Of a DNA stretch of 64,000 nucleotides, positions 1 through 64,000 are shown one piece after another. A program made the position numbers and the translations under genes. How positions within the stretch are numbered: position 1 is the first letter of the stretch; the number at the start of each line of letters is the position of its first letter. Location: NCBI RefSeq assembly GCF_009914755.1, contig NC_060927.1. One strand, given 5' to 3'. The DNA is from the human T2T-CHM13v2.0 reference genome, Homo sapiens. Under the pieces are notes generated by a model. It was not told the origin of the DNA and did not search any database. It saw only the letters and a list, made by a program, of their open reading frames with translations.

Positions 1-249
1 CCTTATTCAGAAAGGCATAATAGCCTATTTAATAACATATAAACAGTATATTTATTGTGGATTCAAAACATGAGAAAGTTATGGAGGAAAACAAGTGATA
101 ACCACAAAATTCAGGATAGTGATTACCTCTGAGGAGTTCCTGAGAGAGAAGGATGCGGGATTGAAGAGGAACTTCAGAGGTGATAGAATGTTTTTTTTCT
201 AACAGGAGCAGTGAGTACACAGGTGTTCATGATACCAGTATTTTATCAG

Positions 250-385
250 TAGAGGGCTTGTTAAAACAGTGCTGGATGGCACCCCGTGGGGTGTCTAATG
301 TAGTAGATTGGGATGGGGCCCAACAATTTCCATTTCTAACAAGTTCACTGTTGATGCCAGTTCTGCTGGTGTGAGGACAGGACTT
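250..385. mobile_element. MER5-type hAT DNA transposon fragment
   Basis: gagggcttgttaaaaca...ggggcccaacaatttccatttctaacaagttc...gctggt resembles MER5A consensus. Confidence 0.7.
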
Positions 386-551
386 CTTATGCATTTTATA
401 AATTATCTTTTATATCCATTCACTGTTGTTAAAAAAATTTTTTGTAGAAAGAGTATAAAAAGCAAAGTCTGTTTTTTTAACTCCCTGCTCTGGGATAAGG
501 GTGGATTTGCTTTTACTTAGTAGTCACAGAGAGGTAGGTGCCTTCCCAGTA

Positions 552-770
552 GAGCTAGCATAGTTAAAGGTACAGATTCCAGAGTTAAACTGCCTATGTT
601 TGAATCTTGGCCCCACCATATTATAGGTTGTATGACCTCGGGCAAGGGTTTTAGTCTCTCTATCCCTCAGTTTTCTCATCGTTAACAATATCTATCTTGT
701 TGGGTTGCAGTGAAGATCAAATGAGTCAATATAGGTAAAGCCCTTGGTATGGTACCTGGCCGATTAGGAA
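552..770 (+). mobile_element. MIR SINE
   Basis: tttgaatcttggcccc...tgacctcgggcaag...cctcagttttctcatc MIR core motifs. Confidence 0.8.
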
Positions 771-784
771 GGGCCAGTTGCTGC

Positions 785-823
785 TATTAGGTTGGTGCAA
801 AAGTAATTGTGGTTTTTGCCATA
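785..823 (+). mobile_element. Half MADE1 (Hsmar1 mariner MITE), one terminal inverted repeat
   Basis: TA followed by TTAGGTTGGTGCAAAAGTAATTGTGGTTTTTGCCAT; no second TIR seen. Confidence 0.8.
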
Positions 824-2349
824 ATACTCTAAGGTATCAGACTTATTCCCTGGGGGTTTCCATCCTGGAGGTGCTATTGAGTGTATTTATTCCTTGCTCT
901 CCAGAGAGGACCTCCTGCCATAATCAGGTTCCCCATAAGAAGCCACTGGTCTTTCTTTGCCTCTAGCTGCTGCTTTTCTTGCTAATAGAGAAATAGGTAC
1001 TTGGAGGAAGTAGTATTCTTTGAAACCTTCATATTTCACCTTGAAGTTTTTCTTATTGATTATTATAATGTATTAGGCTTTTAAACCAACTGAGAAGTGG
1101 AGACTCCTCCAAATGGTGTAATGAGAGGTTTTGATCTTTATTGCCCTGGATGTTAAGCTATAGTGAAGATTGTGATAATGTTTCTCCTGCCAACAGATGC
1201 TCTCTAAAATTCTCAAGGAGTTACTTACTTGATTTTTCAGTCAGTTCCAAAAAAGCTTTTATAGACAGAAGCAGAATTGTTTCTCCAGCTCTGTAACTCA
1301 TGCTTTTAATTTCTGCGGAATTGGTGGTGTACCTTCAGTGAGAACTTGATCAGCAAACAGCCCATTCCTATTTCCTCTCTGAGTACAGTTTTTATACTAA
1401 TCCTGGCTCACAGACAAATGTATGCATCTGGTTTCCTCATTGACATCTGGCTAACTTAAGTCTGCCAGGTTCATAAGGCATGAACCCTAATTCCCAGACT
1501 TTCTCCATCTGCCACTTCCTGTGTGGCCCTTTGTATACTTGAAATAAAATGAATTAAAGTAGTTCATTTCTACCTTTGAGTATTGATTAGACATTGATTA
1601 AGCATTGTCCTCTGATATGAAATTAAATACTTGAGGAAATCAAATCTGCTTTGTGAAAGTATAAACATTTTCATTTACTTATTCATGGTTGATTGCATGT
1701 GCCTAACATTGTAAAAATTAAGTGTATACTAACCCATTCTTTGGTTTCTGGGTGTATTAAAGTGTGAAGGAATGGTGAGATACCAGTGGCATTTTTACTC
1801 ATTCTCATCAAGAGTGAGAAGAAGAGCTATCTTGAAATGGTTGGGGGTGGGGGGAAGAGTGAGAGGAAGAGGAATAGTAAGAGGGACTTTGGGCTGTACA
1901 TCAGGGAGCTGAGACTCAGATCCCTATAGGGTCTAAATGGTATGTATTGTTTTCTCCTCTAGATTTCTAAAATTCCTTTTACCTTTAATATTCTGCAATT
2001 AAAGACATCATCCAAACCTTCAAGGAGTTAATGGTCTGATTGGGAAAACCAAACATAAATTAATTATAATACAAGATAAATAAATGATAAAATAGAAGTA
2101 AAAATAAAGTTTCACAAGAATTAAACACGAAGGAGCAGTTTATACCAGGCTCCTACTCATTCTTAGAATAGGAGGTTATACATAAGCAAGGGTTATAGAT
2201 TGGAATGCCTCACACAGCAGTGGGGTAGGGTTGGAGACATTGTATAAACTCATGCCTAGCTTAATATAGGCACATACAGTTACATATTAAAAGATTTTAA
2301 ATATGTTCACATACATACATTAGTATACATACAAATATTTCCTCACTTT

Positions 2350-3790
<1,441 letters not shown>

Positions 3791-4027
3791 GGAAAAGAAT
3801 GTCCAACATTCTTTCTGTACTAAGGAGCAGAGGTCCCTTTCTTAAATATAATGGTCAAGTAGGCATTTAATAAGTAGCCTGCAAGCACCAAGTAATGAAC
3901 TCTGTAAAGATCAAACAAAATGTACGTTCAGAGTTTCCATTGTATATTTTGAGGCTTTGCTTTCTTGTTCTAAGATAGTAAAGCTTCTAAGTGTCAGCTA
4001 ACTGCATGTTCTCTCTCTCAGGGTAAC

Positions 4028-6359
4028 TGATATGGCTTGGCTCTGTGTCCCCACCCAAATCTCATCTTGTAGCTCCCATAATTCCCATGTGTTGTGGGAG
4101 GGACCTGGTGGGAGATAATTGAATCATGGGGGCGGGTCTTTCCCATGCTGTTCTCATGATAGTGAATGGGTCTCATGAGATCTGATGGTTTTAAAAAAAG
4201 GGAACTTCTCTGCACAAGCCCTTTTTTTTGCTTGCTGCATACATGCATACATGTAAGATGTGATTTGCTCCTCCTTGCCTTCCACCATGATTGTGAGGCC
4301 TCCCCAGCCATGTGTAACTGTGAGTCCAGTTAAACCTCTTTGTTTTGTATATTGCCTAGTTTTGGGTATGTCTTTGTCAGCAGTGTGAAAATGGAGTAAT
4401 ACAATAAATTGGTACCAGTAGAGTCGGGCACTGCTGAAAAGATACCTAAAAATGTGGAAGCAACTTTGAAACTGGGTAACAGGCAGAGGAACAGTTTGGA
4501 GGGCTCAGAAGAAGACAGGAAAATGCGGGAAAGTTTGAAACTTCCTGTAGACTTGTTGAATGGCTGTGCTCAAAATGCTGATAGTGATATGGACAATAAG
4601 GTCCAGGCTGAGTTGGTATCAGATGGAAATGAGGACCTTGTTGGTAACTGGAGCAAAGATGACTTTTGTTATGTTTTAGCAAAGAGACCAGCAGCCTTTT
4701 GCCCCTGTCATAGAGATTTGTGGAACATTGAACTTGAGAGAGATAATTTAGGGTATCTGGTGGAGGAAATTTCTAAGCAGCAAAGCATTCAAGATGTGAC
4801 TTGGGTGCTGTTAAAGGCATTCAGTTTTATAAGGGAAGCAGAGCACAAAAGCTTGGAAAATTCGCAGCCTAACAATGCAATAGAAAAGAAAATTACATTC
4901 TCTGAGGAGAAATTCAAGCTGGCTGCATAAATTTGCATAAGTAATGAGGAGCTGAATGTTAATCCCCAAGACAATGGGGAAAATGTCTCCAGGGCATGTC
5001 AGAGATCTTCATGGCAGCCCCTCCCATCACAGGCCTAGAGGCCTAGGAGGAAAAAGTGGTTTCGTGGGCCAGGTCCAGGGTTCCCCACACTGTGTGCAGC
5101 CTAGGGCACCTAGCCTTGGTGCCCTGCATCTCAGCTGCTCCAGCTGTGGCTGAAAGGGGCCAATGTAAACCTTGGGCCGTGGCTTCAAAGGATGCAAGCC
5201 TCAAGCCTTGGCAGCTTCCACATGGTGTTGAGCCTGCCAGCGCACAGAAGTCAAGAATTGGGGTTTGGGAACCTCCACCTGGATTTCAGAGGATGTATGG
5301 AAATGCCTGGATGCCCAGGCAGAAGTTTGCTTCAGGGGCAGGGCTCTCATGGAGAACCTCTGCTAGGGCAGTGCAGAAGGGAAATGTAGGTTCAGAGCCC
5401 CCACACAGAGTCCCTACTGAGGCACTGCCTAGTGGAGCTGTGAGAAGAGGGCCACCATCCTCCAGACCCCAGAATGGTAGATCCACAGACAGCTTGCACC
5501 CTGCTCCTGGAAAAGCCACAGATGCTCAACACCAGCCTGTGAAAGCAGCCAGGAGAGGGGCTATACCCTGCAAAGCCACAGTGGGTGGAGCTGCCCAAGA
5601 CTATGGGAACCTACCTCTTGCATCAGCGTGACCTGGATGTGAGACATGAAGTCAAAGGAGATCATTTTGGAGCTGTAAGATTTGACTGCCTCACTGGATT
5701 TCAGACTTGCATGGGGCCTGTAGCCCCTTTGTTTTGGCCAAAGTCTACCATTTGGAATGGCTGTATTTACCCAAAGCCTGTACCCCCATTATATCTAGGA
5801 AGTGACTAACTTGCTTGTGATTTTACAGACTCATAGGTGGAAGGGACTTGCTTTGGCAGAGATGAGACCTTGGGCTGTGGACTTTTGAGTTAATGCTAAA
5901 ATGAGTTGAGACTTTGGGGGACTGTTGGGATGGCATGGGTGGTTTTGAAATGTGAAGATATGAGATTTTGGAGGAGCCAAGGGTAGAATGATATGGTTTG
6001 GCTCTGTGTCCCCACCCAAATCTCATCTTGTAGCTCTCATAATTCCCACATATTGTGGGAGGGACCCGGTGGGAGATGATTGAATCATGGGGGCAGGTCT
6101 TTCTTGTGCTGTTCTCATGAATGGGTCTCTTGAGATCTGATGGTTTTAAAAAACGGGAGTTTCTCTGCACAAGCTTTTTTTTTTTTTTTTTTTGCCTGCT
6201 GCCATACTTGTAAGATATGACTTGCTCCTTCTTGCCTTCCACCGTGATTGTGAGGCCTCCCCAGCCACATGAAACTGTGAGTCCAATTAACCTCTTTCTT
6301 TTGTAAATTGCCCAGTTTGGGGTATGTCTTTATCAGCAGTGTGAAAACAGACTAATACA
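4028..6359 (+). mobile_element. Full-length THE1A-type MaLR (LTRs 4028-4403 and 5989-6359; internal 4404-5988)
   Basis: Both LTRs TGATATGG...TAATACA; 5-bp TSD GTAAC/GTGAC; internal ORF remnant 4409-4930 (LEGSEEDRKM...). Confidence 0.93.
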
Positions 6360-7685
6360 GTGACTATGGTACAGAATGATTTCTCAAGATGTGCCTTCAT
6401 GTAATATGATTGTGGTAGATAACGTGGGCAGAGTGGGCATTAGTGACTTATAAGCTATTAGAGGAAAGAGCTAGACTCAGGATGAACAACGGAGCCTTCC
6501 TTTCTTTATCTGTTCCCTAGAGAAATGCTCAACATAGTCTTTTGTGCTCCTTTTTTCTCATTTGTATTTTAAACTATTTTCACTTTTTAAAATTTCTTCA
6601 TGAGATGCCCTCATATCTTGGAGGCACATTAGTACGAAGTGGAAAGCAGAGAATTAATGTTATTCTAAGAGTAAATGAAGTTTATTAAATATGCTAAACA
6701 TTGTAAGGCTAAAACAATATTACTTATTTAAGTAGGTTTCACTGAAGACAGCATAGGTTAAACATAGTAATTGTTTTTTAAGATGATGTAGGTTTTATTT
6801 TATTTCTACAAATGTATGAGGTACATGAGGGATTTCGTTACATGTATATAATGCATAGTGGTCAAGTCAGGGTATTTAGGGTGTCCACCACGCAAGTACA
6901 ATACATTTTTGTTAAATATAGTGAATCTACTCAACTCTCAAACATTGAATTTTATCCTCCTTACTGTGTGTTTGTATCCTTTAATCCAGTTGTCTTCATC
7001 AGCTTCCTCCCTGCTACTCACTCTTCCCAGCTTCTGTTATTTATCTTTCCATTCACTACATGCATGTGATCAAATGTTTTAGTTCCCACATGTAAGTGAG
7101 AATGTCTTTTCATGCCTCATTTCATTTAAAACAATGACCTCTGGTTCCATCCATGTTACTAAAGGTAACATGGTTTTATTCTTTTCAATGGCTGAATAGT
7201 ATTTTGTGTCGGGGGATGTGGGGGTGTGGGTGTGTGTATCACATTTTCTTTTCTTATCTGTTCATTCATTGAACACTTAGATTGATTCCATATCTTTGCT
7301 ATTGTGAATAGTGCTGCAATAAACATGTGAGTTCAGATATCCCTTTGACATATTGATTTCTTTTTCTCTGGGTAGACAGTCAGTAGTGGGATTGCTGGAT
7401 CAAATGGTAATTCTGTTTTTAGTTTTTTGAGAAATCTCCATACTGTTTTCCATAGTGGCTGTACTAGTTTACATTCCCACCAGTAGTGTATAAGAGTTCC
7501 CTTTTCTCTGCATCCATGCAAACATCTGTTATTTTTTTCTTTTTCTGACTGGGATAAGATGATAGCTCATTGTGGTTTTGATTTACATTTGCCTGATGAT
7601 TAGTGATGTTGAACATTTTTGCATTTATCTGTTGACCATTTGTATGTCTTCTTTTGAGAAATTCTGTTCAGATTCTTTGCCCACT

Positions 7686-10230
7686 ATTTTTTTTTTATTT
7701 CAATAGCTTTTGGGGTACAGGTGGTTTTGGGTTACATGGATGAATTGTATAGTGGTGAAGTCAGATTTTTGTGCACCCATCACCCGAGTAGTGTACATTG
7801 TATCCAATGTGTAGATTTTTTATTCCTCATCTCTCTCCCACCCTCCCCTTTCTGAGTCTCTAAAGTTCATTATATCACTCCTTATGCCTTTGCTTACCAA
7901 AGCTTAGGTCCCACTTATAAGTAAGAACATACAGTATTTGGTTTCTCATTCCTGAGTTACTTCACTTACAATAAGGGCTTTAGCTCTATCCAAGTTTCTG
8001 CAAAAGACATTATTTCATTTCTTTTTTAGCCAAGTAGTATTCCATGGTGTATATATACTACATTTTCTTTACCCACTCATTGGTTTATGGGCACTTAGGT
8101 TGGTTCCATATCTTTGCAGTTGTTAATTGTACTGCAATAAACTTACATATGCAAGTGTCTTTTTGGTATATTGACTTCTTTTCCTCTGGGTAAATACCCA
8201 GTTGTGGAATTTTTTGATGAAATGGTAGATCTACTTTTAGTTCTTTAAGAAATCCCCATACTGTTTTCCATAGAAGTTGTACTAATCCCACCAGCAGTGT
8301 ATAAGCATTCCCTTTTCACCACATTCCAGAAAGGCTTTCAATAGGTCCACTCACACCGAGCTCACATGGGAGAAGCCTCAAATGTGTCTGTAGTGGTGAT
8401 GAGGGGGAAAAGATATATCCTTCTCAGGACGCTTCACAAGCGCAAAGGCTTTCTGACTGTTGGGGTACAGCCACAGACTTTCCCCACTAAGCCCAGCACT
8501 TCAACTATGCCTCTGCTGAAGGAAACTTCCCACCATTGGAAAGATCTGAGACTCAAGGCCTGCCATCTGGATTCTTTTGTCCCACAGGGTATTCCCTTGA
8601 TGTGATGTACTCCCCCTTTCCATAAGAGTAAGAGTCCCTTAGAGCTAGATTGCTGTGAATGCTACTGCTCTCTGGGTCTAGCTGCCCAGTGGGACTGCCA
8701 TACTGCAGGCTGGTGCTGGTGAACCTATGCAAGAGATCCAGTGATATGACCTGTCCTCAAGTCTCCCACCAGCAGCTATCAGCACCAGCTCTGATAGGGG
8801 TGGCAGAGGAGTGATGTAAACTCTGTGAGATTCCTTGGTTATAAATAGCCTTAGTGTGTTGACTTTCTCAGATGCCAGTTATAGTAGTAATGAACTGGTC
8901 ACTGGGACAGACTCAGGACCTCCTGGTTAGCCGGGGTGGTGCAGGCAATGGTAATACCTGAGGTAACATACAAGTTTTCTCCTTTCTGGACACAGTGTTA
9001 TTCTATCTGCAGATTCTGCAATGAACTGTGTCATTTGGCCTCCCAGCTAGGAGATGGCACTAGGAAAAGAGCACCACCTGCTGTAGTAGCAGTGGGATTT
9101 GTGCTTGCCTTATGTTACCCAGGAGAGGTATTCTGGTTTCTCAGGTGAGGGGTGAGGCTAGAGAGCTCCCAAAAGTTTCTGTTCTTTGTGTTATGCTACC
9201 AGGGTGGGTGGAGGGACAAAGCCAGGTGGGAGCTGGGTCAGGTAGGTCCACACCCTGGCTCTCCACTTGCAGGGCAAGCACTGGCCTCTATGGAGATCAC
9301 AGAGATCTCTGTGGAGATCACCACCTCTGCAGGTGGTTTACTGGCCACTGAGGTAATGTTCCATGGAGGAAGGTCACTGCCTCTGCTGCACAGAAGAGAT
9401 TTCGGAAGGAATGGAAAGTAGTAGGTGAGAGTAAGCCCCACCCAGCTCTTACATAGTTGGCAAGGCAGGTCTCATACCTGCAGTGATCCATTAGTAGCAG
9501 CTAGCTAAGTTCCAGGCTGTCTACACTCAGAACTCGAAACTGTCCCAGGCTATAAATCTTCCCTGTGGAGACAGCAATCAGGGCTTTCACGCTACACCCC
9601 TCCCAGTCCACTCCCACAAAGCTGGGGCACCTGGCTCCTGCACTCCTAGCTACAGCACACTTCCCGCCTGTCCCCTGGTTCTGGGCAAGGGAGTTTATCT
9701 CCACTCAAGATTATATCACAAATTTCAGTTGGGAGCTTCTGTTAACCTGAGACTACTGCCTGAGTTAGCTAGCAGACTTCCGTGAGGTCCCCTGTGACGT
9801 AGAATGAGGAATGGCTTCCCTTGGTCCAAGCTGAAGACTGGGAATGCTCACAAGGCTCTTTCCCTGCTGCTCCTACTTTTATATTCGTCACCACTCCGTA
9901 AATCAGTTCCAGCACTGGGTAGGATTAAGGCCTTCCCCTGTGGGCTGAATTGCCAGGTTCCCAGTGGTGGTGTATATCCTAGAGGCAGTGTCTCCCCTTC
10001 TCACACTCTGAGGATTTGGTGTCAATTATACCTGCCTCATGATATAATTTGCAGCTTGCCACTTCTTTTAAAGGGTCTGTGGTTTCTTTAAGCTTTCCTG
10101 TTCAGTTCTTGTGTTGCTTCTTGAAAAAAAGTTCAGTGTGAATCTCTATGCACTATTGTCTTTCCAAGTGGAAGAGACGTGCTGACACTACCTCCAATCT
10201 GCCATCTTGGGAGGAAAAAACACACAAAAA
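7686..10230 (-). mobile_element. L1PB-type element keeping both ends, with ORF1 and most of ORF2 deleted
   Basis: poly(T) plus L1PB 3' end at 7686; ORF2 C-terminus to about 8324 joined to 5' UTR ending gccatcttgg (10201-10210); TSD TCTTTGCCCACT at 7674 and 10232. Confidence 0.75.
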
Positions 10231-13080
10231 CTCTTTGCCCACTTTTATGGGATTATTAGCTTGTTTTTCCTGCTGAGTTGTTTGAGTTCCTTGTCTACTC
10301 TGAATATTAGTCCCTTGTTGTATAAGTAGTTTGGAAATATTAGTCCCTTGTTGTACAAGTAGTTTGGAAATATTTTTCCCATTCAACAGGTTGTCTGTTT
10401 ACTCAGGTTTGCTTCTGGTTTGCTAGAGTAAACAGACAACCTCTTGAAAGGGAAAAATATTTCCAAACTACTTACACAACATCCCCTTTTGCTGTGCAGA
10501 AGCTTTTTAGTTTAATATACTACCAGTTATCTATTTTTGTTTTTGTTGCCTTTTGAGATCTTAAACTTTTTGCCTAGACCAATTTCCAGCAGCATTTTCC
10601 CTAGGTTTTCAAACTTCTATTATGTTTATAGTTTCAGGTCTTATGTTTAAGTCTTTAATCCATTATGTGTTGATTTTTTTGGTATATGGTGAGAAATAGG
10701 TGTCCTGTTGCATTCTTCTGCTTGTTCCAAAAAAAATTGAAGAGGACGGAACTCTCTCTAATTCATCCTACAAGATCATCACCACCCTGATAGCAATACC
10801 AGGCAATAACTCCACAAGAAAAAAAGAAAACTAACAGGTCAATATCCCTGATAAACACAGATGCCAATGCCTCACAATTCAGCCCACAGAGGAAGGCCTT
10901 AACCCCACCCAGCACTGGAACTATTTAGGGAGTGGTGAAGAATAAAAAAGTAGGAGCAGCAGAGAAAGAACTTTGTGAGCATTCCCAGTCTTCAGCTTGA
11001 ATCAAGGGAAACCATTCCTCATTCTACATCACAGGAGACCTCACGGAAGTCTGCTAGCTAACTCAGGCAGCAGTCACAGGTTGAGAGAAGCTCCCATCTG
11101 AAATTTGTGATATAATCTTGAGTGGGGATGAATTCTCTTGGCCAGAACCAGGGGCAAATGGGAAGTGTGCAGTAGCTACAAGTGCAGGAGTCAGGTGCCC
11201 AGCCTTGTGGTCATTCCCAGTCTCCAGCTTGAACCAAGGGAAGCCATTCCTGATTCTCCATCACAGGGGACTTCACAGAAGTCTACTAGCTAACTCGGGC
11301 TAACTCATCCAACTTGGATGCCGGTTAGTTTTTTTCTCTTGCCTGATTTCTCTGGCTAGGACTTTCAGTACAATATTGAATAGGAATGGTGAAGGTGGAT
11401 AACTTTGTCTTGTTCCAGTTCTTAGAGGATAGGCTTTCAGATATTTCCCTATTCAGTGTGATGGTAGTTATGGGTTTGTTGTATGTGGCCTTTATTATTT
11501 TCAGATATGCTCTTTCTATGCCTAGTTTTGTGAGAGTTTTTATCATGAAGGGATGTTGAATTTTATCAAATTTTCTTCTACATTTGTCTAGATAATAATA
11601 TGATTTTTGTCCTTTATTCTGTTGATTTGATGTATCATGTTTATTGATTTACTTATGTTGAACCATTTTTGAATCCCTGGTATAAATGCAACTTGATCAT
11701 AATGTATTAACTTTTTGATTGGCTCTTAGATTGTGTTTGCTAGTATTTTGTTTAGGATGTTAGCATCTGTGTTTACCAGGGATATTGACATATAGTTTTC
11801 GTTGTTGTTGTTGTGTTCTTGCCTGGTTTTGGTATCAGAGTAGTGATGATCTTGTAGGATGAATTAGAGAGAATTCTGTCCTTTTCAATTTTTGAAGTAG
11901 TTTCAAGACAATTGGTATTAGTTCTTTTTACGTTTGGTAGAATTTGGCTGTGTATCCATCTGGTCCTGGGCTTTTCTTTCTCAGGAGGCTTTTTAATTAC
12001 TGATATAATCTTGCTATGCATTATTGGTCTATTCAGGGTTTTTCTTTCTTTCCAATTCAATCTTGATAGGTTGTATGTTTTTAGGAATTTATTTATTTTC
12101 TCTAGGTGTTTCAGTTTGTCAGCATGTAGTTGTTTATAATAGTCTCTAATGATTCTTTGCATTTCTGTAGTATCAGTTGTAATGTCTTCTTTGTTTTTTC
12201 TGATTTTATTTGGGGGCTTCTCTCTTTTTTTTTTTTTTTTCTTGGTTAGTCTAGCTAGCAGTTTATCAGTTTTGTTTATCTTTTTGAAGAACCAGCTTTT
12301 CTTTTTGTTGATCCTTTGTTTTGTTTTTCTTCAGTCTCTATTTCATTTTGCTCTTTTCTTCTGCTAGTTTTGGGTTTCATTTGTTCTTGCTTTTTTAGTT
12401 CCTTGAGATACATTGTTAGATTGTTAATTTGTAATCTTTCAACTATTTTATGTAGGCATTTATTACTATAAAATTCCCTCTTAGCACTGCTTTTACTATG
12501 TCCTACAGGTTTGGTATGTTGTGTTCCTGTTTTCGTTTATTTTGAGATTTTTTTTTATTTCCATCTTAATGTCCTTGGTGACCCAATGGTCATTTAGGAG
12601 TATGTTGTTTAATTTCTATGTATTTATGTAGTTTCCAAAGTTCCTCTTGGCTTTGATTTCTAGTTTTATTCCATTGTGGTTTGAGAAGATACTTGATATG
12701 ATTTTGATTTTTTTAAGTGAGTTGAGGCTTGTTTTGTGGCCTAACATTTGGTCTATACTGGAGAATGTTCTTTGTGCTGATGAAAAGAATGTATATTCTG
12801 CAGTCGTTGGGTAGAATGTTCTGAAATGTCAGTTAGCTCCATTGGGTCTAAAGTGCAACTTAAAGCCAATGTTTCTTTGTTGATTTTTTTGTCTAGATTA
12901 TCTGTGTAATGCTGAGAGTGGAATGTTGAAGTCCCCAACTATTATTGTTTTGCAGTTTATCTCTCTCTTTAGCTTTAATGATATTTTCTTTATGAATCCA
13001 GGTGTTCCAATGTTGGTTACATATATATTTAGAATTTTTTATCATCTTGCTGGATTGATCCCTTTATCATTATATAATGA

Positions 13081-13547
<467 letters not shown>

Positions 13548-13703
13548 CGAGTTTTTTGTAAACAGCAAATAGTCGGATTGTGGGTTTTTAAAAATCTATT
13601 CAGCCATTCTGTATCTGCAAAGTGGAAAATTTAATCTATTTTTGATCAGTGTCATTATTGATATGTGGTGCTTTGTTTCTGTCATTTATTAATTGTTTTC
13701 TGA

Positions 13704-14162
<459 letters not shown>

Positions 14163-14349
14163 TAAATGTCATCCTTTCACTTCCAGGTTTAGGACTCTCA
14201 TGAGAATTTTTTTGTAGGGCCAGTCCAGGGGCAATGAATCCCCTTAGTATTTGCTTGTCTGGAAAAGATTTTATTTCTCTTTCACTTATGAAGGATAATT
14301 TTGCATGTATAGCATTCTTAGCTGTCAGATTTTTTTTCTTTTATTCTTC

Positions 14350-14658
14350 CTTTTTTTGTTGTTTTTTGTTTTTTTTGAAACAAGGTCTCACTCTGTCACC
14401 CAGGTGGGAGTGCAGTGGTGTAAATACAGCTCACTGCAGCCTCAACTTCCCAGGCTCAAGCAATCTTCCTGCCTCAGCCTCCCATGTTGCTAAGACTTCA
14501 GGCACACTTCACCACGCCCAGCTAATTTTTTTTTTTTTTTCAAAGATTGGTTCTTGTCATGCTGCGTAGGCTGTTCTCAAACTCCTGGACTCAAGTAGGC
14601 CTCCTGCCTCAGCCTCCCAAAGTGCTGTGATTACAGGCATGAGCCACTGCATTTGGCC
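14350..14658 (-). mobile_element. AluJ
   Basis: Antisense Alu with J-type cagctcactgcagcctcaac / ggctcaagcaatc. Confidence 0.9.
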
Positions 14659-17163
14659 AGACTTTTTTCTTTTAGTTATTTAAATATATTATCCCATTCT
14701 CTTCTGGCCTGTGAATATGTGAATAGATGATTATCTCTTGCTGTTTTTGGGATTTGCTCTTCATCTTTGATTTTAGGCAGTCTAACTATAATGTGCTGTG
14801 GAGACGACCTTTTTGCATTGTATTTTCCCAGGGATTGCTGAGTCTCTTGTATCTGAAATGTCTAAATCTCTTGCTAGACTTGAGGTGTTTTCATTTTTGT
14901 TTGGTTAAATACATTTTCCAATCCTGTCTTTGTCTCTTTGAACTTGTGGATATTGATAATTTTAATATTTAATTGTCACAAAGGCTTTGCTCAGTCTTTT
15001 TTATTCCTTTTTCTTTATTTTTGTCTGACAGGATTATTTCAAAAGATTTGTATTCATGTTCTGAGATTCTTCTGCCTATTCTAGTCTATTACAGAAGCTT
15101 TCAAATGTAATTTGTAGTTCCTATAGTAAATTCTTCAATTGCAGAATTTCTATCTGGTGCTTTAAAAAACTATGTCTTTGGTAAATTTCTCATTCATATC
15201 CTGAATTGTTTTTCTGGATTCGCTTGTATCTCACTGAGCTTCTGTAAAATCAAAATTTTGAATTCTTTATCTGGGATTTCAAAAATTTCTTGGATTAAGA
15301 TCTATTTTTGGATACTTATTATGTTCCTTTGGAAGTGTCATATTTCCTTGCTTTTTCATGTTTCCTGTGTCATTACATTGAAATCTGTGTATCTGGAGTA
15401 ACAGTCACTTCTTCCTGTTTTTGAATTTACTTTAGTAGGGAAAGACCTTTTCCTAAAGATGTGTCTATGGTGTTGGTTGGGTAGGGTACTTTGGCTTTGA
15501 CTCTGGTGTGTGCAGTAGTGTCATCTCTGTATGATTTCTTTGGCTGTAAACAGCATTAGTGGCATCTGTGATTTCCTGGATAGGTTACGGTACAGTTGTT
15601 AGTTAAGGCTGTGGGGAAGTTGTGCTGGGGACTAGGATGCCAGGTGGGCCAGTGATAGTGTCACTGGGCAGTGTACACTGGCAGCCATGTTGGCAATTAT
15701 TGGTGGGTCAGTTGGTGGGCCTCCACATGGCTTGCTTAGATGCTGGTAGTGGCAGTGGTGGATTGCACAAGTGGGCAGAGTCTCAGGTTCCTGAGCAGCT
15801 ACATGGCATGAGTGATAGCAGTAGCGGTAGTGGGACAACTCTCTGGGTCCTGAGTGATGTGCGTTGATGTTGGTGGTGGCTCTGATGGGCTGGGTAGCCC
15901 AATCTCCAGGAACTCGGGTGGCACATGCAGGCAGATGCCAGATGAAGTGATAGCAGCCAGGAGTTTAGGAGAAGTACTCAGGTGCCCAAAGTGGTTGTGT
16001 TGGGTATTTGCCAGGACCCTGGTCTGTGTTCTCTGTCACAGAGCAGAGAGTGAAGCTGGACTAGGTAGGCTCATGCTCAGACCTTCAAATGGTGAGAACA
16101 GCACCAGCCATCATGGACAGGGCACTCCGCAGGCCCCAGGTGGAGTGCTCAGGTGAGGGGTGTTAGCAGCTATGCTAACACCCTGTCACAATAGAGGGTG
16201 GGGTCATTCTTGGTGACCAGAGCCTGGGCCAGCGGGTGGGAATGCACATTCCTCACACCTTAGTCCCAATGGGGCTTGCTCCCTGGCCCTGGCAGGGGTA
16301 GCCCACCTCAGCTGCAGGAGCCCCACCCAACTGGTGATCAAGTCCCAGTGGCAAATTTTACCCCACTTGCATCCCAGTCTCCATCCTGGTGGCACTCACT
16401 TCTCAGCACCAACAGCTTCACCCCATGCCTTACTTGCTTCTTAGCTCTGGCTGTAGGTATGCTTCCAGCATACTCCCCAGTCCCATTAGCGACAGCTCGA
16501 GTTTCTGTCATGCCTCAGTCCTGGCACTACTGGGCTGCAGGACAGCAAGCAGTCTGCCAAAGGCTGCGTTTGAAAATGATGCCTTGCTCCTCAGACACTT
16601 CAGGGATGAGATGTCAGGGGAAGTTGGAGAAGCAAATAGACCCAGGAAAGTTATCCACCTCTTGGTGAACCTGCTTCTGCACCTTGCACACCTGCAGAAC
16701 TGCTTAACCACGGGTGCTTTTCACTCTGTTCTCTTTACCTCCTTGTTCTGGGATTCAGGGACAATTCTTTGAACATGGTTTGTGAAGTGACAAAACCCAG
16801 CAGGGAAGAGCAGACAGGTCTGGCCTCATTTTCCCGCTTCCAGGATGTCCCAACATCTTCCTAGGGATCTCCCACTAACTTCAAGTCAAAGAGTGACAGA
16901 GACTGCAACAGAGCCACTTGGGCCTCTTAGAGCAGAGGATACAGAGCAGTGGGGTTTCTTTTGAATGTGATATTATTATTTATCATTCACTGACAGGTCA
17001 CCAAAAAAAAAAAAAAAAACAGGGAAAGGGAGGGATGGAGCTAGTGAGACTATGACTAATACAATCTGTGTGCATTTCTGTGGGTTTGAAAACCCGCTTG
17101 CTCTTTATACGAATTCAAACTAAGGAATTGTGAGTAAGAATAGCTTTAGAAGGTGCACATCTA

Positions 17164-17470
17164 GGCTGTGTGTAGTGAGCCACTGCTCATGCCTGTAATC
17201 CTAGCACTTTGGGAGGCTGAGTCAGGCGGATCACTTGGGTCAGGGGTTCAAGACCAGCCTGGACAACATGGTGAAAGCCTGTCTGTACTAAAAATACAAA
17301 AATTAGCCAAGTGTGGCAGTGGGTGCCTGTAATCCCAGCTACTCAGGAGGCTGAGGCATGAGAATCGCTTGAAACCAGGGAGGTGGAGGTTGCAGTGACC
17401 CGAAGACGTGCCATTGCACTCCAGCCTGGGCAACAGAGGGAGACTCCGACTCAATAAAAGAAAAAAAAAG
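17164..17470 (+). mobile_element. AluS whose A tail is interrupted by the full-length L1
   Basis: Alu body; its TSD AGAAGGT(G/C)CACATCTA lies at 17148-17163 and 23635-23650. Confidence 0.93.
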
Positions 17471-17471
17471 A

Positions 17472-23619
<6,148 letters not shown>

Positions 23620-23834
23620 GAAAAAAAAAGAAAAAGAAGGTCCACATCTATCACCACAGTATGAGGTTTAAGGATTTAGAAAGCACTTTTACCTAAATAT
23701 GCCTTTAATAACTACATCAGGTATAACACGAGGATGCTGCTAAAAGAATGGAAGAGTAAGATAGAGAGGCATGAAATGATGAAGACTTTGATGGGGTTAG
23801 GACTAAAGAGAATAATTTTAAAAACTGAACAATT

Positions 23835-24150
23835 GGCCCAGGTGTGGTGGCTCATGACTGTGATCTTAGCACTTTGAGGGCTAAGGCGGGAGGATCGCTT
23901 GAGTTCAGGAGTTCGAGACCAGCCTGGGCAACATGGTGAAACCTTATCTCTACAAAAAAAAAAAAAAGACAAAAATTAGCTCGGCATGGTGGTGTGTGCC
24001 TGTGGTCCCAGGTGCTCTGGAGACTGAGGTAGGGGGATCACCTGAGCCTGGGGAGGTGAAGGCTGCAGTGACCAGTGATTGTACCGCTACACTCCAGCCT
24101 GGGCGACAGTGAGACCCTGTATAGATCAGTTAATAGATAGATAGAAAGAA
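23835..24150 (+). mobile_element. AluJ with (ATAG)n/(GAAA)n tail
   Basis: ggaggatcgcttgag / ggctgcagtga J-type features. Confidence 0.9.
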
Positions 24151-24689
24151 AGAATTCATTGTTAACAGCATATAGTATTTGAAAGCAAGTGCTGTATTAA
24201 GAGAATAAAAGGAAGCATTGGTAATTGAAGGTAAATTGATGCCTTTGTAACAATAACTTGGCAGTTCTGCAAAGCTAAATGTTTTTTATAGCCAGTCATG
24301 AGTAGACTGCAAAATTTCGAGAGTTCAGTCTTGGCAATCTGCAAATGAATCTGCATGACATTTGATTTCAAACAATCTTTCCTTTGAAGCTACCAGGAGT
24401 TTCTTTCAAGCATACTTCCAGCCATTGGTGCTCCCATCCTCCTTGACTCAAATAGGCACAAATATGACCATTCATTTTTCCTTTACTTTCCCCAGAAATG
24501 TGATTGTTTTCACTGCTCTTTTACTGTTTTCCTCTTAAGATAAATCTAGTAATGATTTCATAAGATGACCATAATGCAGAATGTTTTCCTCAATATCTGC
24601 CTTAGTGTAATGTAATTCTGATGCAGAATGATGGCAAAGTTTTAATTAGCAACATTTAAGCTATAAGAAATAACCAATTGACCTTGGCA

Positions 24690-25620
24690 ATTATTCCATT
24701 TATTTGTTCAACAAATATTATATTAAGCACTTATTATGTGCTACAAGTTTTGCTACATGGTGGAGATGATTAGCAAGACACAGTCCTTATCATCTAAGGA
24801 CTTGCAGTCGAGTGAAGTGACAAATAGGTGCCCTAAAATATAATAGGTATTCTTCTAGAAATCAGAATTCAGTGAAGACCCAAAAGAAGTAGTGGTCAGG
24901 TCTAAGGTAGGGATGTTGAGAATGGAGAATAATAGAGCAAGCTGGAAAGGATTCATAGAAAAGGCAATATTGAACTGAATCCTTTAAAAAAAAAAGAGAG
25001 AGACGGGGAAAGAAAGGCAAGAAATACCATTAATAAAGTAGAGTCTTTGTAGGCTTTTTCAATGTAAAAGAGATCTGAAGAGGTCAGAGAGGACCCTGAT
25101 GAGACTGCCTTAAATGACTTGCTGAAAAGTTCGACCTCTAACCTGTGATGGGCATTAAGAAGGGTGGCCATATGACCAAATTGACATTCTGGAAAGCAAG
25201 ATGTGTAAAAGGCCCATTAGAAGATTATTATACCGGTCCAGAAGAGAGATGATAATGACCAAACCAAGACAATGAAGAGGAGAAGTCAAATGTGAGATTT
25301 TATGATTGCAAAATCTGTAGGATATGGTGAATGCTGGAAGGGTATAGTGAACTACTGAGTTCCTCTCAGTGAGAGGGCATCTCTGGGTACAGCCAGGTTG
25401 GGGAGAAATGAATTTTCTTGGCCTTGTAGATCAGGAGCTTAGGATGAGTCTGGGCTAGAGACAATGCTTTGGAGCTTGGCAGCCTCTGGTAGTGGTTGAA
25501 GCTATGGGAATGGGTGAGATTGCCCAGGAAGGCTTGTAGGGTAAGAAGGAAATGGGCTGAAGGCAGAGCTGTGAAGGTCACAAATACGTAAGGGGTATGC
25601 AAGGGGAGAGGAATGGCAGG
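24690..25620 (-). mobile_element. L2 LINE fragment
   Basis: ttccatttatttgttcaacaaatatt...aagcacttattatgtgc L2 3' terminus followed by purine-rich degenerate body. Confidence 0.65.
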
Positions 25621-27196
25621 AACAGGCTGTCAGTTGTCTAGCAAATGAATTGTATGTGTTGGGTGGAGGGGTAGATGTGAGTGAAATAATGCAGATTGCC
25701 ACTGTTGATAGGACTAACAAAGCTCCAGTTCCACCATACCACCAAGGTACCAGTGAGTATTTTATGGGAGAAAAACTGAAATTACCCCATTCAGTAGGGG
25801 AGGTAATTTTCAAGGCTTTTAATTTCCTGCTAAGTTGCTAAATCACAAGAGATTGTTTTAAAGGATACTCTTCCCTCTTTCCTTATTTGGAAGAAATTCT
25901 GTAGGCAGAAAGTTATTCTCAGAGCCCTGGGCTGTGAGAACCTCCTTTAACCATTCATCACAACAGCTCTGAGTAAATGAGATATATTTTTATGGCCAAG
26001 GAGTCCAAAGAGCCACTGACTGGGTAACAATTAATTAAGCTAGTAACTGACCTCCTTTATCTCTGAGTGGCCTCTATTCCAACCCTTTTTATTTAGAGAC
26101 CTGAAATGCTTCATACTATTGGATGGCACATTCTATAACTCTTACTGGGGTCTCCTCCTGGAAGTGGCCATGCTGAACTGGACACATCTGAGTAATCCAT
26201 GGAAAGTTCCATGGGTTCTCCTTTTTGCATGGGTCCTATTTTCTGGGATAGGTATATCCATACCTTCCTAACCAACAGGGGACGGGGTAGAACCAGGGCT
26301 GTGGGAACTCCCTAAGTGTCAAATGGAATTTTCAAGAGATGACCCTAATCTTTTTCCAATTGTTTTATCAAGGTGTCTGTACTAGGATAAGGAATTCCTA
26401 GTCTCTGTTCCTAAACTTTGTTCCAAATGGTTACGTGGTTGCAGTTCTCCGGGAATTGACCTTTAGAAGGAAGACACTAAAACATCAGAATGTGAGAGAA
26501 ATGCACTGTTACTCCTCCATTATTTTGTCTCAATCCCATAGTTCCAAGGAAGGAGCTTTATTCCTAGGAAGAAACTTTATTCTTACACATTTAGGCATCC
26601 AGCTTTGTCTGCTAAGTCCTCCTTCCCCCTGACCACAGAAGACTTCATGGTAAATCAAGCCCACTGCTCTCACAAGCTTTTCTTAACTTGGTCTGGTTAA
26701 AACATAGCTTCATGCAAATAGTATCAACATTGCTTTTAGCTTAGCAGGGCTTTCCATTGGGGCCAGTCATAATGACAGTTGTATGACAGTAAAAAACCAA
26801 TGCCATAGCAGTTTCTAAACAGTAGTACTTGTTGAGAGGAGATGTTTTTCCTCTATCAAGAACTTTCCTCTGGGGCCTGTTTATATGTCTGTGCACATGC
26901 ATGCAACGGGTGATAGAAAAGAAACAACTTTTCATGTGGGATAGTGTTACTTCTGAGAGGAGGAATTTTGCCAATTAAATGTTTGTAGGGATTCATTTTA
27001 GAGTTTCTATCCTTTGCCCAAGTATGTGTTTTCTGCTTAATAGGAAATGAGCCTTGTTTAATTTAGTAAAACAGAACATCATTTCTTTAGGAAAGTGAGG
27101 GATCCTTTTCCCTTTGAACTTAAGTGTTACACATTGGAACATCAGACCAGTTGTTTAAAATACTTGAGTACCATAACACCTGTCCTTCTGTTACAG

Positions 27197-27285
27197 GTGC
27201 AACAACGAGAGTGAGTGGTCCCAGATCCACGAGAACATCATCCGAAAGTCCAGTGCCAAGTACTCTGCCCCCAGCGCCAGCCATG
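27197..27285 (+). CDS. DOCK3: DOCK3 coding exon A (89 nt; probably exon 13)
   Basis: ttctgttacag|G TGC AAC AAC GAG...AGC CAT G|gtgaga; encodes CNNESEWSQIHENIIRKSSAKYSAPSASH; phase joins exon B. Confidence 0.95.
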
Positions 27286-28879
27286 GTGAGATACTTCTCT
27301 GACTAGAACATTTTGTGTTACATTTGTAGTTGCTACTCATACAGCACTTAGATTGGTTGGTGCAGATTGGCTGCTGTATTCCCTACAGATATTTATTCTC
27401 CTGCCGAGGCATTTCCTACTCATTCTTTTTGTAATAATTTGAGGCCTTCCCTAATATCTGCTGACCAAAATACATTTTGTGTTTTTTCTATGATGAGTTC
27501 CATATGTGTTGATAGGTAACTCGAGTTCCAATTCAAATCCAGAGTGAGCAAAAATGTTGCAGGGTTTGTTACATTGTGAAGTCTATGTTTGCCTAAACAA
27601 AGATTATACTCAGCCAAATAAATACCTCTATCTCTATATAGCTAGATATCTATATAGATATAGACATCACACACTTCTCTTTCTATTTCTGAAAGACTGA
27701 CCATAATGAGAATCAGTGATTAGTCTGCCAGTATCGGTCATTCTGAAACTAGAATGGAAAATCTTTATTTCAAAGAAGCTTCATCTTAGCTCAACTTCTC
27801 CTTTTCCTTTTCCCTTCCTTTCTGTAAAAACTCTGTTTAAATAATTTCTATATAATCTCAGTGCAGTTCTACATATTATATTGTTTTCTAAGTTCATTAA
27901 TGCTTGATTAAATTAGAAGCATTATTTAAAAGCCTATATGCCTTTATAGACCCTTGCAGATAGCTATCTAATTTACGCAGAACCAGGTTACTCCTGACAG
28001 TTTTTACCTCTAAATCATTTTATAACCTCTTTTACATAATCTTCTTTGTTTTAACTTTCATAGACCTGTTGGAAATTATAAGTTGTCCTTAAATGACAGT
28101 GTAAAGTCACTGAGAGGCAAGCAGTTTCTAAAGAGTAGTACATGTTGTAGAAAACTTTGTTTTTTCTCTGTTGGGGTGAGCAGATACTCAACTAGGAGGA
28201 TCCTTAGAGGAGATTCACACCAGAGGCTGCCAAGATTGAGACCTTCAGTTGTAACAACTTGATTCCTCTAAAACCCTAGTGGGGTTTTGGGGGATATCTC
28301 AGAGCCTCTCACTATTTTTAAATGACAGTATTCCCTTATACATGTGCCTGGATGCCAAGTAGCTCCATGCAGTGTGCTAAATCTAGGCTAAAGCAAGAGA
28401 CAAATAAAATTTTGTTTTAAAAATATAGGAAAGTTACTAGCAATTTGGGAAACTACTATTCACATCAATATTTGTCATGTTCTTTGGTTTATTTACTTAT
28501 CTGATTTATAAAGAGGTGCCCTTGACTACACGTTCGTGGGACATAATGTGATTAAAACATATAGAGAATATTTTAAAAGAGAGATGATAGTACTAATTCA
28601 TGAAAGAGCAACTTCTACCATTGCTTCACCAGGTTAAGATGATGAGTTTTGTCTTGCTCCCCAGAGCGAGCAGGGACTGTGCCATATTCTGTGTCTGATT
28701 TTTGTCTAGAACTCACAGACACTTGCCATTTAAACAGTGTTAGAAAGATCTCACTGTGGGGCACCACAGACTTCAGAGAGCCTCAGTTAGGATGGCTGTA
28801 GTGAGAGGTGGTCTCTGTGTAGTTGTGGAAAAGTCAGTAGGAGGAACAGGCTGCTGCTTTTTGAAGTATGTTAGAAGCT

Positions 28880-29010
28880 AGTTGAGACCTTGGAAAACCT
28901 GTTTCAACCCCCTCGTTAAATAAATGAGGAAACTGAAACTCAGCAAAATGACTTAGTGGCTGAACAAGGATAGAACCCAGGTCTCCAGACTCCAGGCCTT
29001 TGGCCTTTCT
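28880..29010 (-). mobile_element. MIR fragment
   Basis: atgaggaaactgaaactcag...agaacccaggtctccagactcc. Confidence 0.6.
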
Positions 29011-29774
29011 ACTCAGTTGCCAAGCTTCTGAGCATGAGTTTTCTACTGCTGGACTCTGGGGTCTTTGTGTCAGAGAATTTTATAGATTGCTCAAGGAATA
29101 TTTCAGGTCTTTATTAGTCTGCTTAATTAAAGATACATCTTTATTAAAAATTAGTTTACTTTGCTATAAACTTTTACCCATCTTTGTTAGATATTGTGGA
29201 CAGTTCATTGCCTTGCAGTTCTGTTTCAGAAGTCATTAGTGCTTTTCCTTCAAGTCACATAATTTAAAAATGCAGAAGCAATTGCTACATTGGGTTTGAG
29301 TGCTGAGAGTAAATGTATCATCCAGCAGCAACTCTTCTATGTGAACTTTAATAGATGTGGCTCTTCATTTCCATTGTTGGCCTTGGATATGTAGCTACAA
29401 ACTGAACTTTTAACAGTTCCAGTAGTAGCATGAAGAGCATTAAGGACAAGTGAAGATAAAGCAGTTGACACACAAGTTTTCTGTTTATTTTAAAATGACT
29501 GTTAACTACAATTTATTTCCATATCTTGGGCTGACATTAATTTATATAATTAATCCTCATCCAGCATTTCCACAAGGAGGGGTGGGGGAGGTAGGGCACA
29601 AGAACAGAGTCAAGTTGGTACCCTGCAATATTTTACACAGGTGTTGATTTGTCCAGTTACTTTTTTTATGGGTCAGTCTTTAATCCAATAAGAGGTTCAG
29701 TAAGAAAATGGTTTTCTTGTGTCAGGTAATCAGTGAGACCAGATTAACAGAGAAATTGTATAGACTTTGTTATT

Positions 29775-30317
29775 TTCTTTCTTTTTTTTAATTTTTTTTT
29801 ATTATTATACTTTAAGTTCTAGGGTACATGTGCACAACCTGCAGGTTTGTTACATATGTATACATGTGCCATGTTGGTGTGCTGCACCCATTAACTCATC
29901 ATTTACATTAGGTATATCTCCTCATGCTATCCCTCCCCCAACCCCACAGCAGGCCCCGGTGTGTGATGTTCCCCTTCCTGTGTCCAAGTATTCTCACTGT
30001 TCAATTTCCCACCTATGAGTGAGAACATGCAGTGTTTGGTTTTTTTCCTTGCGATAGTTTGCTGAGAATGATGGTTTCCAGCTTCATCCATGTCCCTACA
30101 AAGGACATGAACTCATCCTTTTTTATGGCTGCATAGTATTCCATGGTATATATGTGCCATATTTTCTTAATCCAATCTATCATTGATGGACACTTGGGTT
30201 GGTTCCAAGTCTTTGCTATTGTGAATAGTGCCACAATAAACATACGTGTGCATGTGTCTTTATAGAAGCATGATTTATAATCCTTTGGGTATGTACCCAG
30301 TAATGGGATGGCTGGGT
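29775..30317 (-). mobile_element. 5'-truncated L1PA (PA4/PA5-like) 3' end
   Basis: poly(T), tattatactttaagttctagggtacatgtgcacaac; ORF2 C-terminus (ORF track 30013-30243). Confidence 0.9.
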
Positions 30318-32543
30318 TGATTTGAGGGCCCCATTGAGATGATAGTCAGGTAGAACATCAAGTGTTGCCAAGGGACTGGGTGTTGCATACTGGGTGAGCG
30401 AGTGGGTCACTTTACTGAACTATTCATGAAGGCTCTCTTGTGCTCAGAATCATGCCTTAGCATTATTTGGTATGTGCTTCAGTCACCCAGGGTTTCAGAA
30501 CTAGGAAGGAAACCCAGAAGTTCCAAGATCTCAACTCTACAAAAGGACATACAGCTTTTATAGCCTCCATTGGTGATTTCTTTCATTCTTTGCATGCCTT
30601 TTCATTTGATCTCTTGCATAAACTTGAAGGCTTTCTCTTATTTGTTATGTTTAGAAGTAGAGAGCAGCTCTTCAGGATCCCTTTGGGTAGCTCAAAAGCT
30701 AACTGTGACACTATCAGCACCTTTAGTGAACATCTTCATGAGTTTCACTTTGCTTCTGTACACCATTTTGGTTGATCAGAAAATGCAAAGACAAAAGGCA
30801 GTCAGTGAGTACTTAAACCCTTGCCAATGCAGAATGGTTAGAGTACACCCACTGTTTTTTTTTTTTTTTTTGCTTTTGCCTTCCAACCACAACCCCCTCA
30901 AATTATGGAGACTTTCATCCCCAGCTATTTGCTTCATGTTGGGCTGTCTCCTAAGTCAGTGGATTTCTGTTTACCCAGAGGATATGATTTGATAGCTACG
31001 TAAAGACAACAAAGATGAATAAGTTAGGGTTATGAGGTGAGGGCAGATATATCCCAAGCTGTTCTCTACAGAGATTATTGTGGTTTTGGTTCTGGCTCCC
31101 AGGCTTTCAGGTTCATAAACTAATTGCGGTTTAGTCCACCAGTGATTAGGCTTAAGATAATTACTTTAGAGGGGTTGAAATCTTAAACACTGATTATCTA
31201 ACCAGAATGCCAACTGGAATACTGTATGTTTGCCTTTTCAGGGCACTGTGATCCTGGTGTTAATGACACTTGAGATACCATGTTTGTAATCCCAAAGTTT
31301 CTTGGAAAGCATGAGTTTAGCAGAAGCAACGAGATAATTATGAGGTTCTGTCCAGGCTCTAGTAGAACCGTATTTCCTCCCTTGGCCCAGCTCTGAGAGT
31401 ACAAATTCCTGGCTACTGACATACTTTTCTTGCCAAATAAAATATCTGTAACTCTTCTATCTGACTTCTCTCTTTATCTACTTCTCCATTCCCTCCTCCC
31501 TCCCCATTCCTAGACCATTCTTATTTTACAATTCTGCTTGTTACTATCTCCATTCCAGCTACTACTCTTCTAATTGTATTCATTATCATAACACCTTATT
31601 CCCTCATTTCTATAATTGTTCAGCTGCATTTAACTCCCAAGCTTATAGACCAGTGAGGACGCCTCCTGTCAACCCATAGATCAACACCTAAATTCTTCAT
31701 CCTGTTAACAGCTAATCCCATTCACAGTTATAGAGGTAACACTTCCTAATTCCATACAGGCTTGACTGTTACAGCCTTCTAGCCAGTAGCTGCAGCGGGG
31801 ACCCTCAGGAGGGTGGTGTGGAGGGGGAAATTTCAGGAGATTCTAACTTTGTGCACAACTCCAAGGGTGTAAGTAGTGAGCCAGAAGGCAGCTCACCTGA
31901 GGGGATATTACAAATACTCCCAAGTTTTGATTAAAGATCATGTGGAGGATCTGAAATCCTCATGGAGTCAAGGCTTAGTTAGTCCCACAAAAGCGCCCTC
32001 TTTTCTTTGCAGAATGTGATGTCTCCTCTGTTGCAAGCCAGTGCAAGATTGAACTAGAAAGTTACTTCCCACACTTTGGCATACTCCTAGCATAAAACAC
32101 AGCACATCTTAGCTTGCTCATTTCTCATATTTGGGATGGCCTGACTGAAGGTCTTCTTTGGTCATGTTTGTTTCTAGTCTTTAGATTTCTCTAGGTTCCT
32201 AAATATACAACTTATGTAGTTGAACCCTCTCATTCAATATTCACAAGGGCCAGCTGGACCCTAGTTGGACGCTGGGGAACAGAGGGAAAGACAACTCAAT
32301 CTCCCAGACCTCAGTCTATGTTTAATAGACTAATTCTCTGGGTTATTGGGGTCACTTTGACTTAAATTTCTTTAGCTTTCCAAAATGTTTCTTCAAAATA
32401 ACTTATACTGTCTGCATAAAAGTTTTTCTCAAGAATTTTGCTGAACTTTGCACATTTTCTTCTGGAAAATGTGACTGTGTCTTTTCAAGTACTATATAAC
32501 AGGGTAGAACTGTGGTTCTAAGAAAATGCTTTTGTTTTTGCAG

Positions 32544-32669
32544 GTCTTATCATTTCTCTGCAGCTTCTTCGTGGAGACATGGAACAGATTCGGAGAGAAA
32601 ATCCCATGATATTTAATAGGGGATTGGCAATTACAAGAAAATTGGGATTTCCTGATGTCATTATGCCAG
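32544..32669 (+). CDS. DOCK3: DOCK3 coding exon B (126 nt)
   Basis: tttgtttttgcag|GT CTT ATC...ATG CCA G|gtatgc; (G)LIISLQLLRGDMEQIRRENPMIFNRGLAITRKLGFPDVIMP; DOCK-A/B family motif RKLGFPDVIMPG. Confidence 0.96.
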
Positions 32670-33535
32670 GTATGCAGAACTGCTTGGGGCTGGGAAGGAA
32701 GATGGGTTAGGATGGAATCTGGTGCTCCCCTCCTGAGCAGGTGGTGAACTGTGCTATGGAGAAGACCTGCAGCTATTAAAATCTCCCACATCCCAAGTCA
32801 GGCTGCTTACTGCAGTCTGCAGTCAATGGCCCTTTGGCTCTTATAGGCATTTGTTCTTTTCCAGAAGCCCCTACATTACATTCACCAGTGCAACATGACA
32901 ATCCAGCAGATAGGCTTTGTTGTCTTCCATGAAGTAGAAGTGATGGTAGAAGTGAATATGGAACCTTCATGGAGAGTTTTTATACTCTACTATCCTATCA
33001 CATTTCTTAGAATATAATTGTCTCACAAGAACTTACTGCTTAAGGGGAAGAATATATCAAAATATATGCCTGTAGTATCAGTGAATCCCATATGTGTAGG
33101 AATAGCAGATACATTTCCATTTTCATGTATCAGAAAAATAGATCAGGCAAATAGTATAAATTAGACATTGTGAATATACCACTACCTGGCCAGCTTCTCA
33201 GGAATTGTATCACCCATTTCATCTAATGCCCCGTGGAGAGCCAGGGCAGAAATTGGGAATGCATTGACCCTCAACTGTGGTCCCAGTAGGTCAGTATCAG
33301 GTTCTTGTTTTCTAATTAGGCAGACATGGGTAGGGCTGGAAAAGTGGATCCAAATGGGATATCAGAGCCAAGGGGGCTATCAGGAGTGAAGAAAGGGTAG
33401 AGGCATGGTTCAGATGGATGTTAGGTGTCCTGATAAGCAGAGAAGATGCAAATAAGGAAAAGGAGATTAGAATGGGTAAATGTCTGGTTATCTGGATAGA
33501 TTCTAGGAGGAGTGGACCTACCCTCTCAGTTGAGT

Positions 33536-33852
33536 TTTTTTGTTGTTTTGAGACAGTCTTACTCTGTTGCCCACGCTGGAGTGCAGTGGTGCCATCTTGG
33601 CTCACTGCAAACTCCACCCACTAGGTGCAAGCAATTCTCTTGCCTCAGCCTCCCGAGTAGCTGCGACTACACGTGTACATCACCACACCTGGCTAATTTT
33701 TGTAATTTTTGTAGAGACGGTTTCACCATGTTGGCCAGACTGGTCTCGAACTCCTGACCTCAAGTGATCCAGTACTGGCATACTGGTCTTGAACTCCTGA
33801 CCTCAGCCTCCCAAAGTGCTGGGATTACAGGCTTGAGCCACTGCGCCTGGCC
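33536..33852 (-). mobile_element. AluS with internal duplication
   Basis: Antisense Alu; TSD TCAGTTGAGTTTT on both sides. Confidence 0.92.
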
Positions 33853-36257
33853 TCAGTTGAGTTTTAATGCTTTGCTAAAAGCTTATTTGCTTTTGTTGTA
33901 AAGGGCCAGGCCAGACCAGGCTAGACTGAACTGATTGTGATCACTTTAAATATCACTTATTTGGAGTTCTTCATGGTGGTTCACTGAATTCTCTTGTTGG
34001 AAGCATTTGCCAGCACATACACAAAGAGTTGGGTAGCTTGGGCATAGAGAAGGCCTATGTGGTGGGTTCCAGCTGCCTTCCAACTTTCCAGGCTATGCCC
34101 AGATTTATTTTCTGTCACCTTCATTCTCTCTCCATAGACACTGTAAATGCAGAGCAAGCTGCTACACACAGCCTTCGTCTTCTACTCATACACACAGGAG
34201 AGTCTTTTGGATGGGAAATGTAGGCTAGTAGATCAGTTATGTTTTTCTCTAAATGCTAGGGAGACTTCATGCTTATGAAAGCTGTTGTAGGGGTAATGAC
34301 TGCCACAGGACACTTCTACCATCCTGTCATGACACCTTTCTTAGCTCTTTCTGGGCTGGTAATTAGGAAAAGAGCCCAAGCATAGTCAGGCTTCTTGACT
34401 ATGAAAAAAAAAAAAAGTTACCAAAATTGAAAAAAGAATAAATAGTTACCAAAATTGACCTGGTGATCTTTTAAAAATTAGGTATCTAGGCTTATGTGGT
34501 GGAGTATATTCCAAGGGATATACTTAAAGTCCTTCCTTTCTCTTGAGAACTTTTCTGAGATTTGGATACTACCTTCGTGATAGTCTTCACATACTTCTGG
34601 GATTAAAACCAAGTGATCAGAGACTAGAAAGGAACAAGCTTCAGTCAAAAATGTATTTAAGCAAAATTTGATTTTAAGTTACATTGTCAAAACCTCATCT
34701 GTGGAAAGAAATCTTTTTTAGGATACTCTGCATCTCTTCATATCATTGGCACACAGCTAGACATGACTCTGGAAATATGTAATTTCAAGCATTGGTGAGG
34801 CAAGCTGAGGTTAAGGGGGTTTTCCCTCCTCCGGGCAGCTAAGGGATCATCATATGATTTTCCCCACAAGGCAGAGATACTGGGCAGTCCTGGCAGGCCC
34901 AGGGTGGGGCTGTGAGCCTGCCTTTGAAGTACTGAGTGCTGTAGCCGAAAGTAAGGACTGGTTCATAGGCAGAGCAGTCCTTTTGCATAATCTGCCCCCT
35001 CTTCCACCCATTCTCTTCCTGAGAAAAGAGCTTTTGCACAGGTGGCCACTCCCAGGGTTGTGGGCTGTTAGCAACTTGCATTTCCCCCTTAATATGCCCC
35101 AATATACTGTCAAGAGTAGGTTTGCAGTCCCTGGGCAAAGTGATAGGACTGTACCTGCAGGTCCTATTGGATCAACAGGAAAAGTGTGCAGGAGTGTTTT
35201 ACATTGTGGTCAGCCTGTCTTGGGAAACAGTGACTGTGTTAAGAAGTCCTTAGGAGTCTTTTTCAAACCCTGGGCACATCTCTACCTGCAGCTAGTCCAC
35301 CCATCATCTGTGAGAGTGTTTTACTTGAATTGTAGCAGTCCCTCAGCTCTCACAGTGCTGGTGTGACCAAGTTACAAGAAATTGCAACTTCATCTTCTTG
35401 ACCCATGAACACGTGGAGATATAAGAAGGAAGGAAATCATGTCAGTAACTGTGACCATGATAGCATGATAAGTCTGAGAAATTAAATGGAAAAATTAGAA
35501 GTATTCATAAACTGTGATCCTTATTTTAAAACTATCCAGCATTTGGCAGAAACTATCAAACACTCATTTGGAAAGGTTTTTTTTTTTGGTCAGGATGGCC
35601 CAGATAGGTCCTTGTCAAAGCATACTGGCAGAGCTGTAAGGGAGAGTTCAGACAGGCTCTAGCCACACCAGTAGCTAACATATGATTTCTAAAAAGATCT
35701 TTTTGACATTCTACCATTGCTTTCCATGAGAGTGTACATACATATCACAGGGATGATGTGAGCATGAGATATTCTGCTCTGCCATAACTGAGGCCATGAC
35801 TACACAGCCATTCAGTTCTGCTCATGACCCATGATAATGAGCAAGAGGCAACAGTGATACTGCTGGTGTTCTGGGAGCCAAACCAGGAAGTACCATCTTA
35901 GATTATAGAAGAACAAATAGATATGAGAAATTTAGCCATTTTTTAAAAAACTGAACATGTAACCTTTTGTTAGTTGATCACCATATTTCAGTGGATACTT
36001 TCTCTTTCCTTCCAAACTCATTTTATTAAAGTACAAAAGCTAATAATAACTCTATGGCACACTTTTAGTCCTTTTCTTGATTTTTTTTAAGAAGATGGGC
36101 AGGCACGACAAACAGGCCAGGTGTTCCAGGTAAACAAATGGATGTTAACATTGTTTTCTGTAACTCCTGTGTCAGAATTAGCTATAATAAAACTTTAAAG
36201 AAAACCGTTAGCCAAAAGAGTATAACCTGAAAGGAATGATTTAAAACCTCTAGGTCA

Positions 36258-36559
<302 letters not shown>

Positions 36560-36573
36560 AAAACCTCTTGCTC

Positions 36574-36878
36574 GGTCAGGCACAGTGGCTCACGCCTATA
36601 ATCCTAGCACTTTGGGAGGCCGAGGCAGGTGGATCACCTGAGGCCAGACGTTCAAGACCAGCCTGGCCAATATGGTGAGACCCCATCTCTAAAAAAAATG
36701 CAAAAATTAGCCGGGCATGGTGGCGTTCACCTGTAGTCTCAGATATTCAGGAGGCTGAGGCATGAGAATTGCTTAAACTCGGGAGGTAAAAGTTGCAGTG
36801 AGCCAAGATCATACCACTGCACTCCAGCCTGTGTGACAGAGCAGAATCTGTCTCAAAACCAAAACCAAACCAAAACAA
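36574..36878 (+). mobile_element. AluS, tandem with the previous Alu
   Basis: Complete Alu; TSD AAAACCTCTTGCTC. Confidence 0.95.
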
Positions 36879-37203
36879 AAAACCTCTTGCTCAAGAAGGG
36901 ACCGTACCCTTCTTCAGACCATGTCTAAGCCAGCAGAGATGTGCTACCACTTGCCATGGCTCTCTTTCTTTGCTTTCCTGGAAAGTCTGTACCCTGTAGT
37001 CAGTGGAAATAAAGGGCTTTGTCGTGGTTTTTTGGGAAGTACAATGTTTTAACCTATTTTCTAAGACTTGAATTTCTAAGGTTATCATTGATTGTAGGTG
37101 ATATGAGCCAAATTACATATTAAATGGTTTTCTGTCTTGTCATAAGAAGTCCATCTATGATTTATTATGTTGTTCTAATAGATGACTAAGTTTTTTTCCT
37201 AAA

Positions 37204-37388
37204 GCAGTGGTTGCCGAACCTCAGTGTGCCTCAGAATCACCTGCAAGGCCCATAAAACACAGATTTCTGGGCCCACCCCAAGAGTTTCTAACTTAGTAGG
37301 ACTGTGGTGGGACCTGGCAATTTGCATCTCTCACAAGCTCTCAAGTGATGGTGATGCTGCTGGTCTGGAACCTCCTTTGAGAACCATG
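37204..37388. mobile_element. MER5A DNA transposon
   Basis: cagtggtt...cagaatcacctg...ctgggcccacccc...tttgcatctctcacaagctc...tttgagaaccatg. Confidence 0.8.
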
Positions 37389-37693
37389 TCATAGAGAGTA
37401 CTCTGCTTATGGATGTTTTTCTCCTTCTTGATTCCCTTTACTCAATTACTGCTCCCCTTTGGACATATCTATTAGAAGGCAGCTATATAGGCATAGCATC
37501 CTTTTAGAGGACCCTCTGACTCTTCCCCTTGTGCTCAGAAACACACTCTGTCCTTTTCTTTGACTCCTGACAAAAATGTGCATGTTTCATCACTGACCTT
37601 CAAGTGATGTTTCTTTCTTTTCGTGTTTGTCTTAATTGTTCTTGTTTTTCTCTGTGCTGTCCCTTCATTTTCGCCCCTTTCTTTCTGACGCAG

Positions 37694-37711
37694 AGATGAA
37701 GATAGTTGGGT
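37694..37711 (+). CDS. DOCK3: Candidate alternative 18-nt DOCK3 microexon (G replaced by EMKIVGC)
   Basis: About 87-nt AG-free pyrimidine tract, ctgacgcag|AGATGAAGATAGTTGGGT|gtaagt; phase 1/1, no stop in the DOCK3 frame; predicted from sequence only. Confidence 0.6.
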
Positions 37712-38795
37712 GTAAGTTCTGTCTTTTGTGTGCTCTGTCTGCTTATTGCCTGCTTTGTTCTCATCTTCATTTGTTTCATGGAATGTTGCAATACTGGGGT
37801 GGGGTATCATGTACATATTAATAATCCTCATCAGCCTCACCTTCTTGGGTAACTGACAAGACATAAAAAGAAAAGCTACCAGCCCATCCTATAACACTGT
37901 GTATTACTTTTGAGTATTCACTAAGATCTGAAGAAACTGGAGACATATTGGAATGTCTAGAAAATCTTAACAAGCTTAAGGTGTATAGATACAGGAAACT
38001 ATTTTTGTATGAGACTGATCAGTTGCATTCATTGAAAAGAAAAGGAATCGTGCTTACTCCAAGCCAAAAGAATCAGAAAGGTGGAAAGCTTCTCTTTTTG
38101 GCTTTGTGGGACATACTTCACATGAAAAGGCAAACCAACAGAGATATGGTTTTTGGAAGAAAGCTTTCCTCAAGGGGAGCAATGACATTATTTACCACAA
38201 GTGGGTTCATAGCGCTGGTCAATCTGAGTGTCAAATGAGGCTATGGCAGTGTATCTAAGGGATGGTTTAAGAATAATCACATCTAGTCTCAAAAGAGGTT
38301 GGAAGATCATCACATCCCTGACTCAAGAAAGGACAAACTATCTATAGTGATGTCACACTATGCCCATACCTCTCATCCTGTTAGAGCAAAGAGCATCACT
38401 GACTTTGTTGCAATGGAAACCAGAAGTGTGACACCAAAGACATGGTAAGAAGAAGAAAGAATCCTTCTTTCCTGGGTACTCTAAAGAAGTCCTCTCAAGA
38501 GCCTTTTTTTTTCTTTTGGTCTCTTCCTCAAGTAAATAAGAACTACTCCATTGGTTGCATACCTAAAACCATCCAAGTTGAATGGTAGCTAACATCTCTA
38601 CATTTCCATGTATGCTGTTAGGAGACATCCTTCTATTCTTCCAACACATAGGCTTGGCATCATCCCAATTGTACTGAAAGAAAGTCAGTTCTCATCTTAC
38701 ATGATCTTAAGGAAGAGAAAGCACATCTGTAGAAACCCCTCCTAATCCTATCTAGAAGTAGACAAGGTATAAATAATATAGTATTAAATATTATT

Positions 38796-39236
<441 letters not shown>

Positions 39237-39771
39237 TCAGATTTTGACTGGCCAAACTTGTTTGGGCCTTCGCACATTATTTCTGCTGGGATGGAATTCC
39301 ACATGGGCTAGCACTAATGAAACATTTGGCCCCAAATTCCAAGTAGTACTGGAGTATCTGGCAAGAGATTCTCTTGCTAACAAATGTTCTGGTGCCTGAG
39401 CTGGACTTCAGAGGTTGGGAGACCTCTGAGACTACTCTCAGAAGAAATCTGCAAACACATCATGAACTGTTTCTCCAGAGTCACTAGGATACAGGTCTTC
39501 AGAGGGTCAGACCTGTCACTGGTCTGTGACAGTGCTCCCTATCTATCCCGTTAAGATTTCTGGTGGCTGAACAGCACTGTTTACTTTTAAGATCGCTCAC
39601 TCCATAAGCACCTCTGAGTATTCCAGGCCAATCCCTGTCATAATAACATAGCCCCAGGTTCATTACCTTGCTTTCTCCCAGTAGCTGTTTGTCTAGGTGC
39701 ACAGGAATCTGTATTTTTGATGTGCAGTTGCAGTGTAGTGTGGCTGTTCTTCACACATAAACGTTCCCAGC

Positions 39772-39968
39772 CAGGTATCAGTAAACTATAGCCTATGGGC
39801 CAAATCCAGCCAACAGCCTATTTTTGTACTTCTTGCCAGTGAAGAATGTTTTTCTTTTACATTTTAAAAGTGTTGTAAAAACAAAGAACAACTGCCAGAG
39901 ACATATGTGGCTGACAAAACCTAAAATATTTACTATTTAGTCTTTTACAGAAAAGGTTTGTCAACTCC
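39772..39968. mobile_element. MER58-type hAT element
   Basis: cagtaaactatagcctatgggccaaatccagcc...cctaaaatatttactatttag...tttacagaaaaggtttg. Confidence 0.75.
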
Positions 39969-41351
39969 AATAAACCTAAGTGCCCAGTTTTCTGAGTGCA
40001 GCTGTACCAACAGATCCTGTGAGACTGTAAAAGGGACAGATACTTTATTCCGAGACCCTCTTATAAAAAAAAACTCAAATCGTTCCACTTCATTCAAGAA
40101 ATTCTGTTGGATGTCACCCAGGCACTAAGCACTCAATGTAAGGCATTACTGATGCTGTAAGATGCCCTGCCAACCTTAGGAAGCAGAGGGCACTTAACAA
40201 AGGGAGTCAGGGCTGCCCAAGGTCCTTCCTAAAGGAGAGACCCGTCATCAGGGCTACCCTCAGAAATACCTACTCCTACTTCTTGTAGAAAAGACTCACC
40301 CTCTCAGCACATCTGCATGCTGCCTAAGAGCTGCCCAGTCCCCTACTCCTACCCAAACTCCATCAACGTCCTCCCAGCAGACCTCCATATTCTGGTTTCC
40401 TAGTGTTAAATAATGAAGAACATCAGAATCACTTGGTGATTTTTTAAAAAATATATGTACACAAGACCCACTGGAATTTCAAGGTGTGAGTGCTAGAAAT
40501 CTGTTTTCAACAAGTTCCCCAGGTGGTTCGAATACAATCATCCAGGCACTGGTATGCAAACTAACCTCCAAAACCACTGCTCCAGCTTTCTCTTTCTCAT
40601 CTTCATTGTAATGTGCCTGCCCTCATGCCTCTCTCTCCTGGTAATATTTCCTGGCAGTTGGTGCCAGAGTTTACAGGAGGCTCTTGGAAGCAGAGCCTTA
40701 ACCCAGAGGCATGATCCCACTGGTAGGTTTTGTGAACACGTAACATGCAATAGGGACAGCTGAAGAGTGGGGGAACCATGGAAGGCTATCTATAAGGCAG
40801 GCAGGCAGGCCTGGGTCATTAGATCCCTGGAGCTTTTCACATTTGCTTCTGCTTATGCTTTCTCCTAGTTCCAAGAGAATTCGTGGAGAGCTTGATTGAA
40901 GTGATCCCCCAGAGAGATTTTGACAAGAAGCCTCTCCCTCCCAGCAACATTCATTTTCACAAATTGCCACTCTTGAAATTGAAACCATAATCGCATAATT
41001 GCAACCCATAAGCCCAATAGCCTAATACCTAACCTGACTGAGAATAGTTCTAGTCTAGCTAGGCAGGTCTGTTCTCCAAATAAAGAGCAGCTAAAGACCT
41101 GATGAAAATAAACTGCTTCAGTCTGTAACTCAGAGGGTACAATTACTTGTATTGATAAATTTTCTCAGCTAGATGATCACCAAAGGCATTCTGTTTTTTA
41201 AAAAAATGAAAACTACAGGAATATGTAGCTTAATCCTTCCGTTTTGAAACTGGCATTTTACCTTAAAATGCTCTGCCCAGAAACTGTGAGCATATCTCTG
41301 TATAGTCAACACAGATCAAATTCTGTCATTAACAATCTCTAAGACACTAAT

Positions 41352-41663
41352 TTTATTTATCTGTTTATTTATTTTTAAAAGACAATGTCTCACTCTGTCA
41401 CCCAGGCTGAAGTACACTGGCATGATCATAGCTCACTGCAGCCTCAAACTCCGGGGCTCAAGCGATCCTCCCTCCTCAGCCTCCTGAGTAGCTAGGACTA
41501 CAGGTGTACACTACCATGTTTAGCTAATTTTAAAAAATTTGTTTTGAAGAGCCTCACTATATTGCCCAGGCTAGTTTGGACTCTTAGCCTCAAACAATGT
41601 GCTCACTTCAGCCTCCTTATAATCCATAGCAGGAATTACAGGTATGAGCCACCATGCTCAGCC
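41352..41663 (-). mobile_element. AluJ
   Basis: Antisense Alu, atcatagctcactgcagcctcaaactcc. Confidence 0.9.
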
Positions 41664-44070
41664 CCTAGTTTTATATTAGTATTTTATATAATATATAACT
41701 AGGAAAAGTTTGAAAATGTTTCATTTGAAGGACATGTTTATTGATTAACCTGTGTATAGAGCCACAGAAACTAAAAACGTTTGTATAACCTAGAATAATA
41801 TTGCTGGTAGCCAACAGATAACTGCTTTTAAAAGCCTCATAGATTATTTTCAGAATAACTTCCAGAGAGTTCAAACCAGGGTAATATTTAAATGAAGCAC
41901 CTATTCTTTAGATTAAGCATTAAAATTTTCTAGACTATTTGACTCAGAAAAGGATAAAAATTAAAATTTTAGAATAAATAATAAAAAAAATCTAGACTAT
42001 TCACCTTGTGCTATATCAGTCTACAAATTTAAGTATTACTTAAATTCCATAGGAAAACTAATGTGCAATTAAAAGACTTTTATAAGAAGCCTGTTTCAAT
42101 TGTTAAAAATTCCAGGTATAACTATGATTTATCCCACCATAATAGCAATAACCTGACTTTAAAGGAGAAAGTTAAAATGAAGAAAAATAGCAATAAGCCA
42201 TAGTGAAGTTCTGTTAAGTTTGGATTTTACTTTCAGGACTGACTTTATTCAGCCTTTGTCCTGACAGTAGCAGACTGATGAATTTGAGCTTCCTTTCTCA
42301 TTCTACCTGTCTTTCCCACCCAAACCTACCCTGTACACCTGAGTGCTCTAAATAATGTACCAGGAGGGCCCAAGCAGCAATGTCCAAAGGAAGCGGATTA
42401 AGATTCCAGACTCATCAGAATTCAAAGCAGAGGCACTTCCCAATCCAAGGGTTTGTGCAGATGTGGTCCTCCAGGATATCCTACATATGCAACAGTGGCA
42501 TTTTGGTATGATTTTCAAAACACATTTTCTTCTTCCTTCATGGTAACCTCAAGGTTGCTTGTTTAGGAAAGAAGATGGCTTTCACACATTAGGGAAAGTT
42601 CTTAGGGCTCTTGAGGAATAGTTAATTGCTTGTCATGAACTTTTCTTACCCACTTTAGCCACAGTATTTTGAGAACCTTCATTATGCAACCAAATAACCA
42701 TGATTGCAAGATTGCATACCTGGGATAGGAAAATGACCTGAATAATGGAAGGACTAGTCACGAAGACCCTGAAATCCTCAAATATGTGCCAGTCCTGGTC
42801 TATTCCTGTTTCATGCATGAGAGAAGCTCAGATGCTTCCATTATTAGAGAGGTAGTCAGTGCAAAAAAGAGAGCATTGTCATTTATCTCTGACCAAACCA
42901 GAAAGCCCACTTGCTAACCAAAAACAAACCCTGCTTCTATCATTATGATTCCAGGTGGTAACATATTTGAATGTACTAGTTTTTCTAAGAACTGAAGTAG
43001 AAAAAATTACCTGGTTTCTGAATTGGCATGTTTTGCTGTTGTTTCATTACCTCTCATTTGGTTTCTTCAGGCTGCTAACACATCTTCACTTTGGTCTTAC
43101 CCATTTTCCTTTGCCATTTTCTCCCTTTGAAGTTTGTTGCCCCCACAGCGTTTTACTATTTTTTTTTTTAAGTCAGAAGCCCTTCTTTAGTTCATGTGAA
43201 TAAAACTGGTCATGTTAAAGGTTTAGGAATTTAGAGCAGCCTAAATACACTCTTATACATGAACAGGCAATGCTGTCTCCCCTCAACTCATCACCCTAAA
43301 AAGGAAGATGTAACTTAGGTCATTTTAGACTTGAAGTTTGAGCTTCTCTTCTCCAGTCTTGAACAACAGAGTTGGGCAAATTGGGCTGGTCAGAGCACAG
43401 GGAAGCAAAAAAGCACAACAGGTTGTTGCCTCATTGCCTTACTACCTATGCTTCTGGCAAGTGATCTCCCAGTGCACTTGCAAACAAAAAGAAGAAAAAG
43501 CGACAGGTAGTCCAGTGACCTCTACCTGTCACTCCAGCAGGGAATGGGATTTGGAACAAAGCCTCCAGGAGGAAGGAAAAGTAATATATCCTCTAGTCAG
43601 ACTCAGAAGGGATGGGGATTACAAAAAGAAAGCATATAAAAAGTATAAATCTATAAAAGAGAAACCCTTCTTGAGGGAAAAGAAGAGGGATTAGTAGTTA
43701 AGACATAGGCATGTTAAAATGTTATTCCTTTTGATTCTAGAATCTTCCCTCTTTGGGAGGCTTAGATTACAGCCATTCTCCTGGAGGGGAGAAAGACTGA
43801 GCAGTCTGAGCATCTACAATCTGAAAGATTCTCCACCCTTGACAAGGTGTGGTGAACATCTTTAGAATTCAGACTTAGAGAACACATGACTAACCAACCT
43901 GGGTGCTGCTGCACTGATACTGGTAGAATGTCCATCATTATTAACCAAGCTTGGAATGCCCTGAACACCCACCCAAGCCCCAGAAGATCCAAATGCTAGC
44001 CTAGTTCTCTGTGAAAATGGGGCAGTATGGCTTCTGGAGTCATAAGGATGTGGCATTTCTTTCCCCGCAG

Positions 44071-44195
44071 GTGATATCCGCAATGACCTGTACCTAACCC
44101 TGGAGAAGGGGGATTTCGAGAGAGGAGGAAAGAGTGTACAAAAGAATATTGAAGTGACCATGTATGTGCTTTATGCAGATGGAGAAATCTTGAAG
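44071..44195 (+). CDS. DOCK3: DOCK3 coding exon C (125 nt), start of DHR-1/C2 domain
   Basis: tttctttccccgcag|GT GAT ATC...TTG AAG|gtaagg; (G)DIRNDLYLTLEKGDFERGGKSVQKNIEVTMYVLYADGEILK. Confidence 0.96.
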
Positions 44196-45704
44196 GTAAG
44201 GCTTGCCAGTCAGTCATTTGGGTTGGAGGATAATCCTATAATAATTCTCTGTGGACTTTATCCAGAGGCCCATTCTCTTCAAGCAGGATTAAAATCACCC
44301 CATCAGCCTTTTTCTCTGCCTTTTTCTTTCTTGAAGAAAACTCTAAAGTGTGCTTTGATAATGACTTCCAGTATTGTACAGCCATTGCAGAAATTTATCC
44401 TAGTGTCTGACCTGAATCCCTCTTGCTCCAGTTTAGATTTATTCCCTCTAGTTCTATCCTACATGTTACCTCTCCTGTCATTCCACCTAGCATAGAGCTG
44501 CCTACTTTTGGTAACTGTTATTAGGTCCCATTCTGCCTTTTTATTCCTTGAGCTAATACAGAAAGTTATATTTACACTTTGGTCAAGTGTGGAACTTAGA
44601 CAATCACTTCCTGGTACCAAGTTATAGGACAAAGAACAGCAGACTCAGGCCGTGGAAGATTTAAGCCAATGTAGTACAAGTGTCCTCTGTTATTCTTCAC
44701 TGAAAATGAAGACTTCAGTGCTGTTTTTCTGTTGCATGTGAGTTTTTTCTTCAGTCTAGTCATGGTAAAGTCTGCGGTGAATAACAAGGCATCATTTGCA
44801 GCCCACTTTGTAGAAGACAAATCGGTGTTGTACGAACCTTGCTTCTGTGTGTTGGCAGCAGCCCTGTGAGATAGAACAGGAATGATCATTCCCATTTGAC
44901 AGAGGAAAAGGGTAAAATTAGTCAAAATCATTTCCCAAATCAAGACAGAAATAGAGGAGAATGTTGAAATAGTAGTAGAAACAACGATTTGTATGTCATT
45001 TTAAAAACTTAACTCAAAAACCTAAGCCTGTTCACTGTTTGCATGGAGCATGCCAGTGGCAGGAGAATGGTCAGCTGATCACATCACCCCTGTGTGGACA
45101 GGGACCTACTCTGGCTTATGTGGCCCAAAGCTTCCTGTTGTCCAGACAAGGGCATGGGCAGTACTGAGACAGCATCTTCATGGCAATATTTGGGAGATGG
45201 GTTAAGTTAAATCTGGACTAACTTGTTTATATCTAAAGAAAGTCAGCCAGGGGTGACCTAAAATGCCAGTCCAATGTAGGACTGAGGACAATTAGAAAAC
45301 AGGCTGTCTCCACTTTGTAATTTAATTTTTTTTCTGATCTGGTAAAATGTTACATAGAGTTGGCTTTTCTCATGCAGCTTGTTGTTTCTCTTCTTAGTGA
45401 GGATGAGGAGCCTACCTTGGTGATTTAGATGCACCACCCTGCTTCTCTCTGTTTTTGAGGAGTACATGTGGTTACGTTCACCCCAAGGAAAACAAGGAGC
45501 ATTGTGACTGCTGATTTCATATACCATCTATGTAACTGCTTCCAAAAGCATTGAATTTAAATCAAATGCATTTTCTTATCTCATAGATTTTGCTTAGAGC
45601 AAAAATGAGACCTTTAGACAAGAGAAAGAAAAGTGTCCTAGTGACACAGAAATCCAGACATTCCTACCAGGAAGATGACATCTTATTTTGTTTCTTTCTT
45701 CCAG

Positions 45705-45867
45705 GATTGCATCAGCTTGGGTTCAGGAGAGCCAAATAGGAGTTCCTACCACTCCTTTGTCCTCTACCACAGTAATAGTCCTCGCTGGGGAGAAATTATC
45801 AAATTGCCTATCCCCATTGACCGGTTCCGGGGCTCCCACCTGCGCTTTGAGTTCAGACATTGTTCCA
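45705..45867 (+). CDS. DOCK3: DOCK3 coding exon D (163 nt), DHR-1
   Basis: ttctttcttccag|GAT TGC...TGT TCC A|gtgagt; DCISLGSGEPNRSSYHSFVLYHSNSPRWGEIIKLPIPIDRFRGSHLRFEFRHCS. Confidence 0.96.
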
Positions 45868-46403
45868 GTGAGTTAGACTTCCCCCCCTCCACATTCCCTT
45901 GAGAATATAAATATAACTCTCTCCTCTCTTGAACAGAATTAAGTGGATTCTTATTTGGGCAAGAAAATGAAGAGTTAGGAATAAACAGCTACTCAGAGAT
46001 GGGATGTCACCAGAGGCTGTTCTTGGGACTATAAAAGCAGTGATTCAAAACCACAAAGTCTTGTGTTGGCCCTTCCTGGTGTCTGACCTAGTGTCTGAAA
46101 TTATTATCCATTGTCATTCTCCTTTGAGTATTCCTTTGTACCATTATTAAACTGCTTATTAAAGAGACCCTAGTTCATCAAGACCAGCAATTTAGTTTCT
46201 TTTTGGGTCTAGGTAGCCTATATGCCTTGAGTATGAATGGAAACTCATTTCAGCACATTTCTCATCATTCCTGCAGTCAGGTTGCCACCTAGTTAATGAA
46301 AGAGGCGAGGAACAAAAGAGCATAGGTGATAAGCACAAGGAGAATTTCCATGAGGAAGCAGAGTGGAAGGCAAAAAACAACTAATACTTGGCTCTGATTA
46401 CAG

Positions 46404-46510
46404 CAAAGGACAAAGGGGAAAAGAAACTCTTTGGCTTTGCATTCTCAACCCTGATGCGTGATGATGGCACCACCCTCTCAGATGATATTCACGAGCTTTA
46501 TGTGTACAAG
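46404..46510 (+). CDS. DOCK3: DOCK3 coding exon E (107 nt), DHR-1
   Basis: ctctgattacag|CA AAG GAC...TAC AAG|gtatga; (T)KDKGEKKLFGFAFSTLMRDDGTTLSDDIHELYVYK. Confidence 0.95.
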
Positions 46511-47082
46511 GTATGAAGCCTAGCTGCCTTTCATCCCCACCCCTTACCTGCCCTGAGGCCACTCTCACACATGGTTCTCAGTTAGGTGGTTTTCACTGGG
46601 CAGGCCAGAAGACCAAGGGAAGTGCACTGGTGGGTGACAGTGGGACATCTGTGGGCAGGCTTCTGTCTTCTAAGTGCGGTGGCCGTCCTCCCACAAGTAA
46701 CGCCAACAGGTTCTTTGTTTTCTACTTCTCACTTCACTGGATGGAAATCCATTACCAACCCCTCATTGCCATTGTGGTCTTGTTTAGTACATTCTTAGAC
46801 CTGCTATTTGAGATCATGGTACTGTCAACTGTCATAGCATAGCTGCCACCCAAGGTTACTTGCACATCAGGTGGCAACCACATGCCCCACCATATTCTGT
46901 TTAAAAGGCACATGAGCTGTTCTAGGGAGTTTCTGAACAGAAAGTACTCTTCCAAGAGGACCTGAGGCCCAACGTTCAGCCTTAGGAAGATGAGAGCAAG
47001 TATCAGCCCAGAAATTCCTAGGACCTGGTTTTTGCATGTTGCATGGCTCAGGGGACATTTTTTTCTCCATTTTTGCCTACAG

Positions 47083-47254
47083 TGTGATGAGAATAGCACG
47101 TTTAATAACCATGCTCTGTACCTGGGCCTGCCCTGCTGCAAAGAGGACTACAATGGCTGCCCTAATATTCCTTCTAGCCTCATCTTCCAGCGCAGCACCA
47201 AAGAGTCTTTCTTCATCTCCACTCAGCTCTCCTCTACCAAACTCACCCAGAATG
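47083..47254 (+). CDS. DOCK3: DOCK3 coding exon F (172 nt), end of DHR-1
   Basis: ttttgcctacag|TGT GAT GAG...CAG AAT G|gtaggt; CDENSTFNNHALYLGLPCCKEDYNGCPNIPSSLIFQRSTKESFFISTQLSSTKLTQN. Confidence 0.96.
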
Positions 47255-47590
47255 GTAGGTGATAATGCCTGCAGGGTGGTGCCCTCCACCCTCCTCCATT
47301 GTTCACTCCACACTACTAGCGCATGTGAAGGGAGAGATAAATTATTCCTTCTTGATGCCATAATAATGGGCTTCTTTTCATTTGAAGTTGAAGCGATCAC
47401 TCAGCAATAGCAGCCTACAAGGTTTTTCATGGTTTTAGTAGCTCCACAGTACATCCAGAGTTTACAGATGAGTCTTTGGCCTTAGACTCAGTCTGTGGTG
47501 ATGCTTGCAGCTAGTTCTGTTCCTCTAGATTCCACCTGTCCTTGACTGGGAGAGTCTGGGCCTTGCTTGACCTTAGAATAGCCAGGGTTT

Positions 47591-47898
<308 letters not shown>

Positions 47899-47933
47899 TC
47901 AAGGGTTCCTCATCTTTTGGGCTTGCTTTCTAG

Positions 47934-48031
47934 TGGACCTCCTAGCTCTGCTGAAGTGGAAAGCCTTCCCCGACCGGATCATGGATGTACTAGGGCGGCT
48001 GCGGCATGTCAGTGGGGAGGAAATTGTTAAG
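47934..48031 (+). CDS. DOCK3: DOCK3 coding exon G (98 nt)
   Basis: cttgctttctag|TG GAC CTC...GTT AAG|gtatgt; (V)DLLALLKWKAFPDRIMDVLGRLRHVSGEEIVK. Confidence 0.96.
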
Positions 48032-48780
48032 GTATGTCTTCCATATAATTTAAACATACTGCATGAGGAAGAATCTGGGCAGAAGACCTTACTTTGTCAT
48101 GATTTTTGCCAATAACCGTCTGAGACTGTTTCATCAGATTTTTGTTGTTGTTGTTGTTGTTGTTAGCTTCCTTTTCCTCTTTTGGTATGCTTTTATTTTT
48201 TATTTTATTTTTAACTGACAAATAATAATTATTTATCTGTATGGGATACAATATGATGTTTTAACAGTGCAGAATATATGTTCACAAAGTAGAATGATTG
48301 CAGAATGACCACAACCTTCCCTCAGCCTCTGGTATTCCTCATTGCACGTTCTACTTCTATGTGTTCAGTTTTTTGTATTCCGCATATAAGTGTGATCGTG
48401 TGGTCTTTCTGTGCCTGACTTATTTCACTTAGCTTAATGTCCTCCAGTTGTATCCATGTTGTCTCAAATGACAAGATCTCTCCCATTTTAAGGCTGAATA
48501 GCATTCCATTGTGTTTATATGCCATGTTTTCTTTTTTTATTTTATAATTTCAGCTTTTATTTTAGATTTAGTGGGTACATGTGCAGGTTTGTTACGTAGA
48601 TGCATTACATGATGCTGAGGTTTGAGATACAAATGATCTGATCACTGAGGTAGTAAGCATAGTACCCAGCAGTTTTTCAACCCTTGTCCCTGTCCCTCCC
48701 CACTCTAGTAGTCCCCAGTGTCTACTGTTACCATTTTTATGTCCACGAGTACCTAATGTTTAGCTCCCAGTTACAAGTGA

Positions 48781-49236
<456 letters not shown>

Positions 49237-49542
49237 TATGTACCACATTTCCTTTATCCAGTTCACTGTTGATGGGCACCTAGATTGATTCCATGTCTTA
49301 TGTTATTGTGAATAATACCGTGATGAACATTTGAGTGCATGGGTCTTTTTGGTAGAATGATTTTTTTTTTTCTTTTGGATATATACACAGTAATAAGATT
49401 GCTGGGTCAAATGTTAGTTCTAAGTTTTTTTTATAAATCTCCAAACTGCTTCCCACAGGAGCTAAACTAATTTACATTCCCACCAACAAGGTATAAGAGT
49501 TCCCTTTTCTCTGCAGCTTCGCCAGCATCTGTTATTTTTTGA

Positions 49543-49854
<312 letters not shown>

Positions 49855-50398
49855 TGACATTTTAATAGTCACTCTGACTGTTGTGAGATAGTATCTCATT
49901 GTGGTTTTGATTTGCAGTTCTCTGATGATTAGTGATAATCAGCATTTTTATATGTTTATTGGCCACTTTATTGTATGTCTTCTTTTGAGAAGTGTCTGTC
50001 CATGTCTTCTGCTCACTTTTTAATGGAATTGTTTTTTGCTTGTTGAGTTGTTTGAGTTCCTTATATATTCTGGATATTAGTCATTTGTCAGATGCATAGT
50101 TTGCAAATATTTTCTCCCATTCTGTAGGTTGTCTGTTTACTCTGTTGATAGTTTCTTTTGCTAGGCAGAAACTCTTTAGTTTAATTAAAGTCACGTTTGT
50201 CAATTGTTTTTGTTGCAATTGCTTTTGAGGACTTAGTGATAAGTGATTTCCTAAGGCCAATGTCCAGAATGGTGTTTCCTAGGTTTTCTTCTAGGATTCT
50301 TATAGTTTGAGATCTTACACTTAAATCTTGAATCCATCTTGAGTTCATTTTTGTTCATAGTGAAAGTAGGGGTCCAGTTTCATTCTTCAGCATGAATA

Positions 50399-50476
50399 AT
50401 GTACTAGCTGCAGCATGTCAGTGGGAAGGAAATTGTTAATTTCCACACAATGTAAATATACTGCCTGAGGAAGAAT
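50399..50476 (+). repeat. Degenerate direct copy of the DOCK3 exon G / intron junction (source 47985-48074)
   Basis: 70 of 78 aligned bases identical; gaps of 5 and 7 nt. Confidence 0.9.
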
Positions 50477-51623
50477 GTTCTTACCTCTACCTTAACTGTT
50501 TCTAGCCAGCTATCTCAGCACCATTCATTTTTTGCCAATTGTTACACTCTCTTTTTTATGTTTTTTTTTATAGTTATTGGGATACAGGTGGTTTTTGGTT
50601 ACATGGATGAGTTCTTTATTTGTGAATTCTGAGGTTTTGGTGCACCTATCACCCAAGCAGTGTACACTGTACCCAATATGTTGTCTTTTATCCCTCACTA
50701 CCTTCCTAATGGTTGGTTCCATATCCTTGCAGATGCGAATTGTGCTGCCATAAATATGCATGTGCGTGTATCTTTTTCATGTAATGGCTTCTTTTCCTTT
50801 GGGTAGATTCCTAGTAGTGGAATTGCTGGATTGAATGGTAGATCTACTTTTAGTTCTTTAAGGAATCACCATACTGTTTTCCATAGTGGTTGTACTAATT
50901 TGCATTCCCACCAGCAGTATAAAAGTATTCCCTTTTCACCACATCCACACCCACTTCTGTTGTTTTTTGACTTTTCAATTATGGCCATTCTTGCAGGAGT
51001 AAGGTGGTATCTCATTGTGGTTTTAGTTTGTGTTTCCCTGATGATTAATGATGGTGAACATTTTTTCATATGTTTGTTGGCTGTTTGTATATCTTCTTTG
51101 GAGAAATGTCTATTCATGTCCTTTGTCCACTTTTTGATGGGATTATTTGTGGTTTTTTGCTGATTTGTTTGAGCTCCTTGTAGATTCTGGATACTAATCA
51201 TTTGTTGCATGCATGGTTTGCAAATATTTTCTCACACTGTGAGGGTTGTCTGTTTACTCCACTGATATTTCTTTTGCTGCTAGCACCATTTATTGAGTAT
51301 GGAGTCCTGTCCCTGTTGTTATTTTTGTTGATTTTGTCAAAGACCAGATGGCTGTAGGTAGGCCATTTTATTTTGAGGCTCTCTGTTGTGTTCCATTGGT
51401 CTGTGTGTCTTTTTTTATACCAGTATGATGCATTTTTGGTACTGTAGCCTTGTAGTATAGTTTGAAATGGGGTGATGTGATGCCTGCAGCTTTGTTCTTT
51501 TTGCCAAGGCTTGCTTTGGCTATTTGGACTCTTTTTCAGTTCTGTATTAATTTTAGAATAGTTTCTTCTAATTCTGGGAAAAATTATGTTGGTAGTTTGA
51601 TAGGAATAGTGTTGAATCTATAG

Positions 51624-52090
<467 letters not shown>

Positions 52091-54766
52091 TCTTTCAGCA
52101 GTACTCTGTAATTATGCTTGTAGAGGTCTTTCACCACTTTGGTTAGATGTATTCCTAGGTATTTTTTGTGTATGGCTACTGTAAACGCAATTGCATTCTT
52201 GATTTGGCTTTCAGCTTGAACGTTGTTGGTGTAGAGAAAAGCTACTGGCTTTTTTAACATATACCACATTTTCTTAATCCATTCATCTGCTGATCAACAC
52301 CTAGATTGTTTCCATATCTTAGCTATTAACAATTTTGCAGTGAACATGGAAGTGCAGACCTCTCCCATGTTCTGAAGATGTCCAAGACATCTTCAACATA
52401 CTGATTTCAATTTCTTTGGACATATACCCAGTAGTGGGATTGCTGGCTTATATGGTAATACTATTTTTAGTTTTCTGAGAAACCTCTATACTGTTTTCCA
52501 TAATGGCTGTATTAATTTACATTCTCATCAACAGTGCATAAGAATTCCTTTTTCTCCACATCCTCACCAACACTTGTTATGTTTTATCTTTTGGTAATAG
52601 CTCTCCCAACTGGGATGAGGTGACATCTCATTGTGGTTTCAATTTGCATTTCCCTGATGATTAGTGATGATGAGCATTTTTTCATATATTTGTTGGCCAT
52701 TTGTGTATCTTCTTTTGAGAAATGTCTACTTAGGTCCTTTTTCCCATCTTTTTGATTGCGTTGTTTTCTTGCTAGTGAGTTGTTTGAGTTCCTTATACAT
52801 TTTGGATATTAGTTCCTTATCAGAGATACATGGTTTGGAAATATTTTCTCCCATTCCATGAGTTGTCTGTTTCCTGTATCAGTTTTTGTTTTTGTTGCCT
52901 TTGCTTTGGGGGTCATACTCAAGGAATCATACTTTGGGATTTTTTTGTTAGCTCCTTTTTTAAAAAGGTATATAGCATATCAGTTTATTAACTTTTAAAA
53001 ACTATATTTAAGCCTGATATCTTTCTGGCTCTACTCTCCTGATTTTAAGAACTCTAAATACTGCTCATTAACTTGTACCTGCTGATTTTGTCTAGTCTCT
53101 CACTTGGAGTCCATAATACCTTCCTTCCTTACCCCTATGTTAACTGCCTTCTCCAAGTACCTTTGTGACATTTCCTATCTAATGGCTTTAGCAGGCTGAC
53201 ATCAACACTGCCAGTCCCCAGTTGCCTTCATAGGGCTTTTCTGGGCAGAGTGTTTCCCCTTAGCTCAATAAAAACCCCAGGCACTTCCTGGTGGTGAAAG
53301 CCCATCAGGTGAATCCTACACAGTGGACTGAATTCTACTGAAGAAAATGGAAGTATTTTTGGTTATCAGTAAGAGTAATGGAATGTAGGCTAGAGATTAA
53401 ATCTGGAGAAGGCATCCTGTCCATAATGAACATTCTTAGCTTTGCCATCACAAGCGTCAAATGAATTAGCACAAATGCACCACCTAACTTTGCTTTCACA
53501 GCTCCATTAACTCAATAATACACAACACAGTGTTTCCAAGTCAGGAACAGTTTTAAAGTCTGTGTACCACTGTGTACTTTCATGAAGTTGATGTATGAAT
53601 TTTGTTTTAATTATGTGATCAGATTATCATAAAAATTTTTTAACTCTTCAAAGCAATCTAATGCTAGTTTTGAAACTTAAGATAAATTCATACTCATATT
53701 TTCCTTCTAAGAATATTGAAAATATCAACCAGTAAACGAGGTATTAAGAAGTCTGTTGTCTTTTCAAGGGTGAGCTTTTATATTCCTGAGAAGAGAACAT
53801 CCTACCAGCATATCTAGTTTTAGCATCAATAATTTGTCTCCAGCTAGCTAGAAGACAATGTAAAGAGAATGTGATAGCATTTTGAAATATTTTTTACTTC
53901 TTATTGGAAGATTTCAAGCATATGCAGAAGTATACAGAATAGTATAAAGAACCTTAGATGTATCTCTGACCCAACCCCAAAGACCATTAACCCATGGCCA
54001 GTCTTGACCCATCATTATTACCCCTATCTACACCTTCTACCTCATATTTTTCAGAAATGAATTGTAAACATTGTATCTTTTAAACTGGAGGAAGGATAGA
54101 CTTGATTTTTGAAGGCTGCAAGTGTCCATCAATATTTATTATTCTCTTCCTTTGTTTTTGCATCTCAGAAATAGGCACATGTTGAAACAACAACAAAAAT
54201 ACTGCCACATTTTTTACCCCCATTGACAGCCCTCATTGACTGCATTCTCCATTCTTCTGTAATACTAATTCTTAGACCAAAAAATAGTGTCTGTAGGTAA
54301 AGCCTAACTTGCCACACCCTTATCAAATATACTCTATATTGTTAGGCCACAGTAGAGAGCAAGAGACTACTGAACTTTTGGGGATACCAGTAAGCTCTTT
54401 TTCTCAAAATAAATTTGGCATCAGTATCACTTAGATTGTTTTTATATCAAAATTGCTATTCTGCATAGGTGTCCTATGGTTTTTAGGGCATTGCCCTTTC
54501 CTTAGAAATGTATCACTCACCCAACAGGAAGAGCCTCTCTAAGTCTTTCTTGGGGCCCTTTGGGCTATAAGCCAACACCTCAAGTGCACCTAGTTATCAC
54601 TTAGCTGGGTGGAGGGTCAGGGTACTAGTACGATGATTTTTAAGTGGTATTTTGAGATCCTAAGAGATCTTTCACTTTTTTATTGGAAGTTAAATTCATT
54701 GATTTATGGAAGTTTGTGCGTGTAAGGTCCTGAGACCTGAGCCCTCTGCTTTTTATGTTGTTTTAG

Positions 54767-54850
54767 TTTCTGCAGGACATCTTAGATACACTCTTTGTGA
54801 TTTTGGATGATAATACAGAGAAGTACGGCCTGTTGGTTTTTCAGTCTCTG
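54767..54850 (+). CDS. DOCK3: DOCK3 coding exon H (84 nt)
   Basis: atgttgttttag|TTT CTG CAG GAC...TCT CTG|gtaagt; FLQDILDTLFVILDDNTEKYGLLVFQSL; restores the family motif EIVKFLQD. Confidence 0.95.
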
Positions 54851-55911
54851 GTAAGTCACCTTCCTGACTCTTTACTTTTATTAATTATTCCTGTCATATA
54901 TTTCAGAAAATTTAAGGGAAGCAATTTATTAGAGTGAATCAGCACAAGATATAGATGTTTCCAATAGAAAAGGGACTAAGGACTGTCACCCAAGGAAGAC
55001 CAAGCAACCAACCAGGCAGATCAAACTTGAAGAATCCAACACAATCAAGTCCAGACCTTGACTTTATAGTTTCTGGATCTTCCATCTCATCACTATTGCA
55101 GTATGCCTGGCCCATGAAATAGTGACCTCCATGAGGTCAGAAACCCAGAGAGTAATACAAGAAATCAGATGGCTCATTTTTTCACTTACAAAGTAGGATA
55201 TAACCATCATGAAAAGCAGAGACTTACCCATGCTGGTCTCTAGAGACCTGTGCAGGTCCAGAATCTATGCAGTTGTTTCAGAACTAGAGTCTCAGAAGGT
55301 TGGTTAATGAAAATGGACAGTGATTTGAATGTTTAGTGCATTTTGCCTAATATATCCAGTCCCACAGAGAGCCATACATTCAAGAAGAGTCAGATACTCT
55401 CATAGATAAGGAGCAGAGGTGAGAGTTGCAATGAGTACTTGCATAGTTTGCCCCTCCGGCTCTTCTTCTTCCTAATTTGCCTGTCCACCAGCCCCATTTC
55501 TGAAGGATACAGAGTTTCATAGGCTGATTTGGCTCAGAGGACAAGCTTTTTTTCCTCTCTTTTCCACGTTTTTGGGAATACCTTATTGTTTATGCCATCT
55601 ACACGCATATTGTTTTGCCTTTCCCTGATCTGTATTGTACCACCCAGCATTATTGTGAAGGGAGAGGCTCACAGTAAATACAGGAAGAGACTGATGAGCC
55701 CGGGTCTGAATTAGGAGGCTGGGGTGTTAGAGAAAAGACAAGACAGAAATACAGACACAGAATGGAAATCTTACATTCACTACCCATGGGGAATGCTAGA
55801 GGACAGCACTGACAATTTGCCATTATTTGGAGAAGGAAGACTCTGTTTCCTGCTGGGGATAGATCTGAGGCCTCCAGTGAACCCTGATGGCTTACTCTCC
55901 ATATCTCCCAG

Positions 55912-56012
55912 GTGTTCATCATCAACCTGCTCCGAGACATCAAGTATTTTCACTTTCGACCTGTGATGGACACGTATATCCAGAAGCACTTTGCTGGAGC
56001 TCTGGCATACAA
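55912..56012 (+). CDS. DOCK3: DOCK3 coding exon I (101 nt)
   Basis: ctccatatctcccag|GTG TTC ATC...GCA TAC AA|gtaagt; VFIINLLRDIKYFHFRPVMDTYIQKHFAGALAY(K). Confidence 0.96.
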
Positions 56013-56513
56013 GTAAGTTCCATTTGGTATCATCATTAGGACTCGTGTTTGAGTAGAAATATAGGCTTTAAAAAAGTTTAGCTGCAACCAGCATTTAAAA
56101 AGTTCAGCTGACTTTTTAAAAATTTTATATTTTTAATTGTGATAAAATACACATAACACAAAATTGACCATCTTAACCATTTTCTGAGTGTAGGGTTCAG
56201 TGACTTTAAGTACATTCACATCATTGTACAACCATCACCAGAACTCTGTCCATCTCCAAAACTCTTTTCCTGTTACAAAACTGAAATATTGTAATCATTA
56301 AAAATAACTCCCCATTCTCCCCTCCCCTATCCCCTGGCACCCACCATTCTATTCTACTTTCTGTCTCTATGAATTTGACTACTTTAGGTACCTCATGTAA
56401 GTGTAATCACAATATTTGTCCTTTTGTGAGTAGCTTATTTCACTCAGCATAATGTCTTCAAGGCTCATCCATGTTTTAGCATGGGTCAGAATTTCATTCC
56501 TTTCAAAGACTGA

Positions 56514-56863
<350 letters not shown>

Positions 56864-56874
56864 GGGTTTTTTTG

Positions 56875-59800
56875 TTTGTTTTTTAATTTTATTTTAAGTT
56901 CAGGGGTACATGTGCAGGTTTGTTATATAGGTAAATTTGTGTCATGGAGGTTTGTTGTATAGATTATTTCATCACCTAGGTATTAAGCCTAGTACCCATT
57001 AGTTATTTTTCCTGATCCTCTCCGTCCTCCTACCCTCTACCCTCCGATAGGCCTCGGTGTGTTTTGTTCCCCTCTATGTGTCCATGCATTCTCGTCATGT
57101 AGCTCCCACTTATAAGTGAGAACATGTGGTATTTGGTTTTCTGTTGCTGTGTTAGTTTGCTAAGAATAATGGTCTCCAGCTTCATCCATGTTTCTGCAAA
57201 AGACATGATCTCATTCTTTTTTATGGCTGCATAGTATTCCATGGTATATATGTACCACATTTTCTTTATCCAGTCTACCATTGATAGGCATTTAGCTTGA
57301 TTCCATGTCTTTGCCATTGTGAACAGTGCTGCAATGAACCTATGCAAGCATGTGTCTTTATGGTAGAACAATTTATATTACTTTGGGTTTATATACAGTA
57401 TTGGGATTGCTGGGTCAAATGGTAGTTCTGTTTTTACGTCTTTGAGAAATTGCCACACCGCTTTCCACAATGGTTGAACTAATTTACACTACCATCAACA
57501 GTATATAAGCATTCATTTTTCTCTGCAACCTTGCCAGCATCTGTTATTTTTTGACATTTTAATCATAGCCATTCTGGCCGGTGCAGGATGGTATCTTGTA
57601 CCCCAAAGATAAAGCGTACTTTTTATTTATTTATTTATTTATTTATTTAGAGACAGAGTCTCACTCTGTCACCTAGGATGGAGTAGAGTGGCGCAATCTT
57701 GGCTCACTGTAACCTGCGCCTCCTGGGTTCAAGCGATCCTTCTGCCTCAGCCTCCTGAGTAGCTGGGACTACAGGCATATGCCACCACACCTGGCTAATT
57801 TTTGTATTTTGAGTAGAGACGGGGTTTCACCATGTTGGCCAGGCTGGTCTCCATCTCCTGACCTGCCTCGGCCTCCCAAAGTGCTGGGATTACAGGTGTA
57901 AGCCACTGTGCCCAGCCACTGGCCTCATTTCTTTGTGCATTTGGTACAATTTGGCTGTGAATCTGTCTGGTCCTGGGTTTTTTTTTTGTTTGTTTGTTTT
58001 TTGTTTTTTTTGTTTTTTTTTAGTTGGTAGGCTGTTACTGACTCAAGTTCACAGTTTATTATTGGTCTGTTTGGGGATTCCATTTCTTCTTGGTTCACTC
58101 TTGGGAGAGTGTTTGTGTCCATGAATTTATTTATTTCTTCTAGATTTTTTAGTTTATGTGCATAAAGATGTTCATAATATTCTCTGATGGTTATTTGTAT
58201 TTCTGTGGGGTCAAAGGGAATATCCCCCTTTTCATTTCTGATTGTATTTATTAGAATATTCTCTTTTTTCTTCTTTATTAGTCTAGCTAGCAGTCTATTA
58301 ATTGTTTTCAAAAAATCATCCCGGATTCATTGATCTTTTGAATGGTTTTTTGTGTCTCAATCTCCTTTGGTTCAATTCTGATTTTGGTTATTTCATGTCT
58401 TCTGCTAGTTTAGGAATTGGTTTGCTCTTAGTTCTCTAGTTCTTTTAGTTGTGATGTTAGGCTGTTAAATTGAGATCTTTCTAACTTTTTGATTTGGGCA
58501 TTCAGTGCTATAAATTTCCCTCTTAACAATGCCTTACCTGTGTCCCAGAGATTCTGGTATGCTGTATCTTTATTCTAATTAGTTTCAAAGAACTTGTTGA
58601 TTTCTGCCTTAATTTCATTATTTACCCAGAAGTTATTCAGGAGCAAGTTATTGCATTTCCATGTAATTTTATGGTTTTCAGTGAATTTCTTAGTCTTGAT
58701 TTCTAATTTGATTGTGCTGTGGTCTGAGAGAGTATGATTTCAGTGATTTTGCTGAGGAGTGTTTTGTGTCCCAATTATGTGGTCAATTTTAGACTATGTG
58801 CCATGTGGCAATGAGACAAATGTATGTTCTCTTGCTTTTGAGTGGAGTGTTCTGTAGATGTCTATCAGGTCCATTTGATCTAGTGCTGAGTTAGGTCCTG
58901 ATATCTTTGTTAATTTTCTGTCTTGATGATCTGTCTAATACTGTCAGTGTGGTGTTGAAGTCTCCCTCTATTATTGTGTAGGAGTCTTAAGTCTCTTTGA
59001 AGGTCTCTAAGAACTTCCTTTATGAATCTAGGTGCTCCTGTGTTGGGTGCATATATACTTAAGAGAGTTAGGTCTTCTTGTTGAACTCTTCAACATTATG
59101 TAATACCCTTCTTTGTCTTTTGCAGTCTTTGTTGGTTTGAAATCTGTTTTGTTTGAAATCAGGATTGCAACCCCTACTATTTTTCTGTTTTCCATTTGCT
59201 GGGTAGATTTTTCTCCATCCCTTTATTTTGAGCCTATCTGTGTCACTGCATGTGAGATGGGTCTCTTTGAAGACAGCTTATGAATGGGTCTTGGTTCTTT
59301 ATCCAGCTTGCCACTCTATGCCTTTTAATTGGGAAATTTTATCCATTTATATTCAAAGTTAGTATTGATATGTGTGGATTTGATCCTGTTATGATGTTAG
59401 CTGGTTATTTTGCAGACTTGTTTATGTAGTTGCTTTATAATGTCACTGGTCTGTGTACTTGTGTGTTTTTGTCATGGCTGGTATTGGTCTTTTCTTTGCG
59501 TATTTTGTGCTTCCTTCGGGAGCTCTTGTAAGGCAGGTCTGGTGGTAACAAATTCCTTCAGCATTTGGTTGTCTGAAAAGGATCTTATTTCTCCTTCGCT
59601 TATGAAGCTTAGTTTGGCTGGATATGAAATTATTTATTGGAATTTCTTTTCTTTAAGAATGTTGAATATTGGCCCCCAGTCTCTTCTTGCTTGTTTCTAC
59701 TGAGAGATCCACTTTTAGTCTCATGAGCTTCCCTTTGTAGGTGACCTGATCCTTCTCTCTAAATGCCTTTAACATTTTTTCTTTCATTTTGACCTTGGAG

Positions 59801-61830
59801 AATCTGATGAATATGTGTCTTGGAGATGATCTTCTTGTGAAGTATTTTACTGGGGTTCTCCGCATTTCCTGAATTTGAATGTTGCCCTTTCTAGCTAGGT
59901 TGGGGAAGTCTTCATGGATGATATCCTGAAATATGTTTTCTAAGTTGGTTCCATTCTCCCCGTCTATTTTAAGGACACCAGTGAGTTGTAGATTTGGTCT
60001 CTTTACATAATCCCATATTCCTCGGAGGTTTTGTTCATTCATTTTCATTCTTTTTTCTCTGTTCTTGTCTGACTGTCATATTTCAGAAGGCCAGTCTTCA
60101 AGCTCTGAGATTCTTTCCCGAACTTGGTCTATTCTGCTGTTAATACTTGCAATTGCATTCTGAAATTCCTGTAGAGTGTTTTTCAGCTCTGTCAGGTCAG
60201 TTACATTCTTTTCTATACTAACTATTTTGTCTGTCAGCTCCTGCATTGTTTTATCATGATTTTTAGCTTCCTTGGATTAGCTTTCAGTGTACTCCTGTAG
60301 CTCAATGATCATCATTCCTATCCATATTCTGAATTCTATTTCTGTCATTTCAGCCCTCTCAGCCCAGTTCAGAACCCTTGCTGGAGAGGTGATGCAGTCA
60401 TTTGGAGGAAAGAAGGCTTTTTGAGTTGCCAGGGTCCTTGTGCTGGTTCTTTTTCATCTTTGTGGGCTTGTCACTCTTCAGTCTTCGAGGTTGCTGTCCT
60501 TTGGATGGTTTTTTTTTTCCCTTTTATCCTGTTTGATGACCTTGAATGTTTGATTATGGTATAAAGTGGATTCAGCCAGCTGGATTCATTTCTGGAACAT
60601 TTTAGGGGACAGTGCTCAGCTCTCAACTCCTGGACTGTGCACTCTAACACAACTTGGGGACTGGTATTGGGCCCCAGCTTTGTTCTCTGGCTCCTTAAGG
60701 TTAGGAATCCACTGTACTGGGTAGGCCGAGATGCTCCCAGACTGCTGGCCATTCCACTTTGGCTGGGTGGTATAAGCCAAAGTGGTTCATAGTGCAGTGA
60801 CAGCTGGATCTATCCCTGTTCACATGTGCCAGCAGCAGTGGGTACAGCAGCTGTGGCAGAGTCACCTGTGGCAGAGTGCTAGCAGATGCCAGTGTCAGGG
60901 TACCTGCCTCCCTGCAGGCATTGACCAAGGTGGCAGAGGCAACATGGCTGGGCAGAGCTGGGGCCCCTACTGGCAACTTTTGTGCAGTCACGGTAGAGAT
61001 GGTGATGGCTCAGGGTTGGGACACTGAAGGTCTGGGTGCCTCCTCTGTGTCCTGCAAGCAGAAGTAGTCACTCAGGATAGGGGAGGATCTGCTATTCTCT
61101 GCACAGTGTTAGAGCAAGGGTGGGGCACTGACAAGGACGGGGCTGGCTGGCTCTGTGCCCACCAAGGCTCCATCTGCAATGGTGGTGGGAGCAGGGGACA
61201 GGCTGCACTCTTACATGCTAGCCCACTTTTTAATGGAAAAAGGAAAGCAAAACCTGCCAGTACAGACACAAGCCAGTAAAGCATTGTGGAGAGTTGCAGT
61301 GGGTCCTGGGGAAGCTGCAGTATGGGGAGGGGGCATGCAGGCTAGTGCGTGGCATAGGGTCGCACCAGTGGAGCTCTCCCCCATCAAGCATGGTCTGTGT
61401 AGAAGCTATGACATGGGGCCCCCAGGTCACCTGAGGCTGCCCTGCAAGCAGGTATGGCCAGACTTGGGCCCTAGGAGAGGCCAGCCAACCAAGGGGTGCT
61501 CAGGATAGACCAGCCCCATCTGATGGGCAAGACCGCCCTGCAGAGTTCAGGACCAACAGTTCCCCTAGGACTGAAGTCTCCCACGGGAGCAAGTCAAGCC
61601 TAGGGGGATGGCCATCCCTGGCTGTGCACCACTACAGACACTCCCATACCAAACCCCCTGGGCTCCACATCATCTGGTTTGCTACCCCTACCACTTCTCT
61701 AAGCAGCTCTCCCTGCCAACTCAAGTATCTGTGGTGGTTGAGGGCTCTCCTTCTGCCAGGGTTCCAGAGGCCATTAGTAAGAGCAAGTTGCTTCTTAATA
61801 GTTCACTCACCTTTCCTCCAGAGCCATCGA
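56875..61830 (-). mobile_element. Older L1PA (about PA10-13) with 5' UTR and internal ORF2 deletions
   Basis: 3' end ttttaagttcaggggtacatgtgcagg; ORF2 remnants 57030-57371 and 57925-58311; ORF1 remnant 59653-60048; GC-rich 5' UTR to about 61830. Confidence 0.8.
57619..57917 (-). mobile_element. AluS without a TSD
   Basis: (TTTA)n tail plus antisense Alu. Confidence 0.92.
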
Positions 61831-63469
61831 GGGCCAGGCTATTTTCTGGGTTTTTTTTTTTATAGTGGCCACCCTAATGGGTGTAAAGTGATATTTCTTT
61901 ATGTTTTTTATTTGTGTTTCCCTAATTATCTTCCTTTGAGAAATGTGTATTCAAGTCCTTCACCCATTTTTTAAAAAGAGGTTATTTGTTTTATTGTTGA
62001 GTTATAGGAGTTCTTTATATATTCTGGATATTAACCCCTTATCAGTTATATGATTTATAAATATTTTTCCCAGTCACTTGGTTGCCTTTTCACTCTGTTG
62101 ATTGTGTCCTTTGAGACACAGAAGTTTTTAAAGTTTTGATGTAGTCCACCTTATTTTTTGTTGTTGCCTGTGCTTTTGGTGTCATTTTCAAGAAATCATT
62201 GCCTAATATGAAGCTTTCACCTATCTTTTCTTTTAAGTGTTTTATAATTCTAGCCCTTAGATTTAGGTCTTTGATCCACTTTGAGTTAATTTTTGTATAT
62301 TGTATAAGATAAGTGTCTGACTTCATTCTTTTTGCATGTGGATATCCAATTTCCCAGTTCCATTTATTGAAGCTGTCTTTTCCCCCACTGAATGGTCTTG
62401 GCATTCTTGTCAAAAGGGTGATACCCTGGCCCCTTGACCATATATGTGAGGCTTTACTTCTGGCCTATCTTTTCCCATTGTTTTATAAATATGTCTTTAT
62501 GCTAATTCAACATTGTTTTGATTGCTGTAGCTTTGTGGTAAGTTTTGAAATCAGGAAGTATGAGACTGCAATTTTGTTCCTCTTTTTCAAGATGCTTTTG
62601 GCTATTCCAGGTCACTTGTGATTCCATATTAGGATGGATTTTTTTTTTTCTGCAAAAAATGCCATTGGAATTGTGTTAGGGATTGCATTGAATCTGTAGA
62701 TCACTTTGGGTAGCATTTACATCTTTAATAACAATATTAAACCTTCTAATTAATGAATATAAGACGTATTTCCATTTATTGCTATCTTTTATTTCTTTAA
62801 GCAACATGTATAAAACTTTTGTCTCCTTAGTTAAATGTATCCTAAGTATTTTATTCTTTTTGATGCTATTGTAAATGGAATTGTCTTAATTTCATTTTCA
62901 GAATGTTCATTTTTAGCATATAGAAATGCATTTGATTTTTTGTGTTGATTTTGTGTCCTGCAACTTTACTGAATTTATTTATTAGTTCTAACAGGTTTTT
63001 TTGGGGATTCTTTAGGGTTTTCTACATATAAGATTATATCATTTGAAAACAGAGCATTTTATTCTTCCTTTTCAATTTGAATGTCTTTGATTTCTTTTTC
63101 TTGCCTAATTTCACTGGCTAGGATTTCCAGTGCTATGTTGAATAAAAGTGTCAAAAGTGAGGATTCTTATCTTATTTCTGATCTTAGAGGAAATGCTTTC
63201 AGTCTTTTACCATTATGTTTGATGTTAGCTGTGGGCTTTCAGCTGATATTTCAGACTATAGTTTGTTACATAGTTGCTATACTTCTACTTCTAGGAAATG
63301 ATGGTAAAGCTGCTAAAGATGTCTTGGTTTTTCCATGAGAAACATTCGAATAGCTAAAATAGCACCCACAAAAAAATGTCAAAGAATATAAAAAGACAGT
63401 CCATAAAAGAGATTATATAACTAATAAACAAATATGAGAAACACAGGTTATCTAAGACCATTAAAGCAA

Positions 63470-63773
63470 GCCAGGCATGGTGGCTCATGCCTGTAATCCC
63501 AGCACTTTGGGAGGCTGAGGCGGGTGGATCACTTGAGGCTAGGAGTTCGAGACCAGCCTGGCCAACATGGTGAAATCCCATCTCTACTAAAAATACAAAA
63601 ATCAGCCATGCATGGTGCTGCATCCTCCCCTTCCTGTAATCCCGGCTGCTTGGGAGGCTGAGACACAAGAATTGCTTGGACCCTGGAGGTGGAGGTTACA
63701 ATGAGCCGAGGTCGCGTCACTGCACTCCAGTCTGAGCGATAGAGCAAGTGTCTGTCTCAAAGAAAAAAATAAA
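63470..63773 (+). mobile_element. AluS
   Basis: Alu with TSD TAAGACCATTAAAGCAA (63453-63469 and 63774-63790). Confidence 0.93.
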
Positions 63774-63785
63774 TAAGACCATTAA

Positions 63786-64000
<215 letters not shown>

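What the first reader, a model, noticed from the sequence alone, without database searches (positions are those of the whole stretch)
37560..37790. Candidate in-frame 18-nt neural-type microexon at the N-terminal edge of the DOCK3 DHR-1 domain
Seen: an island of unique sequence in the 11.4-kb intron between exons B and C has a full alternative-exon architecture. There is no AG from 37605 to 37691 (about 87 nt, strongly CU/U-rich). Branch-point-like CTGAC lies at 37593-37597 and CTTAAT at 37631-37636, with an RBFOX TGCATG at 37579-37584. The acceptor is ctgacgcag, the exon is AGATGAAGATAGTTGGGT (37694-37711), and the donor GTAAGT (37712-37717) is a perfect +1 to +6 match, followed by UG/YGCY-rich sequence. 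Both flanking exons are phase 1, so inclusion gives CCA G|AG ATG AAG ATA GTT GGG T|GT GAT: ...VIMP-EMKIVGC-DIRNDLY in place of ...VIMP-G-DIRNDLY (net +6 aa, no stop). Established: frame-preserving 3-27 nt exons with long AG-exclusion zones and PTBP/RBFOX/SRRM4 control are the neural microexon class, and DOCK3 is neuron-enriched. Inference: a regulated switch next to the phospholipid-binding C2 domain. It is absent from the canonical protein as I recall it, but may be present in predicted isoforms. No UGC lies immediately before the acceptor, so SRRM4 dependence is uncertain.
Basis: partly seen in the sequence, partly recalled or inferred. Interest (0 to 1): 0.85.

Follow-up and report, generated by a model that had tools for sequence, protein, structure and literature searches.

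The report
Conserved 18-nt DOCK3 coding microexon
This is a genuine 18-base coding mini-exon of the DOCK3 gene, kept almost unchanged from lampreys to humans and present in gene models of many animals, yet missing from the human RefSeq models supplied with the window.

Summary
The sequence features are all present at the stated coordinates. Window 37694-37711 is AG|AGATGAAGATAGTTGGGT|GTAAGT. It follows an 87-nt AG-free, pyrimidine-rich tract and is in frame, replacing Gly with EMKIVGC.

Architecture alone is not decisive: 2 such units occur on the window's + strand. Orthologues settle it. Of 128 fetched vertebrate DOCK3 proteins carrying both flanking motifs, 25 have this insertion between ...DVIMP and DIRNDLY:
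- EMKIVGC in rat, cattle, jaguar, deer mouse, birds, coelacanth and shark.
- EMKIAGC or EVKIVEC in teleosts.
- EKKIVGC in hagfishes and a lamprey.

A chimpanzee model starts MKIVGC|DIRNDLY.

The insert lies in the 12-residue linker between DOCK_N and the DOCK-C2 (DHR-1) domain. It interrupts a PG-D hinge found in 47 of 55 diverse DOCK relatives, none of which has this insert. Human DOCK4, DOCK1, DOCK2 and DOCK5 have no counterpart.

Tissue specificity and regulators could not be tested. The upstream CU-rich tract is extreme, and the RBFOX site is not above background.

Verdict: a real, ancient alternative microexon, recorded for other species but absent from the 30 human RefSeq transcripts in the hub table. 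Its function is unstudied in the searchable literature.

The parts
37694..37711 (+). 18-nt alternative coding microexon of DOCK3 (T2T chr3:51249694-51249711). Its inclusion changes ...VIMP-G-DIRNDLY to ...VIMP-EMKIVGC-DIRNDLY.
   Evidence: Sequence and frame. The identical or near-identical peptide sits at the same junction in 25 of 128 vertebrate DOCK3 proteins that carry both flanks.
37605..37693 (+). AG-exclusion zone and polypyrimidine tract ending in the acceptor cAG. It is dense in UCUU/CUCU/UUCU motifs and is a candidate PTBP-binding repressor region (inferred).
   Evidence: 87 nt AG-free; 75% pyrimidine; 12 PTB-type motifs (0.04% of background windows reach this); Y(-20..-5) = 0.88, equal to the best annotated exons.
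37712..37717 (+). 5' splice site GTAAGT (exon end GGT|gtaagt).
   Evidence: 6 of 9 matches to CAG|GTAAGT. The nine annotated exons score 5-8.
37593..37597 (+). Candidate distal branch point CTGAC, about 97 nt upstream of the acceptor (inferred only).
   Evidence: It lies just upstream of the start of the AG-free zone. Branch-point use was not tested.
37649..37659 (+). UCUCUGUGCUG: the only UGC upstream of the acceptor (-39), adjacent to a UCUCU (-45). It is a possible SRSF11/SRRM4-type enhancer (inferred; the motif rule is recalled).
   Evidence: positions. No perturbation data.
37731..37754 (+). Downstream cluster of four YGCY/UGC motifs at +20 to +43. It is a candidate intronic enhancer (MBNL-type or other; inferred).
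   Evidence: 4 YGCY (1.4% of background windows reach this) and 5 UGC (2%) in the first 100 nt downstream.
32544..32669 (+). Upstream constitutive exon (ends ...GTCATTATGCCAG, phase 1).
   Evidence: Hub gene table.
44071..44195 (+). Downstream constitutive exon, the first exon of the DOCK-C2 domain (starts GT GAT ATC CGC = DIR...).
   Evidence: Hub gene table.

Best explanation
Window 37694-37711 is a bona fide, ancient, alternatively spliced 18-nt coding microexon of DOCK3.

Shown:
- Its splice sites are intact and comparable to those of the neighbouring constitutive exons.
- It is in frame.
- The peptide it encodes is the same as an insertion at exactly this junction in DOCK3 gene models from mammals, birds, coelacanth, shark, teleosts, hagfishes and a lamprey.
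- Forms with and without the insert both exist, and both occur in chimpanzee models.
- Inclusion replaces one Gly with EMKIVGC in the short linker between the DOCK_N module and the first strand of the lipid-binding DOCK-C2 (DHR-1) domain. This breaks a PG-D hinge that is almost universal in DOCK1-5-type proteins.

Inferred:
- The long AG-free, CU-rich upstream tract with a distal branch point keeps the exon skipped where PTBP1 is high. Inclusion occurs in differentiated DOCK3-expressing cells, most likely neurons, helped by downstream UGC/YGCY elements and perhaps SRRM4 or SRRM3.
- The six extra residues lengthen or loosen the hinge. This would tune how the N-terminal regulatory module and the C2 domain are oriented, and so tune membrane recruitment or partner binding of this Rac GEF.
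For: - Sequence, frame and coordinates.
- Single-copy, non-repeat sequence.
- It is the only unit with good architecture among 346 in-frame AG..GT units in the 11.7-kb stretch (the intron plus flanking exon sequence).
- Splice sites are as good as those of the nine annotated exons, with an AG-free zone about three times longer.
- Of 128 DOCK3 proteins with both flanks, 25 carry the insert: EMKIVGC 18, EMKIAGC 3, EKKIVGC 3, EVKIVEC 1. The species-specific variants show that each is read from its own genome.
- The models appear to come from different annotation sources, judged from the record names (NCBI isoform X models; a UniRef entry for Eptatretus; chimpanzee 'DOCK3 isoform 3', P0083, which starts MKIVGC|DIRNDLY).
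- Chimpanzee 'isoform 2' (P0115) has the canonical junction, so both forms occur in one species.
- Across the window's 354 coding residues, this insert is the only indel between human and rat X1, cattle X8, a bird and a shark.
- The insert is at residues 418-424 of rat X1, between DOCK_N (70-412) and DOCK-C2 (425-613).
- PG directly precedes the first C2 strand in 47 of 55 diverse DOCK representatives, and 0 of 55 carry this insert.
- In a confident model (mean pLDDT 87.3) the insert is low-confidence coil (residues 31-39, pLDDT <50) just before strand 43-49.
- The upstream CU-motif density is extreme.
Against: - No RNA-seq, junction or proteomic data could be consulted, so human inclusion, its level and its tissue are unproven.
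- None of the 30 human RefSeq transcripts in the hub's table contains the exon. Human use may therefore be low or restricted.
- Predicted isoforms in other species may be partly propagated by cross-species protein alignment. They prove genomic conservation more firmly than transcription.
- No GCAUG lies downstream, and no UGC lies within 38 nt of the acceptor. RBFOX or classical SRRM4 control is therefore not indicated.
- The folded protein lacks DOCK_N, so the low confidence at the insert may reflect the missing neighbouring domain.
- The functional hinge idea is untested.
Confidence: 0.85

Rival explanations
1. The exon is conserved and used in other vertebrates, but in human it is included only at trace level or in a very restricted cell type. 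It would then be functionally marginal in human, which would explain its absence from human RefSeq.
For: The hub table lists 30 human RefSeq transcripts and none has an exon at 37694-37711. Rat alone has five listed isoform clusters with it. No short human fragment with the insert was found. No searchable paper mentions it.
Against: The human sequence keeps both splice sites, the frame and the exact peptide EMKIVGC seen from shark to cattle. A chimpanzee model uses its donor and reading frame. Clustering at 90% identity hides human isoforms in the protein searches, so their absence there says nothing.
Confidence: 0.2
2. The stretch is the 3' end of an alternative first exon from an internal promoter. 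It would give an N-terminally truncated DOCK3 that starts at the ATG inside the 18 nt, as in chimpanzee 'isoform 3'.
For: P0083 (1339 aa) begins MKIVGC|DIRNDLY, using the ATG at 37696-37698.
Against: Twenty-five full or long models have the peptide internally, with the upstream exon joined (VIMP-E...), so the acceptor at 37693 is used. The first residue E needs the G of the upstream exon. The flank is a polypyrimidine tract, not promoter-like. P0083 is most simply a 5'-truncated model with its ORF called from the first ATG.
Confidence: 0.04
3. It is a chance pseudo-exon: splice-like motifs in intronic sequence that are never used.
For: Similar AG..GTAAGT units behind long AG-free tracts arise by chance at about 1-2 per 128 kb scanned.
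Against: The peptide is identical to an insertion at the same junction in 18 orthologous clusters, with close variants in 7 more down to cyclostomes. A chance match of 6-7 residues at one defined junction is negligible.
Confidence: 0.01
4. It acts mainly as a poison exon through the second AG (16-nt form starting at 37696), lowering DOCK3 output by NMD.
For: AGAG at the acceptor offers a second AG 2 nt downstream. The 16-nt form shifts the frame and gives a TGA at the start of exon C (read).
Against: The first AG has the favoured C at -3, while the second has G at -3 and lies behind it (sequence). All 25 models use the 18-nt frame. The peptide is under strong coding constraint.
Confidence: 0.03

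Closest known systems
The same exon in orthologous DOCK3 models, for example rat isoforms X1, X3, X4, X5 and X7, cattle X8, Anser cygnoides X15, Latimeria X2, Mustelus X1, Anguilla X6/X7 and Lampetra fluviatilis X3 (names as listed)
   Same: The insertion sits at the identical junction (VIMP|...|DIRNDLY), with the identical or near-identical peptide and the same 6-residue net length.
   Different: Those are predicted protein records of other species. The human RefSeq set in the hub table (30 transcripts) has no such exon. I saw no expression or functional data for any of them.
Vertebrate DOCK3/DOCK4 microexon in the catalytic DHR-2 domain (bioRxiv 10.64898/2026.09.05.749416; one passage read)
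   Same: The same gene, and a neural-specific microexon. The preprint describes it as convergent with an 18-nt microexon of fly spg.
   Different: That exon lies in DHR-2, is shared with DOCK4 and is reported to affect GRB2 binding. The present exon lies between DOCK_N and DHR-1 and has no counterpart in human DOCK4.
27-nt DOCK3 micro-exon at chr3:51370431-51370458 (hg19) in Li et al. 2015, Genome Res, PMC4317164 (supplementary file 3, one row seen)
   Same: A short alternative exon of DOCK3, listed in a brain micro-exon study.
   Different: It has a different length and position, and lies outside this window. The 18-nt exon did not appear in the files that could be searched; file 1 was not searched.
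The vertebrate neural microexon programme: 3-27 nt, frame-preserving, conserved, SRRM4/PTBP1-regulated (Irimia et al. 2014; recalled, paper not held)
   Same: The length, frame preservation, deep conservation, position in a surface linker next to a domain, strong splice sites and a host gene that is neuron-enriched (the last point is recalled).
   Different: Neural-specific inclusion and SRRM4 dependence were not tested. The only UGC is 39 nt upstream.

Membership tests
Conserved vertebrate coding microexon (cassette, 3-27 nt) | Length of 3-27 nt, bounded by AG and GT | tested here: met
   18 nt, cAG|...|GTAAGT
Conserved vertebrate coding microexon (cassette, 3-27 nt) | Preserves the reading frame with no stop | tested here: met
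   Phase 1 on both sides. The translation reads ...VIMPEMKIVGCDIRNDLY... with 0 stops.
Conserved vertebrate coding microexon (cassette, 3-27 nt) | Orthologous exon conserved across vertebrates | tested here: met
   Of 128 DOCK3 proteins with both flanks, 25 carry it, from mammals to hagfish and lamprey. E, K, I and C are invariant in 25 of 25.
Conserved vertebrate coding microexon (cassette, 3-27 nt) | Alternative: both inclusion and skipping forms exist | tested here: met
   103 proteins have the canonical junction and 25 have the insert. Chimpanzee has both kinds of model, P0115 and P0083.
Conserved vertebrate coding microexon (cassette, 3-27 nt) | Inclusion observed in human transcripts | not testable with these tools
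   No RNA-seq or EST resource was available. The exon is absent from the 30 human RefSeq transcripts in the hub table.
SRRM4/SRRM3 (eMIC)-dependent neural microexons | UGC-containing enhancer close upstream of the 3' splice site (rule recalled) | tested here: inconclusive
   There is a single UGC at -39, next to a UCUCU at -45, and none nearer. UGC count in the upstream 100 nt is not above background.
SRRM4/SRRM3 (eMIC)-dependent neural microexons | Neural-specific inclusion and response to SRRM4 perturbation | not testable with these tools
   No expression data were available. The literature searches found nothing on this exon.
PTBP1-repressed exons | Dense CU-rich (UCUU/CUCU) tracts in the upstream intron (rule recalled) | tested here: met
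   12 motifs in the upstream 100 nt. 0.04% of 2749 background windows reach this.
PTBP1-repressed exons | Derepression when PTBP1 is lost | not testable with these tools
   No perturbation data were available.
RBFOX-activated exons | (U)GCAUG in the downstream intron within about 200 nt (rule recalled) | tested here: not met
   0 GCAUG in +1..+200. The only one is upstream at -114, and about 10% of background windows have at least one.
Known DOCK3/DOCK4 DHR-2 microexon | Lies within the DHR-2 domain and is shared with DOCK4 | tested here: not met
   The insert is at residues 418-424, between DOCK_N and DOCK-C2. No counterpart was found in the human DOCK4 intron.

The most novel reading that the evidence does not exclude
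A DOCK3-specific microexon, present in both jawless and jawed vertebrates, rewrites the otherwise near-invariant PG-D hinge between the N-terminal ELMO-binding/regulatory module and the PIP3-binding C2 domain. It would act as a cell-type-specific switch of Rac-GEF membrane engagement. Because it is missing from the human reference models used in diagnostics, pathogenic variants in it or at its splice sites in DOCK3-related neurodevelopmental disorder would currently be read as deep-intronic.
Probability: 0.25. Interest if true: 0.6.

Novelty: already known. Interest (0 to 1): 0.4.

Why it matters
DOCK3 is a neuron-enriched Rac GEF, and biallelic variants in it cause a neurodevelopmental disorder (stated in passages of PMC12424998).

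A coding exon conserved across vertebrates, from lamprey and hagfishes to human, is almost certainly functional. Yet it is absent from the human RefSeq transcript set given with the window. Variants at T2T chr3:51249692-51249717 would therefore be classed as deep-intronic. Isoform-specific biology at the DOCK_N/C2 hinge is also overlooked.

The practical gains would be adding the exon to the human models and measuring its tissue profile. Conceptually it is one more member of a well-known class, not a new mechanism.

Tried and rejected
- blastn of the candidate and of the whole intron against the equivalent introns of human DOCK4, DOCK1, DOCK2 and DOCK5 gave only short chance hits and shared interspersed repeats.
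- A peptide and architecture scan of those introns found no counterpart. The best peptide score was 13, against 38 for self. 0 of 414, 153, 68 and 181 units passed the architecture filter.
- The first AlphaFold run used an alignment of DOCK3 proteins only. It had mean pLDDT 62.5 with residues 15-173 mostly below 50 (segments 15-65, 70-123, 127-173), so I discarded it. The second run used a more diverse alignment and is the one cited.
- An RNA fold of 37580-37760 showed no unusual structure: z = -0.73, and 53 of 200 shuffles folded at least as well.
- The bacterial-type promoter/terminator scan is irrelevant to a human intron. It only flagged a 7-bp hairpin at 37588-37609, within chance expectation.
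- The search for short protein fragments carrying the insert listed 120, of which 57 were newly fetched. 0 of these 57 have it.
- Literature main-text searches found no paper on this exon: 'DOCK3'+'microexon' (3 papers), 'Dock3'+'SRRM4' (2, both irrelevant), 'DOCK3'+'micro-exon' (0), 'DOCK3'+'VastDB' (0) and 'DOCK3'+'cassette exon'+'neuron' (4).
- One search was badly posed (any 2 of 6 terms) and listed no Dock3 paper.
- Supplements:
  - MicroExonator (PMC7821500): 0 'Dock3' in 7 files.
  - Head 2021 (PMC7935315): only expression rows in the files searched; files 13-18 were not searched.
  - Li 2015: a different 27-nt exon; file 1 was not searched.
  - Weyn-Vanhentenryck 2018 (PMC5989265): three Dock3 cassette entries, none resolvable to this exon; file 13 was not searched.
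- Irimia 2014 and Juan-Mateu 2023 are not held.
- Paper reading closed. The supplements of PMC12868881 and the text of PMC12143990 (DOCK3 mentioned 3 times) were therefore not seen. bioRxiv supplements are closed. Any of these may list the exon.
- The search of earlier findings was not open.
- MaxEntScan and SpliceAI scores, phyloP, and nucleotide alignments with other vertebrate genomes could not be computed, because only the human genome was held.
Full report
**1. Observation**

- The acceptor ...ttctttctgacgcAG ends at 37693.
- The exon AGATGAAGATAGTTGGGT runs from 37694 to 37711.
- The donor GTAAGT is at 37712-37717.
- The nearest upstream AG is at 37603, which leaves an 87-nt AG-free zone.
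- CTGAC is at 37593, TTAAT at 37632 and TGCATG at 37579.

Both flanking annotated exons, 32544-32669 and 44071-44195, are phase 1. Joining exon B, the 18 nt and exon C in the annotated frame gives ...GFPDVIMPEMKIVGCDIRNDLYLTLEK... with no stop. One Gly is replaced by EMKIVGC, a net gain of six residues.

Two small corrections apply. One UGC does lie upstream, at -39 (37655), directly after a UCUCU at -45. A second CTGAC sits at 37685, too close to the AG to serve as a branch point.

**2. Is the architecture more than chance?**

By architecture alone the answer is only moderately yes.
- The + strand has 8 GTAAGT motifs and 14 AG..GTAAGT units of 3-27 nt. Two of the 14 follow an AG-free zone of >=80 nt with >=70% pyrimidine: this one and a 9-nt unit at 56388-56396.
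- The - strand has 13 such units, and none passes even AG-free >=40 nt.

Other measures are more striking.
- The upstream 100 nt is 75% pyrimidine; 0.3% of 2749 intronic 100-nt background windows reach this.
- It carries 12 UCUU/CUCU/UUCU motifs, which 0.04% of windows reach.
- The downstream 100 nt has 4 YGCY (1.4%) and 5 UGC (2%) motifs.
- AG-free gaps of >=87 nt number 16 of 4593 in the window.
- Compared with the nine annotated exons, the candidate's acceptor pyrimidine content (0.88) equals the best. Its donor matches 6 of 9 consensus positions, against a range of 5-8. Its AG-free zone is 87 nt, against 19-32 nt.
- The 161 nt around it are single-copy in the genome.
- In an 11.7-kb stretch spanning the 11.4-kb intron and its flanking exons, it is the only one of 346 in-frame, stop-free AG..GT units of 6-30 nt that passes the architecture filter.

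**3. Decisive evidence: orthologues**

The large protein database turned out to hold vertebrate DOCK3 models. I ran three searches.
- A search with the exon-C peptide listed 120 of 506 hits. One of them, chimpanzee 'DOCK3 isoform 3' (P0083, 1339 aa), begins MKIVGC|DIRNDLY.
- A search with the first 40 residues of P0083 among proteins of 736-2344 aa listed 120 of 742 hits. A top block matched over the full 40 residues.
- A search among proteins under 736 aa added no further insert-bearing protein.

Of all 243 proteins fetched by these searches, 128 carry both flanking motifs. Of these 128:
- 103 have the canonical ...VIMP-G-DIRNDLY.
- 25 have a 7-residue replacement.

The 25 divide as follows.
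- EMKIVGC, 18 clusters: rat isoforms X1, X3, X4, X5 and X7; jaguar; Peromyscus maniculatus; cattle X8, a cluster of 223 members; several birds; Latimeria; the shark Mustelus.
- EMKIAGC, 3 clusters, in Anguilla.
- EVKIVEC, 1 cluster, in Megalops.
- EKKIVGC, 3 clusters: the hagfishes Eptatretus and Myxine, and Lampetra fluviatilis X3.

E, K, I and C are invariant in all 25.

The lineage-specific variants show that each model is read from its own genome. Judged from the record names, the records come from more than one annotation source.

Across the window's 354 coding residues, this insert is the only indel between human and rat X1, cattle X8, a bird and a shark.

The human 18 nt is therefore the orthologue of a coding microexon found in both jawless and jawed vertebrates. 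It keeps the exact peptide and both splice sites.

One caveat applies. Predicted isoforms may be partly propagated by cross-species protein evidence. They prove genomic conservation more firmly than transcription in each species.

**4. Alternative, not constitutive; specific to DOCK3**

Both forms occur across species. In chimpanzee, P0115 has the canonical junction and P0083 has the insert.

Human DOCK4, DOCK1, DOCK2 and DOCK5 were located by protein search of the genome and their equivalent introns were fetched. They show no nucleotide homology beyond shared repeats. None has a unit with a similar peptide or a good architecture.

An exhaustive profile-free search of 1.84 billion representatives listed 150 of 3328 hits, 147 of them new. 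Of the 147 new proteins, 55 contain the first C2 strand motif.
- 47 of the 55 have PG directly before it.
- 0 of the 55 have a DOCK3-type insert.
- One (P0279) has an unrelated 11-residue insertion.

**5. Position in the protein**

In rat isoform X1 (P0128), Pfam places DOCK_N at 70-412 and DOCK-C2 at 425-613. The insert occupies 418-424. It therefore sits in a 12-residue linker and converts the near-universal MPG-D hinge into MPEMKIVGC-D.

Solved relatives exist for DOCK5, DOCK2 and the DOCK1 DHR-1 domain (3l4c, aligned from the first C2 residue). No DOCK3 or DOCK4 chain appeared in the list.

The only insert-bearing protein short enough to fold is Latimeria P0136 (895 aa), which lacks DOCK_N.
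- With a DOCK3-only alignment, the C2 region was unusable: mean pLDDT 62.5, with residues 15-173 mostly below 50.
- With a diverse alignment, the model was confident: mean pLDDT 87.3 and pTM 0.73. The insert (residues 31-39) was low-confidence coil immediately before strand 43-49.

This fits a flexible surface linker. The missing neighbouring domain limits the inference.

**6. Mechanism**

Shown: it is a cassette microexon whose inclusion adds six residues at the DOCK_N/C2 hinge.

Inferred: the long AG-free CU-rich tract, with a distal branch point such as the CTGAC at 37593, is the signature recalled for PTBP-repressed, differentiation-activated exons.
- The downstream UGC/YGCY cluster (37731-37754) and the UCUCUGUGCUG element (37649-37659) are candidate enhancers.
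- The single upstream GCAUG is not above background, and there is none downstream, so RBFOX activation is not indicated.
- The 16-nt variant through the second AG would create a TGA at the start of exon C. It uses a gAG behind a cAG and is not used by any model.

My estimates:

| Claim | Probability |
|---|---|
| Real conserved coding microexon | about 0.95 |
| Inclusion enriched in neurons | about 0.6 |
| PTBP repression | about 0.5 |
| Hinge-tuning function | about 0.3 |

**7. What is known**

The exon is already in public protein records of many species. For that reason I rate it 'already known' rather than new.

It is not among the 30 human RefSeq transcripts in the hub's table. No paper in the searchable library discusses it.

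The DOCK3 microexons I could find in print are different exons.
- One lies in DHR-2 and is shared with DOCK4 (preprint passage).
- One is a 27-nt exon at hg19 chr3:51370431-51370458 (Li 2015 supplement).

A mouse supplement lists three Dock3 cassette entries, one of them 'novel' (CA-sr-chr9r-1120). I could not map that entry.

Several likely sources could not be consulted.
- Irimia 2014 and Juan-Mateu 2023 are not held.
- Some supplement files were not searched.
- Paper reading closed.

Whether human resources already list the exon therefore stays open.

**8. Verdict**

This is a genuine, ancient, DOCK3-specific alternative microexon at the edge of the DHR-1 domain. Its 'neural-type' regulation and its function remain untested.

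The value lies in the gap in human annotation for a disease gene, and in a clean, testable hinge-insertion hypothesis. It does not lie in a new kind of element.

Noticed in passing
window 56388-56396 (+): A 9-nt AG|GTACCTCAT|GTAAGT unit follows a 144-nt AG-free, 72% pyrimidine tract. It lies inside a stretch the hub table lists as repeat-masked (56291-57025). It is the only other unit in the window that passes the architecture filter.
   Followed up: no
window 37588-37609 (+): A 7-bp hairpin, CATCACT...AGTGATG, has the candidate branch-point CTGAC at its stem/loop edge. It is within chance expectation, and the 181-nt region folds no better than shuffles.
   Followed up: partly
proteins P0001-P0043 and similar: Dozens of short ORFs from metagenome sources (lgn, jgi, ena) encode the DOCK3 exon-C peptide preceded by varied intron read-through. 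They look like vertebrate host DNA in metagenome assemblies, from many species.
   Followed up: no
P0145 (Lampetra fluviatilis DOCK3 X3), residues about 593-599: The lamprey protein has a further 6-residue insertion (SGGTVG) inside the C2 domain relative to human.
   Followed up: no
P0279 (unnamed DOCK-family representative): It carries an unrelated 11-residue insertion (KTWLTGMSPPG) at the same PG-D hinge. This could be intron read-through, a misprediction or an independent insertion at the same site.
   Followed up: no
window 33535-33860, 36255-36880 and 38780-39110 (approximate; intron offsets): Several copies of a roughly 300-nt interspersed repeat are shared, at 75-86% identity, with the equivalent DOCK4 intron in both orientations. 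They look like Alu elements (name recalled, not tested).
   Followed up: no
PMC5989265, supplementary file 11 (mouse Dock3): A 'novel' coding Dock3 cassette exon, CA-sr-chr9r-1120, is listed with inclusion falling from about 0.23 to about 0.02 across the first columns of its row (column headers not seen). I could not map it, so it may or may not be this microexon.
   Followed up: partly
window 24127-26491: The hub table lists a 2.4-kb exon used only by non-selected DOCK3 transcripts. It is presumably an alternative terminal exon giving a short isoform. I did not examine it.
   Followed up: no
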